Part shown: positions 1-64,000 of the stretch, in pieces
Layout of the letters: every line of letters begins with the position of its first letter
Numbering within the stretch: the first letter of the stretch is position 1
Source: a virus
Lineage: Duplodnaviria > Heunggongvirae > Uroviricota > Caudoviricetes
Reading direction: 5' to 3' (one strand)
DNA length: 64,000 nucleotides
Virus record (IMG/VR): IMGVR_UViG_3300033273_000374
Coordinates: 138,914-202,913 of that record
Program-made: the position numbers and the translations under genes
The notes under the pieces: model-generated
The model's database searches: none
What the model was told of the DNA's origin: nothing
The model's input: the letters and a program-made list of their open reading frames with translations, nothing else

Positions 1-314
1 GTGGCCATTTTGTGTGATTGTTGTGAGTATGGGTTGCTACCTGGTTGTCCAATCTCGCCTGTTGTGACGTAGTCTTCTAACCACTTGTGCATGCGAGTGC
101 CGCGTCCGGCTGCTTCTGTTACAATCTCTTGTGCTTTCTTTTCGCCAACACGACGTTTCCAGTTTAGTAGTGCTTGCTTCTTTTCTTCACTTTTGGTTCT
201 ATCTAGTATTGTGGTTACACTAGGTACTGCAGCACCATCTGGCGTACTGTACAATCTTTTACCGTCAACACTCTTGCGTTTGAGTTTGTGGTAATCATAT
301 GGGGAATTGATCAT
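1..314 (-). CDS. PD-(D/E)XK exonuclease (Cas4/MGME1-like phage exonuclease), runs off the left edge
   Basis: Not in ORF track; hand translation MINSPYDYHKLKRKSVDGKRLYSTPDGAAVPSVTTIL...NWKRRVGEKKA...AAGRGTRMHKWLE shows the PSVTTIL / W..RVG / RGT.MH motifs. Confidence 0.8.
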   Translation of the reverse strand, partial: MINSPYDYHKLKRKSVDGKRLYSTPDGAAVPSVTTILDRTKSEEKKQALLNWKRRVGEKKAQEIVTEAAGRGTRMHKWLEDYVTTGEIGQPGSNPYSQQSHKMA

Positions 315-320
315 GTGTTA

Positions 321-349
321 AGTATAGCACATGTACTACATGTGGTCAA
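321..349 (-). promoter_or_regulatory. Sigma70-type promoter with a palindrome in the spacer
   Basis: TTGACC-17nt-TATACT, 6 nt before ATG at 314; CACATGTA-C-TACATGTG inverted repeat at 328-344. Confidence 0.7.
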
Positions 350-1424
350 GTCTAATGTCTTCTAAAAAGTCTCTAGCACGTTGTGTTAGTGCTTCCTTGC
401 TTTGCATCATCTGTTGATTGTGTTCTAGTGCACCACCTAATTTTTGATAAACATCTATAGGATTTAATTTGGCAAGTTTTTTAAAACTGTGAAAAGCAGC
501 AATAACACGTTCTTCTTTATCATCAATCTCATCATAACTTTCGTCAATTACCCCGTCAAACGTTTTGAAGCCTATACTGCGTAAGTGTTGCAGTGTGTGT
601 TTTCCACTTAGTACAATAAATGGTCGACCTGCCATCATGGGCTTTGCTGTTTTTTCTGTTACAAAAAAGCAATTATTATCTGCAATAGTTTCTCCTACCA
701 CACTGTACCAACTTGCATTCATGATTGGCATGCTAATGAATTGACTTACAAAACCCTCATCCAATTGATTTGTTGTGTTTACATAGCCACCATCTACTGT
801 TGTAGAGTTAATAATTATTTGAGCTTCTTCATTTATGTTGTCTAAAAATTTGCTTTTGTATATACCAAAAAGGTTTACAATACAATCATCTAATAGATTA
901 TTTGCTCGTAACATTTTAAAAAAAGTATTTCTATGGGGTTTTGGATTTCCAAGCAACACATCAGCAAGGTGCGATCTTTTGTTTGGGCCTAAGTGTGGCT
1001 GCGGCAGTATTTGTTTTTTGTTTACTTCGTGTGTTTTTACTAAATGGTAGTTGTTGTACACATATGGAACAGGCCACAAATGATCGTTTGGAGTAATACA
1101 AGCAGTAATCATGTAATCACGTTCAGTTAATGGACAATCTTTGACGTCATATGTGAGTTTGTGATCTAAATCCCCAACCCCTGGTATGTACATTTCAAAA
1201 TCTTCAAACACTATAGCTTTGTCAGGCAATGAGCTGCGATCAGCATACTGTTGATGATTGTAGTTTCTATATCTATAAAAACCTATTTTATCTGGATCAA
1301 AATATGGATGTGGATATTCGTCATCGTAGATGCTACTAAGTACACCATACTGGTTATCATTAAGGTGCGCCAAGCGCATTGCTTCATGAAATTCAGCTGG
1401 AGTTGAAAAATTAGTAATTTGCAT
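336..1424 (-). CDS. Conserved phage protein, 'TEKT..P...PF...GF.TF..VIDESYD' family (glycosyltransferase-like C-terminus)
   Basis: 362 aa; motif FVTEKTAKPMMAGRPFIVLSG...GFKTFDGVIDESYD; three paralogues in window. Confidence 0.55.
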   Translation of the reverse strand: MQITNFSTPAEFHEAMRLAHLNDNQYGVLSSIYDDEYPHPYFDPDKIGFYRYRNYNHQQYADRSSLPDKAIVFEDFEMYIPGVGDLDHKLTYDVKDCPLTERDYMITACITPNDHLWPVPYVYNNYHLVKTHEVNKKQILPQPHLGPNKRSHLADVLLGNPKPHRNTFFKMLRANNLLDDCIVNLFGIYKSKFLDNINEEAQIIINSTTVDGGYVNTTNQLDEGFVSQFISMPIMNASWYSVVGETIADNNCFFVTEKTAKPMMAGRPFIVLSGKHTLQHLRSIGFKTFDGVIDESYDEIDDKEERVIAAFHSFKKLAKLNPIDVYQKLGGALEHNQQMMQSKEALTQRARDFLEDIRLDHM

Positions 1425-1436
1425 TGATAACGTTTG

Positions 1437-1796
1437 TTACCAATCAATCTTCCAGTAAAAGTATGTGCCACTAGAACTTTTTCTAGCAATGGTGTAACCT
1501 AAACCTTCAAAGTGATTGATGACTTCTTTCATTTGTTCTGTCTTGACTGCGTCTGTGATTGTGCCTTGCCAGGCTTTGTAATAGTTTAGACCATCTGTGT
1601 CATTGTCAGTCATTGGACTGCCAGTGATTGTTGTACCTTGTATTGTAACTGTGCTTGTATTGGTTATGTTAACTGTAAACACACCACTTGCTACTGCATC
1701 TGCTACTGCAACTTCCATAATAGCAATCTGTTGTACCACAGTGTTTGTACCTTGTGCTTGTTCACGTGCGTTTGCTGCTGTTGGAAATCTAGCCAT
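1437..1796 (-). CDS. Hypothetical, probable virion protein
   Basis: 119 aa, T/A/V rich, coupled to upstream ORF. Confidence 0.55.
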   Translation of the reverse strand: MARFPTAANAREQAQGTNTVVQQIAIMEVAVADAVASGVFTVNITNTSTVTIQGTTITGSPMTDNDTDGLNYYKAWQGTITDAVKTEQMKEVINHFEGLGYTIARKSSSGTYFYWKIDW

Positions 1797-2548
1797 TATG
1801 CGTTCTTCTTTGCCATCTTAGTTGCAGTTGCATACTTTACTTCTTTCCAGCGAGAACCATATCGCTCTTTAAAGTCTGCATCTGGTAATTTCTTTTCATA
1901 GTGTTTCAATTTAGCTTTTTCAGGTTTAGTAAGTTTACGTTCGCCTGTGAGCTTGCGTGAGATGCCTTGTTGTGTTTCAAGTTCACGCTGTAGAACTTTA
2001 TAGTATTTGCTTGTGATTTGATCACGTATTTTTTGATCTTCGTGTTTGATAGAACCACGTGCATCATGCACATCATTGATTGCTTTGATCAATTTTTGTT
2101 CTAGTTCATTTCCAAAAGTCTGCACTAGTAATTGTGCTGCTTGTCCATGCTCATTTGCGTCTTCAAGTTCATCAAATTGTTTGGCAACGTCTGCGAGGTG
2201 CTGTGAACTATATGCTTCTCCTATGCTTTCATCACGTTTGTTCATTGCACGTTTAGCCATTTGTCCTACTTTTTCTTCTGGTGGAACATCACCTACAGGT
2301 GCATCTGCCTCAGGTTTACCTCCTACAAATGTTACAGTTTCTGCATCAAATTGTTGTATTACATTTGCAAGTTCTGGTTCACTGTCATACATGTCTTTGA
2401 ATTTGTCATAGGTAACGTTTATGCCAGCATTTCGTAATGCATATAAAAAATCTGCCATGCTGGCAGTGCCATCCTTGCTGTTGTTTGCAACAACATCTGC
2501 TACTGCTATGATGCTTTGTACGCTGTCAACAAATTCTGTAAATTGCAT
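1796..2548 (-). CDS. Probable internal head protein
   Basis: 250 aa; N-term MQFTEF, internal IGE-A and basic C-terminal module. Confidence 0.5.
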   Translation of the reverse strand: MQFTEFVDSVQSIIAVADVVANNSKDGTASMADFLYALRNAGINVTYDKFKDMYDSEPELANVIQQFDAETVTFVGGKPEADAPVGDVPPEEKVGQMAKRAMNKRDESIGEAYSSQHLADVAKQFDELEDANEHGQAAQLLVQTFGNELEQKLIKAINDVHDARGSIKHEDQKIRDQITSKYYKVLQRELETQQGISRKLTGERKLTKPEKAKLKHYEKKLPDADFKERYGSRWKEVKYATATKMAKKNA

Positions 2549-3324
2549 TACTCAGCCTTTTCGCGTCCCATTGGCTCTTCACCGCCTACTGCAGCATCAC
2601 TAGCAGCAAAGTCATCTTCTGGCTCTGCGTCTAATGTTGGGTCTGTGCCCATTTCTGCATCTGGTGCTGTAATTTCACCTGGCTCATCACCCATTGGTTC
2701 TGCAGGTGTTTCGCCTACCAGTATACGACTTGCTTCGTCTACACTTGTTCTTGCTGTGCCTAAATTGTCAAGCAAACCTTGTAGTGCAGTGCTCATGCTA
2801 CTGTTGAAACTGTCTGCAACGCTACTGTCCATTTCGTCACGGATAGCATCTGTAAGTGGTGGAAGATCTTCGTTGATCATTTTACCAACATCTTCTAGCA
2901 TGCCCTGAATTCTATCTACCATGTCTTTGGCTGCTAGTACAAGTTCAGCACTCTCAACTTCGCCTTCTGTGATCACGCTTTCGTCAACTTTCTTTTTCTT
3001 AGCATCTTTGGCAGCCTTCTTCATAGGCTCCTTCTTATCACCGTCTTTGTCTAAGTCTAGGAAGTCTGGCTTGGCTTTTGCTTCTGCTAAGTGTGCTTCT
3101 AGTGCTTGTTTAGCAATGCGCAGTTCTTGAAACTGTTTGTTGTTAAATGCACGAGCGCCTTCGCGACTTTCCATTACAGCAAGGGTATCACTTAGGTTTT
3201 TGTGTAATTTTTCTGCTTTTGATTCTGAGAGCCTGTCTACATCAATAGTATAGCCGAAGATTTTATTAGCAACTTGCATAATCTTCTTACTACTCGGTGC
3301 AGGCACCAATTCGTTAAGATCCAT
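2548..3324 (-). CDS. Probable internal head/scaffold-like protein
   Basis: 258 aa; N-term MDLNEL, LAE-A and ITE-G sites, DLDKDGD loop, acidic tail; late TAAATA and AAGGA RBS upstream. Confidence 0.55.
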   Translation of the reverse strand: MDLNELVPAPSSKKIMQVANKIFGYTIDVDRLSESKAEKLHKNLSDTLAVMESREGARAFNNKQFQELRIAKQALEAHLAEAKAKPDFLDLDKDGDKKEPMKKAAKDAKKKKVDESVITEGEVESAELVLAAKDMVDRIQGMLEDVGKMINEDLPPLTDAIRDEMDSSVADSFNSSMSTALQGLLDNLGTARTSVDEASRILVGETPAEPMGDEPGEITAPDAEMGTDPTLDAEPEDDFAASDAAVGGEEPMGREKAE

Positions 3325-3354
3325 GGTAGATTCCTTTAATGTCTATTGTTGTAT

Positions 3355-3792
3355 TTATGTTAAATTAATTGAAAGTAGATTTGTCTGAAGTTCTGTTTTT
3401 GCATATTCTAACCGGGCAATGTCTTCACTGAGTCTGCAGTTTAGAATACTTTTACGCACTTTACTGGCTTTGCGCATACTGTGTTTATAGAATAGGCAGT
3501 CTTCATTCAATTTACTGATGCGGAAATCTAAATCTTCTATGAGCCTTGCTGTACCATGCTGATTATTAATGCAACTGATTGCATATCCAACAGCACTTTT
3601 TTTGTAAGCAAAACTTTTGTCTTTGTACCGCCATACACCTTCACACTGTTCTATAACAATGCCATTAACTGTTATGCTCGTAGGTGTATTGTTGTACAGT
3701 TTTACTTTTACGTTTGTGCTGTCAACTGTACGATTAAACTGTTTACTGAGACTTTTTACTAGATCTAATTTTGTAGAATAAGTCGCCATCAA
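3355..3792 (-). CDS. Hypothetical protein
   Basis: 145 aa ORF in minus-strand operon. Confidence 0.55.
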   Translation of the reverse strand: MMATYSTKLDLVKSLSKQFNRTVDSTNVKVKLYNNTPTSITVNGIVIEQCEGVWRYKDKSFAYKKSAVGYAISCINNQHGTARLIEDLDFRISKLNEDCLFYKHSMRKASKVRKSILNCRLSEDIARLEYAKTELQTNLLSINLT

Positions 3793-3964
3793 TTTTTTTC
3801 CTTGTTATAATTGATTTGTTCACTAAACTATTTGCTAGATTTTGTTCATATTCTGTGAGATCTCGTTTGCGCACATTAACTTCTGCTTCTATGCGCTGAA
3901 ACATGTTGTGTTCATCATTGTTCACATAAACTGGAATACCAGGAAATGCTTCGTGTGCTCTCAT
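3743..3964 (-). CDS. Small hypothetical protein, possible winged helix
   Basis: 73 aa; LTEYEQNLANSLVNKSII pattern. Confidence 0.5.
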   Translation of the reverse strand: MRAHEAFPGIPVYVNNDEHNMFQRIEAEVNVRKRDLTEYEQNLANSLVNKSIITRKKIDGDLFYKIRSSKKSQ

Positions 3965-4425
3965 TAACTTAGTTCTACTGTTTGCCCGGGCTTGAGTGCA
4001 TCTTTAGGATCTTTGGCTCCTGGTACACTACCTTTGGGCTTGATTTTTGATTTTTTAGTGGCTGGGTCAACTTCTACATCTACTTTGTCTAGATCAATTT
4101 CTACACCATCACCTGCTTCAATCTTGTTGCCCATACGTTTTGTAATTTTAATTTCTTGCTCGCTAACACCTCTTTCTAGTGCTCTTTTTAGCATTTCAAT
4201 GTTTCGTCTTGCACTGACTTTGATGTCTGGATTTGCATCCCATGCTGCTTGTTCTTTATCAATTAAACTTTTGAGTACATCTGCATCGCCTTTGCCCATT
4301 TGAGCAGCACGCACTGCGTCTAGTACTTCACGCTCTGCTGCTTTGCGTTCTGGACTGTACACTGCGTTTATTTGTCTAATAGCATCATCTATGGCTGTGT
4401 TTTCTACAAATTCATTTAGTCTCAT
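3964..4425 (-). CDS. Probable internal head protein
   Basis: 153 aa; N-term MRLNEFVE. Confidence 0.5.
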   Translation of the reverse strand: MRLNEFVENTAIDDAIRQINAVYSPERKAAEREVLDAVRAAQMGKGDADVLKSLIDKEQAAWDANPDIKVSARRNIEMLKRALERGVSEQEIKITKRMGNKIEAGDGVEIDLDKVDVEVDPATKKSKIKPKGSVPGAKDPKDALKPGQTVELS

Positions 4426-4703
4426 CGGTTCAATGCCTTTACTCTACGACTTGCAGGGTTTACTCTTTTGGTTCTTTTTGCTTTACGAGCCATTCTAGCA
4501 CCCATTCTTGCTTTTGTCAATTTAAGTTTGATACGTTTTTTGATGTCAGGTGCAGCAAAGCACTGTGCTGGTGTAGCAACAATGCGTCCTTTGCGTCTGC
4601 CGCTGGTGCAACGATACTTGCGCACGACTTTGTTGCCACGCTTGGCCCAAGCCATGCCCTCATTGAGGCCCAACACTTCTGGTATAATATCACCTATTAA
4701 CAT
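4422..4703 (-). CDS. Highly basic small protein, probable nucleic-acid-binding virion protein
   Basis: 93 aa; very K/R rich after LNE-G; TAAATA 5 nt before ATG. Confidence 0.6.
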   Translation of the reverse strand: MLIGDIIPEVLGLNEGMAWAKRGNKVVRKYRCTSGRRKGRIVATPAQCFAAPDIKKRIKLKLTKARMGARMARKAKRTKRVNPASRRVKALNR

Positions 4704-4722
4704 GTAGTTATTTATGGAAAAA

Positions 4723-4980
4723 CTATTTTAGTAAAACAAACACTGTGCTGCTGAGTGCTACAGCAAGTGCACCTATGATGGCTGTGGCCCAGCCTAGCAG
4801 TTGACGATTACGGAACTGGTCATTCTTTACAACCGCAGTTCTAATTTCTGCAATATCGTTGTCCTGCTTGGCCATATGTTCAATGATACGATCAAGTTTG
4901 TTATGCAATTGGTTGTACCTTTCTCCACACAATTCAACGTGTGCTTCAAGGCTCTCTTTTTCAATATCGGTTGTTGACAT
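4723..4980 (-). CDS. Coiled-coil plus C-terminal TM protein (holin-like)
   Basis: 85 aa; SLEAHVELCGERY coiled coil then LLGWATAIIGALAVALSSTVFVLL. Confidence 0.5.
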   Translation of the reverse strand: MSTTDIEKESLEAHVELCGERYNQLHNKLDRIIEHMAKQDNDIAEIRTAVVKNDQFRNRQLLGWATAIIGALAVALSSTVFVLLK

Positions 4981-5028
4981 AAGTCCACCCTACTGGTTCG
5001 TATAATTGACGCTTGAGTGTTTTATATG

Positions 5029-5075
5029 TGCCTGTGTATTGCCTAGTGTGTGCCTTGTAGCATCACTATTATTTA
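5029..5075 (-). promoter_or_regulatory. Late promoter TAAATA followed by 3x AGGCA at 11-nt period
   Basis: TAAATA at 5070-5075; AGGCA (plus-strand tgcct) at 5051, 5040, 5029. Confidence 0.6.
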
Positions 5076-5516
5076 TTAGGAAGTGACCCGCATTATAAAT
5101 GTGTTTTTATTTTCGCCATGTGTGGCAAACACACTGGGTTCCATGATACAGTTCTCATCTAGACCGCTGATTGCAGGTGTGTTGTGTAGTGCATCTGCCA
5201 AGAACCGTGCATTTTCTCCTAGCACACCATCTTGTTCTACACCAAATTGCCATAGCCATATGTTGTGATCAACGTTGAAAAGTTCTCTAATTACCCTGTG
5301 CTTTTCGCCAAATTTATCACTATACCTTTTGTGTATTTTGTCAATTGACCCTGTGATAGGATCTTGAATACTGTGTGGTTGTGTGTACAAACCTACAGTC
5401 TGTACCAGTGTGTCGTAGTTTCGCTGTTGATTGCGACTTTTGCCTGCTGCACGATATTCGTTGGTGCGTGTAATATCTACCAATGTCAACAGAGCGTAAA
5501 ACTCTTTAAATTCCAT
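5076..5516 (-). CDS. Conserved phage hypothetical protein
   Basis: 146 aa; TLVDIT..RNQQRNYDTLVQT motif. Confidence 0.6.
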   Translation of the reverse strand: MEFKEFYALLTLVDITRTNEYRAAGKSRNQQRNYDTLVQTVGLYTQPHSIQDPITGSIDKIHKRYSDKFGEKHRVIRELFNVDHNIWLWQFGVEQDGVLGENARFLADALHNTPAISGLDENCIMEPSVFATHGENKNTFIMRVTS

Positions 5517-5916
5517 GCAACGGATCCTCGTCTCTCAAATACAAGCCCAATTCAATCAATGCACTTTGATTCTTGCATTCTATACAATCAACACTATTAT
5601 ACGACATAAACCGCAAACACTGCAACCTATTTGTGCCCATGTACACACCCCAAATCATACCATCCTCGTTCACCACAGGAGGATTGATGTGTGGCCACAT
5701 TTCGTGTGCGCCTTTGCGTTTGTAGAAACTTGTATTCCACCAGTCCGGTGTACATTTATAATATAGTAGTGGATACCATAATCCATCATCCATTATACGT
5801 GGTAAGTCACGCCAATACCAACGGTTGTCATTGTGCCAACTCATTGGCGATAGTTGTGATAGTTCTACACTGTGTATTCCAGGATGATCTTGCCATAGGC
5901 TTTTACAATGTGTCAT
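5506..5916 (-). CDS. ParB/Srx-like domain protein
   Basis: Start moved to MTHCK (after terminator and TAAATA); GLWYPLL...VYMGTNRL resembles ParB-like G.HR motif. Confidence 0.45.
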   Translation of the reverse strand: MTHCKSLWQDHPGIHSVELSQLSPMSWHNDNRWYWRDLPRIMDDGLWYPLLYYKCTPDWWNTSFYKRKGAHEMWPHINPPVVNEDGMIWGVYMGTNRLQCLRFMSYNSVDCIECKNQSALIELGLYLRDEDPLHGI

Positions 5917-5936
5917 TATGTGTGTATTTAATTCAT

Positions 5937-5969
5937 AAAAAAAAGCGGTGCTAAAAAACACCGCTTTTT
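5937..5969 (-). terminator. Rho-independent terminator
   Basis: GCGGTG/CACCGC stem (5945-5964) flanked by A8 and T5. Confidence 0.8.
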
Positions 5970-5990
5970 GTTTAGTAATAGTAAAGTGTA

Positions 5991-6380
5991 TTAGACGATT
6001 GCGTCTGCCAATGCACTTGTTGGACCACCTTGCTCAACTGTTGCTGAACTAAGGTCGATGCTGTCAACTGTGCCTAGTGCTCGTACTGCTGCTTGAATAA
6101 CAGTTGAAGCTGCAAAGTTGCCTACTGCTGTGTCTGTTGTAAGACGCTCAATGCCTACGATTTGACGTGTGTCTGAATCGTATAGTGGGCCTAGGTATAC
6201 GATTGTACCAAATGTACCTAGTAATGAGTAAACCTGTGCAAGTGTGCTTGCTGGGCCTGTCTTTCCACTTACGTCTGCTAGATAATCAATTTCGAGGTAT
6301 GTAATGTCTTCTGCACCTGCTCCCATTGAAACTGGGAAAGTAGGTGTTGATGTTGGGTGTACTCTTGTTAAGTCAGCCAT
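5991..6380 (-). CDS. Probable structural protein, paralogue of 6402-6821
   Basis: 129 aa; MADLTRVH, IQAAVRALG..D..DLS. Confidence 0.6.
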   Translation of the reverse strand: MADLTRVHPTSTPTFPVSMGAGAEDITYLEIDYLADVSGKTGPASTLAQVYSLLGTFGTIVYLGPLYDSDTRQIVGIERLTTDTAVGNFAASTVIQAAVRALGTVDSIDLSSATVEQGGPTSALADAIV

Positions 6381-6401
6381 TTTTCTATTCCTTCTCTATT
6401 A

Positions 6402-6821
6402 TTATACTAGCTCGAAGCCAGGATCTGTTACATCGCTGCCACTGCAGTCGAGGTTGTTACCGCCAGCTGCTGTTAGTGTGCGAATTGCTGTTTGTAGTGA
6501 ACTTGCTGTGTAAGCACCAGCTGGGTATAGAGCAACACTGATTTGACCACTTGTGTCACCTTCAACTTGGTACATTTCAATGTTTGCACCACCGTTTGTG
6601 ATTTTGTCAAAAATTGCTACTACACCTTCTGCTGCGTCTAGCTCGTTGCGTAGATCTTCTACGTTACCTGACACGTCTTTGATTATGATCTTAAAGAAGT
6701 CAAGTTGTGGTCCGTTTAGGATCACTGTTTCGTCTGCTGCGATAGCGCCGCTGCCTGATGCGCCACGGTCTTGGTTAACAACACCAAATGCTGAACCATG
6801 TGTACGGGTAATTTCCGCCAT
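6402..6821 (-). CDS. Probable structural (capsid decoration-like) protein
   Basis: 139 aa; MAEITRTH, LQTAIRTL...LDCS; late TAAATA and GGAG RBS. Confidence 0.6.
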   Translation of the reverse strand: MAEITRTHGSAFGVVNQDRGASGSGAIAADETVILNGPQLDFFKIIIKDVSGNVEDLRNELDAAEGVVAIFDKITNGGANIEMYQVEGDTSGQISVALYPAGAYTASSLQTAIRTLTAAGGNNLDCSGSDVTDPGFELV

Positions 6822-6879
6822 TTTCTTTCTCCAAATGTGTGCAAATGCTTTGCATCTGCTTACATTTATTTATGACAGT

Positions 6880-7572
6880 TTATAGGAATTTTCGTCCAAA
6901 TGCGTAACCAGCACCAAATGCTGCTGCTGCTTTTGCCACAGTTTTTACTGCACTTTTTGCAATACTGTCGCCTTTTGGACCACCACTAACTAGTCCTTGT
7001 GACACTGTTGCTGCAGCATATGGACGGAACATGTCGCTGCGGAATTTTTGGTCATGACGATTTGCATTTATCATGCGTTGAGCAACTGCTTTGCGTTCGT
7101 TGTCAGAAGCACTACCATAGTCCTGTGCAATGCGACGTGCATTTTTTAGCAGACCATTGCGAATTTGTAAATTGCGTTGCATGCTCAACAACATCTCTCT
7201 GTCTTGTGCCTTGTTTATTTTACCGCTGGCTACCTGACGCAAATAACGTTTGAACTTGAGTTCATCCAAATACACATTGCCTGAACTTGTAAGTTTATCA
7301 CCAAATTTGCTTTGATTTGTGAGTATTGCTGCAAGATTGTGCAAGTCTGTTGCACCTGTGCGCACATTTGAGAAGGTTTGATACTGCAGTGTTTTTTTTG
7401 CATAGGCTGCTGCAGCCTCGGGGTTTTCATAACGCATCTGTTGCAACATCAGCATGTGCTCAAAGAATGTGTTGGCAATGTCATACTCACTGTAACCAGT
7501 GGCATCTTTTGGATTTCGCAAGTATCTTGCTTCAGTGAGCTCTTCTCTTATAAACTCAAATGCCATTACCAT
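6880..7572 (-). CDS. Probable internal head protein
   Basis: 230 aa; MAFEFIREELTE-A; C-terminal amphipathic AAAFGAGYAFG. Confidence 0.55.
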   Translation of the reverse strand: MVMAFEFIREELTEARYLRNPKDATGYSEYDIANTFFEHMLMLQQMRYENPEAAAAYAKKTLQYQTFSNVRTGATDLHNLAAILTNQSKFGDKLTSSGNVYLDELKFKRYLRQVASGKINKAQDREMLLSMQRNLQIRNGLLKNARRIAQDYGSASDNERKAVAQRMINANRHDQKFRSDMFRPYAAATVSQGLVSGGPKGDSIAKSAVKTVAKAAAAFGAGYAFGRKFL

Positions 7573-8813
7573 TCCTTCTTTATGACAAAGTTATTGCGGT
7601 TGAATTCAAGTCTATCATTAAACTTTACTGCACCGCCTGCTTTGCCAACTGCTACATAACCTTCAGGATTTGTAACTTCATATCCTTGGTCAGTCTTTAC
7701 AAATGTTCCCATTCCTTCAACTGTATTTAACTTCTTGATCAGCATCAATTTCAAATTGTTTATTTGTTTATACACAGTGAGTATGCTGAACAGTGTGTCT
7801 TTGTTTTCTGCAAACGAATCTTGCATGTCTTGTATTCTTTGCAATCTTGCTTGTGCTGCAGGTGACTCTTCTCCACCTTTTAACTTTGAAATTTCGCCTC
7901 GCATTTTGTTTGCAAAAAAGTCTTGTAGTCCACGCAAAAATGTGTTACTGTCTCCAACACTTTGATTTTTTCTAACAAGATTGTTTATGTAAGGCTGGAC
8001 AAACTTTTTAAAGTCTGCTTGTTGTGTAACTTTATCAAACTCAGCTTTATTTGTATTAGCCAGTGTGCTGGTAATTTGTTTTATACCACGCTGTATGATG
8101 CTGTTTTGTTTGTCACTGAGTGTGGCACTGCCTGTTACATCTTTGTAAAATGCATCATCTACCCAAACACTTGGTGTTTTCTTAAAGCCTTTTACAGCAA
8201 CACCAAAACTGCTCTTCATGTCTGCAATAGTTTCACCTTCGTATGCAGTGTGGAATATAATGCCGAGGTTGGCAGCACTCATGCGTTTTGCAACATCGCT
8301 GTCTGCAGGCACTGCATATGTAATGGTGTTTGGACGGAATGTCAAGTATTCTACACCATCAATGGTTTCGTTTTTCAAACTGTCTTTGGTGAACATCATG
8401 TCGCCCTGCACAACACCCTCAATGCCCAGTTTGCTTAATTCGTCTAAACACAAGTGCAGTTTGTCCTTGACTGGGCTCTCGCCATATACATCATCAATCT
8501 CTTCGTGTGTGCGTCCTAGTTTGGGTGTTGCACCAAACACACTTTTTGTGCCTACAAAAAACTTACCGCTTTCTGGATCTGTGCCACACACAATAGCAGG
8601 TGCACCATCCCATTTAACAGTGACTTGCTGGCTACGGTCCCCACCTTGAGCCAGCATGCCACGCACACCTTCTAGGTATGCCAGTGCTTCACGAGCACCT
8701 GTGTAACCATCATCCAACACTAAATCTTCAAGATGTGTCATATGCACATTCTTGCCTGCTTTGCTTTCTATCAGCATCCAATCTCTTAGTGTGGTAATTT
8801 CTTGTAATAACAT
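7566..8813 (-). CDS. DUF6267-like ligase/nucleotidyltransferase-fold protein
   Basis: 415 aa; N.HMTHLED, TVKWDGAPA (KxDG), VQGDMMF, PEGYV, VKF.DR..F. Confidence 0.7.
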   Translation of the reverse strand: MLLQEITTLRDWMLIESKAGKNVHMTHLEDLVLDDGYTGAREALAYLEGVRGMLAQGGDRSQQVTVKWDGAPAIVCGTDPESGKFFVGTKSVFGATPKLGRTHEEIDDVYGESPVKDKLHLCLDELSKLGIEGVVQGDMMFTKDSLKNETIDGVEYLTFRPNTITYAVPADSDVAKRMSAANLGIIFHTAYEGETIADMKSSFGVAVKGFKKTPSVWVDDAFYKDVTGSATLSDKQNSIIQRGIKQITSTLANTNKAEFDKVTQQADFKKFVQPYINNLVRKNQSVGDSNTFLRGLQDFFANKMRGEISKLKGGEESPAAQARLQRIQDMQDSFAENKDTLFSILTVYKQINNLKLMLIKKLNTVEGMGTFVKTDQGYEVTNPEGYVAVGKAGGAVKFNDRLEFNRNNFVIKKEW

Positions 8814-9589
8814 TATGCAGTCTTTTCTAGTTGTGCTACAACCGCTGCTTTTAATTTAGCATCTGCATTGATAGTTTTAAGAAGTTTTGCAACTTTAGGG
8901 CTTGCTTGTGCAGGTGCTTGTGCTTGTGCTGCTGGTTGCGCACCGGCTGCTGCAGGCTTGTCTATGCTTTGTATTGCTTTCTTGTCAACTGCAAATATAG
9001 CACTACCAATTTTTAATTGTATTTGCTCATCGCCTTGTGCATCTTTTGTGTTGAGTGTAGCAGCATCTTTGTTTACCACTGCTTGTTTCTTTTCGCCTTT
9101 GGCATTTATGTATGTAACAGTGTCACCCACTTTAGGATCAATTGCAGGACCACTAGTGGCTACACCTGCTGCTGTTGGTTCATTGGGTTTGGGTTGTGCG
9201 CCTGCGGCAGCCGCTGCGGCTGTTCCAGCGCCTTTGTCTCCTCTGTTTACAGTTTTATAAATTGTTTCTTGGTATTTGGCTTTGATTGCACCTGTGATAT
9301 AAGCATCCAGTGCTTTAGAATCATCTGGATTGCCTGTGAATGGTGGTTCATTATTTTTTGGATCAGCAAAATCTACCACTTTGTTTGTTACGTCTGTGAT
9401 CAGTGCTGGTGCTTCTTTAGCATACACATCTGCGCCACGAGCCTTTAGTTGTGCCATTGCTTTTGTAACATCAGCTTTGACACCTTTGAGCACTGCAGGA
9501 ACCTGCTTTAATTTTTGGTTATACTCACGGTCAAGTTTCCGAGTCGCTACATCCACATCTGCTTCTAAAATTATTTGTGAAATTTTCAT
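8813..9589 (-). CDS. Probable internal head protein
   Basis: 258 aa; MKISQIILE-A; Ala/Pro linkers. Confidence 0.55.
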   Translation of the reverse strand: MKISQIILEADVDVATRKLDREYNQKLKQVPAVLKGVKADVTKAMAQLKARGADVYAKEAPALITDVTNKVVDFADPKNNEPPFTGNPDDSKALDAYITGAIKAKYQETIYKTVNRGDKGAGTAAAAAAGAQPKPNEPTAAGVATSGPAIDPKVGDTVTYINAKGEKKQAVVNKDAATLNTKDAQGDEQIQLKIGSAIFAVDKKAIQSIDKPAAAGAQPAAQAQAPAQASPKVAKLLKTINADAKLKAAVVAQLEKTA

Positions 9590-9834
9590 TTTGACTCACC
9601 TAATTTTTGTGCGCCACGCTTAAACTTTTTGGTATCACGTCCTCTGATGCTGTTGATAAGTCTGCGTTCTAAGTCGCCAGCAACTGCTTCGTCGTAGTGT
9701 TCATAAAACTCGTCAATTAAATTAATAGCACTTTCAATGATTTGACTACCACGTGATTCAAATACATGCTGTCTATCACGCTCGTGTATCATGTTATTAA
9801 GTTCATTTAAAATACTGCGAGTTTGTTTTTTCAT
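9586..9834 (-). CDS. Conserved phage hypothetical protein
   Basis: 82 aa; TRSILNEL..ESR...IIESAINL..LERRLINSIR. Confidence 0.6.
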   Translation of the reverse strand: MKKQTRSILNELNNMIHERDRQHVFESRGSQIIESAINLIDEFYEHYDEAVAGDLERRLINSIRGRDTKKFKRGAQKLGESK

Positions 9835-9894
9835 TACCTAGCACCCGATTTAATTTATTTATCGTTAAATACAGTATACTTGGAGGAGTAGGAG

Positions 9895-10626
9895 ATGTCA
9901 ATACAAGATAACCCTGGCGGCCATTTCGCTGAATTGGCCCGTATAGCATACATGACAGAAAAAGAAAGTAGACCTATTGCTAAAAAGATGGGATATAAGA
10001 AAACAAAACTCATCGATCAAAACGGTGCAGAGTGTCTTTTTTTAGAAAATGACGACACACTGGTGTTAGCATTCCGTGGAACAGAGCCCAAAGAGTTCTC
10101 AGATATTAAAGCAGATCTCAAAGCATGGAAGCGTAAAAGTAAAACCTGGGGCATGGTCCACGCAGGTTTTTATGAATATCTCAATAAAATTTGGGAAAGT
10201 GTGTTAAGACACATCAACTACGGCGACAGAGAAACAAAAAAATTGTATATTTGTGGACACAGTCTTGGTGGTGCAATGGCCACACTTGCTGCAAGTCGTT
10301 TGCAAGATCGTGTGATAGGATGTTACACCTATGGATCGCCACGTGTGGGTGGTCGTGTTTGGCGTAGCAAATGCACATTTGAACATCACAGATACGTCAA
10401 CAACAATGACATTGTGCCACGTGTTCCATTTTGGATTATGGGTTTTAGACACTATGGCGAATTACACTATATCAATCATTATGGTAATATTCGTAAACTC
10501 ACAGCCTGGCAGAAGTGTAAAGATCAATGGCGTGGACGATTGAGAGCATGGCAAAAGCGTGAGTTCTTTGATGGTGCTCGAGATCACAGCATGGTTCAAT
10601 ACAGTAAAAAAATTAACAAGAGTTGA
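9895..10626 (+). CDS. Class 3 lipase (alpha/beta hydrolase)
   Basis: AFRGTE, VHAGF, GHSLGG nucleophile elbow, YGSPRVG, NNDIVP, DH; strong GGAGGAG RBS. Confidence 0.9.
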   Translation: MSIQDNPGGHFAELARIAYMTEKESRPIAKKMGYKKTKLIDQNGAECLFLENDDTLVLAFRGTEPKEFSDIKADLKAWKRKSKTWGMVHAGFYEYLNKIWESVLRHINYGDRETKKLYICGHSLGGAMATLAASRLQDRVIGCYTYGSPRVGGRVWRSKCTFEHHRYVNNNDIVPRVPFWIMGFRHYGELHYINHYGNIRKLTAWQKCKDQWRGRLRAWQKREFFDGARDHSMVQYSKKINKS

Positions 10627-10658
10627 CCAAAAATCTTGTTTGCCTAGTTTTGCTGTAC

Positions 10659-10733
10659 TAAATACACTGTCATTTCAATGACACCAGGCACAAATAAAAC
10701 ATACTATAGGCATTTAGGCAAACAAGAGGCAGC
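10659..10733 (+). promoter_or_regulatory. Late promoter, hairpin and 4x AGGCA leader of DnaE
   Basis: TAAATA 10659-10664; TGTCATT/AATGACA inverted repeat 10668-10683; AGGCA at 10686, 10708, 10716, 10727. Confidence 0.6.
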
Positions 10734-12434
10734 ATGAAGTTACCAAACGATGCAGAGGCACAACTAAATCGATTACTAGGCGCATTCATAAGGCAAATAC
10801 CAGAGGCACCCGAATATCGAGAGAGACTGGTCGAAGAACTTGAGATCATACTCAAATTACGCTTCACCGATTACTTCCTAACAATTTGCGATGTACTGAC
10901 GCTAACCGCGGACATTCCCCACATGACCAGAGGTTCAGCAGGGTCAAGTCTTGTGTGTTACCTATTAGGTATCACTGATGTGGATCCCATAAGATGGCAA
11001 ATACCGGTTGCACGTTTCCTAAATCCTTTGAGGGATGACTTGCCAGATGTGGACATAGACTTTCCGCATTGGCAACAGGATACTGTGATGCAAAGAGTAT
11101 TTGCGAAATGGCCTGGTCGCAGTGCAAGAATCAGTAACTATGTGCTATACAAGGAGCGCAGTGCCCGTAGAGAAGCGGCACGCCGTCTTGGCGCATCTGG
11201 CAAACTCCCTCGCAATTTTAAGTATGAAGATTATGACATCGATAAGGAAGAGGCAATGAGGCTCGAAAAGAAACTACTAGGCAAAAAAAGATCAATATCA
11301 AAACACTGTGGTGGCATTGTGATACTAAAACACAAGGTGCCAAAAAGTCTAATCAACCAAGACAATCAGTTGATGCTGGACAAAAGAGAAGTAGAAGATT
11401 TAGAACATCTAAAAATAGACATACTGGCCAACAGAGGGTTGAGCCAACTGTTAGAAATAGACAGTGACACACCACTGGAAGCATATCCAGAACAAGATTT
11501 TGAAACATCACAACTGTTGTGTAGAGGTGATGTGCTAGGCGTAACGCAGGCTGAGTCCCCGGCCATGCGACGCCTGTTCCAAGCAATACAACCACAATCA
11601 AAAGCAGATTGTGTGTTTGCCACAGCACTGATTCGTCCTGTGGCCACAACAGGAAGACAAAAGGCAGCATTTTTTCAAGACTGGACAGAAAGCGCACTAG
11701 AAGATACCATAGTGTATGAAGATGATGCCATACACAAAATAGCAAACCTAATTGGTTGCGACATGTATGAAGCAGACATGTATCGTCGTGCATTTGCAAA
11801 ACGTGACGAAGAACGTGTGATGGAATTTATGGGCAAGATGGGAGAATGTGAAGACAAAGAACAGATTATCCAAGAACTGTATGGCTTGGGTAACTTTGGG
11901 TTGTGTAGAGCACATGCTGTGAATCTTGGAAGGCTGATTTGGGCATTAGCATATCAAAAAGCACACAACCCAAAGGATTTTTGGCGTGCTGCACTCAAAC
12001 ACTGTGTGGGATCATACAGACGTTGGGTACACAAAACGGAAGCAAAGAATGCGGGGTGGGATCTACGTGAACTGGGTTATGAGAATGGCATCACCAGCAC
12101 ACCACAAGCACAGTATCGCAAACATGGTTATTGGACACAACCTGACTTTATGCCTGGTATGTTTATACAAGAAACTTGGGGCGATAGAGTAAACTTTGCA
12201 GGACTCATAGCCAATGGCAGAACATTCCGTGGTGAAAGTGGACGCTATGTTACATTTGTTACTGCAGGCATTGCCAATGGCGAGTATGTGGACATCACAG
12301 TCAAACGTCCGTTCTCACACAAGGATCATGATGTTATTGTGGGTTCAGGTAAGATACGCATAAGCAACGGTGCACGTTACATTGAGTGTTATGATGCACA
12401 AGGTCATAGATTAGAAAAATATTTGTCAAATTGA
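10734..12434 (+). CDS. dnaE: Family C DNA polymerase (DnaE-like) lacking the PHP domain
   Basis: RGSAGSSLVCYLLGITDVDP, FLNP.R, PDVDIDF, HCGG, KIDIL (three catalytic Asp), C-terminal OB-like segment. Confidence 0.9.
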   Translation: MKLPNDAEAQLNRLLGAFIRQIPEAPEYRERLVEELEIILKLRFTDYFLTICDVLTLTADIPHMTRGSAGSSLVCYLLGITDVDPIRWQIPVARFLNPLRDDLPDVDIDFPHWQQDTVMQRVFAKWPGRSARISNYVLYKERSARREAARRLGASGKLPRNFKYEDYDIDKEEAMRLEKKLLGKKRSISKHCGGIVILKHKVPKSLINQDNQLMLDKREVEDLEHLKIDILANRGLSQLLEIDSDTPLEAYPEQDFETSQLLCRGDVLGVTQAESPAMRRLFQAIQPQSKADCVFATALIRPVATTGRQKAAFFQDWTESALEDTIVYEDDAIHKIANLIGCDMYEADMYRRAFAKRDEERVMEFMGKMGECEDKEQIIQELYGLGNFGLCRAHAVNLGRLIWALAYQKAHNPKDFWRAALKHCVGSYRRWVHKTEAKNAGWDLRELGYENGITSTPQAQYRKHGYWTQPDFMPGMFIQETWGDRVNFAGLIANGRTFRGESGRYVTFVTAGIANGEYVDITVKRPFSHKDHDVIVGSGKIRISNGARYIECYDAQGHRLEKYLSN

Positions 12435-13390
12435 TCAAGTCCAAATCTAAACTGATCCATAAAACTGTCTAAATTTTCTCTAACCAGTGATAAATTTTTT
12501 TGGTGTCTATCCATATAATCCAGTTTCTTCACATTGTGATTTTCTAACAATTTACGATTAAGTTCTAGTGCATTTAAAATTCTTAGACCCGGATGTGCTT
12601 CATATTGATAGCTGTGATCAATTACATCATCAAATACATCAAAACCTATACGTGTAAGCTGTTCTGGCATAGCATATCCACCGCAAAATATAGGAAAACA
12701 ACAACCGTGCAATGTCATTAAATATTTTTCTGTAATTATGCAACCTTTTTCCCAAAAGACAGGTTCAGTAATAATACTAAAAGTACTGGAACAAAACTTT
12801 TCACTAAAAATAGCATTCCACAATTGGGAATGAGGCTTTCCGTTGTCATACTCTGGTGGATTGGTAATTCCTTCAAAAGGTATAAATTTTTTCTCTAAAA
12901 AACTATCAAATTTATATGGTGTTAAACGAGTGAATTCATCAATCATTATAAAGTGTTCGTTTTCTATTTCCCAACTTTGAGTATACTCAAAATCTATATG
13001 TCTATTTTGACTGAACCATGCGCTAACAAGAAGTCTATTTTCTCTACGCTTATTCATCATAACGAAACAATTTTTTTCGTCTGAATATTCTGCTGCAGAG
13101 ACATTTTTTAAGAAATCTTTACAGTTTTTTAATAAAATATACGGAATATATGTGTAAGGATATGGGAAATCTTTCCAATACAGGTATTCCCACCACACAT
13201 GCTCTACATTTACATTTTGTTTTTTGATAATTGACTCTATGCTATTGTAAGACTTGTCTATGTAAATACCTTCGTCGTTGTATTCAATTTTAGCATCCTC
13301 CCACGACACCGGTGGTTGATGATCTATAACAAATACCCAGCCATCATTGCCTGGCTTGATTATACCATCTGCTGTATCAATTAAAAGCAT
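12404..13390 (-). CDS. Conserved phage protein, TEK family paralogue
   Basis: IITEKYL..L...FPIF..GFDVFDDVIDHSY; MMNKRRENR. Confidence 0.55.
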   Translation of the reverse strand: MLLIDTADGIIKPGNDGWVFVIDHQPPVSWEDAKIEYNDEGIYIDKSYNSIESIIKKQNVNVEHVWWEYLYWKDFPYPYTYIPYILLKNCKDFLKNVSAAEYSDEKNCFVMMNKRRENRLLVSAWFSQNRHIDFEYTQSWEIENEHFIMIDEFTRLTPYKFDSFLEKKFIPFEGITNPPEYDNGKPHSQLWNAIFSEKFCSSTFSIITEPVFWEKGCIITEKYLMTLHGCCFPIFCGGYAMPEQLTRIGFDVFDDVIDHSYQYEAHPGLRILNALELNRKLLENHNVKKLDYMDRHQKNLSLVRENLDSFMDQFRFGLDQFDKYFSNL

Positions 13391-13395
13391 CTAAA

Positions 13396-14802
13396 CTAGC
13401 CACTTTGCTTCAATCCAGCCAACATATCTTTTAGTTTACTGCTCTGTACACTGGCTGTAATCTTGCCTACATCCTCATCACCTGCTTCAGCAACACCAGC
13501 ATTGTCTTTTGACTTGATTTGTTCATAGATACTGCTTGATTGTTTCTTGAACTGTTGATATTCTTCATCCTCGCCCAAGTCTCTGATGCGCAAACTTTCA
13601 ACATCAAACTCTAAATCAATCTTTTGTCCAACACCACTTGAACTACGTGTTTTCATAAGTTGCAATTGATAGCGTCCACGTTCACGCATTGCTCTACTTG
13701 TAAAGATACCAAACACATTGTCTGCAGTGTTGATCTTACTCAAGCCACCTGCAATCATGCTGTGATCAAATTCAATTTCTTCAACTGCACTACGATTCAA
13801 CTGACTTGCTGTAACAAACACACAGTTTAATTCTTTGGCTAAGTTGCGCAGTTCTTCACTCACATACTTGTCTTTAACAAACAGGTCATTGGGCGATACC
13901 TTGGCACTCACTGGCATGATCAAATCCAAATAGTCAATCAACAAAAAATCAATCTTCCAACCTAGTTTGATCTGCAGTTCTTTAAGGTATGCCCGTATGT
14001 CATTTACATTGCTCTGTGCTGGCATGTATTTGATCTGTAAACGGCCTGCTTTTTTGCCTACCATACGAACTTTCATTTCAACAGTGTCAAGATCTTTAAA
14101 CACCTCCTTGGTTGACACATTGGTCATCATGCTGTCAATGCGCATTGCACTCAAGCCTTCTGAAAGTTCCAGTGTGAGATACACACCATTTAACCCGCTA
14201 GTAGTCCAATTGACTGCTAGATTCTGCATGAACAAACTTTTGCCTGACCCTGATCCACCTGCAAATATATTGAGTTCACCCTTGTTCATGCCGCCAAACA
14301 GTTTCCTATCCACTGCTGGCCACCCTGTTGAAATCTGTCCATTGTTGTCTTTGAGTGCCATAAGTCTGGCTCTTGGATCAGCAAAGTAGTCTGTGCCCAT
14401 GTCTTTTGTGAGACTGATTTGTACAGCATCTTTGATGATCTTTTCAACAGGGTCGTATTCGCCTTTCTCAAGCAAGTCTGCACTTTTGAGAATGGCACGT
14501 TCTAGTTCTTGCCGCTTGGTGAATCCTTCAAACTCTGCAAGAAACCAGTCGTTGTGACTTTCAGTTACGTCTGGCACTGGCTTTAGTTCTACACCTGTCA
14601 CAGCCTGCACCTGCTCTCTTGTGGGCAGTGTGCCATGATCCTTGCTGTGTGTGTCTATGAACTGTGCAGTGTCTCGCAAACTACGATCAAAGTTGTCTAC
14701 ATTGAAAATGTTTTGCACCCGCACAAAGTTTTGTGCATCGTTAAGCATCATTTCTAAAAATAATTTTTGTAAGTCTGGTGTATATTCTTTTGTCATTTCC
14801 AA
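13396..14802 (-). CDS. 41: Replicative DnaB-like helicase (T4 gp41-like)
   Basis: GGSGSGKS Walker A, LTLELSE, LLIDYLD, TASQLNR, MKTRSS. Confidence 0.92.
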   Translation of the reverse strand: MEMTKEYTPDLQKLFLEMMLNDAQNFVRVQNIFNVDNFDRSLRDTAQFIDTHSKDHGTLPTREQVQAVTGVELKPVPDVTESHNDWFLAEFEGFTKRQELERAILKSADLLEKGEYDPVEKIIKDAVQISLTKDMGTDYFADPRARLMALKDNNGQISTGWPAVDRKLFGGMNKGELNIFAGGSGSGKSLFMQNLAVNWTTSGLNGVYLTLELSEGLSAMRIDSMMTNVSTKEVFKDLDTVEMKVRMVGKKAGRLQIKYMPAQSNVNDIRAYLKELQIKLGWKIDFLLIDYLDLIMPVSAKVSPNDLFVKDKYVSEELRNLAKELNCVFVTASQLNRSAVEEIEFDHSMIAGGLSKINTADNVFGIFTSRAMRERGRYQLQLMKTRSSSGVGQKIDLEFDVESLRIRDLGEDEEYQQFKKQSSSIYEQIKSKDNAGVAEAGDEDVGKITASVQSSKLKDMLAGLKQSG

Positions 14803-15779
14803 CCTAATTTATCAATACGATCTAAAATTTTTTCACTGTACATTTGATGTGTGAGTGGGCCCGGGTGCATATTGTCTGTGCCATAGTCTAAAAAGTAACT
14901 ATCGTGCTCAATTCCACATTGTTCATCTATCAATAGAAAATTTGATTGTGTACATAGCACTGAACTAATTTCTACGTCTACATGTATGCCTACTAGCAAT
15001 AGTTCAACACCTAGTTTTTTGCAAAAGTTTTCAACTTGTCGTATAGCCCTCATTCCAACATGATGCCAATGACGATCTGATATCATTTTTTGTGTGATTA
15101 TTCCTTTGAAATTTTTTGCTTCTGGTCGATCAAAAAAATGTATTCCTATGTGTTGTACACTATTACCTGTTATGTACCACGGAAGTCTATTGGTGTATGT
15201 TAATCCCCAAATAACTTTATCACCTTTTTGTAGATCTGCTCTCAGCAATTGATCACTTTGCCATTGTAAACTAGTTCTAGACTGTGCTAGATTTACAGTA
15301 GGAATATTTAGTTTGTTGCTAATAGATTTCCAATAAACTTCATCAAAATCTATAGCCTCTCCTGCTGTTGTGCTGCATCCTATAATCCATAGATTACTAT
15401 CTTGTGACAATCTTGGTTTTATGGTGGGTGCATCTAGTGCTGGAGTTTTATCTATCTCAAATATGGTTTGCTGCAATGTTGATATTATTTTACAGTAAAC
15501 ATAAGAAGTTTGTGCCATGCTGAATCTATCATCAACAGTTGCACCATCAGACCATACATCATCATTGGGAGAACAATAAATGATTTGAGTTGCTTTAAAC
15601 AATAGATCAATTAATCCTTTAACACCAACATCAGCAATGCTGGTATATATAACTCCAATGTGATTGCGATCTATATTACTATATTCCACTAGGTAAGCAT
15701 TAGGGTCAATCTCGTGCGCACGGTCTGACAGATAATTTGTACTATCGCCAACTATCACTGTTAAATTATTCATTAACAT
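14793..15779 (-). CDS. SGNH-hydrolase-like protein
   Basis: IIGCSTTAG block I, NLA, DNMHPG..TH block V. Confidence 0.6.
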   Translation of the reverse strand: MLMNNLTVIVGDSTNYLSDRAHEIDPNAYLVEYSNIDRNHIGVIYTSIADVGVKGLIDLLFKATQIIYCSPNDDVWSDGATVDDRFSMAQTSYVYCKIISTLQQTIFEIDKTPALDAPTIKPRLSQDSNLWIIGCSTTAGEAIDFDEVYWKSISNKLNIPTVNLAQSRTSLQWQSDQLLRADLQKGDKVIWGLTYTNRLPWYITGNSVQHIGIHFFDRPEAKNFKGIITQKMISDRHWHHVGMRAIRQVENFCKKLGVELLLVGIHVDVEISSVLCTQSNFLLIDEQCGIEHDSYFLDYGTDNMHPGPLTHQMYSEKILDRIDKLGWK

Positions 15780-16657
15780 TTTCCACAGTTAAAAACGCAA
15801 TAGTCATAACGTTCAGTTTGTATTGTACTATAGAATTCGTCAAAATACCTAATTTGTTCACTGAGTTTGGTTGTTGTTATGTTGTGTTTGCTACGATCAT
15901 GCCACCATTTGCTTTTATAATAAAATTCATAATGAGTCATCATACAACAAGGACTATAAATTCCTCTTGAACTTATGTAGTGTTCAACTCCAGTTTTGCA
16001 TATTGGATCTATCTCAAAATCTTTTTGATTTTGTTTTTTATAAAGTTGTTGAACTGTGTCACGTGGACCTATGTATTTTGTAGGTCTTAATGGATCATCG
16101 TTCAACCAACGATCGCTTGGCTCTACTCTAAATTCGTCAATACCAAAACTGTTGGCAATCTTTCTGGTATGTTCTATATCATGTTCATTGAAACTAAAAG
16201 GTATATACCTCCACATTGTTCTAGCTGGACCTGCAACACATTCTTCTATGCCAATTTTTATAGTGTTCCAGTCTGCATTTACTCGGTACTGAGTAAAGTT
16301 TTCGGGTGTGCCATCAATACTAAATTTTACACTATCAATTGGGCGTAGCACTTGATTAAACTTTTGCCACCAATTGCGAGTCTTGTAACTTCCGTTAGTA
16401 GTGATATGCATGCGATTGCATTTTTTTGTTAGCACATCAACTAGTTCTATAAACTTGCGATGATATATTGGATCACCTGTATTACCGCATAAATTAATAT
16501 CGTCTACTGGTGTATCTATAAATGATTCTAATGCATCTATATCAATGTCGTTTATAGCAAAGTTTTTCTTTCCAAACCTGTCCATAAAAGTTGTGCGCTC
16601 GCATCTAGGACATGCAAGTGTACATCTGCTAGTGGGTTCAATGTGCAAACTAACCAA
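15773..16657 (-). CDS. Radical SAM protein with SPASM/twitch-like Cys-rich tail
   Basis: CTLACPRC, CGNTGDP, TTNGS, FSIDG, C-terminal PCC and C...C. Confidence 0.88.
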   Translation of the reverse strand: MVSLHIEPTSRCTLACPRCERTTFMDRFGKKNFAINDIDIDALESFIDTPVDDINLCGNTGDPIYHRKFIELVDVLTKKCNRMHITTNGSYKTRNWWQKFNQVLRPIDSVKFSIDGTPENFTQYRVNADWNTIKIGIEECVAGPARTMWRYIPFSFNEHDIEHTRKIANSFGIDEFRVEPSDRWLNDDPLRPTKYIGPRDTVQQLYKKQNQKDFEIDPICKTGVEHYISSRGIYSPCCMMTHYEFYYKSKWWHDRSKHNITTTKLSEQIRYFDEFYSTIQTERYDYCVFNCGKC

Positions 16658-17615
16658 GGCGTTTTCTCAACAGATTAATTTTTAAACTGTTTGATTGTTT
16701 TGCATCAAGTATGCTTTTGAGTGTAAACAGTTTACCATAACGCACAACAGCATCATTTACATCTTTAACATCGTTGTGCCATTCAGGAAAACTCACACTC
16801 CATCCATATTCTAATGCATCATCTATCAAACGTTGTCCTGCTCTATCTCTGTCCGGCACCAATATAACTTCTCTAGCCAATGTGTCAATGATTTGTGCTT
16901 GTTGTTCACTGCACTGATTGCTCATTATGCCCACACCACCTATGCACATTGCATCCAACAGTCCTTCAGTGACCACACAAAACCTAGCATTAGACAACTG
17001 ATTATCAATACCATACACATAGCCACTGTCATGGTTAGTAAAGTATTTGGGTCTACCTGTATCGTCTGTGGTCCTTGCACTGAATCCTATAACTTCGTTG
17101 TTCCAAGTGAAAGGCACAATGATGCGTTTCCACATGCCTGCAGGTTTGCTGTTGCTCCATAATAATTTATGCACAGGCAAACATCTGTCAACAGCATACT
17201 GTTGTATGTGTTTGGGCGCACGATCTAATGCTACCACTCCTTCTGGCAATGGTCGAGGTTTAAACTCTACAACAATAGCATCTTCGTCTGGTTCCAACAG
17301 TTCAACTGTGTCTTTGATACGCAGTGCTTCAATGTTTAGCATCTGTCGTGTGTTTTCGTCAATGCCCAACCATGTAAGCAGTTTGCGCAGTTTAAAACTG
17401 ATGTGCCGGCCGGGCTGCCAGCCTGTTTTAAATCCACAGTTGAAACAGTGATAACTCACAGCATCACCATTCATTATCACACCGCCTCTGCCTCTACGAT
17501 CTGTGCTTTCGCCATTGTGATGACAGCATACAGCATTAAACGAAATCCAACCACCACTGCTGGTTTTACGCTTGCCAGGCAACGCATCAAATACACTTTG
17601 TTGTATACTATTCAT
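16650..17615 (-). CDS. 61: DNA primase (T4 gp61-like)
   Basis: Zn-binding CC..H / HCFNC, TEGLLDA TOPRIM, PDRD, KDVND. Confidence 0.9.
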   Translation of the reverse strand: MNSIQQSVFDALPGKRKTSSGGWISFNAVCCHHNGESTDRRGRGGVIMNGDAVSYHCFNCGFKTGWQPGRHISFKLRKLLTWLGIDENTRQMLNIEALRIKDTVELLEPDEDAIVVEFKPRPLPEGVVALDRAPKHIQQYAVDRCLPVHKLLWSNSKPAGMWKRIIVPFTWNNEVIGFSARTTDDTGRPKYFTNHDSGYVYGIDNQLSNARFCVVTEGLLDAMCIGGVGIMSNQCSEQQAQIIDTLAREVILVPDRDRAGQRLIDDALEYGWSVSFPEWHNDVKDVNDAVVRYGKLFTLKSILDAKQSNSLKINLLRKRLG

Positions 17616-18172
17616 GTGTTTATTATAGCATCTAACTCGTTTTTGATCAATTGAAAAATACGTTTGTGTCCTCGCCCATTTGGATGCAAGTGATCAGCAA
17701 TGTACTGTTTTCTGTCCTGCATCAACACATCTACCATGTGTGGCACACAGTTGATATGCATGTGTTTGATACCTCGTAGTTCACAAGCATTAGAGACTAT
17801 TTGTTTTGGGTACCAGTCATGCACATCTTCAATATAGTTGCTTAATTGGTTGTTTACATAATCTACTACACTTGCTGTTAGCAGACTGCCACGTTTCTTT
17901 TGTTGTATGTAGTTGAGATGCTCCCAACAACCTGTGTGGTTATTGTACCAACTGTTGCGATTGGGATGTGACCACCCAAACAGCACCACATCATCTGATT
18001 GTATCTGGTGTTGCGTTTCGCAAAAATGTAGTGCTATCCATGGATTACTGGCACTGCTCTGACTGTGCTGTACAAAATCATAACCATAATGGTCAGCGGC
18101 TATAAGCCCATAACAGGTAGTGGCTTCTTCTCCTAGGCTTACACTGCAACCATATTGATGTATAGTAGGCAT
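17612..18172 (-). CDS. SGNH-hydrolase-like protein
   Basis: YGCSVSLG, SASN, GWS...R, HLHPNGRGH. Confidence 0.65.
   Translation of the reverse strand: MPTIHQYGCSVSLGEEATTCYGLIAADHYGYDFVQHSQSSASNPWIALHFCETQHQIQSDDVVLFGWSHPNRNSWYNNHTGCWEHLNYIQQKKRGSLLTASVVDYVNNQLSNYIEDVHDWYPKQIVSNACELRGIKHMHINCVPHMVDVLMQDRKQYIADHLHPNGRGHKRIFQLIKNELDAIINT
17622..17650 (-). promoter_or_regulatory. Sigma70-type promoter of primase (leaderless)
   Basis: TTGATC-17nt-TATAAT with TG extension, 6 nt before ATG. Confidence 0.65.
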
Positions 18173-18855
18173 CAGTATCTATCCACACAGTAACCATCAT
18201 ACCAGTGTTGATCCTGAATCCAGGTGTGGTTGCGTACTTTTTCCTCTGCAGCAGCAAACTCTAATCTTGTCTTATCATCAACTTCTAGTTCAGGTAAAAC
18301 ATAATCCAAATAGTTTATGTGCTGTTGTGGTGTTGGATGGTAGTCATCATCAAATGCTGCATTGTGCCAATCACCTTTATAGATGATGTTGTGTACACTG
18401 GGTCTAATTGTTTGTAGTGTCTTTGCATATGTTTGTGTTGGATCATGAAACAACTGTATCTCTTGATCACTGTCAAAGATATTTAAATCAATCATGCTTA
18501 AAAAATAATATTCACACCCAATACCTTCTAGTATAAGTTTTGCTGCGTGTATGTTAGCACAATCTCTAATAAAACTGCCATAGGTATCTACGATTGTAGC
18601 ACCAGGTGTTTGCCACGATCCATCACTATAACTGTCTTCTCTATCACGTGATGTCCACATAACAATCACAGTGTCGTCAGCTGAAATAGTGTGCCTTGCA
18701 TCACATTCTGCAATGCTCCACAGTATAAAACTATTGCCACCACCACCTTTTCCAAAGTTGTAGTATTGATCAAACTGAGGTGCTAGAGCATCTGCCCATG
18801 TGGGCCACTTGTAGCGTGTAAAACTACAACCAAATGTAAACAATCTGCCATGCAT
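18172..18855 (-). CDS. SGNH-hydrolase-like protein
   Basis: FGCSFT, WPTWAD, GGGN, MWTS.DRED, DYHPTP..H. Confidence 0.7.
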   Translation of the reverse strand: MHGRLFTFGCSFTRYKWPTWADALAPQFDQYYNFGKGGGGNSFILWSIAECDARHTISADDTVIVMWTSRDREDSYSDGSWQTPGATIVDTYGSFIRDCANIHAAKLILEGIGCEYYFLSMIDLNIFDSDQEIQLFHDPTQTYAKTLQTIRPSVHNIIYKGDWHNAAFDDDYHPTPQQHINYLDYVLPELEVDDKTRLEFAAAEEKVRNHTWIQDQHWYDGYCVDRY

Positions 18856-18871
18856 ACATTTAATTATACCT

Positions 18872-18901
18872 AAAAAAAAGCAGGCAAATAAAATGCCTGC
18901 T
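18872..18901 (-). terminator. Rho-independent terminator closing the microprotein operon
   Basis: AGCAGGCA/TGCCTGCT stem followed by a T-run on the minus strand. Confidence 0.8.
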
Positions 18902-18915
18902 CATCTTTACCGACT

Positions 18916-18972
18916 TTACTTTTTTGTTTTACGAGTAAAAAACTCTACTTCTTCGTCTGTGTAAGGATACAT
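18916..18972 (-). CDS. 18-aa micropeptide MYPYTDEEVEFFTRKTKK
   Basis: Hand translation; start overlaps upstream stop (TGATG); ends just before terminator. Confidence 0.5.
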   Translation of the reverse strand: MYPYTDEEVEFFTRKTKK

Positions 18973-19070
18973 CACACTGTGCCTGCTATTAACACCGGTA
19001 GCAATAGATATCCTGCTTGAATTCCAAACAGTATACTACAACCTAATGCTGCTTTAAGTACATTCATCAT
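18972..19070 (-). CDS. 32-aa hydrophobic membrane peptide
   Basis: MMNVLKAALGCSILFGIQAGYLLLPVLIAGTV; ATGA overlap; GGAG RBS. Confidence 0.55.
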   Translation of the reverse strand: MMNVLKAALGCSILFGIQAGYLLLPVLIAGTV

Positions 19071-19195
19071 AGTGTCTCCAACCTTTTTGCTTCTGCATGG
19101 TAACCAAGACGAATAAGTTCCGCTGCTGCCTTAGCACGGCCTGCTCGTCCTAGCATTTCCCAAAATTTATTTGCACATTTTGTTACTGTTTGCAT
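19067..19195 (-). CDS. 42-aa small protein (GRAKAAAEL.R.GY motif)
   Basis: MQTVTKCANKFWEMLGRAGRAKAAAELIRLGYHAEAKRLETL; AGGTGG RBS. Confidence 0.65.
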   Translation of the reverse strand: MQTVTKCANKFWEMLGRAGRAKAAAELIRLGYHAEAKRLETL

Positions 19196-19196
19196 T

Positions 19197-19331
19197 TTAT
19201 ATCCACCTTTTTGTATCATATGAATAACGCTTCATAATTTCTTCTACGTCATATGTGTTTTTTGCATATTGTAGTTCTTTTTCCATTGGAGTCATTGTTA
19301 TTTTTTTCCAAAGTTTTTTAATGTTACACAT
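19197..19331 (-). CDS. 44-aa small protein, DUF3563-like
   Basis: MCNIKKLWKKITMTPMEKELQYAKNTYDVEEIMKRY...; AGGAG RBS. Confidence 0.55.
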   Translation of the reverse strand: MCNIKKLWKKITMTPMEKELQYAKNTYDVEEIMKRYSYDTKRWI

Positions 19332-19494
19332 TATAATCAACTCCTGCAACCAGTGGGTGTTTGTCCAAGATTTCACTGTATGCTTGTTGCCATTGATCGC
19401 CATATTCTATGCGATACCAGTCTTCAACATGTTTGCTACGGTCTGGTTGTGATCCAAAAACCGTCTGTAGATCATCAAACAACTTTGCAGTCAT
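19324..19494 (-). CDS. 56-aa small protein (W..IEYG..W motif)
   Basis: Start reassigned to MTAKLF with TAGGAG RBS at 19502-19507. Confidence 0.65.
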   Translation of the reverse strand: MTAKLFDDLQTVFGSQPDRSKHVEDWYRIEYGDQWQQAYSEILDKHPLVAGVDYNV

Positions 19495-19499
19495 TTTTG

Positions 19500-19650
19500 T
19501 TCTCCTATTAGTTTTTAGATGCTTGAGGAAAGCAATACCGCGGTCTCTTCCGCCGTCTCCACGATGCCTGTTTGCAGCACCACTTGTAAGGCATGGGATA
19601 TGCCCTGGTCTTTCCCAGTGCCACTCATTTTTTCTGAGCTGAGGTCGCTC
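19500..19650 (-). ncRNA. Structured GC-rich leader RNA (cis-regulator or sRNA)
   Basis: Run of hairpins: CTGG-GAAAGA-CCAG, GGCAT-ATCCC-ATGCC, CGT-GGAG-ACG, GCGG-AAGAGA-CCGC, TGCTT-TCCTC-AAGCA. Confidence 0.55.
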
Positions 19651-19675
19651 TGTGCAATGCACAATGTTATTTATA
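19651..19675 (-). promoter_or_regulatory. Late promoter TATAAATA with adjacent palindromic operator TGTGCAATGCACA
   Basis: TATAAATA at 19668-19675; palindrome at 19651-19663. Confidence 0.65.
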
Positions 19676-19731
19676 ATACAATAAGTAGAAATTGTTGTCA
19701 ATGATTAGATGTGCGTTAAAATAACGCAATG

Positions 19732-20436
19732 CTAAGCCAGTATCTTAGCGTCAATGTAAGGTATCATCTGTTCAACAAACAATTCATGTCCACGTTCATT
19801 TGGGTGTTCGCCTCCGGCAAACACACTATCTCCATGTTGTGATCTTAACCAGTCGTGCATGTTGTTGTTACCCATAAATGTGTTATCAAATTTTGGATAT
19901 ACAACAGGGCTTAGGTCACCTTCATAACCTTTTGTTGGAGGAAGTGCATTGAATTGTACATAACGTGCACCATACTGTTTTAACAATGCATTGGTGCTCA
20001 TGCGAAGTGTAACGTCCCATTGCCTCTGATGTCCCAAACTGTGTTTGATCCATTCAACCACACTGTTTCTAAAACAAGCATCACCAGGATGTGGATTGTC
20101 ATTGAATCTTACAAAGCCTGAATGAACCCAACGGTCTTCGTCATCATGATACCAACTCATTCTATCTATGCTGGTCCATGCAACTGCTATAAACAAATCT
20201 TCTCGTGGTGTAGGATTTTGTTGTATGTATTCGCATACAGTTTGCCATATGTATGTGTTACTACCACTGGGCTGGCCTCTGTTGTCATAGGTTGCACCAT
20301 AGTGCTGCGCCAGACGTCCAAGCCACACATGCTGTTCTCTGTAACTAATATTTTCGTGATGTTGATCCCAAGTTGCGTTGGGTGCAACAAGTTCGCTGCC
20401 GTAGGTAAAACTGCAGCCTATACCTATTATGTGCAT
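19732..20436 (-). CDS. SGNH-hydrolase-like protein
   Basis: IGCSFTYG, GSN, AWTSIDR, GEHPNERGH. Confidence 0.7.
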   Translation of the reverse strand: MHIIGIGCSFTYGSELVAPNATWDQHHENISYREQHVWLGRLAQHYGATYDNRGQPSGSNTYIWQTVCEYIQQNPTPREDLFIAVAWTSIDRMSWYHDDEDRWVHSGFVRFNDNPHPGDACFRNSVVEWIKHSLGHQRQWDVTLRMSTNALLKQYGARYVQFNALPPTKGYEGDLSPVVYPKFDNTFMGNNNMHDWLRSQHGDSVFAGGEHPNERGHELFVEQMIPYIDAKILA

Positions 20437-21194
20437 TATGACCTGTAAAGTATTTTGCTTAGTGTTCCTGTGGTAGTAGATCTAACAAAACGCACTGCGC
20501 TGTATACACCATTGAATACTTGTATATCACTGTCTTCTTGTGCAGTGTATGTAACAGTTCTCAACACTGTCCAGTCATCGTTGTTAAGTCCTTGTGTTTG
20601 TGGACTTAGACTGACCTGTATCTGTAGTGTGCCTGTGAACGCACTTGAAAAATAAATCTGTGCTGTGTGAGTGGCATCATTGCGATTGATATATGGATCC
20701 AAGTAGATAGCATCGCCAGTATCGCCGCCATCAAATTCTTCTGTGGTGCTTGCACTAAACAATGGATAAACACCTTCGTTTAATTCCAGTGTTCCGTTTG
20801 CACCATAGTTGTCATCTGCATAAGCAGGATTTGTTATGCCTTCGCCGTCTGTGATTTTGATTCCATATGTGTAATACTTGGCATCCAAGTTTAATAGATC
20901 ACTCTCGAGAAACCTTACTCTGCCCACACCTTTTGCTGCATCAACACTTTCAATGGTTTTGCTGAGTAATGTTGTGCCTTGATCTTTATCCGTAAGTGTC
21001 AACACTGCGGTTTTGCCTAATATGCTGGTTGCTTTGTTGTTTCTGTTTTTGAACTGTATTCTCACAGTTTGATCTACGCCTCTGTAGATTTTTACGTTGG
21101 GAGTAAAGTACATGGTCAAGGTATTACCCACCCTTTCATCAGTTGTTACAGCCACAAGATTTTGTGTGTATAAGTAAGTATTAATAACGTTCAT
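20436..21194 (-). CDS. Virion structural protein, BppU-like beta-sandwich
   Basis: KIYRGVDQTVRIQFKN, beta-rich; start MNVINT 4 nt after TATAAATA. Confidence 0.55.
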   Translation of the reverse strand: MNVINTYLYTQNLVAVTTDERVGNTLTMYFTPNVKIYRGVDQTVRIQFKNRNNKATSILGKTAVLTLTDKDQGTTLLSKTIESVDAAKGVGRVRFLESDLLNLDAKYYTYGIKITDGEGITNPAYADDNYGANGTLELNEGVYPLFSASTTEEFDGGDTGDAIYLDPYINRNDATHTAQIYFSSAFTGTLQIQVSLSPQTQGLNNDDWTVLRTVTYTAQEDSDIQVFNGVYSAVRFVRSTTTGTLSKILYRS

Positions 21195-21215
21195 AACGTA
21201 TTTATAAGAAGACTG

Positions 21216-21590
21216 ATGAGCCAATACGCAGAAGAAACATTTGAAAAATATCCCTTTTTAAGTTTAGTCACATACGGCGGTAATGAATACATAGGCATAA
21301 TACAAAACCAAGACGATACTGTACTCAGCATTTATGATTACAGTCGCATTAAAAGTGATGAAGCAAAAAATCTTTTTTTAGAATTAGGTGAACAATGGTG
21401 GTGGGAAAGCAATAGAATGATCCCCATTAATCTTTTTCTCAAAAGAGAATGGGATGTTTTTACCACGGTGTTGTTAACACTTAATGTAAAAGATTGCAAC
21501 GTTGTATATGGCGGCACTGTAAGCATCAGCGATCTGGCAAAAAAAAGAAGCAAAAGACGCAACATACAATTGGTAAGGAAACCTAAATGA
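21216..21590 (+). CDS. Conserved phage hypothetical protein
   Basis: 124 aa; YPFLS..EYIGIIQN..WWWESNRMIPINLFL. Confidence 0.65.
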   Translation: MSQYAEETFEKYPFLSLVTYGGNEYIGIIQNQDDTVLSIYDYSRIKSDEAKNLFLELGEQWWWESNRMIPINLFLKREWDVFTTVLLTLNVKDCNVVYGGTVSISDLAKKRSKRRNIQLVRKPK

Positions 21591-21937
21591 TAGATTTTTT
21601 TCTAGCACTTGTTATAAAGCACTTCATTGTGGACCTTGGTATGCAACCATATCTAGGCAAACGTCAGAAACAGAACTATATCAGTGATGCACATCAACAC
21701 TATATGGAACATTTCTTAGGCACACTGATAGTGTGTATTTTCTTTATCAATCCTGTATTTGCCTTTGCGGCTGCCACATTAGACTATCTAGCACACTGGC
21801 ACGTAGATTTTGCTAAACATCGTATTAACAATTGGTTAGAATTAAGACCTAGGTCATACACATGGTGGTGGACAAATGTTGGTGATCAAATAGCACACAT
21901 AGTCACATACTACGCACTTGTTAGAATATTCATGTGA
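21587..21937 (+). CDS. DUF3307-like membrane protein
   Basis: KHFIVD..Q, H..EH, HWHVD..K, DQIAH. Confidence 0.75.
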   Translation: MIDFFLALVIKHFIVDLGMQPYLGKRQKQNYISDAHQHYMEHFLGTLIVCIFFINPVFAFAAATLDYLAHWHVDFAKHRINNWLELRPRSYTWWWTNVGDQIAHIVTYYALVRIFM

Positions 21938-21971
21938 GTGTATGGATTTTATTAAAAAAATCACGCTATTG

Positions 21972-22544
21972 TTATTTTTTTTCTATTTCTTCAATAAGGT
22001 TCATGTGAACAACTACTAATTGCGAATAGGCTATGGAATGCGACTTCTTAAAAAAGTATGTGTCATCTGTGGGACGTTGCCAAACACTTGCTCCAACAGT
22101 GGCCCAATCTTTTCCACGTAGGTGTGCTTTGCCTGGGCGTATCACTGCAAGCAACATGGCCATTCTTGCCACACTGTCAGGACGCATGTTTGCCACAAGA
22201 TCATAATGATTGCCTATGTGTATGATTTGCTCGCAGTATTCTCTGTCAGTCCACAGTCTACTCCAATTGGGTTCTGTGTGCATTAGATCAATCAAATGCA
22301 ATTCATCACGCACATGCTCATACATACTAACGTTTAGCAAGTCTAGTTTAAAATAGCCTAATTCTTCTGCATGTTCGTGTTCAAGTGTGGCAATGCCATC
22401 CATTGCTGCAGGAATATCTGTAAAGTACACGCCGGTGTTGTGTTGACGACCAGTGTTTAGTCTTGCAGGTGTACCATGTATGTGTTTTAGCACACTGGTG
22501 CGATCTGCAAAATCTATATCAATATCAGGATTTGTCTTTACCAT
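21972..22544 (-). CDS. Miniature DnaE catalytic-core protein (190 aa)
   Basis: PDIDIDF, HNTGVY, GYFKLDLLN, AVIRPG, YFFKKSHSIAY; start set at MVKTN. Confidence 0.8.
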   Translation of the reverse strand: MVKTNPDIDIDFADRTSVLKHIHGTPARLNTGRQHNTGVYFTDIPAAMDGIATLEHEHAEELGYFKLDLLNVSMYEHVRDELHLIDLMHTEPNWSRLWTDREYCEQIIHIGNHYDLVANMRPDSVARMAMLLAVIRPGKAHLRGKDWATVGASVWQRPTDDTYFFKKSHSIAYSQLVVVHMNLIEEIEKK

Positions 22545-22747
22545 AGTTGCAAAGTCTTTCCATTTCCTGCTATAATCATAACACACGTTACAATGTGTAA
22601 CACTATCCAAAATGTCCTAGCCCATAAAGCACGTTTTACATCTCGTTGAGTGATAGGCAAAAACTCAGGTTTGTCATCGTCAGTGAGTCCAATTGGCATG
22701 CCAACAGTTCTTGCCCACCATTTTAGCCAACGGCGTTGGCCACTCAT
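22538..22747 (-). CDS. Small membrane protein
   Basis: 69 aa with one C-terminal TM segment. Confidence 0.6.
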   Translation of the reverse strand: MSGQRRWLKWWARTVGMPIGLTDDDKPEFLPITQRDVKRALWARTFWIVLHIVTCVMIIAGNGKTLQLW

Positions 22748-23088
22748 TTACTGATATACCCTCGTCTAATCAGCCTGTCTCTTTTGTATTCTGCTAATCT
22801 GTTTGGTTCCTGTTCGTCTAAGAAGTCTTCTGCAATGAGAATATCCATCAAACATTTTACGTCTGCTGCTTCTTCGTGGATGTCCTGCATCTGCTTGTTA
22901 CCAGCACCGTGCCTTAGAACTTTACTGCAACGCTGAACTAGTTCGCCACATTCTTCCATCAGTATAACAAGTAGCTTTTCCAAATCAATGCCTTCATAGG
23001 GAACATTGTAGTTGTCCTTGTATACTTTGTGTCCCAGTCCATCATATTGCCACAGTCTACGATCAGGGTCAATTTGATTTCGTCTCAT
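22744..23088 (-). CDS. MazG-like NTP pyrophosphohydrolase
   Basis: LMEECGELVQ..SK..R, EEAADV. Confidence 0.75.
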   Translation of the reverse strand: MRRNQIDPDRRLWQYDGLGHKVYKDNYNVPYEGIDLEKLLVILMEECGELVQRCSKVLRHGAGNKQMQDIHEEAADVKCLMDILIAEDFLDEQEPNRLAEYKRDRLIRRGYISK

Positions 23089-23498
23089 TTCAATTTGCCT
23101 TTTTCACGCATTTCTGCACGTATCTTAGTTGCACTTATATCATGTATTATAGCACCTAAATCGTGTTCTGTAAAGGTATATCCTACCCCTCTGCCATAAC
23201 TGATATCCACAATGTTAGGCACCTGCTTTATGATATATTCTTCGTTATAGGTATAACCTGCTTTTTCAAGTCCATCTCTGATGCCATGATATACATCATC
23301 AAAGTGAAATGGATTGTCATCTTGTGCGGCTGTACGACCACCGCTGGCATCCTCGCCAACAATGCCGCCCACGTCTCTGACCATGATGCAAACTTGACCA
23401 GTTTCTGCAAGTGCTCTTTTGAATAATTCTGTGTGTCCATCATGCCATGGCTGCCAACGGCCTAGCATTTGTGTGGTAGGTTTTTTCCAATCAAACAT
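23085..23498 (-). CDS. Cytidylyltransferase-like (HIGH) nucleotidyltransferase
   Basis: GRWQPWHDGH, YGRGVGY, ISATKIR. Confidence 0.8.
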   Translation of the reverse strand: MFDWKKPTTQMLGRWQPWHDGHTELFKRALAETGQVCIMVRDVGGIVGEDASGGRTAAQDDNPFHFDDVYHGIRDGLEKAGYTYNEEYIIKQVPNIVDISYGRGVGYTFTEHDLGAIIHDISATKIRAEMREKGKLK

Positions 23499-23543
23499 TT
23501 TATTTCCTTTGTTAACTTGACATTTTTACCCTACAAATACGCA

Positions 23544-23690
23544 CTAGTCTTCCTTTTGTGATGCTAGTTCAGCAAACCTTTTTGCAATGGTTCTCAATAC
23601 TTCAGCATCAATATTAGCAGCACCCCAATGTTCAACGCTATGTGCGATGCTATTTAATTTTTTTAACATTTCGTTGTCTGTCATTTCCAT
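23544..23690 (-). CDS. 48-aa hypothetical protein
   Basis: Hand translation MEMTDNEMLKKLNSIAHSVE...LRTIAKRFAELASQKED; coupled to gcvH stop. Confidence 0.55.
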   Translation of the reverse strand: MEMTDNEMLKKLNSIAHSVEHWGAANIDAEVLRTIAKRFAELASQKED

Positions 23691-24055
23691 CATGCAATGA
23701 ACTCTCGATACTGTTCTTCGGTCATTAGTGCGTCCATATCATCCCAATTGTCTGGAACCATTTTAAAGAACCAGCCATTATCAAGTGGTTCACGGTTGAC
23801 TAGTTCTGGATCATCTATCAACAATGGATTTACTTCTACAATTGTTCCAGCAATAGGACAGTAAACATCACTTGCTGCCTTGACACTTTCAACAACTGCA
23901 CAGTCAGCATTTGCACCAAAGCTACTGTCAACTGGAGGTAGGTCAACAAAAACAATATCTCCCAACTGATTGACAGCATACTCCGATATTCCAACTATGA
24001 GAACATCATCTTCTCTTCGTAACCATTCATGTTCGTCTGTGTATCTTATTGTCAT
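23690..24055 (-). CDS. gcvH: Glycine cleavage system H protein
   Basis: YTDEHEW, GISEYA..QLGDIVFVDLP, VESVKAASD lipoyl-Lys motif, GWFFK. Confidence 0.93.
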   Translation of the reverse strand: MTIRYTDEHEWLRREDDVLIVGISEYAVNQLGDIVFVDLPPVDSSFGANADCAVVESVKAASDVYCPIAGTIVEVNPLLIDDPELVNREPLDNGWFFKMVPDNWDDMDALMTEEQYREFIA

Positions 24056-24354
24056 TAATAAACACCTTGCTTTTTTAGTCTATTGTATAAACTTTTAAGT
24101 TTGTCCAGTTCTGGATGTTTTTGCACCCACATGCCAGTGTCAGGAATAAAAATTTCTTTAAAGAATTTATCCATTACCTCATGCCCAGTGGCAATACTGG
24201 GTATCACTTGGTCTGCTAGTGCATCAAACTCTGCATCAGTAATGATGCTGTCATTGTCAAATTCATATGCATATGCAGCAAGAGCAAGACGTATTCTAAT
24301 ACGTCGTTGCTTGTCAACTGCGGCTTGTAGTTCACTTGGTATAGGAGGGCCCAT
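24055..24354 (-). CDS. Stand-alone NAD-dependent DNA ligase N-terminal (Ia)-like domain
   Basis: AAYAYE...SIITDAEFD.L. Confidence 0.65.
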   Translation of the reverse strand: MGPPIPSELQAAVDKQRRIRIRLALAAYAYEFDNDSIITDAEFDALADQVIPSIATGHEVMDKFFKEIFIPDTGMWVQKHPELDKLKSLYNRLKKQGVY

Positions 24355-24776
24355 TATTGATTACGCTCCATCCAGGTTTGGACAACAGGCATCAATTGTT
24401 CGTGTGTGTCATTAAACCATGCACTAACATGATAATCACAGTGCGGAGGTTGTTCAAACATTTTGTTAGTATCTTCAAAGCGGCCTTCTCTAATTGTGTC
24501 CATCCACACAGTAAAGTCTGGTGCAAATTCTGTTCTTGCTGCTTCTGTAGGACACACAAAGTCTGCTATAGCAATTTTACCTGCCATCACCACACCATCT
24601 GACAGATAACGCATACGCAATGCTTGGCGCATACGTCCTTCAGTTGAGAAATCCCAATCGTCGTAACGTTCTCTCACCTGATCAGCGTTGATCCATACAC
24701 CACCAATTAATTTGGCAAATGGTTCTGCAAGTGTGCTTTTGCCGCTGCCGGGCAATCCAAAAATTAATATTTTCAT
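24354..24776 (-). CDS. Adenylylsulfate kinase-like P-loop protein
   Basis: GLPGSGKSTLA, NADQVR, DWDFS.EGR, FVCP, FEQP. Confidence 0.75.
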   Translation of the reverse strand: MKILIFGLPGSGKSTLAEPFAKLIGGVWINADQVRERYDDWDFSTEGRMRQALRMRYLSDGVVMAGKIAIADFVCPTEAARTEFAPDFTVWMDTIREGRFEDTNKMFEQPPHCDYHVSAWFNDTHEQLMPVVQTWMERNQ

Positions 24777-24778
24777 TA

Positions 24779-25636
24779 CTATTCCTCGTCTCTAGTTGCT
24801 CGAACTGGTTTATAATTTAACATGTTGTGTGGATATTCGTTTTCCCATATCTCTATTTCATAACCAAGGTACTGCTCAACTAAATTATCTAGATATCCTT
24901 GTTGATATAAACAGAAATTACTAATGTCCATGTCTGAATTGGAAATAAAACATTTCATTGCACGTTCAACTTCAATCTTGGACTGTATTACCTGTTGCTT
25001 TCGATTTATAAAATCTTGCCAACGATGTTCAATGTCATAAGAATATTCTTTACCTAAATCTGCCAATAATCGTATTAGATTGTGCTTGAAATTTTCGTAG
25101 TTGTAGAACCATTCAAAATTAAATTTGTGATCAATTGTAAATTGTTTATAGTGTACTTCTTGGCTTTGTAAATTTCCATTCAATGGACGGAAACCTAATT
25201 TAAACATTTCTCTAAATCCTGGAACACCATTATCTTTAAAGATGTTTACTTGAGATTCTAATCCTGATGTAACTAAATCATGCCATGATTTATTCTTAAT
25301 TATTGGCAATATATCATCAAAGTCTTTAACATCTAATAGATTTAAGCCAAATTCACCTGCAGCGTGATGTACGTGCCAATTCAAAAAATAAAGATCCGTT
25401 GGTTTAAGATGTATATAACACCAAACGTGTGTGATATTAGATTCTAAAGTTGGGTTTGGGTGTGCATGTCTAACAAGTTTTTCAAAATTTCTGTTTGCAT
25501 GTGCTCCTATAGTCTCACCTTTATCATTGTCATGATAAAAATCAAAATCAGGTGATGTTCCGCTGCTGACACTTAAACATCTAGCTAAAAAATGACCATG
25601 TGTTCCGCCTCTAAAAAGTAAAATAGGTAACGTCAT
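24779..25636 (-). CDS. Hypothetical, sulfotransferase-like N-terminus
   Basis: LLFRGGTHGHFLARCL; AT-rich gene; start set at MTLPIL. Confidence 0.45.
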   Translation of the reverse strand: MTLPILLFRGGTHGHFLARCLSVSSGTSPDFDFYHDNDKGETIGAHANRNFEKLVRHAHPNPTLESNITHVWCYIHLKPTDLYFLNWHVHHAAGEFGLNLLDVKDFDDILPIIKNKSWHDLVTSGLESQVNIFKDNGVPGFREMFKLGFRPLNGNLQSQEVHYKQFTIDHKFNFEWFYNYENFKHNLIRLLADLGKEYSYDIEHRWQDFINRKQQVIQSKIEVERAMKCFISNSDMDISNFCLYQQGYLDNLVEQYLGYEIEIWENEYPHNMLNYKPVRATRDEE

Positions 25637-26316
25637 AATCCTGCTTCCTTGAGTATGTGCTTGACCCATTCTGTGTCAGCATAGTAATCTACAAACCTAC
25701 GCTTCCAGTAATCTGGATCTATGTATGGAAATACCAGTTCAATTTGTTCGGTACTGAGTTTATCTAATACACCAATACCTGTATCGCAATTGTAAACGAC
25801 CCAACTACTTATGCGTCCTGTGGTTATGTCATGCACAATACGATTGGGGCTAGCATATAAAAAGTAATGATTAAACACACTTTCTTTTTGTTCTGCCCAA
25901 GCAGTCATTGTTTTCAGACTGCGTTCTAGTGCATCTTGTGTTGCTTCTTTGCGCAAGTGTTCAAACAAGTATTCTTGATATAGTGCATCCTTGCACCAAT
26001 GGTCTAATTTTTTGTTTTGCTTTATAACCCAGTCAATGAACTTGGCGGTGTTTATAGCACGTATGTTGACCATGTGCCTACCAAACTTTACAAACGCATT
26101 GTAGTATGGACTTTCGCAAAAGTCTTTGTAGTTTTTTAGTTTGGCGCTGCCTTGTGTTAGTTCATAGAAACGCAAATAAGCAGTCATGCCCAATTTGACA
26201 CCTGCTTCATTTTCCTGTTGCGCACGTCGCTTGGGCTCGCACAGGTGTGCTGCAAGAGTACTTTCCTTGCGATATCCTTTTCCGCAATATTGGCATGTGT
26301 AGTCTAGATTTTGCAT
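25633..26316 (-). CDS. C2H2-type zinc-finger conserved phage protein
   Basis: YTCQYCGKGY..ESTLAAHLC; TTTACA-17nt-TATAAT promoter upstream. Confidence 0.7.
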   Translation of the reverse strand: MQNLDYTCQYCGKGYRKESTLAAHLCEPKRRAQQENEAGVKLGMTAYLRFYELTQGSAKLKNYKDFCESPYYNAFVKFGRHMVNIRAINTAKFIDWVIKQNKKLDHWCKDALYQEYLFEHLRKEATQDALERSLKTMTAWAEQKESVFNHYFLYASPNRIVHDITTGRISSWVVYNCDTGIGVLDKLSTEQIELVFPYIDPDYWKRRFVDYYADTEWVKHILKEAGL

Positions 26317-26360
26317 TTTATGATTTATTATAGCATGTTTGATGATGCTTGTAAAGTCAT

Positions 26361-26840
26361 TCATAATTTGCCATCATTGCCATGCAATTGGTCTAGTGCT
26401 TTTATATCTTTTTCTGTGTATTGTGTACACAACCAGTCCAACTCATCACTTTTGGCTGTAGGGTGCATCTTTTTTATGTACTTGCGTACCTTGTTGGTAT
26501 TGCTTTTGTCTTTCTTTTTGTGTGCCACCCATTGATGAAACTGCTTGCCCATGCCTGGACTCACAGTGCATAACAATTGCCATACTAGTTTAGGATGTTT
26601 TGCCAGTTCAAAGTACTGTGTGTTCACACGTTGATTTGTAGCCATCAAGTAGTATGCAGCAAGATCGTTGCTGCCTTTTACAATGCTCATGTATCTGTTG
26701 AGCAAGAATGGAGACACAGTCTTTTGCTGTTCGGGTGTGAGTCTGTCATAGAAACCATAGTCTTTTGCATCCAGTGCATTCAGTATGGCATTGAGTGGAA
26801 CTTTGTCAGTCAAAATGCACACCTCCGGTTGTGATGTCAT
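26361..26840 (-). CDS. Clamp loader small subunit (T4 gp62-like)
   Basis: SPFLLNRYMS, N..VN, KHPKL.W..L, FHQW pattern. Confidence 0.6.
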   Translation of the reverse strand: MTSQPEVCILTDKVPLNAILNALDAKDYGFYDRLTPEQQKTVSPFLLNRYMSIVKGSNDLAAYYLMATNQRVNTQYFELAKHPKLVWQLLCTVSPGMGKQFHQWVAHKKKDKSNTNKVRKYIKKMHPTAKSDELDWLCTQYTEKDIKALDQLHGNDGKL

Positions 26841-27123
26841 TTACAAAGTATAACTTGAACATGTTGGCATCGTCAATATTTTCAAACTCTAACAATAGCC
26901 AATGTTTGAGTGGACCTTTTCTTGTGGCACTATACAACTCCATTTTCCTTGCAACACGCTCTGCTAGTTGAGGTCTTGCACGAAAGTATGCTTCTACACG
27001 TGATGCTAGTGCGTTTATGGCATCATAATCAGGATCACTGTTGGGTGTGATCCTGAACATAAATGTGCGATGTTCTTTTTGAACTATTGCTTTACCATGC
27101 TTTGGTGATGTCCACAATTTCAT
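26806..27123 (-). CDS. Hypothetical protein
   Basis: 105 aa; ends FENIDDANMFKL, a common phage motif. Confidence 0.55.
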   Translation of the reverse strand: MKLWTSPKHGKAIVQKEHRTFMFRITPNSDPDYDAINALASRVEAYFRARPQLAERVARKMELYSATRKGPLKHWLLLEFENIDDANMFKLYFVNDITTGGVHFD

Positions 27124-27592
27124 TCTGCCTGTTTATTTCTTTGGCTGCAAACACTACTCTAGGTTTGTCACAAGTTTCAATGGGTATAGCAAGTATCTGT
27201 CCTTGCTTGAGTTTAGGAAAATACCATTTCACATCACTGTATAAGTCTACAATGCGTATGGGCAAGTAGTCATGCATCTTACTACTCAATGGATTAAAAC
27301 TGAATGCTTTGAATCCTCTGTCGTTGAGACTGCTGAGATTGAGCATTTCTAAATCGCCAACTTCACGCTCGCCAATGAGAATCTTCCAATCTATGGGCAA
27401 ACGTATGAGATGTCCTGCAACATCAATAACAGCAGCAGGACTGTTAAAACTTTCTAAAAAGATCAGTGGAATAAAAAAGTAATCTGGATTGTTGCTGTCG
27501 CTGTTGTCTAACACTGCAAAACGCAAGTCATCAACTTCGTCTGGCAGTTCGTTCATTTCAAACGCTGTATCATCTAGTGTAAGTATTCTCAT
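27092..27592 (-). CDS. Conserved phage hypothetical protein
   Basis: 166 aa; MRILTL..LDNS..PDYFFIPLIFLESF..KWYFPK. Confidence 0.7.
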   Translation of the reverse strand: MRILTLDDTAFEMNELPDEVDDLRFAVLDNSDSNNPDYFFIPLIFLESFNSPAAVIDVAGHLIRLPIDWKILIGEREVGDLEMLNLSSLNDRGFKAFSFNPLSSKMHDYLPIRIVDLYSDVKWYFPKLKQGQILAIPIETCDKPRVVFAAKEINRQNEIVDITKAW

Positions 27593-27894
27593 TCATGTTC
27601 TCCGCCAGGACCACGTCCGTTATATCCTTTAAGAAAATTAAAACTTTCAGGTGCACGTTGAGCAGTAGCAAAGGTGCCTACTGTAACCACTATGCCTGCA
27701 ATTAGAAGTATGTGAGTTACCACACTTATGCCCCACAGTGTCCAACTGCCTACACTGAATGCAAACACTAGACACCACATCCATGCAAGCACTTGTAATA
27801 CAAGATGTCTTACTTGTAAATCGTTGATATTCTTCAGTGGATTGTGTTGATAATTCATTACACCATTCCACGAATCATTGATAAATTGTCTCAT
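27589..27894 (-). CDS. Two-TM membrane protein
   Basis: NPL..I.D...RHLVLQVLAWMWC..F, C-term GGEHE. Confidence 0.7.
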   Translation of the reverse strand: MRQFINDSWNGVMNYQHNPLKNINDLQVRHLVLQVLAWMWCLVFAFSVGSWTLWGISVVTHILLIAGIVVTVGTFATAQRAPESFNFLKGYNGRGPGGEHE

Positions 27895-27895
27895 G

Positions 27896-29353
27896 TTAAC
27901 TCCAGTCTATTTTTTCAACCTTGAACGGGTAGTTTGCTTCTTTGTAGAAAGCCTTACGTTTGGTAAGGTGCCTTTTGGCAAATCTGCAGGTGCTTGTGAT
28001 GTCCCAGATTTGGACGAAATCTTTGTCATGTGCCTTGCGAATTCCACGCCCGATACTTTGGATGACCCTAACAAAGCTCTTGCCAGGCTCAAGTAGTACA
28101 AGATTGAATATCCTAGGGATGTTAATACCAACAGCGGCAACACCATAAGTAGCAATAATAACTTTATCGCTAGATTCAGCAACTTCATCATACTGTTCTT
28201 TCCTGTCTGCAGCCTTGGTACTGCCACTCACAAACACACTGTTTGCTATGCGCCTTTGCAGTTCTTTGCCTGCATTCACTCTATCAACCAGTATCAGTGT
28301 ATTGCCACTTTGCACAATTTGATTGACCATGCTGGCAATGTAGTCCAGTCGTTTCTCATCATCTAACAAATACTTCAATTCGCTTTGATAGTTCTGATGC
28401 TCTTTTAAGTCTATTAATTGTAGCACATTCACTTCGCAATTTGCAAGAACTCCTTTGTCCTGCAGTTCTTTTGCACTGATTTGATTGACAACAGGACCAA
28501 TGCTGCACGTGAGTGCTACACTTTCAAACTTCTCTTTGGGTATGGTTCCTGTAAGTCCCCAACGTATGGGTATATGACTCATCACACCTGTGAGCAGTGT
28601 CTTTAGTGCATCTGCTTTGGCTTGGTGCACCTCATCAATCATTATGCACACCACATCTTCCAAAAACTCTTGTATGGTTATTTCAGCAACTTGGTTCTTG
28701 GTGTTCTTCAGCAGCACATTCAAACTCTGCCAAGTGCATATGGTGTGAGTACGTCCAAATTCTTTTCTGTCACCAAAGAACACACCCACATCCAGTCCCA
28801 TATTGATATAGTCTGCTTCTGTTTGTGTTACAAGGCTTTTGTTGGGTACTACAATTATGGTGCGTCCATGTACTTCACAACGTTCGCTGAGTGCGGCAGT
28901 CATCAGTGTCTTGCCTGCACCTGTGGCTACTTCTTGTATGCACTGTGGATTTTCCACAAACTTGTTTATGGTTTCAATTTGATAATCACGTAGCACAATT
29001 GGTTCGCCTGCAACAGGATGCCCTTTGGGCCATGTGCGATCTGCATATGTGTTTGCATCCACAGGCTGTAATGGATAGTCAATGGTGTATTCACGTGTGT
29101 CATTGAGGCTGGGCTCATAGCCTGCACTCACTAGTATGGGCAGTATTTCAGGCAACAGGTTGATATAGGTGCTGCCGCCCATTTGAAAGTATGCTTGTTT
29201 GCCATCCCAACGTCCAAGACGCACTGCTGGCATGTAACGTGCACCAGGAATCTCATACTTGAACTGGTTGCTTAACTTGCGACGTGTGTCCAAGTCTAAA
29301 CCTTCAATCTTTACGTTTACTTCGTCCTTAACGTGTAGTATGCAAGGTTTCAT
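27896..29353 (-). CDS. uvsW: SF2 helicase UvsW
   Basis: WDGK, LRDYQ, ATGAGKT, DEVH, GLTGT, GINIP, QSIGRG.R. Confidence 0.92.
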   Translation of the reverse strand: MKPCILHVKDEVNVKIEGLDLDTRRKLSNQFKYEIPGARYMPAVRLGRWDGKQAYFQMGGSTYINLLPEILPILVSAGYEPSLNDTREYTIDYPLQPVDANTYADRTWPKGHPVAGEPIVLRDYQIETINKFVENPQCIQEVATGAGKTLMTAALSERCEVHGRTIIVVPNKSLVTQTEADYINMGLDVGVFFGDRKEFGRTHTICTWQSLNVLLKNTKNQVAEITIQEFLEDVVCIMIDEVHQAKADALKTLLTGVMSHIPIRWGLTGTIPKEKFESVALTCSIGPVVNQISAKELQDKGVLANCEVNVLQLIDLKEHQNYQSELKYLLDDEKRLDYIASMVNQIVQSGNTLILVDRVNAGKELQRRIANSVFVSGSTKAADRKEQYDEVAESSDKVIIATYGVAAVGINIPRIFNLVLLEPGKSFVRVIQSIGRGIRKAHDKDFVQIWDITSTCRFAKRHLTKRKAFYKEANYPFKVEKIDWS

Positions 29354-29966
29354 ACCAATCCTTCATTTCTTTTCCATATGCTAAGTTAGCATTATCCAGT
29401 GGATGTCCGTCTTTACCAAATGCAAAGTTATTGTTTTGTGCGTATTGCGTTAATCCAATAAGTTCGTTGTTGGGCATAAACCAATGATTCCAATCTATAG
29501 GATATAGTATATTGTCTTTGCTATAAGTTTGGTTTGGATTCCGGCCGGTATGTTTATCTCTAAAAATTTCGTAATCTGAACAACAAAATATATAATCTAC
29601 ACCATTATCTTTACACAAACTTTGCATTAAATAGATGTTTCTCCAAGTTTGATCTTTGATATAGGTTTCGTTGCCACCTATACCAGCATACCATTCTTTT
29701 CGAAAATTAGAAATTTCTGGGTCATTGTCAGTGTACACATCTAGTTTAAAGTGCGGACTGAAATCAGCTCTGTTAGGAAAAGTCCACATAACAATAACTC
29801 TTTCAAAATTTTGGTTGCACAGATATTTGTAAAGCATGGTCCCATTAGCATCACCAACTTGAGCCAAACATACAGCATCTCTATCTATCTGCTTCCACCA
29901 TGTATTGCCTTCCGAATCAAGTTCGGTTCCGTTACTAAAACTATCTCCCAGTATTAATGTGTGCAT
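29328..29966 (-). CDS. SGNH-hydrolase-like protein
   Basis: LGDSFSNG, MWTFPNR, DGHPL. Confidence 0.65.
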   Translation of the reverse strand: MHTLILGDSFSNGTELDSEGNTWWKQIDRDAVCLAQVGDANGTMLYKYLCNQNFERVIVMWTFPNRADFSPHFKLDVYTDNDPEISNFRKEWYAGIGGNETYIKDQTWRNIYLMQSLCKDNGVDYIFCCSDYEIFRDKHTGRNPNQTYSKDNILYPIDWNHWFMPNNELIGLTQYAQNNNFAFGKDGHPLDNANLAYGKEMKDWYETLHTTR

Positions 29967-30600
29967 GAATTGCCTCTGCTATCCGTTGATGTCCTAGTTC
30001 TAACGGATGACCGCCTGGTCCTTTGGGTGCATCTCCCATTATTTCTACCATTGAAGTATCGGGCCATCCTACAAACGCTGCGATATCTATCATAGAAATA
30101 AGGTCATCTGCTTTGTGATCCAATGTATGTATTAGATTCAAATTGTCAAATGTATTTACAAATCTATACTCAACATTGTTTTGTTTTAAAAAACTTTGCA
30201 ACAATACAACCTGTCTCACCCAGTTGCGAAATTCATACACAACTTCACTGTGCAAGGTTAGCCAACGTGCTATGCCTGGCCTATCAACATCTTTTGCTTG
30301 ATCCGGGTGCAACCAATAAGCAAGTTCTGAACATCCAGGCCATATGGTAAATGCACCATGCATGTCATTGAACTCTTGTCTGCCGCAACTGGTCCAACCT
30401 ACCACAACTAGATCTGGATCATGTTCAATAACAGCATTAATTGTGCGCTTTACAAAAAAATGATTGCTAGTGCCTCTGCGGCCTTCATTGATGACTTTGT
30501 AGCCCAATTGCTTGCCTAGCACATGCGGCCATGCATTATTACGATCTTCTAGTTCTTCACCATACGTGAAACTATCGCCTACTGTGTATAACTTTTTCAT
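29941..30600 (-). CDS. SGNH-hydrolase-like protein
   Basis: VGDSFTYG, GTSN, GWTS..R, GGHPLELGH. Confidence 0.75.
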   Translation of the reverse strand: MKKLYTVGDSFTYGEELEDRNNAWPHVLGKQLGYKVINEGRRGTSNHFFVKRTINAVIEHDPDLVVVGWTSCGRQEFNDMHGAFTIWPGCSELAYWLHPDQAKDVDRPGIARWLTLHSEVVYEFRNWVRQVVLLQSFLKQNNVEYRFVNTFDNLNLIHTLDHKADDLISMIDIAAFVGWPDTSMVEIMGDAPKGPGGHPLELGHQRIAEAIHAHINTGR

Positions 30601-30616
30601 AATATCCATTGTAGCA

Positions 30617-30654
30617 TAAAATGAGTGGCTAGTCTATTTCTAAACTAGCCACTC
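30617..30654 (-). terminator. Terminator-like hairpin overlapping a sigma70 promoter for the next gene
   Basis: GAGTGGCTAGT/ACTAGCCACTC 11-bp stem then ATTTT; TAGACT-17nt-TACAAT overlaps it. Confidence 0.65.
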
Positions 30655-30658
30655 TGTG

Positions 30659-30704
30659 TACAGTCGTGATTGGAGGAGAGAGGAGAGAGGAGCTCACGAC
30701 TGCA
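30659..30704 (-). ncRNA. Anti-Shine-Dalgarno hairpin RNA B
   Basis: CAGTCGTGA/TCACGACTG stem; 24-nt loop GCUCCUCUCUCCUCUCUCCUCCAA. Confidence 0.7.
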
Positions 30705-30743
30705 AACCGTTAAATTTTTGTGTTAGCCATAAGTAGCTTGGGT

Positions 30744-30822
30744 GAGTAGGGGGAAATTAATCCCCCTACCCGTTTCATCACAGTCCTCGTGGAAGAAGAG
30801 AGAGGGGAGGACTGTAAATGAA
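30744..30822 (-). ncRNA. C/U-loop hairpin RNA A plus GC-rich hairpin
   Basis: ACAGTCCTC/GAGGACTGT stem, loop CCCUCUCUCUUCUUCCAC; then GTAGGGGGA/TCCCCCTAC stem. Confidence 0.65.
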
Positions 30823-30828
30823 CTCTTG

Positions 30829-31743
30829 TTATGTCATCTTCATACAGGTTGTTTCTGCAAGTTTTTTCCAGTTGCTAGATATCCTCTTAAGGTCTGCAAG
30901 TTTGAGTGCCATACGCAAACTCATCTCACGAAACCTCTCAGGCTGGTCTTGCATAAAATTAATTATCTCTTGTTCTTCTTCCTTGCTAAAATTATATCCT
31001 TCAAACAAGTCTCCTTTGCGAGCAATTTGCTTGATGCGTAACAGTTTATCACGCATCGTGTCCAATGTAAGGTCTACATAGTGCGCACGACTCATTAGTG
31101 CTTCTAAGTGATCCTGTAACCTTTTGCTTTTTACATTCTCAAACTTGATGTTGGTGACAAAGCAAGCACTGCCCTTGAATACAAATGAATCAGGGATTCC
31201 TTCATTGCGTAATTTTACACTGTCCGCATTCCAGAAGATCTTACGCTTCTTTCCGCTGTCCAGTGCTGCTTTAAGTATGTTCAATGACAAGTCGTCCATT
31301 AGGACACTATCACAGTCATCAAACACCACCACGTTACCTTTACCACTGTATTCGTAAAGTTTGGCATACAATCCAAGTGCAGTCATTGCACCTTTGACAA
31401 CTTCAAACGGACGCTTTTGATTTGCTATATCACCAAAAATGTTTTGCCGTTCTAACGTGGTCATTACACCATAACTTTTACCAACGCCCGGTGGCCCGGT
31501 AACAATCATTGCACGGATGTCACCTGCCTGCAAACTAGCAGTCATGGTATTCAAGATCTCGAAACGCTCTTCAATTTCTTGCATCCGTGTTTCTTCATCT
31601 ACTAAATCATTTGCATTGGCATTTGGTAAGCCAATAATTTTACACTCAATACCTTTTTTATACAAACGTGTCTGAGCAGCCTTTACAGCGGCTTGTGTTT
31701 TGTAGCTCTTCTCAACACCTTTGTTATCTACCAGTTTAAACAT
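30829..31743 (-). CDS. AAA-family ATPase
   Basis: GPPGVGKS, VVFDDCD, LKAALD, VTN, ALMSR, SLR; start set at MFKLV after GGAGCGAGAG. Confidence 0.85.
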   Translation of the reverse strand: MFKLVDNKGVEKSYKTQAAVKAAQTRLYKKGIECKIIGLPNANANDLVDEETRMQEIEERFEILNTMTASLQAGDIRAMIVTGPPGVGKSYGVMTTLERQNIFGDIANQKRPFEVVKGAMTALGLYAKLYEYSGKGNVVVFDDCDSVLMDDLSLNILKAALDSGKKRKIFWNADSVKLRNEGIPDSFVFKGSACFVTNIKFENVKSKRLQDHLEALMSRAHYVDLTLDTMRDKLLRIKQIARKGDLFEGYNFSKEEEQEIINFMQDQPERFREMSLRMALKLADLKRISSNWKKLAETTCMKMT

Positions 31744-31773
31744 CTCTCGCTCCAACTGTTTAAATTTTAATTT

Positions 31774-31801
31774 ATAATAGCATCTTTTACAGATGTGTCA
31801 A
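31774..31801 (-). promoter_or_regulatory. Early promoter
   Basis: GGTTGACA-16nt(ending TGC)-TATTAT. Confidence 0.8.
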
Positions 31802-31807
31802 CCTAAT

Positions 31808-32164
31808 TTATGCACGACCTGTAAGATAACGTGGTCCTGTCCATGCAACAGTGTAACCACCGTCTAAGATATTACCACGTGGAGCGTTTCTTGCTGGCGC
31901 ATTAAAACCAGCTGGTTTAAGGATATCACCTTTATTAAACTTTTTGTCATTGTCTGTGGCAACAACAAAACCCCAAACACTACCACCATTGCGGTTGGTA
32001 ATTTTAATGTATTTGGAACCTTTGGTGTATCCAAGCTCTGAATCAAAATCTGCAACTCTTTGAACATCACGATCGCTAAGTTTGTTTGTTTTGGAACACT
32101 TTTTGATCCAGTTAATGTAATCAGCTACGATATCGTTTAACAGTTGATCAATTTGCTGTTGCAT
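31808..32164 (-). CDS. Conserved phage early protein
   Basis: KYIKI..GSVWGFV..GDILKPA..APA.N..RGNI..WTGP.YL; start MQQQI after GGAGAGAGG. Confidence 0.75.
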   Translation of the reverse strand: MQQQIDQLLNDIVADYINWIKKCSKTNKLSDRDVQRVADFDSELGYTKGSKYIKITNRNGGSVWGFVVATDNDKKFNKGDILKPAGFNAPARNAPRGNILDGGYTVAWTGPRYLTGRA

Positions 32165-32196
32165 TTCCTCTCTCCATGCATTTATCTTATACATAC

Positions 32197-32224
32197 ATAA
32201 TAGCAAATTGTGCCAATTAGTCAA
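32197..32224 (-). promoter_or_regulatory. Early promoter
   Basis: GGTTGACT-16nt(ending TGC)-TATTAT. Confidence 0.8.
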
Positions 32225-32375
32225 CCTCTTTTTTTGGTTTTTTCTTATTTTTTCCCCAGGCACTGGTATAAACTTCTTCGCTACGTGCACCTGGTTCGCA
32301 CACAGTGATTTTACCACCTTTGGCAAGATACTCTTTAACAGCAGCTTCGTAATCTTCGCGTTCATTTTTATCCAT
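32217..32375 (-). CDS. 52-aa protein resembling the SutA RNAP-binding domain
   Basis: MDKNEREDYEAAVKEYLAKGGKITVC...; AGGAG RBS. Confidence 0.6.
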   Translation of the reverse strand: MDKNEREDYEAAVKEYLAKGGKITVCEPGARSEEVYTSAWGKNKKKPKKEVD

Positions 32376-32386
32376 TGGTTTTTCTC

Positions 32387-32518
32387 CTAGTGTTTTCCGG
32401 TACGAACAGGCAATCCCTGATTCATATAGTCGTTGCGCACCGACAAAATCTGTGCTGGTGTCATGTATTCCCACACCAGCAGTTTGCCGTCTGGCATTGC
32501 TATTTCTAACCAATACAT
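32387..32518 (-). CDS. 43-aa early protein
   Basis: Hand translation MYWLEIAMPDGKLLVWEYM...; AAGGAG RBS and own promoter. Confidence 0.65.
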   Translation of the reverse strand: MYWLEIAMPDGKLLVWEYMTPAQILSVRNDYMNQGLPVRTGKH

Positions 32519-32548
32519 TACACACTCCTTGTTTGTTTAACTATACAT

Positions 32549-32576
32549 ACAATAGCATAAATTGCTAGACTGTCAA
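32549..32576 (-). promoter_or_regulatory. Early promoter
   Basis: TTGACA-16nt(ending TGC)-TATTGT. Confidence 0.8.
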
Positions 32577-32579
32577 TCT

Positions 32580-32921
32580 TTATGAACCAGCAATCATTCT
32601 AAAACTGCCATCTTCTTGTAAACGGAAACCTTCAACAAACACATGCCAGTCACCGCAATGACGTTTGGCTGATTGGAAAACTGATTCTGCTGCTCTCCAA
32701 AAACCTTCTACAGTGTTTTCATGAGTGAAGTGGCTGAACTCACATTCTTGCATGTTCTCGTCAAATGCACGATATGTAATGCGATAACATTCACGCTCTT
32801 CGTCAACAACCTTATCGCTGAGGTTAACAATCTCTTCGTCAAACATGCTCCAGCGAGTCTCAAATCCTAACTCGTTGCGCTTGTTGTCTAAGTCTTCGAT
32901 AACTGCGTATAAGTTGTTCAT
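32580..32921 (-). CDS. Hypothetical early protein
   Basis: 113 aa; C-term DWHVFVEGF...F..IAGS; RBS GGAGAGAG. Confidence 0.7.
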   Translation of the reverse strand: MNNLYAVIEDLDNKRNELGFETRWSMFDEEIVNLSDKVVDEERECYRITYRAFDENMQECEFSHFTHENTVEGFWRAAESVFQSAKRHCGDWHVFVEGFRLQEDGSFRMIAGS

Positions 32922-32948
32922 TTCTCTCTCCGTTTTTTAACTATACAC

Positions 32949-32976
32949 ATATTAGCATGTATGTGTATACTGTCAA
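32949..32976 (-). promoter_or_regulatory. Early promoter with upstream A-tracts
   Basis: GGTTGACA-16nt(ending TGC)-TAATAT. Confidence 0.8.
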
Positions 32977-33110
32977 CCTAATAAATGCATTTTTTTGAAA
33001 CTTTTTTTTCTGCTACTATATCATGTATCAAAAACATTGTTTAGATTGAGAAAACCTACAATATTGTGTAGATAACTTTTTTTTATTTTTTTTTGCCTTT
33101 TTGTAGGATA

Positions 33111-33308
33111 TTATACCAGTAAAAATGCTAGAATACCCGCAACAACCACATATGGCATCAACTTCCAGCCCAATCTAAAACCAGCTATTATTACTGCAAC
33201 AACAACACCAATGGTAAAGCCCATTGCTAATAGGTGCAGTATCAAATCCATTTTGTCATACACTAGCTCAAATGTGCCTTGATCACTTACTTGGAATTCC
33301 ATCTTCAA
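33111..33308 (-). CDS. Small membrane protein
   Basis: Two hydrophobic segments; start uncertain. Confidence 0.6.
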   Translation of the reverse strand: MKMEFQVSDQGTFELVYDKMDLILHLLAMGFTIGVVVAVIIAGFRLGWKLMPYVVVAGILAFLLV

Positions 33309-33483
33309 ACCTTCCTTCTACACTCTTGATGTGTTTGCATTTGCGACGTGCAACACAGTTACAATCAAACCCGCTATCTAGCATGGTAACAGTGTACACA
33401 TCGCCCTTGCTGCCTGTTACAGGCCATTGCACACCCACAAATGGGTGTCCTTTTGTATTTACTATCTCACTAGGGTGAGCCAT
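33283..33483 (-). CDS. SWIM zinc-finger protein
   Basis: GSKGDVYTV..FDCNC...CKHI. Confidence 0.8.
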   Translation of the reverse strand: MAHPSEIVNTKGHPFVGVQWPVTGSKGDVYTVTMLDSGFDCNCVARRKCKHIKSVEGRFEDGIPSK

Positions 33484-33641
33484 TAAGCAGTAACCTTGCC
33501 AACAACAACACCAGCACCGTTAATTTTACCGAGAAAGTTAATGTGTGAATTGAACTGCTGAGCCAACACATTCATGTCTGCAGTTTTTCTAATTTTGCGC
33601 ATTGCATCTAATGCGTTTTGCAATTCTACTGAATAAGTCAT
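33483..33641 (-). CDS. 52-aa early protein
   Basis: Start set at MTYSVE downstream of promoter; AGAGAGA leader. Confidence 0.55.
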   Translation of the reverse strand: MTYSVELQNALDAMRKIRKTADMNVLAQQFNSHINFLGKINGAGVVVGKVTA

Positions 33642-33678
33642 TGCTTTATTCTCTCTACTGTTTTTTTCCAACATATAT

Positions 33679-33706
33679 ACAATAGCACAACAACACATGT
33701 TGTCAA
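33679..33706 (-). promoter_or_regulatory. Early promoter
   Basis: GGTTGACA-16nt(ending TGC)-TATTGT. Confidence 0.8.
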
Positions 33707-33740
33707 CCTAATTTTATAAATATTTTTACAGGAGCCTTCA

Positions 33741-34250
33741 ATGACCGATGTGCTTGTACTCAACGCAGACGCACAACCATTAAACTATCTCCCCCTCAGC
33801 GCCGTGTCTTGGCGCGATGCCATACAGCAGATATGGCTAGATAAATGTACAGTATTGGAATATTATGATGATTGGGTTGTGAGTTCACCAAGCACAGATT
33901 TTCAAGTGCCTGCAATAATAATGATGAAAGAATTCTTTCGACGGCATAGTCATCCAAGATTCAGCAAACTTAACTGCCATATCCGAGACTTATATTCCTG
34001 CCAATACTGTAACACACAACAATCACACCGAGAACTAACACTAGACCATGTACTGCCACGTTCACATGGAGGTCGCACATCATGGACAAACATAGTCACA
34101 GCCTGTAAGCCTTGCAACCTAGCAAAAGGTAACAAACTAACTCCTTTGCCCAACATCAAGCCATATAGACCAAGTTATTATGAATTAGTTGAAAAGCGCA
34201 AACAGTTTGACTTTAGTATACGTCACGACAGTTGGCGTCAGTTTATTTAG
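33741..34250 (+). CDS. HNH endonuclease (McrA-like)
   Basis: VLVLNA, RD.YSCQYC, LTLDHVLPRS.GG..W.N.VTAC..CN..KG; TATAAATA upstream. Confidence 0.9.
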   Translation: MTDVLVLNADAQPLNYLPLSAVSWRDAIQQIWLDKCTVLEYYDDWVVSSPSTDFQVPAIIMMKEFFRRHSHPRFSKLNCHIRDLYSCQYCNTQQSHRELTLDHVLPRSHGGRTSWTNIVTACKPCNLAKGNKLTPLPNIKPYRPSYYELVEKRKQFDFSIRHDSWRQFI

Positions 34251-34446
34251 AAAAATACTTTTCTAACATTTCTAACACATCATCATAATGTGCAATTTCC
34301 ATGATTTCTTTTTCCATAGCGTCAATAATGTCTGGATGCTCGCCAATACCAGTGCTACTGTTTAGATATACTTCAACGTTGGCTTTGTGTTTGTCAACAT
34401 GCCCCTGTGCATGTGAACGCAGTGCTTCTAATAATATTTCACGCAT
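34243..34446 (-). CDS. Conserved small phage protein
   Basis: HAQGHVDKHKANVEVYL...GIGEHPDI. Confidence 0.7.
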   Translation of the reverse strand: MREILLEALRSHAQGHVDKHKANVEVYLNSSTGIGEHPDIIDAMEKEIMEIAHYDDVLEMLEKYFSK

Positions 34447-34475
34447 GGTTTACTCCTGACTAAGTATGTTTACTT

Positions 34476-35471
34476 ATGTTTAACCTCGAAGTTAAAAAGT
34501 TTTTTCCTAACAGTTATGTAGACAGCAATGCACTGGACTACCCATGGACACCAGCTGGCTGGCCAGTAAAACTGCCTAGCAAAAATGAATGTCGTTTTGA
34601 GCAACCTGACTTTTATGTGGTGCTAAACTTGCAAGACATGCTCACACAGGACACAGACGGTATTGTTGAATTGCGTACAATACACAATCATTTTGCAGGT
34701 TGGGCAGACCTAAGCAGAGTTATAGTGTGTGTCTGGCCGCAGCGGATCAAATACATCTGGCCAGAAGACAGTGTACAGATTGTTGAATTCAGCACACATC
34801 AATATGCTACTTGGCAACAGTACAAAGACAACGAAGATCTGCTGCGTGAAACATTTGACTTGAGTCAAAAAGATTGGCACTATAATTTTGTGTGCATGAA
34901 CAGACACGACAAACCTCATCGCCGCATAGCGTATAGCAAGTTGCGAGCATATGGCATGGCTGGTAACTGTAGTCTGCAAAGTAAAGGATTTCAATTGGCA
35001 TACCCTAACAAACCATTTAAAGATTATGAAGCAGAATATGATAACTTGGCTAACCTGTTGAGTTTGGATACTAACCTAAACAGCGCATTGTTCAACATCA
35101 TAACAGAATCACAATATGCTGAACAGTATGGAATTGTCAGCGAAAAAACTTTCAATGCAATAGTTGCTGGACAACCTTTTGCTGTAATAGGACATCAGTT
35201 AGCACTTGAAGACATCAAGTGCTTGGGTTTTGTAACCTATGACAATGTGTTTGATGAGGAGTATGATCATGCTGACAATACAAGCAGGATTGATTATTTA
35301 ATAAACAGACATCCTAAACTGATACAGTCTCGTATGCACATAGATGATATGTGGAAGGTATACGACTACTGTGAAGAAAGAATACGTTTCAATAGAGATT
35401 ATTTTTTCAATGAGTTTGGACCCAACATGTTAGACAGCTTTCAAAAACAACTGTTAGAGATTTGGCACTAG
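34476..35471 (+). CDS. Conserved phage protein, SEKT family paralogue
   Basis: CMNR..KPHR, IVSEKTF..I..GQPF..GFVTYDNVFDEEYD. Confidence 0.6.
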   Translation: MFNLEVKKFFPNSYVDSNALDYPWTPAGWPVKLPSKNECRFEQPDFYVVLNLQDMLTQDTDGIVELRTIHNHFAGWADLSRVIVCVWPQRIKYIWPEDSVQIVEFSTHQYATWQQYKDNEDLLRETFDLSQKDWHYNFVCMNRHDKPHRRIAYSKLRAYGMAGNCSLQSKGFQLAYPNKPFKDYEAEYDNLANLLSLDTNLNSALFNIITESQYAEQYGIVSEKTFNAIVAGQPFAVIGHQLALEDIKCLGFVTYDNVFDEEYDHADNTSRIDYLINRHPKLIQSRMHIDDMWKVYDYCEERIRFNRDYFFNEFGPNMLDSFQKQLLEIWH

Positions 35472-36215
35472 ACTGTGCTGTTTCCAAAAGTCTGTATTTG
35501 TAGGGGTTGGACGTCCATGAAACACAACTATACTGGTGTTAGGCGTTAGTATCCATGGTTGTGTTGGTTCATGATACATGTTGTCTTCAGCAGGCCACGA
35601 GCCATCATTTGCTAGTCCTGTTCCGCTTTTAATTAGCCCGCCTCTGAACACTTCCCATTTGAAACTCATTGCCCACTCGTTAGGCCACCAAGTATATTCT
35701 TTGCCTTTAATGGCATGCGTAACAAAGTCTTGATCGCCTCTGAACTTGCGTATGTTCTCAACTCTGTTGCTTGTAAATTGTTCCCAAATGTATCTGTGTT
35801 GTGCAGTGTTCCAGCGCATCACACTGCTATTGCACACAGTGTATTTTGGTATCCATTTGCGATTGAAGTCTTGACAAATGCAAAATTTGTTGGTGTATTC
35901 AAAAAACTTGTCCATGTTACCAACAATAACAGTATCCATGTCTAGGTACAGCACATCACCTTGTATAGGAAAGTCTGGACTGAATTGGTACATCTTATAC
36001 CACCAGTATCTACTGGGTGTGTCTACTTCTGGCCAATTGGGCAATGCCACAGTTTGTATTGGCCTGTCTACAAAATAAGGATTGTGTACATCATCTGTGA
36101 GTATGGTCAAACGAAATGGCTTGGACAAATGTTTATTCAATCCAAGCCATAGGTTTTCTACATAAATTTCAGGTGGGTATTTTGGACCTACTGCAACGCC
36201 TACAACGTTGATCAT
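35454..36215 (-). CDS. GT-A glycosyltransferase (GT8-like)
   Basis: G.KY...YV, WWYK, LYLDMD, NSSVM, GDQD, VVFHG.P. Confidence 0.8.
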   Translation of the reverse strand: MINVVGVAVGPKYPPEIYVENLWLGLNKHLSKPFRLTILTDDVHNPYFVDRPIQTVALPNWPEVDTPSRYWWYKMYQFSPDFPIQGDVLYLDMDTVIVGNMDKFFEYTNKFCICQDFNRKWIPKYTVCNSSVMRWNTAQHRYIWEQFTSNRVENIRKFRGDQDFVTHAIKGKEYTWWPNEWAMSFKWEVFRGGLIKSGTGLANDGSWPAEDNMYHEPTQPWILTPNTSIVVFHGRPTPTNTDFWKQHSLVPNL

Positions 36216-36592
36216 CCTCTTAGAACTTGTTTTTTACCTACACCACTGCCCACTGTGCGACGTTCAATGTCGTTGTGACTAAACTCTGCCCAGTACAGTT
36301 CAAATGCTACACCATCTTCTACACCTTCAAATTGATGCACAAGGCCAGGTTTGACTTGTGTGAAGTCTCCAGCTTCTAGAATGGTTTCGTCAACAAGTCC
36401 TTCTTGATCTGCTGTTTGCCACACTCGCACAATCATCTTTCCTGACTCTACAAAAAAACCATTCCATTTGTGTTTGTGATAGTGTTCGCTACACTTGTAG
36501 CCGGCTAGATACTCAATGCGATGAAACTCTAGCACACCGTTTGCGTGGATCAATTCTGTTTGTCCCCATATCTTGCCAGCACGAATGCCCAT
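36212..36592 (-). CDS. Cupin (sugar isomerase-like)
   Basis: GKIWG, CSEHYHKHK.NGFFVESG, PG.VHQF. Confidence 0.8.
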   Translation of the reverse strand: MGIRAGKIWGQTELIHANGVLEFHRIEYLAGYKCSEHYHKHKWNGFFVESGKMIVRVWQTADQEGLVDETILEAGDFTQVKPGLVHQFEGVEDGVAFELYWAEFSHNDIERRTVGSGVGKKQVLRG

Positions 36593-36657
36593 TAGTTTTT
36601 CTCCTTACAATTATCAAAATGCCATCTCTTCATCTGTGGCAATCCTCCTGCCTTCAT
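36592..36657 (-). pseudogene. 21-codon relic of a homing endonuclease C-terminus
   Basis: MKAGGLPQMKRWHFDNCKEKN; the MKRWHFDNCK motif usually ends phage free-standing endonucleases. Confidence 0.55.
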
Positions 36658-36833
36658 TACATGCTGTTCTTTTTTTCTTGAATTTCTGCACGACGTGTTT
36701 TGGCAAGTTTGCCCATTTCGCCTAGTGCTTTTCTAGCACGAGCAGCCGCAGCTTTTACACCTTTGGTTTCAAATGCTTCTGATTCTTTGATGTATGCTTC
36801 ATACTGTTCTACAATACTGTCATGTGTTGACAT
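36657..36833 (-). CDS. Histone H1-like (Hc1 family) protein, 58 aa
   Basis: Not in track; MSTHDSIVEQYEAY..E.EAFE.KGVKAAAARARKAL.EMGKLAKTRRAEIQEKKN; AAGGAG RBS. Confidence 0.8.
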   Translation of the reverse strand: MSTHDSIVEQYEAYIKESEAFETKGVKAAAARARKALGEMGKLAKTRRAEIQEKKNSM

Positions 36834-36873
36834 TTTAATTCTCCTTAATGTCTTTATTATACAGATTTATATA

Positions 36874-37659
36874 TTATCTGTCAAATCTTTCAATATCCAA
36901 TTCTGATAATTGTTCGCTTGGCCCTTTCCAAATCTCAATTATGTGCGCAGGTTCATCTGTGTCGTTGCATCCTTGATGCCATGTGCCTGCTGGAATGTCC
37001 ACAGGATTCTCAATACTTAGTGTTTGGTGTTGCGCACCATTATAAGGATCACTAGTGGTGTTGGTTAAAATATATGCATTGCCACTCACAAGATTCCAAG
37101 TTTCGCTTCTGTGCTTGTGTCTTTGCATGCTGAGTTTGCTATGTGGTGCAATTACAAGTTCTTTAACTTTAAATCCTTCGCCTTTGTATAGATCGCGATA
37201 GTGTCCCCAACTGCGTTGTGTAGTTGGTGCACGCCATTCTTTTAATATCCAACTGCTTGAATTCTTTTTGTCTTTGCCGCCTACACCAAAAACAAATTCA
37301 ACTCTGCTGTCATTTTGATATGCACTTTGTTCAGGTGTGTTATCACTACCTCTGTCACCACCATTTGCAAATATGATGTGTTTTGCACCTAAAGTTTGTG
37401 CTTTGAATATTGCACCTGATGCACTTCCGTCACTGTCATCAAAGTCTGCAACCACACGATTGACCATACGCAAATTTTTTACAATACTTGCTCTTTCATG
37501 GATGGGCATAAAACTGCGTCCTTTTTTACGAGCAAGCCATGCATCGCTATTGAGTGCTACCCAAAGTTCATCTCCCAATTGTGCGGCTGCTTCAAAGTAG
37601 GCAATATGGCCACTGTGCAATGGATCAAAGCCACCACTGACCAAAACTATTTTTTTCAT
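36874..37659 (-). CDS. Cytidylyltransferase fused to mannose-6-phosphate isomerase type II cupin
   Basis: SGGFDPLHSGH, NSD.WL.RKKG, FANGGDR, K.NSSS; RSWG.Y, LSMQRH.HRSE.W. Confidence 0.88.
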   Translation of the reverse strand: MKKIVLVSGGFDPLHSGHIAYFEAAAQLGDELWVALNSDAWLARKKGRSFMPIHERASIVKNLRMVNRVVADFDDSDGSASGAIFKAQTLGAKHIIFANGGDRGSDNTPEQSAYQNDSRVEFVFGVGGKDKKNSSSWILKEWRAPTTQRSWGHYRDLYKGEGFKVKELVIAPHSKLSMQRHKHRSETWNLVSGNAYILTNTTSDPYNGAQHQTLSIENPVDIPAGTWHQGCNDTDEPAHIIEIWKGPSEQLSELDIERFDR

Positions 37660-37711
37660 GAATTACCTCAGATAAATATATGCGCACATTATTTATACCA
37701 AGGATTTATCA

Positions 37712-38401
37712 ATGAACAATATTTACGTTGGCTGGGACAGCCGAGAAGATATTGCCTATCAAGTATGTGAACATTCAATTTACAGACGCACATACAAAGA
37801 GTTTTTAAATGTTATTCCTCTCAAACAAAGTGAACTACGTGAACAAAAACTCTACTGGCGTGAAATAGACAAACTTGCATCAACAGAATTTACATTCACA
37901 CGCTTTCTTGTTCCATATCTAAACAACTACAAAGGACTAGCAGTTTTTTGTGACAGTGACATGGTGTTCCTAACAGATGCCTATCACTTGTTTGAAAATG
38001 GATTCAAAGATAGTAGCAAAGCAGTTTGGGTAGTGAAACACGACTACAATCCGCCCGAAGGACTCAAAATGGATGGACAGATGCAATTGCAATATCCACG
38101 CAAAAACTGGAGCAGTTTTATGATTTTCAATTGCGAACATCCTAGTTGTAAAAACTTGGATTTAGAAACTGTTAATACAGAGACTGGTGCATACTTGCAC
38201 AGATTTGAATGGTGTGCAGACGAAGAAATTGGTGAACTAGGTTGCGAATGGAATTGGCTAGTAGGACACTATAAAGAACCCAAAGACGGTATTCCTAAGG
38301 TGCTGCATTACACAGAAGGCGGGCCATGGTTTGAAAACATGCGTGATTGTGAATACGATCATGTGTGGAAAAAAGAAGTCATTAACCTGTACAGCTCATG
38401 A
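37712..38401 (+). CDS. GT-A glycosyltransferase (GT8-like)
   Basis: GWDSRE, STEFTFTRFLVP, FCDSD, YPRKNWSS, HYTEGGPW. Confidence 0.85.
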   Translation: MNNIYVGWDSREDIAYQVCEHSIYRRTYKEFLNVIPLKQSELREQKLYWREIDKLASTEFTFTRFLVPYLNNYKGLAVFCDSDMVFLTDAYHLFENGFKDSSKAVWVVKHDYNPPEGLKMDGQMQLQYPRKNWSSFMIFNCEHPSCKNLDLETVNTETGAYLHRFEWCADEEIGELGCEWNWLVGHYKEPKDGIPKVLHYTEGGPWFENMRDCEYDHVWKKEVINLYSS

Positions 38402-39135
38402 GTAATTATTACTTTCATCACAAATACAATCTTGGGTACATCATTATAGCAAAAAATTCTAGCACCAGTATAACTCCGTATCTAGAACAGGCTGGATTTG
38501 AAATTATACTGCCTGAAGATATTCCTACTAATATAGAAGACTTACCATTTTTTTATATCTTACGCAATCCAATTGACCGGTTTTGTAGTGGCATAGTTGA
38601 AACATATTGCAACAGTGCTGATGCATATGGTACAAGCATGACTGAACAAGCACTGTTTGCGATGAGTAATAGTAGTCAACAAGAGTTTTGTTTTAATTTA
38701 TTGATGAGATTGGTTCCATACAATAGCCAAAATCGACTGGCTGAGAATAACAAACCTGTAAATGAAGGACTAGGGTATGAGTACGATGTCCACACTGAGT
38801 TGCAAACTAAAAGTTTAAGACATACACAAAATGATAAAATAGCAAGAGTAGTTCCTATTAGTATAAAGTTGACCAGTGAAATCCCGCAAATATTTTTTGA
38901 ACAAACAAAACATACCTCAAAGCAAAGTTTATTAACTACGCCTGTAAAACATTCTAATCAAAGTCTAGATGGCAAGAAACGTATGAACGATAATATGAAA
39001 GCAATACTAGTTGCCAACAGAGAAAACGAATGTATGAAAAACATATGGCATTATTTAAAACCAGATATTGATCATTGGAATGAATGTATTAAATTGCGGT
39101 ATATGCAGCAGCACCATATGAGTGAGGCAATATGA
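38398..39135 (+). CDS. Sulfotransferase family 2-like protein
   Basis: IAKNSSTSI, LRNPIDRF.SG, D.HTELQ. Confidence 0.65.
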   Translation: MSNYYFHHKYNLGYIIIAKNSSTSITPYLEQAGFEIILPEDIPTNIEDLPFFYILRNPIDRFCSGIVETYCNSADAYGTSMTEQALFAMSNSSQQEFCFNLLMRLVPYNSQNRLAENNKPVNEGLGYEYDVHTELQTKSLRHTQNDKIARVVPISIKLTSEIPQIFFEQTKHTSKQSLLTTPVKHSNQSLDGKKRMNDNMKAILVANRENECMKNIWHYLKPDIDHWNECIKLRYMQQHHMSEAI

Positions 39136-40169
39136 TACGCGAGTATATGAAAAATAGCATAGTTCGTATGCAAAATTGTCAGATACTTGATCTTGGCCGT
39201 GTGGGTCAAGAAGTTTTTGTCATAGGTGGCGAAAAGATTATACCAGGTAGTTTGAGCAAAAATGCAAAATCAATTATTGACAGTCTGCCTGCAGCAGACA
39301 AATTATTATGCGATTGCAAAGGCATACGACTGGGTCCTGTGTATTACTGGTACACTGTGCCATTGTTCAATTACTATCATCTAATATTAGACGGGCTAGG
39401 ACAACTAAGCCATTACTTTGACCTTAAAAGAGAAATACCTGATTTAAAGTTAGTGCTTAATCAAAGCCCTAAAAAACTTGCTACTCATCCTCCATTTGTC
39501 ACAGAGTTGCTGGACCTATTTGAAATAGACTACGAATTTACAGATGAAAAAATCATGTACGACACAGTGTTCTTCGGGGATACACTCAATCAGGATGATC
39601 GAGGCAAAAGAGTTACTCCAGCAGACAGACAATATGAACTACTACACGAATTAATTGATAGAGCAAAAAATACTGCAACTGCACCACAACATGAACGTGT
39701 ATATCTCAGCAGACGTGCCCACGCTAATCTCATGAACAATCGCAAAGACATAATAGGCGAGGACAATACAGTAAAACGTGGACTAGTAAATGAGGATGAA
39801 GTTGTAGAAATACTCACAGAGTTAGGCTATGCAGAGGTGTTTGGTGAAAACTATACACTTGCAGAAAAGATTGTGCTTTTCTCTGGAATGAAAAAATACA
39901 TCAGTGCAGCAGGTGCAGGTGTAACCAACATACTGTGGACCATGCCTAACAGTGTGAGTGTAGGAGGTATTCACACTCCGGGATTTCCTTTTCCTAGCAA
40001 TGATCACAGTCGTCACATATGTTGTAATAAAAAATATGTAAATGCCAATATCAACTGTTACAAAGGTAAAGTTGAGTTTGTTGATCCTGCAGCAGGTGCA
40101 AAAAACTACAACAATCCGTGGTATATTAACAACCTTGTAGCCTTTAGAAAATGGGCAGAAACAATATAA
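39132..40169 (+). CDS. Glycosyltransferase family 61-like
   Basis: NYYH.ILD, VYLSR, R.LVNEDEV, AGAG..N. Confidence 0.75.
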   Translation: MIREYMKNSIVRMQNCQILDLGRVGQEVFVIGGEKIIPGSLSKNAKSIIDSLPAADKLLCDCKGIRLGPVYYWYTVPLFNYYHLILDGLGQLSHYFDLKREIPDLKLVLNQSPKKLATHPPFVTELLDLFEIDYEFTDEKIMYDTVFFGDTLNQDDRGKRVTPADRQYELLHELIDRAKNTATAPQHERVYLSRRAHANLMNNRKDIIGEDNTVKRGLVNEDEVVEILTELGYAEVFGENYTLAEKIVLFSGMKKYISAAGAGVTNILWTMPNSVSVGGIHTPGFPFPSNDHSRHICCNKKYVNANINCYKGKVEFVDPAAGAKNYNNPWYINNLVAFRKWAETI

Positions 40170-40176
40170 ATACTAC

Positions 40177-40329
40177 ATGCGACTGAAAGAATTTGAACTA
40201 AAACACAGGTTCAGTAAAACCAAAAGCAGACGCGGCAAGAAGTTACGCATCAAAGATGATGTAACTAAGCACAACACAAATAGTAAGGCCGATGCTCAGT
40301 CTGGCCAGGCATCTTCTCAACCTTCCTGA
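40177..40329 (+). CDS. 50-aa basic late protein (tentative)
   Basis: MRLKEFELKHRFSKTKSRRGKK...; TATAAATA 4 nt before ATG; overlaps the convergent gene end. Confidence 0.4.
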   Translation: MRLKEFELKHRFSKTKSRRGKKLRIKDDVTKHNTNSKADAQSGQASSQPS

Positions 40330-40942
40330 ACAACTCACATGCACTTTCGTAAAATAAGGCTTCAGTGTAGCCGGTATCCATGGTCCATTTATGTCCTTTT
40401 TTGTCTCGTTCTGTGGGTACTTCAAACAATATGGTTTTGGCTTTGGATTGGAAATCTTTGAGTAATCGAGACATATTCATATACTTTTCTGTGCGATTGT
40501 ACAAATGATGTATCACATTAAACACAGTCATAAAGTCATAGCGACTATCTTCTTTGACCCAATTTTCTAAATTTGTGTGTTTGAATGTTGCTAATTCAAC
40601 ACCGTGTCTTGCTTTGATACTTTCGCATACACCCAGGTATTCTTGGTTATAGTCAACACCTACAGCAGGTATGCCAAGTTCTTGTGCAACTTTAAAAACA
40701 TAATAACCTAGATTGCTACCAAAGTCTGCATAACTTGCAGGCTCTACCTCATTGAACACACGTTCAAAATCAGCACTTTTTATTTTGGTGTCTACCCATG
40801 GACGCAACGGCCCTGGATTGTTTATAGGTGTAACAAGTTCGTCTGTGATGTCATAGTTTTGATAACCACGCACTTGTGTTACACCACTGTCATGTCCGCC
40901 AAAGTTAATGCTTTCTATGTCTGCACGTTCTAACACTTTCAT
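40265..40942 (-). CDS. SAM-dependent methyltransferase
   Basis: DFGSNLGYY motif I, GVD, YDF..VFNVIHHL. Confidence 0.8.
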   Translation of the reverse strand: MKVLERADIESINFGGHDSGVTQVRGYQNYDITDELVTPINNPGPLRPWVDTKIKSADFERVFNEVEPASYADFGSNLGYYVFKVAQELGIPAVGVDYNQEYLGVCESIKARHGVELATFKHTNLENWVKEDSRYDFMTVFNVIHHLYNRTEKYMNMSRLLKDFQSKAKTILFEVPTERDKKGHKWTMDTGYTEALFYESACELFRKVEKMPGQTEHRPYYLCCA

Positions 40943-42015
40943 GCTATATAGTCCCTAAGTTTTTTCCATGTCATGTAATCTGTCCAGTCACTCTTGCCAA
41001 AATCTTCGTAAATCTTTTTTGTAAGATCCCATTGTAGTATATGTGGCAACATGTATTCTTTGATGTCATTGAGCACACTAGGTCCTAATTGTATGTTACT
41101 GCTCCAAAGATCTGCATTTGTGTCATGTCGTTTGTTTGTTTTACAATACCAATATTCACAATGAAACAAAAACTGCAATTGCAAAAAGTCACTGTTGGCA
41201 TGTATGAGATTCTTCTTTGCATTTATAAGCTCAGATGATACTTCAGGTACATCCCAATTCATTTCTGCTGGCCATCGATATTGCTCCACATGCACTATTC
41301 CTGCACCACCGTAGTCTACCCATTTGAGTTGACCTCTTGTGTTTTGCATGTAGTTTTTACCATTGCTATACCCTAGATCCCAAAAACAACATCCTAAGTT
41401 TTTCAATAGCCAATAATTTAAATCAGCAATCTCTCTTAAATTCCTACGCCAGATGCTTATGTCATTGCTGGCATCTGTGTATAGTTCGTTGTTGTCATTG
41501 AGCAATCTATAGTGCATGTCGCCTTTGACTATCATTTGATCCAACAAGCCATGCGGTTTTTGTTTGCGTTGTGTTATCTTTTGTAGATTGTTAAAATACA
41601 AAACACTGTTAAAGTTATATACTTGTGCATACGGACTCAGAGCTTTTACAATATAATGATATGGAACTCCTTTGCGTCTTTCATTTTCAAGGTATTTGGT
41701 GCACACATAGGTGTTCCCATCTTTTCCTGCTCCAATACGTTGTTCTACTCGGTAGCCGTGCAGTGCAACAATTTGATCTCCATTTTCGCCTCTTTCTCGA
41801 GCAACTTTGTAAGGTTGCATGGTATCAATCATTTGTGCCACTAGTCTTGGTTTGTCAAGGTTGGCTTGAATCTGATTTATTAAAAGTTCGTTAGCATGTG
41901 CATTTTTTAAAACTTTGTTTATGCCCGGTACATTTTCTATACGGTCATAAGGTTTCACATCGTTGTCGTAGGCACTGTCACCAACTATCAATTTTTTTGT
42001 TTTAAATGCCACCAA
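40939..42015 (-). CDS. Protein-kinase-like (sugar/LPS kinase-like) protein
   Basis: IGAGKDG glycine loop, IVK, WDL....KNYM, VDYG. Confidence 0.6.
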   Translation of the reverse strand: MVAFKTKKLIVGDSAYDNDVKPYDRIENVPGINKVLKNAHANELLINQIQANLDKPRLVAQMIDTMQPYKVARERGENGDQIVALHGYRVEQRIGAGKDGNTYVCTKYLENERRKGVPYHYIVKALSPYAQVYNFNSVLYFNNLQKITQRKQKPHGLLDQMIVKGDMHYRLLNDNNELYTDASNDISIWRRNLREIADLNYWLLKNLGCCFWDLGYSNGKNYMQNTRGQLKWVDYGGAGIVHVEQYRWPAEMNWDVPEVSSELINAKKNLIHANSDFLQLQFLFHCEYWYCKTNKRHDTNADLWSSNIQLGPSVLNDIKEYMLPHILQWDLTKKIYEDFGKSDWTDYMTWKKLRDYIA

Positions 42016-42901
42016 GTTGTCTCCTTAGTATTGTGTTCCATGCTACGCCATTATGCCTCTCTTTTTCATTGAATTGACAATAACTCAACCAAAAGAATAA
42101 ATTTTTCCTGTTGGGTTCCACATCCAATATGTGTGATTTTTGTATTTGTTTAAAGTTGAATGATATAGGAGCACATGGATTGTGATTTGTAGTGACCACT
42201 GGTATGCCTTGTCGTGTGGCTTCTATGGTAACCATGCTGTTGTATGCAACAACAGCACATGCAGCATCTAGGTCTTCTTGCAGTGGGCAATCTTCTGGAT
42301 GCATGTCTCTGCCTATTAGATTACCCAATTTGTCTACAATTGGATCCAATGGCTTTTGTCGCACTTTGATAAGATGATGTTTGTCTTCAGGAAGCACACT
42401 GTGCAATGCTGACAGTGTTTTTTGTAACCAATCCTGTGCACCAAAATACCAACTGATTGCATTTGTTGGAGGCAGTACCAAGATACGATCTCCACGCTGT
42501 GCTGCAGTCTTCCATTCAAGCACAGGGTTGTTGCCTTTGAAATGACTTTTCCAACGCAGATTGTCAGCAGGCATAATTTTATTCATGGTATGACCATTAA
42601 CAGTCATACGCAACCAGCCTTTGCCATTGTAGCCACTGTTAAAATATGAATGGTCCATGTATAGTCGTTGTATACCTTGACTTGCAGCACTTTTCATTAT
42701 CAATCCTGTGCCACGTAGTATACCCAAACTACACACCATGTCTATTCCACTAGGTATTCCGTTCTGCCTAAAATCTCGCAGATTCCTACATTCTGCACTG
42801 TAACCTGTACCTGATTCGTTTATACTTTGGGCAAAGCGTCTTACTATGTCAGTGGTTAATTTTCTGTCTGTGTCGTAACATATAACACGTTTAACTGCCA
42901 T
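42002..42901 (-). CDS. KpsS/KpsC-like capsule-modification glycosyltransferase
   Basis: GILRG, YMDHSYF, ILVLPP, VRQKP, NS...IEA...GIPV. Confidence 0.65.
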   Translation of the reverse strand: MAVKRVICYDTDRKLTTDIVRRFAQSINESGTGYSAECRNLRDFRQNGIPSGIDMVCSLGILRGTGLIMKSAASQGIQRLYMDHSYFNSGYNGKGWLRMTVNGHTMNKIMPADNLRWKSHFKGNNPVLEWKTAAQRGDRILVLPPTNAISWYFGAQDWLQKTLSALHSVLPEDKHHLIKVRQKPLDPIVDKLGNLIGRDMHPEDCPLQEDLDAACAVVAYNSMVTIEATRQGIPVVTTNHNPCAPISFNFKQIQKSHILDVEPNRKNLFFWLSYCQFNEKERHNGVAWNTILRRQLGGI

Positions 42902-43652
42902 TGCGTTGCACCATTGCCTCTATTGTGTCATTGCCGCCTAGCACAGGTTCAAGTTCTGCACTGCTTTTTGTAGCAAACCAGTTGAGTACACCATGCTGTG
43001 GTCCAAATACGTCTACAGTGTTGTGTTTGTGATTTCTTGGATTGTATGTTGCAACTGGAAACCAATAAACATTATACTGGTGTTTTGTCAAAAAGTCAAA
43101 CACTGTTTGATAGTTTTTTTCGTCTTGCATTTCTATCAACATACTAGGTTGATAATAGGTGATAGTTCCGCTGGCTCCTTGTAAAACTTCTGGTTCCATG
43201 CCTTCAACATCTATTTTTAAAAAGTCTACGCTAGGAAAACCTTTGATATAGTCTAGTGGAACTACAACCACATCGTTGCCAGATGACATTCTAGTTTTAC
43301 CATAGTCAAACTGTGTACCTCCATGATAAGTATCACTGCCCAGTGCCATGCGATTAAGTGATACATTTTTACAACCAGTTTCTGCACAGTTTTTGACAAG
43401 CAAATCAAAATTGTGTTCATCAGGTTCAAATGCTATTACACTTTGTACATGTTTGCTGACAGGTATAGCATGTGTGCCTATGTTCGCACCAATATCAATC
43501 ACAAAACTGTTCTTGTCTGTGTATTCTATTATAAGATCAATTTCTGATTGGCAATATTCACCATAGTGTTTTAAACTGCGTCCTATTGTAGGATCGTCAC
43601 TGTGTATGTACATGTTGCCATTAATTGTGTTTACACGTTCTACTGCAAGCAT
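42891..43652 (-). CDS. FkbM-family methyltransferase
   Basis: DIGANIG.H, AFEP, KIDVEGME..VL.G. Confidence 0.9.
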   Translation of the reverse strand: MLAVERVNTINGNMYIHSDDPTIGRSLKHYGEYCQSEIDLIIEYTDKNSFVIDIGANIGTHAIPVSKHVQSVIAFEPDEHNFDLLVKNCAETGCKNVSLNRMALGSDTYHGGTQFDYGKTRMSSGNDVVVVPLDYIKGFPSVDFLKIDVEGMEPEVLQGASGTITYYQPSMLIEMQDEKNYQTVFDFLTKHQYNVYWFPVATYNPRNHKHNTVDVFGPQHGVLNWFATKSSAELEPVLGGNDTIEAMVQRNGS

Positions 43653-44434
43653 TCTCGAGCCAATCCTGATTCTATTTCTTCATGTGTAAATTGACTATAA
43701 GCCAAATTAGACAACCATTGATGTGTGTGGCCACGTACCAAGTTTTCAATATCTGCACATTGTGTAATACTTATGTCTGCTGCAAAACTCTGTGGATGAC
43801 ACATGGTAGGTATGCCCAAAAGTTGTGCTTCAACAGCGACTAGACTACACAGTGTAACAACACAGTGTGTGTTTTGTGCTTGATGTGCAAATGGCACATC
43901 AGCAACTGTTGGTCCGCTCGTTCCTCTGGCTCTTGGTTTATAACGTACTTCAATTGGTCTGTCTGTGTGTTGCTGTAATTGTTTTATAGTTTGTTTTACC
44001 CAAGTCTTGACATCCATATCTGTGTACCAGCGTGTCATTGTTTCACTGCTGGGGCAAACTAATATTTTATCACCTGTACCATATGGTTTGGGTGTTACCT
44101 TCCAACGTTCAAATCTATCACTGGGCCAGTCTTGTATACGTTTGTAATGCAAACTGTTACGACTAACACGCCACATAAAATCTTCACAAAGTCCATATCT
44201 GTTGTGATATGGCATGTCCCAAAAATACCAATCAACATTATTTTTTGTTAGATAACGTATGGTCTGTTCGTTGTATAACATTCCCCAAAAATGACTAGGC
44301 TCTAATGCAGGATTGTTTCTATCTCCTGGTGTACAATTGGGCCAGCCGCGTTTGATGCTGTCCATTACCCAGTTACTCTTGCTGCCTTGTTTAGGACTGT
44401 AGTAAATATTAATAGCTGGCACTTGTATGATCAC
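43640..44434 (-). CDS. KpsS-like capsule-modification protein
   Basis: DMPY, ILVCP.S, TDRPIEVRYKP, S..AVEA.L.GIP, LAYSQF. Confidence 0.65.
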   Translation of the reverse strand: MIIQVPAINIYYSPKQGSKSNWVMDSIKRGWPNCTPGDRNNPALEPSHFWGMLYNEQTIRYLTKNNVDWYFWDMPYHNRYGLCEDFMWRVSRNSLHYKRIQDWPSDRFERWKVTPKPYGTGDKILVCPSSETMTRWYTDMDVKTWVKQTIKQLQQHTDRPIEVRYKPRARGTSGPTVADVPFAHQAQNTHCVVTLCSLVAVEAQLLGIPTMCHPQSFAADISITQCADIENLVRGHTHQWLSNLAYSQFTHEEIESGLARECLQ

Positions 44435-45224
44435 GTTGTCGAGTGTCTACATTATCTGCACTGTATTCACTGCGTAAATCTTCTACTACATCATTTACAT
44501 AACGTCCTTGGAACGGAATCTGAAACGGTGCATCTTTGGTTTTGGTGTAGGCTGTTACAATACTAACATTGTGCGCTTTGCCATCTCTGTTGTGTAATTG
44601 ATCATATGCACGTTCTAATTCACTGAGTGGTGCACGTGGTTTCTTCTGTTCGTAGTAAGCCCAACTGTCCAGTGTAACAGGACAATCAATGTACTTGCCT
44701 GTGTTTTGTGCAAGCCACATAAACTTCCATTGATATCCATTTGCTGCAACAATATCACGGAACAAGTCTGGATGAAAACTGTAAAAGCAATGATTAAACC
44801 ACGGAGCAAACGGAAGCACATTAATCATTGTGCCGCCAACTTTGCAAAGGTTATGCATGTTTTCAAACACTGTGCGTTGATCAAAAATGTGTTCGCCAGT
44901 GCCGTTGTTTGTAACGTAATCAAATTGTGTTGTGTAGTTATACTTGTCTTTTAGAATAAAGTTGAGATCCATAGCAACAGCACGAAGTTCTGTGTTGATG
45001 TCAATGGCTAGATAATCACCAAAGCCAAGATCCTCAAAGTATTCCCAAACGTATTGTGTAGGTTTGCGGTGTTGTTTACCACTGACACTTGCACAGTGAT
45101 CTAGCCAAACTTCGCTGTATCTAAAACGCTGATTACCCCATTCTACCACTGTTGCCCCAGGAGTAAAATTACCTTGTCTTGATAGTGTAGCAGTTGCTAA
45201 CTGCATTATGTTATTGAAAGCCAT
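44409..45224 (-). CDS. SAM-dependent methyltransferase-like protein
   Basis: EWGNQ, IDIN, DLN, FDYVTNNGTGEHIFDQ, H.LCKVGG. Confidence 0.75.
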   Translation of the reverse strand: MAFNNIMQLATATLSRQGNFTPGATVVEWGNQRFRYSEVWLDHCASVSGKQHRKPTQYVWEYFEDLGFGDYLAIDINTELRAVAMDLNFILKDKYNYTTQFDYVTNNGTGEHIFDQRTVFENMHNLCKVGGTMINVLPFAPWFNHCFYSFHPDLFRDIVAANGYQWKFMWLAQNTGKYIDCPVTLDSWAYYEQKKPRAPLSELERAYDQLHNRDGKAHNVSIVTAYTKTKDAPFQIPFQGRYVNDVVEDLRSEYSADNVDTRQRDHTSASY

Positions 45225-46465
45225 TAGTCTACCTTTTTGAAATGATAATACTCACGTTTGCCACTTGGTCTTGCTTGACCATGATCAATGATTTCAAACT
45301 TACCTGGTCTTGTAAATGCACGAACCATTGCCTCGGTGTGTTGTTGATTGTTAGGACGATTCTCAAGTTTCTGTGTTTCATGTACTACCACTCCACCAGG
45401 CACAAGAAGTTCATGGTAAGCATCTACAATTTGTTCTTCGGTTAGCCCACCAAAGTCACGTAGTTGGATGCTTACTGCAAGACTCAGTACAATATCATAG
45501 TAGTCAGTTGCTTTAAACTTCATATAGTCATTGAATGTGCCTGCGTACCATTTTACATTGGCTGGCTTTTTATCATCACGTAATTTTACAAAAGGTTCAA
45601 CACCTGTTGCTTTTGCAACATGTGGTGCCATAAGTTTTGTGATGAAACCATCATTGCATCCAATATCAATCAGTTGTGCACCGCCATCCCATTGTTGTGC
45701 TAGTTCAACAAGTTTCATACGTTGTACTCTATCTTCAGCATCTTCAATGCCATAACGCTTTTGATACTTGTTCCATTCTTTAACTACTTTTTCTGGTGGT
45801 TGTGTAAACATTGTCATATTATCCCATATTTCTCGAGGGTTACCTTTGCGTAACTCTTTGAACTTAGACTTGTCAGTAAGTTTAGCCATGAGCTCACTTT
45901 CCCAACTTTGTCTAGGATCATCTAGACAAATGTGTAGTGCTTGTCTAAAGTCATCCTTGTTATAAAAACTGTATAGGTATTCTAACCTATCACTTAATCT
46001 TTCGTGTGCTAAACTGTTTATTGGACACGACATCTCAAAGTCTATCAAACTTATTTCGCCATCCTGTATACAAAAGTTACTTAGCGGAAACTTTGCGAAG
46101 TCTTTTGATTTGCTGTTTGGATCCATACCCGGATAAAAATACATTATGTTAGCAAGTTCTAGTTCATCTGCTATTCTATCAATTTGATCATGATACTTGG
46201 TTAATGTGTGTTCATGCCAGGTGTGGAATAGACTTTCACCAACCTCAGTCATTGCTAGACTAAGATCAGACTCATCTGCACCTATCATGTTAGGAAAATG
46301 TAGTTTCCCTTGTAATCTTTGCAAACAAGTTGTTTCTCGTAACCAACAATCGTATATGCTACCACGAGCAGGTTTTACACTTTTTTTATTTCTAGTGCTG
46401 TAACTTTTTACAACATGCTCGCCTGTCATAAAACACCAACTGGCTTTGCCCATAGTATACTGCAT
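45224..46465 (-). CDS. Kinase-like domain fused to SAM methyltransferase
   Basis: N: VVK, RE..CL.RL, HFP, NF.I..G...LIDFE; C: LIDIGCNDG, GVE, LVPGG. Confidence 0.7.
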   Translation of the reverse strand: MQYTMGKASWCFMTGEHVVKSYSTRNKKSVKPARGSIYDCWLRETTCLQRLQGKLHFPNMIGADESDLSLAMTEVGESLFHTWHEHTLTKYHDQIDRIADELELANIMYFYPGMDPNSKSKDFAKFPLSNFCIQDGEISLIDFEMSCPINSLAHERLSDRLEYLYSFYNKDDFRQALHICLDDPRQSWESELMAKLTDKSKFKELRKGNPREIWDNMTMFTQPPEKVVKEWNKYQKRYGIEDAEDRVQRMKLVELAQQWDGGAQLIDIGCNDGFITKLMAPHVAKATGVEPFVKLRDDKKPANVKWYAGTFNDYMKFKATDYYDIVLSLAVSIQLRDFGGLTEEQIVDAYHELLVPGGVVVHETQKLENRPNNQQHTEAMVRAFTRPGKFEIIDHGQARPSGKREYYHFKKVD

Positions 46466-46812
46466 TAGTTTTCACACTTTGTTATATTCTTCTTAAATAT
46501 TTTATCAAATAATATTGCAAGAACCATAGCACCTATGCCTGTCACCAAATGTTCTCCTATAAAATGTTCTGCATGTATTAGTGCGTCAGCGATTGCTGTA
46601 AATGCACCAGTTAGGAAGATGCCTAACCATTGGTTTTTCCATGGAAGAAAACTTGCAGCAAACATAGCAACACCAGTTAATATTCCTGTCTTGCTTGCTG
46701 TAAGGGCGTGACCCCAGTTGAGGACAGACAAGTCACCTTGAACCATACACACCATACACGCTGTCCATGCTTCTCCAAATTTTTCTACTAATACTTTGAG
46801 TCTTTGTTTCAT
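46465..46812 (-). CDS. Multi-TM membrane protein
   Basis: AWTAC...MVQGDL..L...HA..AS.TG; 3-4 hydrophobic helices. Confidence 0.7.
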   Translation of the reverse strand: MKQRLKVLVEKFGEAWTACMVCMVQGDLSVLNWGHALTASKTGILTGVAMFAASFLPWKNQWLGIFLTGAFTAIADALIHAEHFIGEHLVTGIGAMVLAILFDKIFKKNITKCEN

Positions 46813-46822
46813 TTGTTTTATA

Positions 46823-47593
46823 TTACTTTTTAATTTCTTTTACTTTCCACATGCGACCATTGCCGTTGAATTCACCAATGATGTTGATGCTACGGCGGCG
46901 CATGGTTGGAGCAATTCGAGGTGTCACACCATGCACACTGTCTTTTACATTTAGGAACATGCAAAAGTTGTTTGCTTCGTAAGGCACTTCAAAATGTGGC
47001 ACATGCAAATGGTCATCCACTTGACGTCCTAGACTTTTGTTTACTTGTGTAATCTCACCTGTTGCACGATGCACTGTAAAGTTGCCTCCTGGTGCAGTAT
47101 CTCCAGGTTGTCGCATGTATAGCAACCCTGCATATATTTCAACAGGATTATCCACATGTGGTGTGCGAGTGGTGCCTGTTTGATCCACAGGCTCATGCAC
47201 CACAAACTGACAGTCTGCTACATACTGTCCACTGTTGTCTACATCACGTGGCGTTACACTACCTTGTAACAGGTTGTGTAAGAACTCATCGCCATAGGTG
47301 CTACTGATGTTGGGTGCAAACAATTCAACACAGGCTTTGAAATATGCTGCACTGGTGTGATAAGCAAAGAAGTCTTGCCAAATTGCAGGAGGTGCTTGTT
47401 GCACACACTCTTTCATTTTGTAACGATAGGTAATGCCTCCATCGTGCGGTGTTGTGCTGGTAACAAGTTCCATAGGAAATGTTTCACACAATTCACGGTA
47501 ACGGTTTTCAGGTAGTGCACCTTCAACACACACATACGGATAAGGATCAGTGTGAACTTGTTTTACATTTTGTATGCAACTCAAGTCTTCCAT
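46823..47593 (-). CDS. 2OG-Fe(II) oxygenase-like protein
   Basis: DPYPY, PHVD (HxD), GLLYM, GG, S.HGV, RRSIN. Confidence 0.75.
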   Translation of the reverse strand: MEDLSCIQNVKQVHTDPYPYVCVEGALPENRYRELCETFPMELVTSTTPHDGGITYRYKMKECVQQAPPAIWQDFFAYHTSAAYFKACVELFAPNISSTYGDEFLHNLLQGSVTPRDVDNSGQYVADCQFVVHEPVDQTGTTRTPHVDNPVEIYAGLLYMRQPGDTAPGGNFTVHRATGEITQVNKSLGRQVDDHLHVPHFEVPYEANNFCMFLNVKDSVHGVTPRIAPTMRRRSINIIGEFNGNGRMWKVKEIKK

Positions 47594-48486
47594 TTTTTTA
47601 TTCCTTCTGATTTTTGCTGTTGTGCTGCATCATATTCGTGTGGGTTTTTCAACTTTTCAGCACGTATTTGTGCTTTGGTAACATCTCTTACATCTTGCCA
47701 CCATGCATTGTTTTGAAAGTGAACATTGCCACCTTGTATGTCGCCTTTCAAACTTTTGCCTACTTCTTTGCGGAATCCTTTGAGATGGTCCATATACTGT
47801 CCTAGCACACTGTTGATAAAGATATGTCCACTAGCACTAGGACTACCTAGGTCATTGAACTGTACACCCATGCTTTTAAAATCTTCTACCAGTTCACCAA
47901 ATATGAAACTGTCATGTGATTCTGCATGTTCAAAAATGTCATCACTTTCGTATATCCAACGCCACTGTTCCATAAACTGCTCAAACTGTGGATGGTTGCG
48001 ATTGAACATCATCCAACCACATTCTGGCCATGTCTTGCGACCCAAGTATGTGGCAAGTTGATTTTCACTTGGAGCAATCTCATGCAAAAATTCTATGGGC
48101 ATAGGAGTGTGTGTTCTTACATCTCCATCACACCACATGAACACATCTGTGCCGCATGTTTTTGCAAAGTGCCACAGTGCAAATGTTTTGTTTGCAAATC
48201 TACTAGCATCCCACAAAAAACTTTTTTTACTTTTGTCTTTGTTATAACCATGTGCGTGTGGATTGTCTTTGTGTCTGTGCTGCCATGCTTTGAGATCTGG
48301 CAGTGTTGAGGCTTGATCTAACACAGTGATGGTGTCTGCATTTGCAGTGTCTGGTTCATGATCCTCTGCATATATTGTAAGAGGAACACTTTTTGGCCAA
48401 TTGTTTAGATACCCATTGATAAACTGTTGACCGTATTTCTTGTATCCTGTTTGGTGCCAGGAGGTAAATACTGATAATGTGCGCAT
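47581..48486 (-). CDS. GT-A glycosyltransferase
   Basis: WDASRFANK.FA, WCDGD (DxD), ECG, HDS.IF, YMDHLKG; start MRTLS 5 nt after TAAATA. Confidence 0.75.
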   Translation of the reverse strand: MRTLSVFTSWHQTGYKKYGQQFINGYLNNWPKSVPLTIYAEDHEPDTANADTITVLDQASTLPDLKAWQHRHKDNPHAHGYNKDKSKKSFLWDASRFANKTFALWHFAKTCGTDVFMWCDGDVRTHTPMPIEFLHEIAPSENQLATYLGRKTWPECGWMMFNRNHPQFEQFMEQWRWIYESDDIFEHAESHDSFIFGELVEDFKSMGVQFNDLGSPSASGHIFINSVLGQYMDHLKGFRKEVGKSLKGDIQGGNVHFQNNAWWQDVRDVTKAQIRAEKLKNPHEYDAAQQQKSEGIKKWKT

Positions 48487-48499
48487 ATAATTATTTAGC

Positions 48500-49354
48500 A
48501 TGAATATAAGTCACTTCCCAAATAATTTGCCAGGCAACGCAGACATGGTGTATCCACAGGTGTTGGATGCCATGCGCAGCACTGATACAGTTGTAGAAAA
48601 TGATATGGATGCAGATGCTGCACTCATATGGAGTGTGTTATGGTTTGGACGTATGAGTGCTAACAAAAGAGTTTGGGATCATTATAGAGCACAAAACAAA
48701 CCAGTGTTTGTTATAGAGGTTGGCGGTCTGCGTCGCAACAAAACTTGGAAGTTAGGCATCAACGGCATCAACAGAGATGCAGACTTTGCACTAGAAGATG
48801 ATATGCCCGATGATCGCACACAAAAATTAGGTATAGAATTACAACCATGGAAGCAAGATGGCGAGTATGTGCTTGTGTGTGGACAGCACGGACACAGTCA
48901 ACAATGGGTCAACATGCCCGACATGGACACCTACTATCGCAATACCATTATTGAAATACGCAAACACACTGAAAAACCTATTGTAGTTCGTAGTCATCCT
49001 CGTTACAGAGAAGGATTACATTGGGCCTGTGATATGAATTGGTACAAAGAGCAAGAAGTCACATGGAATATACCAAAGCACATTCAGCAAACCTATGATA
49101 GTTTTGATCTAGAACACATGCTCAAACACACATACTTTACAGTGAGTCACAGTAGCAATGCTGGCATAAACAGTATAATACAAGGTGTGCCAAGTGTGGT
49201 CAGTGAAAGCAGTCTAGCATACGAAGTGGGATCTAACAGTGGCAGTTCATTGAACAGACCCAATAGACAAGCATGGTTAAATCGTTTGTGCTACACTGAA
49301 TGGTACGCAGACGAAATAGATACACAATGGCATAGAATTAGAAATTGTGTATAG
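48500..49354 (+). CDS. KpsS-like capsule-modification protein
   Basis: IWSVLW.GRM, IEVG, VLVCGQ, VVRSHPR, SSNAG..S...GVP, YTEW. Confidence 0.7.
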   Translation: MNISHFPNNLPGNADMVYPQVLDAMRSTDTVVENDMDADAALIWSVLWFGRMSANKRVWDHYRAQNKPVFVIEVGGLRRNKTWKLGINGINRDADFALEDDMPDDRTQKLGIELQPWKQDGEYVLVCGQHGHSQQWVNMPDMDTYYRNTIIEIRKHTEKPIVVRSHPRYREGLHWACDMNWYKEQEVTWNIPKHIQQTYDSFDLEHMLKHTYFTVSHSSNAGINSIIQGVPSVVSESSLAYEVGSNSGSSLNRPNRQAWLNRLCYTEWYADEIDTQWHRIRNCV

Positions 49355-49456
49355 ACGTTTTACCGTCATAAATACCATAGAGCAAATGTGCTCTGATTGA
49401 AAGGATAGGTTAAAAGCCTACAACCAATTGGTTAAACCAAAGGAAGAAATTCAAAA

Positions 49457-50395
49457 ATGTTAAATAAATCACTTGCAACTGCGGTTGCACTAGTCTGCAT
49501 TGCTGGCGCGGCACATGCAGAAACAGTAGCTCCTGTTGACAGCCTAGAGGTATCCCCTTTCGGTCGAGCTCGCACATATGTAGAAGTTGACTCTAGAGAT
49601 GGAGTTGATCCAATTGTTGATTCAGGTAGTTCACGCATTGGTCTTAAAGCTAAAGGTCAAAGCGGTGCTATTGGCATCTTTGGTGAAGTAAGTGCAAACT
49701 TAAACCTAAACGGTGGCAACAATGTAACAACACGCATGGGTTATGCTGGTGTCTCATTAGAAAAGTTAGGTAGTCTAAGCATAGGTAGACAGCAAGGTGT
49801 ACAAGATAGTTTCACCGATAATGCAGACATCTTCACAGGTGCAGGCAACAATGCTGCACAACAAATGGGCTTCTACGCAAATCAAAGCATCAAATACACT
49901 AACGAAATTGGTGGCATAAGTGTTGCTGCTCTTGCAGGAATGGACGATGACGATTCAGGTAACGAAACAGTTGATCGTTACGAAGTAGGCGTTGGTGCTT
50001 TTGGCTTTGCTGTTTCTATGGGCCAGGACGAAGGTGCTGATACTTCATACTACGGTATTGGTTATGGAAACAAGTTTGGCAAGGTCAGTGTAGCAGCAAG
50101 TTACACAATTGCTGACGCCAACGACGGTGGAAGTTTTGAAGATATCGTAATGTTCAACAGTGACGAGACAACCGCTGTAACACGCGGCATTGAAGTTGCT
50201 GCAGGTTTTGATCTATCGGATAAACTTACAGTGCTTGGTGGTTACAACCTAACAGATGCTGATGGCGATGAAGGTGTTGCTGTTGGTGAGTTAAAATATG
50301 GACTTGGCAAGAAAGCATTTGCATTTGCCAATGTTGAATACGATCTTGATGCAAGTGAGTATGTAACTAGAACAGGTCTACAAATTAACTTTTAA
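49457..50395 (+). CDS. Outer-membrane porin (Gram-negative porin family)
   Basis: Signal peptide ending AHA-E, SRIG.K, TR.GYAG, G.LSIGRQ, beta-strand pattern, C-terminal Phe. Confidence 0.85.
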   Translation: MLNKSLATAVALVCIAGAAHAETVAPVDSLEVSPFGRARTYVEVDSRDGVDPIVDSGSSRIGLKAKGQSGAIGIFGEVSANLNLNGGNNVTTRMGYAGVSLEKLGSLSIGRQQGVQDSFTDNADIFTGAGNNAAQQMGFYANQSIKYTNEIGGISVAALAGMDDDDSGNETVDRYEVGVGAFGFAVSMGQDEGADTSYYGIGYGNKFGKVSVAASYTIADANDGGSFEDIVMFNSDETTAVTRGIEVAAGFDLSDKLTVLGGYNLTDADGDEGVAVGELKYGLGKKAFAFANVEYDLDASEYVTRTGLQINF

Positions 50396-50416
50396 TAGGC
50401 TCTTAACTATACAATG

Positions 50417-50445
50417 AAAAAAGCAGCGGAAACGCTGCTTTTTTT
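50417..50445. terminator. Bidirectional Rho-independent terminator
   Basis: A6-GCAGCG-GAAA-CGCTGC-T7 between convergent genes. Confidence 0.9.
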
Positions 50446-51199
50446 ATGAGTGGTGTCTGTAATCAAACACTTCGCCATCTAACCATTTTGTTATAAGTCC
50501 GTTGTCTGTGAGATAACCTATGCGTGTTACAATTTCACTCATATTCTCACTGAGCAATCCAAGTTCATCCAACTGATACCAAGTGCTGGCATAGTCTACA
50601 GGGTCTTGATTTTTGTAACAAATTACTTCTATATAATCTTCAAACGCAGGCTTTTTGAAATATGCATCTGCACAATCAAATCCGTTGAGTGCTAACAAAT
50701 ATATCAACTGCGAAAGTGTAAAAGTAGAATATTGGTTTGCAAATGTATAGTTCTTAAACTTGTGATGCATAACATTAACAGTGCTGGGCACACAAAGATA
50801 TAACATGCTGTTTACAGCCATTTGCTTGCTTATAGCACCTAACAGTTTAAGTGGACTGTGTGCATACTGTAATGTATCATGACACCATACAACATCAAAT
50901 TTGCGTTCACTAAAAGGCAATCTGTCTGTGGTGTTGAAGTCATGCTTGACCAGCATTATGTTTTTGTTGTTAGCAGGTTGTTTAGGTTTTGTATCTAGTC
51001 CAACACATTTGATGTTGAGTGGTTGTGGATTTTCTAAATCACCATCTGTAGCATTAGCCCACCAATCTAGATCTAATCCTTCGCCACTGCCTACGTCCAA
51101 CAAGTGCTTGATGCTGAGTTTAAAATCAGTAAAGCCATCTAGATACTGTAGTGTTTGCATGCTGTGTGCATGACTTTGATGTGCATCCTCAAACATCAT
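50444..51199 (-). CDS. SAM-dependent methyltransferase
   Basis: LDVGSGEG, GLD, FDVVWCHD.LQY..SP. Confidence 0.8.
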   Translation of the reverse strand: MMFEDAHQSHAHSMQTLQYLDGFTDFKLSIKHLLDVGSGEGLDLDWWANATDGDLENPQPLNIKCVGLDTKPKQPANNKNIMLVKHDFNTTDRLPFSERKFDVVWCHDTLQYAHSPLKLLGAISKQMAVNSMLYLCVPSTVNVMHHKFKNYTFANQYSTFTLSQLIYLLALNGFDCADAYFKKPAFEDYIEVICYKNQDPVDYASTWYQLDELGLLSENMSEIVTRIGYLTDNGLITKWLDGEVFDYRHHS

Positions 51200-51507
51200 G
51201 ATTTGAGTATACCTATCATGCTATAACCTTTGGCAATCTCCATTGCAGCATCGCCATCCTTAATCAATTTTGGCAATAATTTTTTATCATCATACTTGGG
51301 ATTATTTTGTACCACAAGCATTATATCTATTGCTTGTTTATAATTCTTTTTAGCGTTAGCAAAGAATTGTTGACAATCTCTGTATCTACGCCAACCTTCA
51401 GCAGTAGCGGCACCATTGCGTATGCCTTTGAGCATGGCAGTTTCTAGTTTGTTGCATTCAATCCAACGATTGTACACACTCATATAGTCAATATCAGACT
51501 TGGACAT
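51196..51507 (-). CDS. Hypothetical protein
   Basis: 103 aa, overlapping neighbours. Confidence 0.55.
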   Translation of the reverse strand: MSKSDIDYMSVYNRWIECNKLETAMLKGIRNGAATAEGWRRYRDCQQFFANAKKNYKQAIDIMLVVQNNPKYDDKKLLPKLIKDGDAAMEIAKGYSMIGILKS

Positions 51508-51952
51508 CTTCCATACCCGCTGTTCTCAGTCGTACAATGTGACCCATTTGCCACTGCTTGGTATCAAGGCCTTTCATTATGCCCAGCCAACGGTTGCGTA
51601 GCAGTGCTACTTCATTAATGATTGTTTCAAAGTCTACTACTTCGTCTTCACCATCCACATATTTTTCAGCATCACGTGATGTAAGTGCTCTTGGATAGTT
51701 TTCCAAATACTTTACAAAATGCTTGCGGCGTATCTTACGCAACTGTATGTTAAGGTGATTGAGTACTGCTTCTACTTCTTGCAATTGGTTAAAACGTATT
51801 TCTGTTACTGCAGGCAAGTGTTTGATGTTCTTCTCAACAATACCATGTATGCCAACTTCTTTGCGAGCTTCTTCTAACTCTGCTTCAAAGTGTGCTATAA
51901 AGTCAGGAATAAATGACATATCCTGTACTACTTTGCTATACCAATTTGCCAT
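51494..51952 (-). CDS. uvsY: Recombination mediator UvsY-like
   Basis: Helical; AEKYVDGE.E, MKGLD.KQWQ..IVRLR; next to uvsX. Confidence 0.75.
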   Translation of the reverse strand: MANWYSKVVQDMSFIPDFIAHFEAELEEARKEVGIHGIVEKNIKHLPAVTEIRFNQLQEVEAVLNHLNIQLRKIRRKHFVKYLENYPRALTSRDAEKYVDGEDEVVDFETIINEVALLRNRWLGIMKGLDTKQWQMGHIVRLRTAGMEDVQV

Positions 51953-51958
51953 GTTTAT

Positions 51959-51987
51959 ATACTACAACAAGAAAGTAGAACTGTCAA
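51959..51987 (-). promoter_or_regulatory. Sigma70-type promoter of uvsY (leaderless)
   Basis: TTGACA-17nt-TAGTAT, 6 nt before ATG. Confidence 0.65.
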
Positions 51988-51991
51988 CTGT

Positions 51992-52213
51992 TTAGTCGCT
52001 CCAGTCAAAATCTTCATCATAATCATCTTCTAGTAGACCGTGATCTTCTATGGACTGTCTGAGATATTTGTCTTCTACTAGTTCTAGTAAATCTTGCTCG
52101 TCTACACCCAAGTCAATAAGGCTGTTGATGTAATGATCAGCAGCATGTTGTTTGTCTTTGATGTATTGAGAAAGAATTTGCCAAGACTCGAGTATCAAGT
52201 CTTTTTCTTCCAT
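51992..52213 (-). CDS. Small acidic conserved protein
   Basis: 73 aa between uvsX and uvsY. Confidence 0.65.
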   Translation of the reverse strand: MEEKDLILESWQILSQYIKDKQHAADHYINSLIDLGVDEQDLLELVEDKYLRQSIEDHGLLEDDYDEDFDWSD

Positions 52214-52215
52214 TA

Positions 52216-53298
52216 TTAATCTTCCCCGTTGTCTATGTCAACTGCAACACTTTCTTCATCAAGCTCTGCTGTTGGCTCGGTATTTACCTTTCCCTCGGAG
52301 ATATCTTTCATAATGACTTCAAGTTTTTCACCTGTCCAACCTTTGCGAAACTCTAGCATTTCTTCGCCAGCGGCTGTAACATACTTGAGACGGTTACCTT
52401 GTTTAACAAGTAGTTCTTGTTTTTCAAACAAGTCAATGAGTCCACTGTATGGATCCATACCAGTTTCATATGGAATCTTAACTTGCACACCTTCAAAAGG
52501 TTTTGCATAACGTGTTTTCATTACCTTACATGCTGCACGAATACCTCGTACATCACTTACCTTGTTGCCTGCTTCGTCTTCTTTGAGTTTGAGTTTACGC
52601 ATAGCAACCACAATACTACTTGCATAGATAAAGCCTTGTCCACCTGAGATCTTATCATCTGGATCAAACATGTCTTGTGATGCATATGTATGGTTAGTAC
52701 ACACCATGCCAACGTTATAACTACCAATCATATTTACTGTGTTACGCACAAGAGCAGTTAGTGCTTTGGGCTTACGACCCAAGTCACCTTTCATGTCACC
52801 CTTGTCAAATTGATCAACGTCTGTTGGTGTTAGCAACATGCCTAAACTGTCAATTACAAACAACACCTTTGGACGTTCTTCCTCGGCCATTGCTTTGTAA
52901 TCTTTCATGAATGTTGAGATTGTTTTAGCAACATCATCAATCATGCTCATGCTAAGTTTTAGCAGTTTGCTTTCATCAGTGTCTACACCCAGTGCTTGTA
53001 GCCAAGCCTCGTCAAGTGCATTCTCTGAGTCAATAAGAACTACAAAAATACCTTGTGCTTGTGCGGCTTTAACAATGTTACCACTTGCAAAATAACTTTT
53101 GCCTGCACCTGATTCACCAGCAAACACAGTTACTTTGCCCATGGGCACACCTTTGTAAAAGTCTCCACTTATGAGCCAGTTGAGTGCATAGCTTCCTGTG
53201 CTGATCCAGTCAGTTGGATCATGGAACCCAATGCTGAGTCCATCAATGCTTTTAGTAATATCCTTGCGGAACTTGCTTACGTCAAACGGTTTTGCCAT
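52216..53298 (-). CDS. uvsX: RecA-like recombinase UvsX
   Basis: ISTG, GESGAGKS, IDSENA, VIDSLG, TNHTY, SGG.G, KTR. Confidence 0.93.
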   Translation of the reverse strand: MAKPFDVSKFRKDITKSIDGLSIGFHDPTDWISTGSYALNWLISGDFYKGVPMGKVTVFAGESGAGKSYFASGNIVKAAQAQGIFVVLIDSENALDEAWLQALGVDTDESKLLKLSMSMIDDVAKTISTFMKDYKAMAEEERPKVLFVIDSLGMLLTPTDVDQFDKGDMKGDLGRKPKALTALVRNTVNMIGSYNVGMVCTNHTYASQDMFDPDDKISGGQGFIYASSIVVAMRKLKLKEDEAGNKVSDVRGIRAACKVMKTRYAKPFEGVQVKIPYETGMDPYSGLIDLFEKQELLVKQGNRLKYVTAAGEEMLEFRKGWTGEKLEVIMKDISEGKVNTEPTAELDEESVAVDIDNGED

Positions 53299-54055
53299 TT
53301 GTTTCTCCTATGTGTAGACTAATATACTTTGCCCAATAAGTGTCAACTAGTCTTTCGTTAAAATCAGTATATCCTAAGTTTTTGTATAATTCATGCATTG
53401 CATCTAAAAAAACACTATTGTAAAAAATTGTATCATCTATATTAAAACAATAATGATTTTTATGTGTGATAGGATAGAAGTTTTGCATTTCCTTAGTTAT
53501 TTCACTGTCAAATGCTTTCAATTTTGTAGTGTTATATCCTACACGTTCAAACTGTTTCCAATTGGGCCACATACCACCTTTTAAACTTTCATAATGGTCT
53601 TGTGTTTCTATATCGTTACCAATTGGTCTTTGGTTGTTGGGGTCCTTTAATGCATGAGCAAGTCTTTGAAACTTTACCACATTAGTTAGTGTAATTATAA
53701 CAACTTCAGTGTGTGATTGCAACCACTTTTGTATTCCAACACTAGAGTGTTCGGTAAGAAAATGATCTAGCGTGTTGTAAAAAAGTATATCTCCATGCTG
53801 ATGGATTGACCTAATCCTATCTTTATAAAAACCTCCTTCGTCAAACTCATAATCTAACCATCTGTCCATTTTATTAGAAGGAGGTAGTGTCTGTAACACT
53901 AATCCTAGCCTGTACTCATAATCGTCAGGGTGATTTGTCAAATAATCTATACCTTGTAGTGTCATAGGTTGAGCATATTTACTTAGACTTAGGCAGTTTG
54001 CTATAAACTTTCCTCCGCTGTATGCAGAAAAATGTAGTATGATAAGTCTATTCAT
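53282..54055 (-). CDS. Hypothetical, sulfotransferase-like N-terminus
   Basis: FSAYSGGKFIANCL; YE.LKG..WP motif; AT-rich. Confidence 0.45.
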   Translation of the reverse strand: MNRLIILHFSAYSGGKFIANCLSLSKYAQPMTLQGIDYLTNHPDDYEYRLGLVLQTLPPSNKMDRWLDYEFDEGGFYKDRIRSIHQHGDILFYNTLDHFLTEHSSVGIQKWLQSHTEVVIITLTNVVKFQRLAHALKDPNNQRPIGNDIETQDHYESLKGGMWPNWKQFERVGYNTTKLKAFDSEITKEMQNFYPITHKNHYCFNIDDTIFYNSVFLDAMHELYKNLGYTDFNERLVDTYWAKYISLHIGETNGKTV

Positions 54056-54992
54056 TTTGTTTAATACACTCTATATAGTCGCCACTAAAGTAGTGATTAT
54101 AATTGTATTCAATAGTGTCTTTTTCTAACAAGTATAAATCCATAAGATAATCTTTGCTCAGATATCTAAACTTACTAACTGTTTCAATCAGTCTGACAAG
54201 CCTTTTTACAGGATTCTGTATACTGTCAAAGCTGTAATCAAATACCTTAGTATAACGCTTGAAACCATAATATTTTTCTAGATGACTGTGGTAATTTGGG
54301 TGTGCGTATGCCAAAAATAATCCTCTCGTTAACACACTATATAAAAACTTTTCTGAGACAACAGGGTAATAACTTGTTGCTAAACTTTCGGACACAACAT
54401 GCACAAAGCTCTTCGTTAGTTTTTCTTGCAATGCTATCAAGTTGTTGTGGTGTTCAGCCCGTGTATAGTCAATGCTATATATTTCTTGATTAAAATTATC
54501 GGGGTTATAAAAGAACTTGTTGTACAGATCAATTTCGTCAGTGTTTAAATCTAAAAAGTTCAAATGACCAATGACCTTATCGTTACTCATTGTGAAATTT
54601 TTAGTTGAAAATACTGTATTGAATAACCCTTGGTTATTTAGAATAGAAACAAGCAATTGACGACTGACATGACTCTGTCCATTGAAAGAGCATACTAGAT
54701 TTTTAAATTCTATTTTTGGATGTTGTGTGTAGTTGCTTAACTGTGAAAAATGCCTGATATAGTATTGAGAATAATATTTGAATTTAATGTTAGGATACTT
54801 ATTTTGTAGTTGTTCTGTAACTATGTATTCTGTTCTAACTTCTGTGCTTTTTTCATTTAATTTTTGTAAATAAGGATTGTCTAGATCTTTAGAAAATCCT
54901 CCCATATGATCATTAACATGAATAATTTTTGCGTGATCGAATGTTGGTTTTAATATCTCATTCCATCGACGAGGACCATAACAGGGTATCAT
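54048..54992 (-). CDS. Conserved phage protein, SEK family paralogue
   Basis: SFNG..H.SR, VSEKFL.S, YGFKRY..VFDYSFD. Confidence 0.55.
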   Translation of the reverse strand: MIPCYGPRRWNEILKPTFDHAKIIHVNDHMGGFSKDLDNPYLQKLNEKSTEVRTEYIVTEQLQNKYPNIKFKYYSQYYIRHFSQLSNYTQHPKIEFKNLVCSFNGQSHVSRQLLVSILNNQGLFNTVFSTKNFTMSNDKVIGHLNFLDLNTDEIDLYNKFFYNPDNFNQEIYSIDYTRAEHHNNLIALQEKLTKSFVHVVSESLATSYYPVVSEKFLYSVLTRGLFLAYAHPNYHSHLEKYYGFKRYTKVFDYSFDSIQNPVKRLVRLIETVSKFRYLSKDYLMDLYLLEKDTIEYNYNHYFSGDYIECIKQNE

Positions 54993-55008
54993 ATTTACAT
55001 CCGTACAC

Positions 55009-55043
55009 TAAAAGAAAGAAGAGGGCGACACATAGCCGCCCTC
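55009..55043 (-). terminator. Terminator after gp32
   Basis: GAGGGCG/CGCCCTC stem then TTCTTTCTTTT. Confidence 0.7.
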
Positions 55044-55053
55044 CCCACGTGCC

Positions 55054-56040
55054 TTATGAAGATTGACGACTTCTAATCATTGCTAGAATGTCTTCTGCAC
55101 TTTTACCGCCTTCGGTTTCTGCTGGCTTTGGAGCAGGAGCAGGCTCTGCTGCTGGCGCAGGTGCTGCTTCTACGACAGGTGCCGCTGCCGCTGTTGGTGC
55201 TGGCGCAGATGCCGCTGTAGCAGGAGTAGCTGGGGACTGTGCTGTACCTGCAGGAGCATCTACACCATATGGACGATAGTATTGTCCAAAACGCTCAACA
55301 TCATATGCTTGTCCATCTACACTTGCCTCAAACATTTCTTTGAGTACGTTGAGCTCAACTTCAGTTGGACGCTTGGGCAAGTAATCTGACAAGGTGTGTA
55401 AACCATGTGTGTCAATTGCTGCACGTTGTACTTCGGTGAGTGCAGTTTCTTTGCGAGCCCACTTTGATGTACTGTAGTCAGCATATTGACCTTTGGTTGT
55501 TTTAGTGATACGGAAATCCAGTCCTGCATCATAATCAGTAGGGAGTTCTTGGATGTCTGGATCCATCAGTGCATCTTTGATAAGTGTAAAGATGCTTGGC
55601 GAAATAACAAACCTACGAATAGGATTCTCAGGTGTGCTATCTTCAGTGAGTGGGTTCTCGTTTACAAAGCCTTGGAAAATATAACTACGCTTCTTCCAAT
55701 ACTTGCGACCCATTTCTTCAAGTGAACTATCTTTGAACCAAGTGCGCACTTCAGTCAAGATTGGGCAAGTTTCGTTCCACATCTCAACACATGGCACTTG
55801 TACCACAACAGGCTTGCTGTTCATGTCGCCTTTAACGCCATTGAACGGCAAACGAATCATGAGTCGCTCTGCCCAAAAGAATGTGTTGTTAGTATCGCCA
55901 TCAGGAAGGAAACGCACCGCTGCAGTGCTGCCTTCTGGGATATTCCAATGTGGGAAAATTGCGTTGTCGCCGCCGCCTGTACGCTCGCTGCGTGTTTCTT
56001 GAGCTTTAAGTTTTGCTCTAATTTCTGCCAAAGATGCCAT
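55054..56040 (-). CDS. 32: Single-stranded DNA-binding protein (T4 gp32-like)
   Basis: VRFLP, PC....CPI, YWKKRSY, DF..TK, DYSTSKW, Ala/Pro linker. Confidence 0.88.
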   Translation of the reverse strand: MASLAEIRAKLKAQETRSERTGGGDNAIFPHWNIPEGSTAAVRFLPDGDTNNTFFWAERLMIRLPFNGVKGDMNSKPVVVQVPCVEMWNETCPILTEVRTWFKDSSLEEMGRKYWKKRSYIFQGFVNENPLTEDSTPENPIRRFVISPSIFTLIKDALMDPDIQELPTDYDAGLDFRITKTTKGQYADYSTSKWARKETALTEVQRAAIDTHGLHTLSDYLPKRPTEVELNVLKEMFEASVDGQAYDVERFGQYYRPYGVDAPAGTAQSPATPATAASAPAPTAAAAPVVEAAPAPAAEPAPAPKPAETEGGKSAEDILAMIRSRQSS

Positions 56041-56057
56041 AATATTTCTCCTTTATG

Positions 56058-56136
56058 TGCCTATGTTTAGCCTTAATTTGTGTGCCTAAATCACACACTG
56101 TAAGAACAGTATATGATAACGTATTTAGTAGGTCAA
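56058..56136 (-). promoter_or_regulatory. Nested sigma70 and late promoters with AGGC(A) repeat leader of gp32
   Basis: TTGACC-17nt-TATACT containing TAAATA; AGGCA 56083, AGGCT 56069, AGGCA 56058. Confidence 0.65.
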
Positions 56137-56161
56137 TATCTTTTTTATAGGTTTTGTGGCC

Positions 56162-56186
56162 AAAAAAACAGGGCCCTTAGGCCCTG
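56162..56186 (-). terminator. Rho-independent terminator
   Basis: CAGGGCC/GGCCCTG stem then T7. Confidence 0.85.
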
Positions 56187-56208
56187 CTTTTCTCCCTGTA
56201 AACTTTTT

Positions 56209-58386
56209 TTACTTTTTACGTTCTAGGTCTTGCAGTTTGCGCATTTCACGTGCAACAATACTGCGTGGTGTTATTTGATAGCCTTCTTCGCCTAGTCTTA
56301 TGCCATGATTTGATTTTGCATTTGACCCTATGCCTGCTATTGCCTTCATACGGTTTAGACTTTCATCATACTCGCTTGTGTCTTCGCTGACCTCTGCTTC
56401 TTCTTTGACACCTATGTCTTGTAATACTTCGTGTGTCATAATACTGATATCGCTTGAGCCTAGTTCTTCTACACCTGCATAGTCTGCTGCAACCTCGTCA
56501 ATGGCTGCCATTAGACCTTCAATGCCACCTGCTTTTTCTAGTGCCTGTTTCATTAGATCTTCATCATTCATTATACGATTTGAAATGGCATTTGCACATT
56601 CCTCTTGGCTACAACCTTCTTGTTGCTCATAGCCTTCATCATCGTAGTCTTCAGCAACGCTTTCTGCAAACTGTGTTTCAAAACCACCATGTGTAAATCC
56701 ATAACGATCTGTAAGTTCGTCAGCAACAATATCATCAATGTCATCTTCATCAGCATCATACGGTACATTAATTTTTAGTACAACATCTCTTGGAAGATCT
56801 GCTACATCTGCAGGATCGTCCGCATCCCATTGAATGTTAGTTACTTTGATCATTCTTTCTGCATTTTCTGTGACTTCAACATCTTCGTCGTCCTGTACTG
56901 ATTCGCCACGTACTTGTTTAGCTTTTTCTAAATAATCTTGTAGTTCGCCATATGACAATCTGTCTGGGTTTTTACCGTCTTTTGCAGCAAGTTCTTTTGC
57001 AGTTTGTAACACATACCAACTGTCGCCACCGGATAAAATACCTTCTTCAATTGCACGTTCGTAGTCGTCCCAGCTCTCAACTTTGTCTTTGCCATAACGA
57101 TCTTTTTTGGCTTTTGGTTGTTGTATTTCTGTTTCGCCTTTGAGATACTTTTTGGCCATAGCAAATGCTGTAGCAGCATCAACTCTATCGTCCATGTCCA
57201 ATCTACCAATGGCTGCAGCAAGTGCATCATCAACCATGCGGTTTGATAGTTCCATCATAATGCGCTGTACCATTGCTAGGTTACGCTTTTCAAGTGGCAT
57301 GTTGCTGTTTTTAATAAATGTCTGATAGTTGCGAACGTCTGCATCCCCCTCTGGATTTGGGTGCATCATAATAGGATCAGGACCTATCGCAAATGCTTTC
57401 AAACTAGCCGCTTCTCTGCCTATACGATCTTCTTCTGCTTCACGTTTAATTTTACCCATTGCTACTGCCTTTCCTACATTGGTAAGTGTATCACTTAATT
57501 CGTCATCAAATACTTCACGTGTGAGTTTGATTTTTAAATCTTCAATATCGTTTTCGTCTACTTCAATTTGATCTGGAGACCAATTCTCAAAGTAAGTTTC
57601 ATAACCTGTTTGTTTTTTCATGCTTTCTAGTGTGTCTTTCAGACCATAGTATCTGTCTGTGGCATCACTGATGATTTCACGAGCCTCTTCGGTGTATTCT
57701 GTACGCTTGGTTCTGCGGCTGAACTTGCGTAGGTCCATCATTTCTCCCATGATGTCAAGTATGTGTTTACCACGTTCATCGTTAGGATAACCACCATTGC
57801 TGACATGACGTGTCATTGCTCTTGCTGCTGGTAGATAGGTGTTAGGGAATTTGAAACGTTCGCCTTGATCGTTTTCAATGTACACTGCACTTATGTTCCT
57901 ACTTCTTGCACCACGCTTTTCTTCATCAACTGTGCGTGCATGCTTAACAATCATGCGTGCTCCGTTTAGATCCTGATAGCTCTTTTGTTTGCTACCATAC
58001 ATTTTACTTTCCATGGTAAGTTCTTCCTGTTCGCCGCTAGTTTTTACCAAATATTCAAAGTCTTTGCGATCTAATCTTTGCTTGTCAATGTTTTTGACTT
58101 CAAAGTTCAACATGTTAGCATGTGCATATTTGCGCATGTTGCGCAACCAACTATGCCAGTTGTTACTTTGATCACTGTCCATTTCTTTGACCATTTTGTT
58201 GTTGAAGTATATCTTCATCAAATCGTCTTGGAGGTTCAGCACAACGCTGCCGCGGTCTTTGTAGTCAAACTCAAAAAACACAGCTTGGTCGCTGTCTAGT
58301 GTGGTTTTACCTTCACTGTCGCCCAACTGTACGTTGCTAAACCGTGTTCTAATTTTGTCAAAAATTTCTTTGCTTATCTGGCTCAT
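56209..58386 (-). CDS. Large acidic virion/head-associated protein
   Basis: 725 aa; RSRNI..YIEN..GERF, ARAM.RH..GG; acidic modules; C-term LNRMKAIAGI. Confidence 0.6.
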   Translation of the reverse strand: MSQISKEIFDKIRTRFSNVQLGDSEGKTTLDSDQAVFFEFDYKDRGSVVLNLQDDLMKIYFNNKMVKEMDSDQSNNWHSWLRNMRKYAHANMLNFEVKNIDKQRLDRKDFEYLVKTSGEQEELTMESKMYGSKQKSYQDLNGARMIVKHARTVDEEKRGARSRNISAVYIENDQGERFKFPNTYLPAARAMTRHVSNGGYPNDERGKHILDIMGEMMDLRKFSRRTKRTEYTEEAREIISDATDRYYGLKDTLESMKKQTGYETYFENWSPDQIEVDENDIEDLKIKLTREVFDDELSDTLTNVGKAVAMGKIKREAEEDRIGREAASLKAFAIGPDPIMMHPNPEGDADVRNYQTFIKNSNMPLEKRNLAMVQRIMMELSNRMVDDALAAAIGRLDMDDRVDAATAFAMAKKYLKGETEIQQPKAKKDRYGKDKVESWDDYERAIEEGILSGGDSWYVLQTAKELAAKDGKNPDRLSYGELQDYLEKAKQVRGESVQDDEDVEVTENAERMIKVTNIQWDADDPADVADLPRDVVLKINVPYDADEDDIDDIVADELTDRYGFTHGGFETQFAESVAEDYDDEGYEQQEGCSQEECANAISNRIMNDEDLMKQALEKAGGIEGLMAAIDEVAADYAGVEELGSSDISIMTHEVLQDIGVKEEAEVSEDTSEYDESLNRMKAIAGIGSNAKSNHGIRLGEEGYQITPRSIVAREMRKLQDLERKK

Positions 58387-58404
58387 GATATTGTATTTAT
58401 GCTC

Positions 58405-59973
58405 TTATAACATTATGAACGGCATGGGTGCTTCGTAATCTTCTGTGCCGTCCCTCATTTGTTGATCTAATTCAGGAACATAATTTTTGAGTTCGTTAGC
58501 AATACGCAATGCTAGTATGGTGCTCATAACAAGATCATCTGTTTCGCCTTGCTTGGCTGCATAACTTCCTCCATTTGCAATAAAGTTTTTAAGTTCACTG
58601 ATCAATGGTTTACTGCGAATGTGCATTTTGTTTGACTCTATGAGTGTTTTGAGTTTTGCACAACTGCTTAACTTTACTCTATTTGTGGTGTTAAATCCTT
58701 TGCGGAATGACCTTGTGTTGCCTGCACGTTTTGGTTCACTTAAGAATATACCCGGAATACTTTCTTCACCTATGTCAGCAATGCTTATCAGTGCTGCTTC
58801 GCCAATGGTGTTGTTTTCAACACTGTAATAGATGTTGGTGCTGTTGGTGCGTGTTTCTTCTGCAATGTATTCGCATATTGCTTTGAGTATTTGTATTTGT
58901 TGAGGTATAGGAGTTTTGTTATGACACCATTCAGCAACCTGCTCCATGCTAGGTGCTTCAAAAACTTGTATAGCAGCAGGATCACCACCGGTGCCCAAAC
59001 TAGGATCAAGTGCAACTATATAAGTGCTGGCTGCATTAGGTTTTTTATACCAACGCACTGTGCCTTGTTTACTTATTGGATCTATGCCTTCCATGGTAGC
59101 AAGGAACATGCTGTTGATAAGTGTTTCTTCCCATATGATAGGTTCGCATTCATGTTCACGCATGAATCTATCAATGCCAACACTGTGACGTTCTTGTTCT
59201 GCCCAAACTTCATCACGTTCCGGATGACGGTTCCATTTGGCCATGTATGCTTTAAAGCCGTTGACGCCATGTTCAGTTTCATTGCCATGTTCATCTAGTG
59301 TCTTGTTTGCTGCTTTCCATATCATCCAAAACTGGTCGTCATCACTGTTGGGTGTGCTTGTAATAATGGCTTTACCACCAGTTGCTAGTGTAGGACTAAT
59401 ACTGGTCCAAAACTCACGGGCAATAGTGTTACGCACAAACGCAAACTCGTCACAGTATAGCAATGTAATACTCATACCACGTCCAGTTGTTTCTGTTGTT
59501 GTGGTGCTAACAATTCTACTGCCGTTTTCAAAGTCTATGCTGCCTTTGTTATAAGTTATAACACCTGCTCGTATGTGATCAGGACACAATTCATATGCAT
59601 AACGGATACGTTGCATAATTTCTTGTGCACCTGTATACTTGTGTGCGGCAATTAGTATTGTGCTGTCGGGTTTGAACATTGCATACCAAAGCAAGTAGCC
59701 TGCGGCTGTTGTAGTTTTGCCCATTTGCCGTCCAAGTAGATTGATGCTGAATCTGTTGTTGTGATACACATCTATCAGTTCAACTTGGTAATCAAAAGGT
59801 TTATACAACAGTCTACCTTTTACAGGATGCTGTATGTAGAAAAAGTTTTCAAGAAAGTAGTTTGGACCATCCACAGGGTCAACGCAACGTGCAAACTCTT
59901 TGATTTCATCATGTGTAAAAGTTTGTCTGCGATTGGCTTGTTTGACCAATACTCCTTCTAAATTTTTACTCAT
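58405..59973 (-). CDS. 17: Terminase large subunit (T4 gp17-like)
   Basis: GRQMGKTT, LYCDEFAF, ITSTPN, VALDPS.G, VENN, DDLVM. Confidence 0.95.
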   Translation of the reverse strand: MSKNLEGVLVKQANRRQTFTHDEIKEFARCVDPVDGPNYFLENFFYIQHPVKGRLLYKPFDYQVELIDVYHNNRFSINLLGRQMGKTTTAAGYLLWYAMFKPDSTILIAAHKYTGAQEIMQRIRYAYELCPDHIRAGVITYNKGSIDFENGSRIVSTTTTETTGRGMSITLLYCDEFAFVRNTIAREFWTSISPTLATGGKAIITSTPNSDDDQFWMIWKAANKTLDEHGNETEHGVNGFKAYMAKWNRHPERDEVWAEQERHSVGIDRFMREHECEPIIWEETLINSMFLATMEGIDPISKQGTVRWYKKPNAASTYIVALDPSLGTGGDPAAIQVFEAPSMEQVAEWCHNKTPIPQQIQILKAICEYIAEETRTNSTNIYYSVENNTIGEAALISIADIGEESIPGIFLSEPKRAGNTRSFRKGFNTTNRVKLSSCAKLKTLIESNKMHIRSKPLISELKNFIANGGSYAAKQGETDDLVMSTILALRIANELKNYVPELDQQMRDGTEDYEAPMPFIML

Positions 59974-60410
59974 AGTATTCCTATCTGTATACTGGGATTT
60001 AACGGTGTAGTACTTAGTTTAATAATTTCACTAGCAATATCAAACCTATCACGCAACTGTTCAAAAAGTTTGCGATTTAGTCCTTGTGCTGCAATGTCAT
60101 AACTGCTGATACCTATGCTCGAATAATAACCAGTATCAAAGCCATAGCTTTTGCCCATGTTAGGAAATACTCCTACCACAAACAAACACACATCTGCAAG
60201 TTCTTTTGCACTCAAATGTTTTGGTTCTTTAAGTGTCATGTATGCTTGTGCAAAACTATTCTCAGGCAAGAAGTATGGGCGGTCAATAAAACTTCCAAGC
60301 AGTATAGCAAGATATGCTTGCAAGTCCTCAGGCAACTCATAGCCTGTTTGGTGTTGTGTTTCTATAATACATTCTCGAAACACCTGGGTGTATTCGTCTT
60401 TTATGTACAT
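59970..60410 (-). CDS. Conserved hypothetical protein
   Basis: KELADVCLFV.G.F..YY.SIG..SY; start MYIKD 4 nt after TAAATA. Confidence 0.65.
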   Translation of the reverse strand: MYIKDEYTQVFRECIIETQHQTGYELPEDLQAYLAILLGSFIDRPYFLPENSFAQAYMTLKEPKHLSAKELADVCLFVVGVFPNMGKSYGFDTGYYSSIGISSYDIAAQGLNRKLFEQLRDRFDIASEIIKLSTTPLNPSIQIGIL

Positions 60411-60425
60411 ACAATATTTAGTCAG

Positions 60426-60457
60426 AAAAATAGGCACTGCTTTAAACAGTGCCTATT
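60426..60457 (-). terminator. Rho-independent terminator
   Basis: AATAGGCACTG/CAGTGCCTATT stem then T-run. Confidence 0.8.
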
Positions 60458-60460
60458 GTA

Positions 60461-61525
60461 TTATTCTTTGTCTTCTAGTGTTTCGTTAACAACCTCTTGC
60501 ATGTAACGCTTGTACATACCTTCGAAAGTCAACTTGCTTTCTTCTTCAATTTCAGTTGGCTCTTGTTGCATTGGATTGTCACCACCAGCGGCTGCAGCAT
60601 ATGCTTTCTTAGGACCATTTAGTCCACCGCCTAGATCCATTTGATCTTCTGCACTACTGTAGTTTTCTTCTGGTTCGTTAGCATACTCGTCAATCTTGTA
60701 TTCTTCGTAACCTGCTAGACGCATTAGTTCTTGTAAGGCATGGACAGGAACTTCAACTGTTTCTTCCATGTCAACATCGCCTTCTTCATCTTCCTCTTCT
60801 TCTGCGTCATCAAAACGTTTGTCATCAGCATCAGCATCTGCATGCACTGGAGCATCTCCTGATCCTTCCTCAATTTCGTCTTCTTCCTCGTCGTCATCCA
60901 TTGCTTCTTCAACTTCAACGCTTTCGTTTACAATAACGCTAGGCTTTGACATACCAAGCACACCACCGCGTCCTGCTAATCTAATCATACGCTCAAGATC
61001 ACTGTTGTCAACGCTTTCTTCAACAACTTCTTCTTCGTGTACTTCCTCTACTGCTAGGTGAGCATCATCTTCTTTAAGATTTCGCTTCTTCAATTCTTGA
61101 CGAATCAATCTTCTCCATGTAGCACTACCAGGACCTTTTCTCATTGGTCGCTTTAACCAATCACGCAATTCTTGGTCAGACATATCCTTAGGAAGTTTAG
61201 CTCCATCAGCAAAGCCGTGGTCGTCATCTTCTTTAGTGTGTAAATGCACGTCTACACCAGCAGTACTTTTTAATTTTTTCATATCAGCAAATTTCTTTGC
61301 CGCGGCATAACTTGAAGGTGCTTTAATTTCTTCTTTGCCATGCTTTGCATGAACTACTGTATATGTGTTATCTTCTTCTGCTTCGTCAACAACTTCATCA
61401 GTTGCTTCTTCTACAGTTTCCTCTTCTATTACTGCAGTTTTTTCAGCAGCAGCGATAGCACGTTGGATATCTTCGTTGTCATAGTTTTCCTGGATTTCTT
61501 TAAGTTTTGCCAGTACGTCTTGCAT
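60461..61525 (-). CDS. Very acidic internal head/scaffold-like protein
   Basis: 354 aa; E/D rich, two L..M.RLAG motifs, many (V/I/L)xE sites. Confidence 0.6.
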   Translation of the reverse strand: MQDVLAKLKEIQENYDNEDIQRAIAAAEKTAVIEEETVEEATDEVVDEAEEDNTYTVVHAKHGKEEIKAPSSYAAAKKFADMKKLKSTAGVDVHLHTKEDDDHGFADGAKLPKDMSDQELRDWLKRPMRKGPGSATWRRLIRQELKKRNLKEDDAHLAVEEVHEEEVVEESVDNSDLERMIRLAGRGGVLGMSKPSVIVNESVEVEEAMDDDEEEDEIEEGSGDAPVHADADADDKRFDDAEEEEDEEGDVDMEETVEVPVHALQELMRLAGYEEYKIDEYANEPEENYSSAEDQMDLGGGLNGPKKAYAAAAGGDNPMQQEPTEIEEESKLTFEGMYKRYMQEVVNETLEDKE

Positions 61526-61529
61526 TGTT

Positions 61530-62039
61530 TTATTCCTTTTTCGCGAATTCGTATTTGCGGGTTTCTAAACCTTTGAGCATGTTTTCATTGTAAGCGTCAC
61601 CAAACACTTCCTCTGTTTTAACATTGTCCGCATCTTTATAGTCCGCATCCTCTAACTTAGAACTGTACTCTTCGTCTCCTTTTAGAGCCTCTTCGCGAGC
61701 AATTTCTTCAGGATGGTTTTTGTTAATAACAACAAGGTGTGGTGCTTCACAGCAACCTTTTTGTGTTAGATACTCATACAGTTGATGAGCAGTAACTGGA
61801 TAGGTTACCTCTGCATCCATTATGTGTACTTCACTGTTGCTAAGTGTTTGGAAGTCCATTGGATGCTCCTGGATAGGAGTTTTTTTAGGTTTGCTAAGAC
61901 TTTTTAGTTCATATTTTTCAAGTGCAGTTTCTATTGCATCAATACGATCGCTGTCTAGATCACCTGCAATTTTAATACGAAAACTATAAGTTTTTTCGCT
62001 TTCCATCAAATAACTTCTAAAACTTTTCATTGTTGTCAT
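61530..62039 (-). CDS. Conserved virion protein with capsid-targeting-like N-terminus
   Basis: MKSFRSYLME-S, TPIQEHP.DF; late promoter upstream. Confidence 0.6.
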   Translation of the reverse strand: MTTMKSFRSYLMESEKTYSFRIKIAGDLDSDRIDAIETALEKYELKSLSKPKKTPIQEHPMDFQTLSNSEVHIMDAEVTYPVTAHQLYEYLTQKGCCEAPHLVVINKNHPEEIAREEALKGDEEYSSKLEDADYKDADNVKTEEVFGDAYNENMLKGLETRKYEFAKKE

Positions 62040-62067
62040 TCCTTATAGTGTATTTATGCTTTAACTG

Positions 62068-62562
62068 CTACTTTTTATCCAGTATCTGCTGTAACAGTGT
62101 GTTACGATCAAGCACAACACCTTCGCCATCAGTACTGATCTCACCATTTGATTGTTGCTCTTTAGCAAGTCGTGCATCTAAACTGGCTTTTTTAAGTTGT
62201 AAATCAACCATGCGCAGTTTCTTGTTTACCTTGTGTGCTTTTGCATTCAGTGCAGTGTCTAACATTCTAGCAGCATTGCCAAATATCTCACCGCTAAAAC
62301 GTGCTTCTACATTCATACCCAAGTCCATTAGATCTTTGAATGTGTCTTGTGCAAGTTGTGCAATTTCATCCATTTCTTTGTCTGAAGATTCAAGATCACT
62401 CACACTAGGCAGTGCTGCATCAATCTTGTCTACTGCTTCAAGTGCTGTGGTTAGATCAGGTGCTGTTGCAGTTATTGCCTGTACTGCTTCAACTGCTTCT
62501 TCAGTATCCACATCAGGCTCTACATCTTCTACGTCAAATAATTCTTCAAGTTTACGGGTCAT
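62068..62562 (-). CDS. Terminase small subunit (T4 gp16-like), probable
   Basis: Helical; A..TFKDLMDLG.NVE.R...EIF..A..ML..A; near terL. Confidence 0.6.
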   Translation of the reverse strand: MTRKLEELFDVEDVEPDVDTEEAVEAVQAITATAPDLTTALEAVDKIDAALPSVSDLESSDKEMDEIAQLAQDTFKDLMDLGMNVEARFSGEIFGNAARMLDTALNAKAHKVNKKLRMVDLQLKKASLDARLAKEQQSNGEISTDGEGVVLDRNTLLQQILDKK

Positions 62563-63140
62563 ACTTTATCCATCCATACTCTTTTGCCTTCCACTAACTT
62601 CCAGGTTCTACCTTTGTTGTTAGCAGCGGCATTTTTTAGCCTCTGTATGCGTCCAGACTTGGAAGATTTTAAACCCTTTTTAAATTTATCTGTCATTGTT
62701 TTTGGTGTGCCAGTGGTAACTGAACTTATTTTTCTTTTGCGTTCTTCTGTCCAACTGTCTGGTGAACTACAACTACGCTTAACATATTCTTGCCGCTCTT
62801 CTTTTGTCATATTAGATAGTTGAATTTTCTTGGTGGCAGATAGTTTGTTTCTACTTTCTTCTCCCCAAAATCCACCCGGTCCTGCTTCTTCTGTTAAGTT
62901 GGCCCAGTTCTTATCCTCAACTACATTCCATAATTTACTGTAGTGCTTACCCCAGCGAACCAATTCATCTTCTGTATTACATTCGCGAAGAATAGTTGTT
63001 TTTACATCATTGCCGTGTTTTTTAAGATGATTAGTCCAATAAACACCTGATCCAGGATACTTAAATGGATCCTCAGAGATAGTCTTTCCAAGATATTTAA
63101 GTCCTGTAACATTATGTTCTTTTACATACAAATATATCAT
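62559..63140 (-). mobile_element. Free-standing GIY-YIG (Seg-like) homing endonuclease
   Basis: MIYLY.KEH..TGLKYLGKT, Y.GSG.YW, E, ANL, NUMOD-like basic tail. Confidence 0.85.
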
Positions 63141-63148
63141 ATAATTAC

Positions 63149-63592
63149 TTAGCGGCGTTTTTTGCCATTATGGAAAATATCGTTTTCAGTAACAATGCGA
63201 AATTGCAATCCTTTTAGTTTGCACCATTTGGCTGCAGCCTCCCACTTGGCATGATTGATTGCAATAGCCAGTTTGTCATGATTGCTTGTCTTTGCACCCA
63301 GTCTTGTTTGGGATTCTGGTTTGACTTCTATAAGTTCTGCACGTTTTTTGCCGCCTTTGTCTTGATACACAATAAGAAAGTCTGGAACATATATGCTTTG
63401 CTTGCCTGTTAGTGGATTACGATAAGGTATTTGTATACTTTCACTGGCCCAGTTTATAACACTTGGATGATTATCACAGAAGCGCATGAATGCATGCTCC
63501 CATCCACTGCGGTAGCGTGGCTTTTTGATTCCTGCATACTTCTCTGGATTGGCCATTTCGTATAAGCCGTTGGCCCACTTGCCTCTAGCCAT
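63149..63592 (-). CDS. 4: Head completion nuclease (T4 gp4-like, TnsA-type)
   Basis: NPEKY, YRSGWE..FM..CD, WASE...IPY, YVPDF, IEVKP, N.AKW.AA, IVTE. Confidence 0.9.
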   Translation of the reverse strand: MARGKWANGLYEMANPEKYAGIKKPRYRSGWEHAFMRFCDNHPSVINWASESIQIPYRNPLTGKQSIYVPDFLIVYQDKGGKKRAELIEVKPESQTRLGAKTSNHDKLAIAINHAKWEAAAKWCKLKGLQFRIVTENDIFHNGKKRR

Positions 63593-63963
63593 TATACTCT
63601 TATCTGTCGTTGTGTATTTGAACTAGGCTGTAGGTTTTTACTAAACCCTAACAGTCCATTTCCTGTCCTGCTTAGATTTAAAAATGCTGTAATACTATTT
63701 TTTAAATTGCTAGATTCAAACTGTGTTATAATATCTTGCGGAAATACCTTTAATTCATAACAAGTTACAAGCACTGCACTGGTCAACGCACTTGCTGCTT
63801 CTAGATTGTTGTTTGTGCGTTGTAGAAAAAATGCTTTTACAAGTTCATACTGTTGCGGGTCTATTGTGATTTCTGTTTTAAAATAATCCGCAAAGTACTC
63901 GTTAATTCGTAGATCCACGTCGTCTCTAACATCAGTGATTGGAAGATTGATTGTTTGTGCCAT
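63592..63963 (-). CDS. Conserved phage hypothetical protein
   Basis: 123 aa; V..FF, LN..R....LLG. Confidence 0.6.
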   Translation of the reverse strand: MAQTINLPITDVRDDVDLRINEYFADYFKTEITIDPQQYELVKAFFLQRTNNNLEAASALTSAVLVTCYELKVFPQDIITQFESSNLKNSITAFLNLSRTGNGLLGFSKNLQPSSNTQRQIRV

Positions 63964-64000
63964 TGCAAATCCTCTAAATTACTTATCATTAAATTTCTAC

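Follow-up and report, generated by a model that had tools for sequence, protein, structure and literature searches.

An AGGCA repeat array in the leaders of DnaE-type polymerase, gp32-like SSB and membrane-protein genes of an uncultured marine jumbo phage, a putative translational operator

The leader and the first codons of a DnaE-type DNA polymerase gene in an uncultured marine jumbo phage are crowded with a single pentamer, AGGCA. This locus raises the question of whether the crowding is a signal and, if so, in which molecule and by which factor it is read. The original prediction had proposed multivalent binding sites for a phage repressor acting on RNA or DNA, or else a template or priming element for the polymerase. 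The window analysed here is a stretch of 64,000 nucleotides, the final part of a 202,913-bp phage contig (G+C 39.7%; approximately 85% of genes on the minus strand), and the genome record is ~57% complete according to the CheckV estimate. The features under discussion are collected in Table 1; positions refer to the window unless they are given as genome positions.

Table 1. Coordinates of the genes, boxes, promoter motifs and other leader elements in the window
Feature	Position	Strand	Remarks
85-aa membrane protein gene ('holin-like' in the original prediction)	4723..4980	-	
Three AGGCA boxes, exact 11-nt spacing, membrane-protein leader	5029..5055	-	Downstream of ATAAATA (5076-5070)
CTAAATA, late-type (T4-like) promoter motif	10658..10664	+	Genome-wide placement, conservation; predicted transcription start
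Hairpin, 6-bp stem, 4-nt loop	10668..10683	+	Predicted 5′ end of the leader
AGGCA boxes, DnaE 5′ UTR	10686, 10708, 10716, 10727 (span 10686..10731)	+	
Weak Shine-Dalgarno (SD) AGAGG, overlapped by last UTR box	10725-10729	+	4 nt before DnaE ATG
DnaE-type DNA polymerase gene, 566 aa, no PHP domain	10734..12434	+	Pfam
AGGCA boxes in DnaE ORF, first 25 codons	10756, 10791, 10804 (span 10756..10808)	+	
AGGCG variant in DnaE ORF	10778	+	
gp32-like single-stranded DNA-binding protein (SSB) gene, 328 aa	55054..56040	-	phrog_1192 E 2e-64; AlphaFold fold search
SSB leader boxes AGGCA (56087-56083), AGGCT (56073-56069), AGGCA (56062-56058)	56058..56087	-	
SSB promoter region, sigma-70-like TTGACC-17-TATACT	56108..56136	-	
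CTAAATA nested in SSB promoter spacer	56128-56122	-	

Seven exact copies of AGGCA were found on the plus strand between 10686 and 10808, and every position in the original prediction, that of the AGGCG variant included, proved exact. The density that it had expected, one copy per 1–1.5 kb, also agreed with the 145 copies on the plus strand of the whole genome (~1 per 1.4 kb). The array is the sole plus-strand AGGCA cluster with at least four copies per 130 nt in the whole genome. Among all 1024 pentamers, it formed the top cluster of the 203-kb genome, with a Poisson tail of 8e-12 (5e-9 for the runner-up). The cluster is real and far beyond chance.

The downstream ORF matched PF07733 (E 5e-43) and the finger domain PF17657 (E 2e-13), and no PHP domain was matched in the Pfam search, which bears out the earlier assignment to a PHP-less DnaE. 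The start codon and N-terminus are common to ~60 homologues. Three boxes do lie within the ORF as predicted, but they are 'in-frame copies' only in a loose sense, as two frames are used: the copies at 10756 and 10804 read GAG-GCA, and the copy at 10791 reads AGG-CAA. Minor codons are employed in these boxes (GAG, 19% of Glu codons; AGG, 6.6% of Arg codons), and synonymous resampling with genome codon usage and a fixed protein gave P ~0.001 for at least three AGGCA copies within the first 30 codons. The AGG-CA copy at 10791 alone is kept in the wider clade (DnaE identity of at least 80%); the other two are restricted to the closest relatives.

Upstream of the array, a promoter candidate and a hairpin were analysed. 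Of the 136 copies of NTAAATA in the genome, 63 are intergenic and situated just upstream of genes, mostly 10–40 nt before the start codon, and the intergenic share of the genome is 6%. Judged by its placement, NTAAATA appears to behave as a T4-like late promoter of this phage with predicted transcription starts. The upstream neighbour of DnaE varies among relatives and is sometimes divergent, so the ~110-nt gap must contain the polymerase gene's own promoter. The only conserved promoter candidate in this gap is TAAATAAA, which is also conserved before DnaE in relatives, those with a divergent upstream gene included.

TAAATA followed by a 7-bp inverted repeat had been described at this place; both elements are there, but the stem comprises 6 bp and the loop 4 nt. 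The hairpin was present in 25 of 25 non-redundant relatives with at least seven stem sequences, and compensatory changes were identified using RNAalifold. G·U pairs occur in two lineages, where only the sense strand folds well (sense versus antisense, −10.6 versus −5.3 and −13.7 versus −8.1 kcal/mol). Structural selection on the 5′ hairpins argues that the signal is read in the transcript. A terminator on the minus strand, for which TAAATAAA would be the U-tract, was considered as another reading of the hairpin and rejected because the G·U pairs favour the sense strand and TAAATA is promoter-like genome-wide. A leader transcript beginning 6–7 nt past TAAATA would lack some of the DnaE hairpin's 5′ arm, which counts against reading the array in RNA. 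Apart from the hairpin, no significant structure was detected in the DnaE leader (z = −0.4), and no Rfam family reached the gathering score anywhere in the window.

The original prediction had tied its case to the presence of the repeats upstream of homologous genes, and the boxes indeed stood out as invariant islands in ~60 DnaE leaders. In IMG/VR, at least 80 contigs carry a DnaE homologue at 68–99% identity, and the leaders hold 2–7 AGGCA copies down to 58% protein identity. The plan common to the relatives runs from TAAATAAA through the hairpin, (A/T)GGCA, an A-rich spacer, AGGCA and 3–6 nt to a further AGGCA, and the last box lies 0–8 nt from the ATG. In the alignment of 25 non-redundant DnaE leaders, the last two boxes were invariant, the first was nearly so (A/TGGCA) and the spacers varied; the second UTR box of the window (10708) is missing in most relatives. 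In the most divergent homologues, the boxes persist and the hairpin is missing. In one homologue at 68% identity, three boxes directly follow a sigma-70-like promoter; in another at 58% identity, two boxes lie between ATAAATA and the ATG. The nearest DnaE among GenBank phages, that of LR756508 (39% identity), has no box array.

The box consensus is T, AGGCA and then A/C twice, with flanks almost devoid of G. Boxes are spaced 8–16 nt apart, or about twice as far where the hairpin intervenes, and the spacing differs between close relatives; 10–11 nt is the commonest value for the last two DnaE boxes. All boxes are sense-oriented, and in almost every leader the promoter precedes them.

The same element had been reported upstream of a gp32 gene and a holin-like gene, and AGGCA arrays were located in both leaders. 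A sequence search of the PDB with the SSB returned no gp32 match; the relationship was found by fold search. Modelled with AlphaFold from 26 homologues (pLDDT 73.5), the SSB matched only T4 and RB69 gp32 chains at E ≤ 0.001 (E 7e-7 to 4e-4, probability 1.0), and the protein has the gp32 fold according to this model. Early as well as late starts are probable for the SSB gene, as indicated by its sigma-70-like promoter and the CTAAATA nested in the spacer, and the nested arrangement recurs in SSB relatives. T4 gene 32 likewise has early and late starts.

SSB leaders open with a conserved hairpin, in which the 5′ arm includes the −10 hexamer and G·U pairs are present. The array of the window ends 4 nt before an AAGGAG SD, and the last SSB box adjoins, sits inside or follows the SD. 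Across 61 related SSB leaders (63–89% protein identity), 132 AGGCA, 21 AGGCT and 20 TGGCA boxes were counted. The mean was 2.16 AGGCA per 100 nt versus 0.016 for the reverse complement, and the reversed word had zero copies. SSB-leader boxes were also found on four related contigs (24–72% complete) where no DnaE homologue was found. The array is oldest and most widespread before the gp32-fold gene.

The product of the third gene has 85 aa and is tail-anchored, with a helical N-terminal part and a transmembrane helix at the C-terminus. No Pfam or PHROG family was found for this protein; its nearest named Atlas cluster is XhlA-like, a label held by 16% of the members and thus a lead only. The array ends ~49 nt upstream of the ATG/SD region, and the box nearest the gene matches the first DnaE copy at 15 of 16 bases. 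Homologues (39–98% identity) keep 3–4 (A/C)GGC(A/T) boxes with spacings of 10–13 nt.

Non-coding AGGCA clusters occur at these three genes only in the whole genome, and the non-coding two- and three-copy matches in five large related contigs are likewise confined to the DnaE, SSB and membrane-protein families. Further regulon members were sought and rejected, as the remaining two- and three-copy matches are coding, here and in the five contigs, with the exception of two pairs. These pairs lie 9 nt upstream of the −35 elements of early promoters (genome positions 53898 and 99713) and may be chance occurrences; ~39 sigma-70-like promoters (TTGACA, 16–18 nt, TAnnnT) mark early genes in this genome. 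AGGCA was also rejected as a general upstream or SD element: upstream of 287 called genes, 15 copies were found in 6,027 positions, only ~1.5-fold enriched at −25 to −1, and the preferred SD of the phage is AAGGAG, with AGGAG 17-fold enriched over the same interval. The statement that DnaE has no canonical SD holds for the usual AAGGAG, which is absent, and overlooked the weak AGAGG close to the ATG. The literature on AGGCA in phage leaders yielded nothing relevant. Taken at the level of sequence comparison, the boxes probably constitute one conserved cis-regulatory array, carried in the mRNA leaders of three genes.

Our preferred reading of these observations, which we hold tentatively with a probability of about 0.45, is that the AGGCA arrays are an RNA-level translational operator with a build like that of T4 gene 32, probably bound by the SSB. 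The motif, its strict orientation, placement and conservation, and the set of three genes are direct observations; action on RNA, repression and the identity of the binder are what we infer here. The leader would start at or just after the TAAATA-type promoter with the 5′-terminal hairpin, followed by an unstructured, G-poor and A/C-rich segment of RNA with 2–4 boxes of the form U-AGGCA-(A/C)(A/C) at intervals of 8–16 nt. The last box would abut or overlap the SD and the start codon, and three extra boxes would reach into the first 25 codons in the phage's own clade. A multivalent or cooperative protein that binds single-stranded RNA would occupy the boxes, mask the ribosome-binding site (RBS) and throttle translation. 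Once single-stranded DNA is saturated, free SSB would repress the synthesis of itself, the polymerase and the membrane protein. The multivalent repressor sites of the original prediction fit all findings with a leaning towards RNA, and they remain putative.

Translational operators of replication genes are of a kind known from T4. The T4 gene 32 operator begins with a 5′ folded element, a pseudoknot, and continues for over 40 nt as less-structured RNA that contains the RBS and several UUAAA/UAAA repeats; gp32 represses only when both parts are present, and the T4 and RB69 targets have diverged (PMC535899, PMC3014915). The SSB copy of the array similarly lies in the leader of a gene for a predicted gp32-fold SSB, the 5′ structure is followed by unstructured RNA with a repeated short motif and the RBS, and the motif varies by lineage. 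By contrast, the repeat here is AGGCA, the 5′ element is a simple conserved hairpin with compensatory changes, general structure prediction showing no pseudoknot, and the array also precedes the DnaE-type polymerase and membrane-protein genes, with SSB binding being putative. This shared layout makes the SSB itself the most likely binder, and the age and spread of the array at the gp32-fold gene, together with its presence on contigs where no DnaE was found, lead to the same ranking.

The T4 gene 43 operator offers a second comparison, in which the DNA polymerase acts as the repressor of its own mRNA through a hairpin and an adjacent single strand that overlaps the RBS (PMC3014915). The DnaE leader resembles this operator in that a polymerase leader carries a hairpin and then a single-stranded segment over the RBS. 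It differs in that the polymerase is DnaE-type rather than family B, and in that only the pairing of the hairpin, not its sequence or loop, is conserved. Because the boxes also precede the SSB gene and are present on contigs where DnaE was not found, the polymerase is an unlikely binder. The polymerase and membrane-protein mRNAs would be extra targets of the SSB, and the DnaE array would be at best a second target.

Whether the boxes might act in double-stranded DNA instead was considered as the first alternative, in which a transcription factor recognising direct repeats binds them and represses or activates all three genes. Winged-helix regulators, such as PhoB and OmpR, recognise direct repeats in this manner. 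The exact 11-11 nt period of the membrane-protein array, the 10–13 nt periods of its relatives and the usual interval between the last two DnaE boxes all suit a DNA-binding protein, as do the AGGCA pairs above early −35 elements. The period and position of the membrane-protein array are also points against a leader-RNA role, and the promoter-upstream pairs do not fit that role. However, spacings that range over 8–16 nt and shift between close relatives would rotate the sites around the helix. The boxes reach to approximately +70 and into the ORF rather than over the promoter, and they track the RBS rather than the −35/−10 elements. Selection on the transcript is further suggested by the RNA hairpins at the 5′ end and by flanks that are free of G and resemble single strands. 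Sense orientation, the location between promoter and start codon, RBS overlap, variable spacing and unstructured G-poor flanks together favour RNA over DNA, and we regard a DNA-level operator as unlikely. A middle promoter of the MotA-box type, with a box at approximately −30 and a TAnnnT −10 element 11–13 bp downstream, was examined separately and rejected; the fit in the window, AGGCA-11 nt-TACTAT, is fortuitous, as the hexamer is missing in the leaders of relatives.

The boxes could also raise translation of genes whose output must be large or well timed without any repressor, as SD-like (AGG) standby pads or through pairing with rRNA. Many DnaE leaders have no SD-like element other than the last box (AGAGG/AAAGG, 2–8 nt from the ATG), the flanks are A/C-rich and unstructured, and SSB is needed in large amounts. 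When the boxes were judged by anti-SD complementarity at 5–9 nt from the start, only the AGG/GAGG of the last box fitted, at 2–8 nt from the ATG; the invariant CA and the boxes farther upstream are left unexplained by this reading. The normal SD of the phage is nevertheless AAGGAG, and SSB leaders carry one besides the boxes; the invariant CA that follows AGG lacks complementarity to the anti-SD. Some relatives have their last box 2 nt from the ATG, which is too near for an SD, and the membrane-protein array lies well upstream of its SD/ATG region. An enhancer role seems improbable.

The same RNA array might be read by a factor other than the SSB, namely, a dedicated RNA-binding protein, a RegB-like site-specific endoribonuclease or a trans-acting RNA with UGCCU repeats. 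Reading a specific pentamer would be more usual for a dedicated regulator than for gp32. Recognition of a G/C-containing pentamer is not known for gp32, and T4 gp32 regulates its own mRNA only. The record is incomplete, and the gene for a dedicated regulator could lie unseen beyond the contig; regulatory RNAs are encoded elsewhere in this genome. One model for such a reader is the RegA regulon of T4, where one repressor acts on ~30 mRNAs at A/U-rich, unstructured sites at the start codon. As in that regulon, one motif recurs here in unstructured RNA where translation of several genes, replication genes among them, is initiated; unlike it, the motif contains G/C, is multi-copy and serves three genes. 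No RegA (PF01818) match was obtained in the 203-kb, ~57% complete record, where the control search was also matchless.

Oligomeric RNA-binding proteins on multi-site leaders, such as CsrA with its GGA sites and TRAP and HutP with NAG repeats, provide another model. Short identical motifs, variable spacing, single-stranded RNA and one motif overlapping the SD are common to those leaders and the present ones, but the core here is GGC rather than GGA or UAG, and the boxes are mostly outside hairpin loops. No protein of the CsrA, TRAP or HutP type was identified in the phage. An antisense or sponge RNA with UGCCU repeats was rejected, as the genome contains no UGCCU cluster outside coding sequence, and the box variants AGGCT and TGGCA are not wobble-compatible with an antisense reader. 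Pairing with the phage's anti-SD hairpin RNAs at 30.6–30.8 kb was rejected as well because their loops are C/U-rich, without UGCCU and not complementary to AGGCA. Reading of the array by a non-SSB factor is, in our estimation, of low probability.

The polymerase template or priming element of the original prediction, and with it an iteron-type replication origin, is very improbable: short direct repeats do lie beside an A-rich stretch and a promoter near replication genes, but the boxes occupy three separate leaders instead of one locus, are sense-only and tied to start codons, occur in SSB leaders on the four contigs where no DnaE homologue was found, and the cumulative GC skew is monotonic over 203 kb, with no origin signal.

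The boxes, if confirmed as an operator, would open gene regulation to experiment in a phage group that has no cultured member, show whether sequence can be read by a gp32-type protein and provide a simple marker for co-regulated genes in viral metagenomes. Autogenous translational control of replication proteins, a classic theme of T4 biology, is known from few cultured phages only, where each protein acts on its own message alone. What appears new from the comparison of leaders is the motif itself, its occurrence in several copies and the fact that SSB, DnaE-type polymerase and membrane-protein genes share it. An easily mutated sequence code links these genes across many uncultured ocean phages, and the motif would still be a new conserved regulatory signal of the clade if it acted as a DNA operator or an enhancer.

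A bolder extension, which we consider doubtful, is that the gp32-like SSB evolved recognition of AGGCA and runs a post-transcriptional regulon that couples replication status, polymerase supply and lysis timing. Free SSB, which reports the single-stranded DNA exposed at forks, would then set the translation of DnaE, SSB and the lysis-associated membrane protein.

The SSB leaders of cultured phages bear on this relationship between operator and binder. In five cultured jumbo-phage relatives, namely, PA5oct, Atu_ph07, Vibrio phage 2.275.O, Phosso and Yen9-04, both AGGCA boxes and a DnaE homologue are absent, and the SSB is 46–58% identical. Two of these SSB leaders carry repeats of their own, AGCACAA twice in Atu_ph07 and GGTACAA twice in the Vibrio phage, and each pair is unique in its 350–490-kb genome. 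Such tandem repeats would be expected if an operator and its binder co-evolve, and this sequence pattern lends support to that view.

Short tandem repeats were also present in the SSB leaders of two cultured jumbo-phage relatives, namely, AGCACAA in two copies in Agrobacterium phage Atu_ph07 (locus L173) and GGTACAA in two copies in Vibrio phage 2.275.O (locus L172), in both cases about 30–90 nt upstream of the SSB start. Each pair was found once in the respective whole genome. Short repeats may be a general feature of gp32-like leaders, with the repeated word changing by lineage.

The SSB promoter has the same arrangement in the window and at the SSB loci L081–L160. It is sigma-70-like (TTGACC-17-TATACT in the window), and an NTAAATA motif of the late type is nested within its spacer. 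A conserved hairpin has the −10 hexamer as its 5′ arm; thus, the early and late SSB transcripts would differ in the presence or absence of a 5′-terminal stem-loop.

Coordinates of the features described in this section
Feature	Position	Strand
Basic protein gene	window 4422–4703	−
Class-3 lipase gene	window 9895–10626	+
Gene convergent with DnaE	window 12404–13390	−
Overlap of DnaE and convergent gene	window 12404–12434	
SSB promoter	window 56108–56136	−
AGGCA pair, outside the window	genome 53885–53898	−
AGGCA pair, outside the window	genome 99697–99713	−
AGGCA cluster in a related phage (locus L167)	G002:C1:78094–78163	

Two AGGCA pairs with internal spacings of 9 and 12 nt each precede an early promoter, ending 9 nt before its −35 element (TTGACA). 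This placement may be due to chance, or it may indicate that the motif also acts at the level of DNA. Five AGGCA copies within 70 nt were detected in the sequence coding for the C-terminal region of a protein in a related phage. The encoded peptide is rich in Ala, Gly and Glu, and the cluster seems to be a consequence of this composition and not a regulatory array.

The gene immediately preceding DnaE encodes a class-3 lipase (PF01764, E 2.5e-25) and forms with DnaE a small plus-strand island in a predominantly minus-strand genome; this adjacency is kept in several relatives. The 3′ end of DnaE converges with a minus-strand gene in a 31-nt overlap that provides no space for terminators between the two; therefore, antisense read-through across DnaE seems possible. 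Immediately after the 85-aa membrane-protein gene, an extremely basic, K/R-rich protein of 93 aa is encoded, and a separate ATAAATA promoter lies 12 nt before its gene. This protein had no family match; it may bind nucleic acid or be located inside the virion.

Follow-up and report, generated by a model that had tools for sequence, protein, structure and literature searches.

A covarying leader RNA and a variable cassette of microprotein genes in an uncultured marine jumbo myovirus

A promoter motif, a palindrome, a leader, five coupled ORFs, and a terminator lie in close succession on the minus strand at positions 18872-19675 of the window, the whole stretch of 64,000 nucleotides of viral DNA that was analysed. 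The locus raises the question of whether these parts form one functional unit and, if so, whether the RNA, the tiny proteins, or both are conserved, and what they might do. An earlier note on the same DNA had described a self-contained operon with a promoter, a structured leader, five ORFs of 56, 44, 42, 32, and 18 aa, and a terminator, and all of these features were recovered at the same positions. The description of the locus as one self-contained transcription unit whose leader is structured also stands, on the evidence of covariation in the RNA, family profiles of the proteins, and the terminator.

Source genome, layout, and promoter of the unit

The window makes up the final 64 kb of an IMG/VR viral record of 203 kb, which is estimated to be 57% complete. 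Genes in the window include those for a primase, a DnaB-like helicase, UvsX, a DNA polymerase, and a large terminase with 54% identity to the terminases of PA5oct-type and Atu_ph07-type jumbo phages (myoviruses), and the unit itself is flanked by phage genes. The source of the operon is an uncultured marine jumbo myovirus, and no cultured-phage match was found among 50,697 genomes for either the DNA of the region or a protein of the family to which the first ORF belongs (family A). The virus's own genome encodes 10 tRNAs and one permuted tmRNA, and an alpha-type tmRNA is present on two related contigs. These tmRNA findings, together with genes for DUF1127 proteins in related cassettes, hint at Alphaproteobacteria-like hosts.

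Table 1. Features of the unit, in the order of transcription (positions are those of the window)
Feature	Position	Strand	Remark
Sigma70-type -35-like hexamer (TTGACA box)	19696-19701	-	17 nt upstream of TATTAT
TATTAT	19673-19678	-	Overlaps TATAAATA
TATAAATA, T4-late-type -10 motif	19668-19675	-	Conserved 5′ boundary of the element
H0a, the "palindrome": 5 bp, 3-nt loop, 13 nt	19651-19663	-	Read as a putative 5′-proximal RNA hairpin
H0b, hairpin with CCUC-containing heptaloop	19636-19650	-	Stem covaries between homologue groups
A-rich single-stranded linker	19621-19635	-	
H1: 4-bp stem, GAAAGA hexaloop	19603-19620	-	Flanks C-A (5′) and G-G (3′)
H2: 5-bp stem, AUCCC loop	19590-19604	-	Compensatory changes in 5/5 pairs
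H3, optional hairpin: 6 bp, 7-nt loop	19563-19581	-	
H4, H1 look-alike: 4-bp stem, AAGAGA loop	19538-19555	-	H1-type flanks
H5, near-invariant hairpin	19520-19534	-	UCCUC (anti-SD-like) loop
Leader core, H1 to H5	19517-19626	-	Covariance-model match, 82.9 bits, E = 2.4e-19
Shine-Dalgarno (SD) region of o1 (AGGAG)	19500-19507	-	8 nt before ATG
o1, 56 aa, family A	19324-19494	-	Conserved TEYG-DW-AY core
o2, 44 aa, basic, family D	19197-19331	-	Own AGGAG 9 nt upstream
o3, 42 aa, basic, short form of family C	19067-19195	-	G-RA-AA-EL-G-EAK core conserved
o4, 32 aa, family F	18972-19070	-	Hydrophobic, predicted single-span peptide
o5, 18 aa, family G	18916-18972	-	MWPYT-acidic micropeptide, here MYPYT
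Intrinsic terminator: 9-bp stem, 7-nt loop, T-run	18902-18872	-	Stem 13 nt after o5 stop codon

The leader extends from about 19667 to the start of o1 (Table 1). It had been described as GC-rich and ∼150 nt long; its core has 55% GC, compared with 39.7% in the genome, and its length is ∼170 nt. A purine-rich ribosome-binding site is located 7-9 nt upstream of each of o1 to o4, o1 overlaps o2 by 8 nt, a 1-nt gap separates o2 from o3, and the overlaps of o3 with o4 and of o4 with o5 are 4 nt and 1 nt, respectively. No clear SD precedes the last ORF, o5, and its translation would depend on coupling. The earlier note had also stated that the program-made ORF track misses or mis-starts all five genes, which is accurate for o1, o2, and o3, which are mis-started, and for o5, which is omitted, but not for o4, which is given correctly at a 20-aa cut-off. 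The unit ends in an intrinsic (Rho-independent) terminator, in which five of the nine stem pairs are GC and the stem is followed by a run of eight T residues.

The promoter motif is shared by most relatives of the element. In 106 unique homologous contexts, TAAATA occurs upstream in 103, ATAAATA in 92, and the full octamer TATAAATA in 56, compared with 13%, 5%, and 2% of random 260-nt windows, respectively. A -35-like box is present in just five of 92 contexts, belonging to one other homologue group and to the window, where it completes a near-consensus sigma70-type pair overlapping the octamer. Late transcription units of the T4 type have TATAAATA promoters that are read by gp55 (PMC2984593). 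The locus resembles them in having the exact octamer at -10 without a -35 element being required or conserved family-wide, and in that the motif is found upstream of many genes in this genome. It differs in the sigma70-like -35 of the window, in its leader of about 170 nt, which is highly structured where those of T4 late units are short and unstructured, and in the matter of gp55, as a search with the gp55-like protein of Atu_ph07 found no gp55-like sigma factor in the 203-kb fragment (57% complete). The fragment contains 16 copies of TATAAATA, which is not above chance (12.3 ± 3.5 in shuffles). Twelve of the 16 lie outside any long same-strand ORF and no more than 200 nt upstream of a same-strand ORF, 10 of them within 30 nt of its start, and the genes behind the octamers are a mixed set that includes RNR beta, a baseplate/tail-fibre connector, and an HNH endonuclease. 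Because the count does not exceed chance, the genes are mixed, and no gp55-like factor was found, the promoter is called T4-late-type by sequence only, and late timing is putative.

The leader as a structured RNA family

The first sign of a conserved RNA came from the syntenic contig L002, in which blocks of the leader are conserved in nucleotide sequence and the hairpins between them have changed on both strands. Further copies were gathered from the conserved blocks with two exact patterns. The H1 pattern (21 nt) gave about 36 true loci, and the H5 pattern (20 nt), of which the 203-kb genome fragment has a single copy, was recovered from more than 119 contigs as a lower bound; owing to this exact-pattern gathering, H1 is conserved by construction in the set found with it, and H5 in the other set. 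A covariance model, R1, was built on 62 distinct cores. Of 193 loci, it matches 142 IMG/VR loci exactly once each, including a single copy in the window, and it matches none of the loci that hold a search pattern by chance. Among bacterial genomes, the H1 pattern was found on two MAG contigs only, both of which the covariance model rejects as chance occurrences.

Covariation shows that the leader represents a genuine family of structured RNAs. Under the named structure, the share of paired cells in the model alignments is 83-87%, compared with 24-52% when the partners are slid, compensatory changes on both sides are present in 21-22 of the 26 pairs, and none of 500 shuffles reached any of the summary measures. 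Even in a plain MAFFT alignment, 83% of cells are paired and 17 of the 26 pairs have changed on both sides. Four helices, H2 to H5, are paired at 84-100%: H2 at 93-94%, H3 at 84-88%, H4 at 100% with compensatory changes in all four of its pairs, and H5 at 100% with three pairs changed on both sides, these only among loci gathered without the H5 pattern. The covariance model misregisters H1. When this hairpin was parsed directly, its N-A-N-A-G-A hexaloop proved to be conserved, always flanked in the homologues by C-A (5′) and G-G (3′), and enclosed by complementary stems of at least 12 different sequences. The variable hairpins were misaligned in the first MAFFT alignment, from which plain RNAalifold could recover no more than two helices, and a hand-set structure and the covariance model were used instead. 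The case for structure is thus made by covariation and not by energy, since the folding energy of the leader alone is no better than that of shuffled sequences (z = -0.78).

At every locus examined, including L098, the element is located between the promoter motif and an SD and ATG. Its order from 5′ to 3′ across the family is one or two 5′-proximal hairpins of variable sequence, an A-/CA-rich linker, H1, H2, an optional H3, H4, and H5, followed by an A/U-rich spacer of 20-35 nt, a strong SD, and ATG. Purine-hexaloop hairpins (H1, H4, and optionally H3) alternate with UCC-loop hairpins (H2 and H5), with the H2 loop being mostly of the UCC type across the family. H2, H3, and H4 are each missing in some members, and minimal members have H1 and H5 only.

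The minimum-energy fold of the window includes an alternative pairing of H5 with the SD, and sequestration of the SD by H5 was considered and rejected: in a set of 90 leaders, the native upstream sequence does not raise pairing of the SD above the level seen with shuffled upstream sequence. Ensemble folding of the o1 ribosome-binding site gave a pairing probability of 0.55 for the native leader and 0.54 with the upstream part shuffled, and constitutive masking of the SD by the leader is not supported. Loop-loop (kissing) pairing between the purine and UCC loops was inspected by eye; only the constant GGA:UCC core fits, with no covariation seen.

The leader is a new candidate RNA family that is missing from Rfam 15, which yielded nothing relevant for the whole window at gathering thresholds or for the region and the leader at E ≤ 10, and no paper on the leader RNA was found in the literature. 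For the homologous leaders, Rfam likewise gave nothing beyond a marginal match to the freshwater-2 RNA (RF02980). This RNA was rejected as a relative, as it matched one homologue only, at 20.3 bits (E = 0.47) against a gathering threshold of 49.9 bits, with a score driven by the SD/ATG stretch, and had no match in the window or in 19 other loci.

Five small proteins in a variable cassette

Protein families were defined by a chain caller on 100 distinct loci and subsequent clustering, and each ORF of the window belongs to a recurrent family. Profiles of these families, built from other contigs only and with the window excluded, ranked the five frames first among the 2919 six-frame segments of the window, with E-values of 3e-10 for o1 (family A), 8e-11 for o2 (D), 1e-12 for o3 (C), 4e-3 for o4 (F), and 3.5e-5 for o5 (G). 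Codon-position entropy decreases from position 3 to position 1 to position 2 in all five families, and even the very short o5 family has an entropy of 1.24 at the third position versus 0.65 and 0.61 at positions 1 and 2. All five ORFs are real genes of conserved families, for which Pfam and PHROGs returned no match with the window peptides themselves.

Family A, which is always first in the cassette, comprises at least 400 clusters at 90% identity with no Pfam domain, and its members, on contigs of up to 319 kb, are nameless or annotated as "hypothetical protein". Its member in the window, o1, is acidic and is predicted by AlphaFold to form a two-helix hairpin (pLDDT 69); a search for relatives of o1 by exact pattern found none, and the ESM Atlas gave no usable match. 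Family C is larger still, with at least 1111 clusters; its member in the window, o3, is a shorter version that lacks the N-terminal CxxC segment of many of its relatives. A kinship of the o3 motif with small proteobacterial proteins had been proposed, but the best 120 of at least 1111 relatives have no functional name or Pfam domain and are all metagenomic. The families of o1 and o3 are both large unnamed metagenomic families.

A resemblance of o2 to DUF3563 had likewise been proposed, and it is borne out indirectly. At E ≤ 0.01, 21 of the 24 members of family D match PF12086 (DUF3563), one of them with 36.7 bits against a cut-off of 26.9, and it is the profile of this family that detects o2, which itself has no match to PF12086 or any other Pfam model at E ≤ 10. 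Through the family D profile, o2 would be a remote DUF3563 relative; no paper on DUF3563 was found in the literature. The two remaining genes are those that the earlier note had singled out as a membrane peptide and a MYPYT peptide, and the profiles place both in conserved families. The product of o4 is a predicted membrane peptide, and that of o5 is a conserved acidic micropeptide of a family of 13-26-aa peptides (G), in which the MWPYT-acidic core is kept in 31 distinct relatives.

The ORFs and their synteny are conserved in related genomes, where all five families recur and the order A-D-C-F-G is found in at least nine other loci. The other main type of cassette consists of A, B (DUF1127), C, E or F, and G, so that DUF1127 and DUF3563-like genes alternate in second place. 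A DUF1127 protein is encoded in 49 of 86 related cassettes, with a match of the second gene to PF06568 above the cut-off, and neither DUF1127 nor CsrA was found in the window or its own genome fragment. Some cassettes also carry genes for pseudoazurin or for DoxX-like, lipoprotein-like, or ATP-synthase-c-like proteins. The neighbors of the unit in the window are shared only by L002 and L003. In L002, the neighboring proteins are 81-96% identical to those of the window, whereas the cassette proteins of L002 and L003 are just 34-37% identical to their counterparts and the set of genes is not the same. Bounded by a conserved leader on one side and by an o5-type gene and terminator on the other, the cassette forms a hypervariable island, and its variability between near-identical flanks suggests a hotspot at which jumbo phages exchange accessory genes. 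The module of RNA and microproteins recurs in at least 142 viral loci of IMG/VR.

Proposed function and comparison with known systems

The locus is probably best explained as a single unit with a T4-late-type promoter, a cis-acting leader composed of an array of hairpins, five coupled microprotein genes, and a terminator. Transcription from a -10-only T4-late-type promoter would produce an mRNA whose first ∼170 nt fold into the modular array, a strong ribosome-binding site about 20 nt past the array would allow the five proteins to be translated by coupling, and a strong terminator would end transcription. The predicted products comprise one acidic protein of two helices, a pair of basic helical proteins, a membrane peptide, and an acidic micropeptide of 18 aa. 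The leader would act in cis, with its 5′ hairpins possibly shielding the message from 5′-end-dependent decay and its repeated conserved hairpin loops offering sites to which a protein or the 30S subunit would bind, which may set the yield of the cassette. The basic microproteins (o2 and o3, and DUF1127 proteins in relatives) are candidate partners of the leader, and the microproteins may act on host RNA metabolism or membrane physiology. Our best guess is that the leader serves stability and translation in cis and acts as a binding platform.

The closest analogue is the alphaproteobacterial cuckoo-RNA/DUF1127 loci, although the module fails as a member of that group. Cuckoo/CcsR RNAs (alpha-r14, NfeR) are co-transcribed with DUF1127 genes at the CIN1 loci of Rhodobacterales and Rhizobiales, where they are located in the 5′ or 3′ UTR of these genes, and the DUF1127 protein CcaF1 binds RNA (PMC8034643). 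As at CIN1 loci, very small proteins are encoded in an operon whose UTR contains an RNA of multiple hairpins with pyrimidine-rich, anti-SD-like loops, DUF1127 genes are frequent in the related cassettes, and an association with Alphaproteobacteria is likely. Cuckoo RNAs, however, have two hairpins, each with a CCUCCUCCC loop, whereas the leader has UCCUC, AUCCC, and CCUC-containing loops, its UCC-type hairpins alternate with purine-hexaloop hairpins, and it has no Rfam match. Also unlike CIN1 loci, the module is carried by phages, has a T4-late-type promoter and hypervariable gene content, and in the window lacks a co-transcribed DUF1127 gene.

Other likenesses concern the proteins and the hairpins. 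Compared with DUF3563 (PF12086) and DUF1127 (PF06568) proteins at large, the cassette versions are viral and embedded in operons, and o2 is too divergent for the Pfam model. Many viral cassette versions of both domains have a C-terminal N-L-K-G-W-V tail in common, and we know of no description of this tail in the cellular families. As in protein-bound or protein-titrating RNAs with repeated hairpin sites (leaders bound by CsrA, and CsrB/RsmZ), short hairpins are repeated here and expose GGA, which in H1 and H4 lies where stem meets loop; a further GGA is part of the SD. On the side of the differences, the phage fragment has no CsrA, the conserved N-A-N-A-G-A loop is not the CsrA consensus, and the Csr families of Rfam have no match on the leader; to our knowledge, most Alphaproteobacteria lack CsrA. 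A weak, below-threshold match to CsrC was observed at L113, downstream of the cassette and not on the leader.

The likeness to cuckoo RNAs leads to another reading of the leader, as chiefly the precursor of a trans-acting sRNA that would be cut from the 5′ UTR and whose anti-SD-like loops would pair with the ribosome-binding sites of host mRNAs, the mode of action of CcsR/cuckoo RNAs in Alphaproteobacteria. CCUC or UCC is present in three loops (H0b, H2, and H5), and the DUF1127 genes of related cassettes, the location of cuckoo RNAs in the UTRs of such genes together with RNA binding by CcaF1 (PMC8034643), the hint of alphaproteobacterial hosts from tmRNAs, and the lack of any sign of SD sequestration in cis would all be consistent with it. 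We nevertheless regard it as unlikely, given that CCUCCUCCC loops are absent, there is no Rfam match of any kind, the cassette of the window has no DUF1127 gene, and the element always directly precedes an SD and an ORF, also in L098. That constant position, with highly conserved loop and junction nucleotides in a structured 5′ UTR just upstream of the SD, would in turn suit a metabolite-sensing riboswitch gating translation of the cassette. The modular architecture, in which H2, H3, and H4 are dispensable in some members, argues against a fixed aptamer, and the analysis found no covariation-supported multi-helix junction or pseudoknot and no terminator or SD-sequestering alternative fold. With downstream genes that are not metabolic, a riboswitch is very unlikely.

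The palindrome had been read in the earlier note as an operator, and 4 nt downstream of TATAAATA there is indeed a perfect inverted repeat of 6+6, where a host or phage repressor could bind (at a PhaR-type box, for example) and make this a transcriptionally regulated cassette. At this site, homologues have unrelated hairpin-forming sequences or no extra hairpin, and what is conserved downstream of the promoter, a short A-rich block containing GTG, is not palindromic. Because homologues keep the potential to form a hairpin despite unrelated sequence, the palindrome is better read as a putative 5′-terminal RNA hairpin, a common stabilizer of mRNAs, and a DNA operator is highly improbable. Similarly, some of the small ORFs, o4 and o5 in particular, might be chance frames beside a functional RNA or o1, as both are very short, the profile E-value of o4 is modest, and o5 has no clear SD. 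Yet both are the top matches of their own family profiles in the window, the o5 core is kept among its distinct relatives with the third codon position most variable, and the position and order of both genes are conserved, which makes chance frames extremely improbable.

Beyond the single unit with a cis-acting leader that we favor, it is conceivable, though doubtful, that the module is a phage-borne counterpart of alphaproteobacterial cuckoo-RNA/DUF1127 loci that reprograms post-transcriptional control in the host. If this analogy were true, the module would represent an abundant undescribed class of RNA working with RNA-binding microproteins (DUF1127, DUF3563-like, and the o3 family), the leader would act during infection as a sponge, a processed sRNA, or both, and the cassette would be a fast-swapping arsenal between the conserved leader and the conserved gene for the terminal micropeptide.

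The module combines a structured UTR RNA with genes for small proteins, and no match was found for it in Rfam, in papers, or in cultured phages. With more than 140 members in IMG/VR and strong covariation, the RNA is a candidate family with a defined genomic role. It anchors five micro-ORF families, down to peptides of 13-26 aa, that are mostly overlooked by gene callers and are nonetheless real, conserved, and predicted to be co-transcribed in ocean phages. As DUF1127 and DUF3563 are interchangeable as the second gene, related roles are suggested for the two, and a leader followed by two to five tiny proteins offers a tractable system for studying the roles of these widespread domains.

Cassette and flanking genes

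The window cassette (18872-19675) differs sharply from its counterparts in two related viral loci, L002 (7040-8300) and L003 (1-830), in which the flanking proteins are 81-96% identical to those of the window whereas identity for the cassette proteins falls to 34-37%. The L002 cassette also has a different gene set, with a pseudoazurin gene present and o2-type and o4-type genes absent, and by comparison with these two loci the window cassette is a hypervariable island. The paralogous proteins beside it had no match in a PHROG comparison, and one of them is missing from L002.

Features of the cassette, its surroundings and its relatives
Feature	Location	Strand	Description
Near-consensus sigma70 promoter	window 19673-19701	minus	11/12 matches, 17-nt spacer; overlaps TATAAATA
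Flanking proteins	window 17612-18855 and 19732-20436	minus	mutually paralogous, ~190-230 aa; both sides of cassette
Permuted two-piece tmRNA	G000:C1:125404-125752 (locus L202)		phage's own genome, outside window; tag ANDNFADEDMPLAA
Genes behind the same leader in some related cassettes	e.g. L089:6414-6635, L002:7800-8219, L091:9652-10059		ATP-synthase-subunit-c-like (PF00137); pseudoazurin-type cupredoxin (PF00127); DoxX-like membrane protein, weak

Promoter and leader variants

The sigma70-type promoter over TATAAATA, the T4-late-type -10 motif, is present in only one homologue group besides the window, and because of this restriction the window's cassette promoter might also be recognised by the host holoenzyme. 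Two TATAAATA motifs are also carried at the edges of the phage's permuted tmRNA. The phage genome encodes 10 tRNAs, and an alpha-type tmRNA lies ~6 kb or less from the cassette in related contigs L095 and L162.

A leader variant lacking both the promoter and hairpin H1 was observed in L098 (400-560) and L187. This variant begins directly 3′ of the upstream gene's stop codon, and an additional long hairpin separates H5 from the ribosome-binding site that serves the family A gene. Such an arrangement might represent a form that is attenuated or depends on read-through.

Shared segments and associated genes

Three distinct small-protein families have a common C-terminal tail, N-L-K/R-G-W-V (e.g. 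L088:2190-2450, L102:6240-6392, L105:1284-1481), which occurs in 46/61 DUF1127 (family B), 6/25 DUF3563-like and 2/81 family A members and may be a common docking or sorting signal. The window's o2 ends in K-R-W-I. At the N-terminus, many members of family C have in common with some of the DUF1127 proteins a segment with a CxxC motif (e.g. L105:1489-1674), which suggests that these small proteins are modular; the window's o3 is without it.

The ATP-synthase-subunit-c-like, pseudoazurin-type and DoxX-like genes in related cassettes hint at an influence on membrane energetics.

Follow-up and report, generated by a model that had tools for sequence, protein, structure and literature searches.

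The analysis covered a 64-kb window (64,000 nucleotides) within the 202,913-bp record of an uncultured jumbo phage, and the coordinates given below are those of this window, except the two marked G000:C1. The element described here lies on the minus strand and forms the 3' UTR of an early gene for an AAA-type ATPase of 304 aa (30829..31743, minus strand). This ATPase belongs to the T4 nrdC.10-like family (PHROG 1250). Its product matched phrog_1250 with an E-value of 4.8e-78 and gave a weak match to Pfam AAA_16. A tblastn search with the ATPase matched features annotated as nrdC.10 in Acinetobacter phage Acj9, as well as PA5oct gp126.

Five sigma-70-type early promoters of the form (GG)TTGAC(A/T)-N13-TGCTAnnnT were identified on the minus strand at 31774..33706, with their -35 boxes starting at 33706, 32976, 32576, 32224, and 31801. 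The terminator scan of the early genes on this strand found no terminator-like site outside coding sequences other than that at 30623..30654. Because no convincing terminator separates the five promoters, the transcripts of the early cluster are predicted to be co-terminal at 30623, and the terminator-like hairpin at 30623..30654 should represent the 3' end of these nested transcripts. Of note, two short terminator-like sites were located within ORFs of early genes.

The gene directly behind the element encodes an SGNH/GDSL hydrolase. It is preceded by the extended -10 sequence TGCTACAAT (30616-30608), followed after 7 nt by the ATG at 30600 (together 30598..30616, minus strand). The mRNA of this gene is probably leaderless, because it has no Shine-Dalgarno (SD) sequence. 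If leaderless, it would probably escape an anti-SD RNA. The same arrangement (TGnTAnAAT, 5-7 nt, ATG) was observed in the relatives L002, L005-L013, L015, and L017; L024 deviates, with ATAAT as its -10 and no TG extension. A few other genes of the phage also look leaderless.

Hairpin units behind the ATPase gene

Two units, each composed of two successive hairpins, occupy positions 30814-30623 of the minus strand. The first hairpin of unit A (30781..30814, minus strand; sequence and MFE fold) has an 8-bp stem, in which CAGTCCTC (30814-30807) pairs with GAGGACTG (30788-30781), and an 18-nt C/U loop at 30806-30789 with the sequence CCCTCTCTCTTCTTCCAC (CCCUCUCUCUUCUUCCAC in RNA). The unit is closed by a G/C-rich hairpin of 11 bp with the loop UUAAUU (30744..30771, minus strand; MFE fold). 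No U tract was found behind this hairpin, and the terminator scan made no call there. Unit B contains the conserved core element, a hairpin at 30661..30702 (minus strand; sequence and MFE fold) with a 9-bp stem formed by CAGTCGTGA (30702-30694) and TCACGACTG (30669-30661), and a 24-nt C/U loop at 30693-30670 (GCTCCTCTCTCCTCTCTCCTCCAA). It is followed by the terminator-like hairpin at 30623..30654 (minus strand), called by the terminator scan, which has 14 bp, a loop that hardly varies (UUUAGAAAUAGA), and an AUUUUAU tail. The region ahead of unit B yielded no promoter combining a -35 with a -10 box. Thus, the original prediction of tandem C/U-loop hairpin units behind the ATPase gene was correct in all its sequence statements, on the minus strand.

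All four hairpins were recovered in the MFE fold of 30610-30835 (-87 kcal/mol). The mean for shuffled sequences was -46.6 kcal/mol (z = -9.25), and none of 200 shuffles folded as well. Loops A and B are the two longest C/T tracts in the 202,913-bp record; both hold CCUCC/CUCCU cores, with which any GGAG-type SD can pair. A covariance model built from unit-B homologues matched 30724-30821 (22.8 bits, E 0.011), which identifies unit A as a diverged duplicate. The unit A stem differs, with compensation, in L004 (CAGCCCUC/GAGGGCUG), L002, and L060.

At least 13 distinct relatives keep the element behind their ortholog of the nrdC.10-like ATPase gene, over ATPase identities from 53% to 99%. Hairpins of the unit-B type were found at this position in L002-L015, L017, L024, L047, L052, and L060. 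Each record has one element locus, which invariably ends the ATPase transcription unit; it comprises two hairpin units in the lineage of the window and one hairpin otherwise. RNAalifold detected compensatory changes in 17 of 24 pairs of the MAFFT alignment. When the alignment was fitted to the covariance model (A3), 98.2% of the cells were paired; shuffling lowered this share to 76%, and sliding the partner columns to 30-42%. Both sides had changed in 18 of the 24 pairs (10/11 in helix 1 and 8/13 in helix 2), a number reached by none of 500 shuffles. About 35 G.U cells in A3 would become A.C mismatches on the opposite strand, and therefore the functional strand is the ATPase-sense strand. The element is a structured functional RNA, as these compensatory changes indicate. 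The fold and covariation comparison proposed originally thus came out in favor of the prediction: across the relatives the stems covary, and the loops are kept on stems of the sense-strand RNA.

Rfam 15, which includes cuckoo/CcsR, AbcR, and phage RNA motifs, gave no match at the gathering score in the 64-kb window. The best sub-threshold match, to SSRC10, reached 23.5 bits (threshold, 56; E 0.037) and was driven by generic hairpins. Membership in cuckoo/CcsR or AbcR was rejected, as there was no covariance-model match.

Complementarity between the element and early leaders

GA-rich leaders were confirmed at four of the five early genes, at the positions originally reported and complementary to the loops as claimed. 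The ATPase leader UUGGAGCGAGAGA (31743..31755, minus strand), which runs into the A of AUG, forms 12 bp with the 3' half of loop B, with one bulged C. Its duplexfold energy was -17.6 kcal/mol with the loop alone and -20.7 kcal/mol with the whole 3' UTR, and among 20 UTRs its own 3' UTR ranked first; its longest perfect match to the 3' element is at most 6 nt. A 118-aa early gene with its ATG at 32164 has the leader GGAGAGAGGA (32166..32175, minus strand), all 10 nt of which are perfectly complementary to loop B (-20.1 kcal/mol, rank 6/318). For the leader GGAGAGAG (32924..32931, minus strand) of a 113-aa early gene (ATG at 32921), the energy was -15.6 kcal/mol (rank 15/318). The weakest of the four was AGAGAGA (33650..33656, minus strand), the leader of a 52-aa early gene (ATG at 33641; -12.3 kcal/mol, rank 51/318). 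The fifth promoter-proximal leader, that of the gene at 32518, is an ordinary AAGGAG.

The five promoter-proximal leaders ranked 6, 11, 15, 51, and 137 of 318 in loop pairing (Mann-Whitney p = 0.0024), so that early leaders stand above other UTRs, as had been expected; three of the five are in the top 15 (hypergeometric p = 0.0008). GAGAGA is present in only 12 of 315 crude gene leaders. Genome-wide, perfect loop complementarity of at least 7 nt was found in 6/17 early-promoter leaders and in 20/298 others (Fisher p = 0.0012). Long GA matches to this genome also arise with random CU-repeat loops; in the unit-based control, loop A had p = 0.023 and loop B p = 0.11. The window genome by itself makes a moderate sequence-based case for loop-leader pairing, and the decisive support comes from the relatives.

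In these relatives, the leader of the ATPase gene finds its complement in the 3' element of the same gene, and the sequence involved is clade-specific. L005, L006, L007, L013, L015, and L017 combine the leader GGAGGAGCAA with the element UUGCUCCUCC, or GAGGAGCAAG with CUUGCUCCUC, as perfect 10-nt matches (shuffle p 0.001-0.003). The leader AGGAGUAACUA matches the element UAGUUACUCCU over 11 nt in L021 (p 0.003), AAGGAGCAA matches UUGCUCCUU in L023, and L016 and L019 hold a 12-bp G.U intermediate. Together, these three pairings form a C-G, U.G, U-A series. Further pairs of leader and element are UGCUGUGGGAG with CUCCCACAGCA in L040 (11 nt, p 0.001), GUGGGAGG with CCUCCCAC in L035, L038, and L043, AGGAGCUA with UAGCUCCU in L026 and L028, and GGAGAGAG(A) with CUCUCUCC in L002, L014, L052, and L060. 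The lineage of the window has CU repeats in the element and GA repeats in the leader. In clades C3 and C4, the anti-leader motif is outside any pyrimidine loop and still leader-complementary; in C3 it overlaps the stop codon (UAG-UUACUCCU).

The complementarity between a leader and its own 3' UTR extends over 8-12 nt in most lineages and is weak in L008/L009, L010, L024, and L025. The leader segment that pairs is always that of the SD region, at -18 to -5, and the pairing reaches into clade-specific flanks beyond the SD core (GCAA/UUGC, GUAACUA/UAGUUAC, and GUG/CAC). The mean energy of own-leader/own-3'-UTR pairs was -17.4 kcal/mol, compared to -14.2 ± 0.6 kcal/mol for permuted pairs (z = -5.25, none of 20,000 permutations as good); as the lineages are related, these permutation p-values overstate independence, and about four or five independent co-variation events underlie them.

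Complementary leaders were also found on other transcripts. In L005, L012, and L013, the GAGGAGCAAG leader recurs at early genes that are transcribed divergently from a promoter of their own. Two distal RBSs of the window genome are perfect complements of the loops, one over 14 nt of loop A (G000:C1 110935-110922, shuffle p = 0.002) and one over 13 nt of loop B (G000:C1 125225-125213, shuffle p = 0.018). No distal target of nearly full length turned up when the partial genomes of two relatives were scanned. From these matches, trans action of the element appears possible.

Models of the function of the element

The early unit probably ends in a conserved RNA module with a regulatory role, in which loop-leader pairing limits the translation of early genes. 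Co-variation of the loops and early leaders between relatives is what RNA pairing with the phage's own early RBSs predicts. This co-variation, which includes non-SD bases, strengthens the original prediction of an anti-SD RNA directed against these RBSs beyond the moderate single-genome case. According to this model, the early promoters of the cluster would all read through to one terminator, and each early mRNA would thus end in one hairpin (two in the lineage of the window) with a single-stranded pyrimidine loop. This loop is the Watson-Crick complement of the SD region and flanks of the ATPase gene's own leader, and also of several neighboring early leaders. Pairing might take place within one molecule, between its 5' and 3' UTRs as in Staphylococcus aureus icaR, or between molecules once a stable 3' piece accumulates as a 3'-UTR-derived sRNA, or both. 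It would occlude the ribosome-binding site, so that early-gene translation would be limited or shut off once the transcripts have been completed or have become abundant. Among the partners, the leader of the ATPase gene itself is the most consistent, and therefore the element may act in cis, a mode that the original prediction did not raise. Pairing in vivo, repression rather than activation, the cis or trans mode, and a role as a timer are what we infer. A family-wide timer is a more tentative extension, which we consider possible but doubtful. Here, accumulated 3' sRNAs would act in trans to titrate the early leaders that carry an SD, and the co-evolving flanks would determine the specificity. 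Translation would then pass to middle genes that are leaderless or have a different kind of leader; the gene directly behind the element would be one example.

Several other explanations were considered. The complementarity could be a by-product of SD-like composition in an element that binds a protein (S1, Rho, Hfq, or a phage RNA-binding protein) or stabilizes the 3' end. C/U-rich, G-poor single strands are classical textbook ligands of S1 and Rho, the hairpin-plus-terminator layout also stabilizes 3' ends, and leader complementarity is weak in some lineages. Nevertheless, this explanation is rather unlikely: it does not account for the 10-12-nt matches in four clades, which include non-pyrimidine flanks, nor for the C-G, U.G, U-A series, nor for the leader-complementary motif outside the pyrimidine loop in C3 and C4. 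Rho, moreover, is not needed where an intrinsic terminator lies directly behind. The original prediction had also suggested a general blocker of SD-led host translation, i.e., an abundant mimic of the 16S tail that pairs with any SD-led mRNA, including that of the host, and shifts translation to leaderless phage mRNAs. The CCUCC/CUCCU cores, the strong promoters ahead of the element, and the leaderless appearance of the gene behind it and of a few others are compatible with such a sponge. This suggestion was weakened, and we now regard it as unlikely, because the complementarity extends into clade-specific flanks outside the SD/anti-SD pair, which a generic sponge does not need; the flanks therefore point to specific phage leaders and not to any SD. 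In addition, own leaders pair better than those of other phages, and stoichiometric titration of all host mRNAs from one locus would be demanding.

Pairing could also have a positive effect, either by bringing the stop codon next to the start codon so that ribosomes re-initiate, or by shielding GGAG leaders in a duplex from a RegB-like nuclease, with activation or stabilization as the outcome. The overlap of the C3 motif with the stop codon would fit, as a terminating ribosome would melt the duplex beside the freed SD, and RegB cleaves GGAG leaders in T4-type phages. However, masking of the SD is repressive in all characterized cases known to us, including icaR, and this positive role, which is pure conjecture, appears quite unlikely. 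Very improbable, finally, is accidental complementarity of low-complexity CU and GA tracts next to hairpins that are mere terminators. The original caution about low complexity was justified insofar as random CU-repeat loops reached 13-nt matches in 11% of the trials in the window genome, but it does not extend to the non-low-complexity complementarity in other clades. These matches, the permutation test of own against permuted leader/3'-UTR pairs, and the stem covariation already disfavor chance, and so does conservation over the full range of ATPase identities.

Relation to known systems

Bacterial 5'-3' UTR pairing has been studied experimentally in very few cases. For S. aureus icaR, the account of Ruiz de los Mozos et al. 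(2013, PMC3868564) describes a C/U-rich anti-SD motif in the 3' UTR, UCCCCUG, whose complement lies in the SD region of the mRNA itself; the pairing blocks initiation and creates an RNase III substrate. As far as this account describes icaR, both systems share a C/U-rich anti-SD motif in the 3' UTR that matches the SD region of its own mRNA, and such a motif is present here. The phage element, in contrast, is known from its sequence, lies in a covarying hairpin loop directly before a terminator, is conserved and co-varies with the leader over several clades, is duplicated in one lineage, and also matches leaders of other genes, some of them on other transcripts.

In layout, the element resembles 3'-UTR-derived bacterial sRNAs such as CpxQ, SroC, and DapZ, which are ~75-100 nt long, have their seed upstream of the intrinsic terminator of the mRNA, and act in trans on RBS regions. 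It differs from them by its phage origin, by an apparent target set that includes the parent mRNA, and by the putative nature of its release as an sRNA. The c4 antisense RNA of phages P1 and P7 also uses hairpin loops, whose pairing partner is the RBS region of a gene transcribed together with it, and its specificity is set by loop/target co-variation between related phages. However, c4 lies upstream of its target in the immunity operon of temperate phages, whereas the present element closes a lytic early unit at its 3' end, with anti-SD pyrimidine tracts as its loops. The original comparison with cuckoo/CcsR and AbcR of Alphaproteobacteria stands as an analogy of principle, namely C/U-rich anti-SD loops on stem-loops that are sometimes tandem, but not as kinship, in line with the Rfam result; these RNAs are host-encoded, stress-regulated, and independent genes. 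The problem of silencing early mRNAs is solved in T4, a related phage type, by two proteins, the repressor RegA and the endonuclease RegB, acting through RBS/GGAG sequences; here an RNA would be the recognizing molecule. If the timer exists, it would be an RNA-only functional analogue of RegA/RegB.

To our knowledge, and in the literature searched, anti-SD elements at a 3' terminus have not been described for any phage. The present element is distributed over a broad clade of uncultured jumbo phages whose relatives include PA5oct, Atu_ph07, and Phosso; in this clade, the 5'-3' UTR principle takes the form of a conserved element co-evolving with its target. It offers a testable hypothesis for how early genes are limited without a RegA/RegB-type protein. 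Because the promoters are of the sigma-70 type, this can be tested in Escherichia coli reporters without phage culture. The relatives provide natural compensatory variants with four or five leader/loop "codes," which could serve as orthogonal translational switches.

The hairpin element behind the early ATPase gene

The genes surrounding the element lie on the minus strand, where five near-identical sigma-70-type promoters, (GG)TTGAC(A/T)-N13-TGCTAnnnT, stand in front of short early genes between 33706 and 31774. No convincing terminator was found between these promoters, only two short terminator-like minus-strand sites, both within ORFs. Because of this, all five early transcripts should, as judged from the sequence, end together at the hairpins 3′ of the ATPase gene. 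A 52-aa gene in this cluster (32375-32217, minus strand) stops within the −35 box (TTGACT at 32224) of the next early promoter. The 185-aa ORF called mechanically in region 32197-32375 of the minus strand (start 32365) is probably not the real gene, as homologues and promoter favour a 118-aa form starting at 32164.

Two tandem units make up the element on the minus strand. The stem of unit A (30814-30807 with 30788-30781) encloses an 18-nt C/U loop and is followed 3′ by a G/C hairpin (30771-30744). The stem of unit B (30702-30694 with 30669-30661) encloses a 24-nt C/U loop, 5′ of a 14-bp terminator-like hairpin (30654-30623) and then AUUUUAU. Loops A and B are the two longest C/T tracts of the entire record, and the 226-nt stretch folds at −87 kcal/mol, compared to −46.6 ± 4.4 kcal/mol for shuffles (z = −9.25). 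The hairpins, the loops, and the four GA-repeat leaders of the original prediction were all present in their places and pair as it described. The element matched no Rfam family at gathering or permissive thresholds, and it falls outside the cuckoo/CcsR and AbcR families to which it had been likened.

With the ATPase as query, IMG/VR gave 47 loci of 53-99% identity, and two more were obtained by a DNA-pattern scan. At every locus of the nearer clades (L002-L015, L017, L024, L047, L052, and L060), a pyrimidine-loop hairpin and then a terminator hairpin come after the stop codon of the ATPase gene. The stem sequences vary among these loci, with the variants CAGUCGUGA/UCACGACUG, GGGCCGCGA/UCGCGGCCC, GCUGUAUC/GAUACAGU, UUUAGUAUC/GAUACUAAA, AACUGCACC/GGUGCAGUU, and GAACCGCG/CGCGGUUC. 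In a plain MAFFT alignment, RNAalifold detected compensatory changes in 17 of 24 pairs. The proposed fold was borne out by the model-fitted alignment, where the stems covary: 98.2% of the cells were paired and 18 of the 24 pairs had changed on both sides, which was matched by no shuffle, while sliding the partner columns reduced pairing to 30-42%.

The stems contain ~35 G·U cells, and the structure was therefore assigned to the ATPase-sense strand; this ruled out the opposite-strand reading, in which the loops would be GA-rich SD mimics. Coding loops were also rejected, since the minus-strand gap behind the ATPase gene, up to the next gene, holds no ORF of at least 40 aa, and the loop lengths differ across relatives (17-25 nt) by steps other than multiples of three.

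The element occupies one locus per record. Unit A is confined to the lineage of the window (the window, L002/L003, L004, and L060), and the covariance model identified it as a divergent duplicate of unit B (22.8 bits). At L060 (~5990-6040), a hairpin with the arms AGAAGAGAAG/CUUCUCUUCU stands in place of the second unit A hairpin; because these arms are a GA tract and its CU complement, this hairpin would mask the CU tract internally. The terminator hairpin has the loop UUUAGAAAUAGA (30633-30644, minus strand), which is near-invariant at the homologous position in L002-L024, L052, and L060, while the stem of this hairpin covaries freely. This loop (TTAGAAATAGAC) was rejected as a recurring promoter box, with no more than two exact occurrences in the genome, of which one is coding. 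Just 5′ of unit B (30705-30717, minus strand) lies a AAAAAUUUGAC(N)G-like motif, which is single in the window and forms a direct double repeat in L002 (~2375-2410) and L060 (~6120-6155). It resembles a −35 box, with no −10 box at the right distance.

Co-variation of loop and leader between clades

The co-variation of loop and leader across clades is the decisive result. Leaders of the GGAGAGAG type go together with loops that contain CU-dinucleotide repeats in L014 and the lineage of the window. In the middle clade, the loop starts with aCUUGCUCCUCC, and GGAGGAGCAA or GAGGAGCAAG forms the leader of the ATPase gene. Perfect 10-nt loop/leader complements, including the non-pyrimidine UUGC/GCAA, were found here in L005, L006, L007, L013, L015, and L017 (shuffle p 0.001-0.003). 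In the clade with ~55% ATPase identity, L035, L038, and L043 combine a hairpin loop ACCCUCCCAC with the leader GUGGGAGG, and L040 has CUCCCACAGCA against UGCUGUGGGAG (11 nt, p = 0.001). L026 and L028 carry UAGCUCCU against the leader UAGGAGCUA, and in their clade UAGCUCCU is located directly 5′ of the unit-end terminator, even where extra ORFs are inserted. The hairpin is absent from a more distant clade (L021, L023, L016, and L019), where the anti-leader motif lies on the stop codon. In this clade, the 3′ UTR of L021 (UAG-UUACUCCU) matches the leader AGGAGUAACUA over 11 nt (p = 0.003), L023 has UUGCUCCUU against the leader AAGGAGCAA, and L016 and L019 pair UUGCUCCUU with AAGGAGUAA over 12 bp including one G·U. 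L021, L016/L019, and L023 together form a C-G, U·G, U-A series. The natural leader/loop pairs include GGAGGAGCAA with UUGCUCCUCC, GUGGGAGG with CCUCCCAC, and AGGAGUAACUA with UAGUUACUCCU.

Own and permuted combinations were compared in 20 lineages with one representative each. Leaders combined with their own 3′ UTR gave a mean of −17.4 kcal/mol, compared to −14.2 ± 0.6 kcal/mol for permuted combinations (z = −5.25), and none of 20,000 permutations was as good; the lineages are related, and the independent co-variation events number about four or five. In every case, the leader segment that pairs spans the SD region (−18 to −5). Complementarity was weak in some lineages (L008/L009, L010, L024, and L025).

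The G·U intermediate and the fixed inverted orientation argue for RNA-RNA pairing over a DNA-binding site. The 16S tail is near-universal, whereas the flanks vary from clade to clade, which makes it unlikely that loop and leader mimic a shared third partner.

Leader pairing in the window genome and action in cis or trans

Of 315 crudely called gene leaders, only 12 contained GAGAGA. The five promoter-proximal leaders, with curated starts, took ranks 6, 11, 15, 51, and 137 among 318 by pairing energy with the loops (Mann-Whitney p = 0.0024), gene starts outside this cluster being crude. Perfect loop complementarity of at least 7 nt was found in 6 of 17 leaders behind early-type promoters vs 20 of 298 others genome-wide (p = 0.0012). 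The best loop matches of the genome both lie outside the early cluster, directly before start codons. In the full record of the window phage (G000:C1), loop A is matched by a perfect 14-nt complement (110935-110922, minus strand) at the RBS of a 674-aa secreted protein with a signal peptide, and loop B by a perfect 13-nt complement with the UUGG end (125225-125213, minus strand) at the RBS of a 153-aa thermonuclease-like protein. Both RBSs are candidate trans targets. Composition-shuffled loops reached 14 nt (A) and 13 nt (B) in 0.2% and 1.8% of trials. The earlier caveat that low-complexity pairing is easily obtained holds, as random CU-repeat loops reached these lengths in 2.3% and 11% of trials. 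The loop-leader case from the window genome alone is suggestive, not decisive. On the strand opposite to the element, the leader of a 243-aa gene that starts at 9895 carries UUGGAGGAG (9880-9888, plus strand), which is complementary to the 3′ end of loop B over 9 nt.

In the proposed mechanism, the 3′ loop would base-pair to the SD region in the early leaders, occluding ribosome binding. Acting in cis, it would restrict how much early mRNAs are translated upon completion of the transcript; acting in trans, it would limit early translation after stable 3′ pieces accumulate. We infer the repressive direction and the role as a timer.

Both modes may operate. The most consistent partner is the leader of the ATPase gene itself, the element is predicted to be carried by all transcripts of the cluster, and the motif overlaps the stop codon in one clade, all of which favours cis action. 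A displayed loop followed by a terminator is the classical sRNA layout, which speaks for action in trans, as do the tandem duplication of the element in the window's lineage and the two long distal RBS matches (14 and 13 nt). The same 10-nt complement also occurs on divergent early genes with their own promoter in L005, L012, and L013. Further in favour of trans action, five relatives together carry 14 copies of GAGGAGCAA in 377 kb vs 0 for the reversed control, with most copies near the element and a few distal. The 110-117-kb records (partial genomes) of two relatives speak against long-range trans targets being general, since the only near-full-length loop complement there was the loop's own opposite strand.

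A literature search found no published description of the element. The predicted pairing resembles in principle the 5′-3′ UTR pairing of icaR, in which a 3′-UTR motif on the SD region blocks ribosome binding (PMC3868564). Alternatively, the element resembles a 3′-UTR-derived sRNA. It recalls the c4 RNA of P1/P7 in its loop/target co-variation and, by its proposed role, functionally parallels T4 RegA/RegB.

Phage context and the downstream hydrolase gene

The IMG/VR record spans 202,913 bp, of which the window takes up bases 138,914-202,913. It is ~57% complete (CheckV), with 39.7% G+C, and no isolate phage matched the 3.5-kb region by blastn. Its UvsW-type helicase is nearest to those of the jumbo phages Phosso, Atu_ph07, and PA5oct (51-55% identity). 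The ATPase belongs to PHROG 1250 (function unknown), and its family includes nrdC.10-annotated features of T4-like phages and PA5oct gp126. By ATPase, PA5oct is the closest cultured relative of the clade (47.5% identity). The pyrimidine-loop hairpin is absent from the inspected 5′ and 3′ UTRs of gp126, and the PA5oct locus (L049, 2140-2165 and 3316-3360) was rejected as an instance, with only a 6-nt GUAGCA/UGCUAC leader/3′-UTR match located within a terminator stem. The element thus seems, from the loci compared, confined to an uncultured clade.

The gene immediately downstream of the element encodes an SGNH/GDSL hydrolase (DUF6071). It starts 5-7 nt past an extended −10 box (TGnTAnAAT), without an SD or a −35 box (30598-30616, minus strand). 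This extended −10/ATG layout just after the terminator is also found in L002, L005-L013, L015, and L017, and the hydrolase promoter of L024 has ATAAT without TG. The hydrolase mRNA is probably leaderless and would for this reason escape anti-SD control. Leaderless-like layouts were also observed at window positions 17615 and 314 and at genome position 99653.
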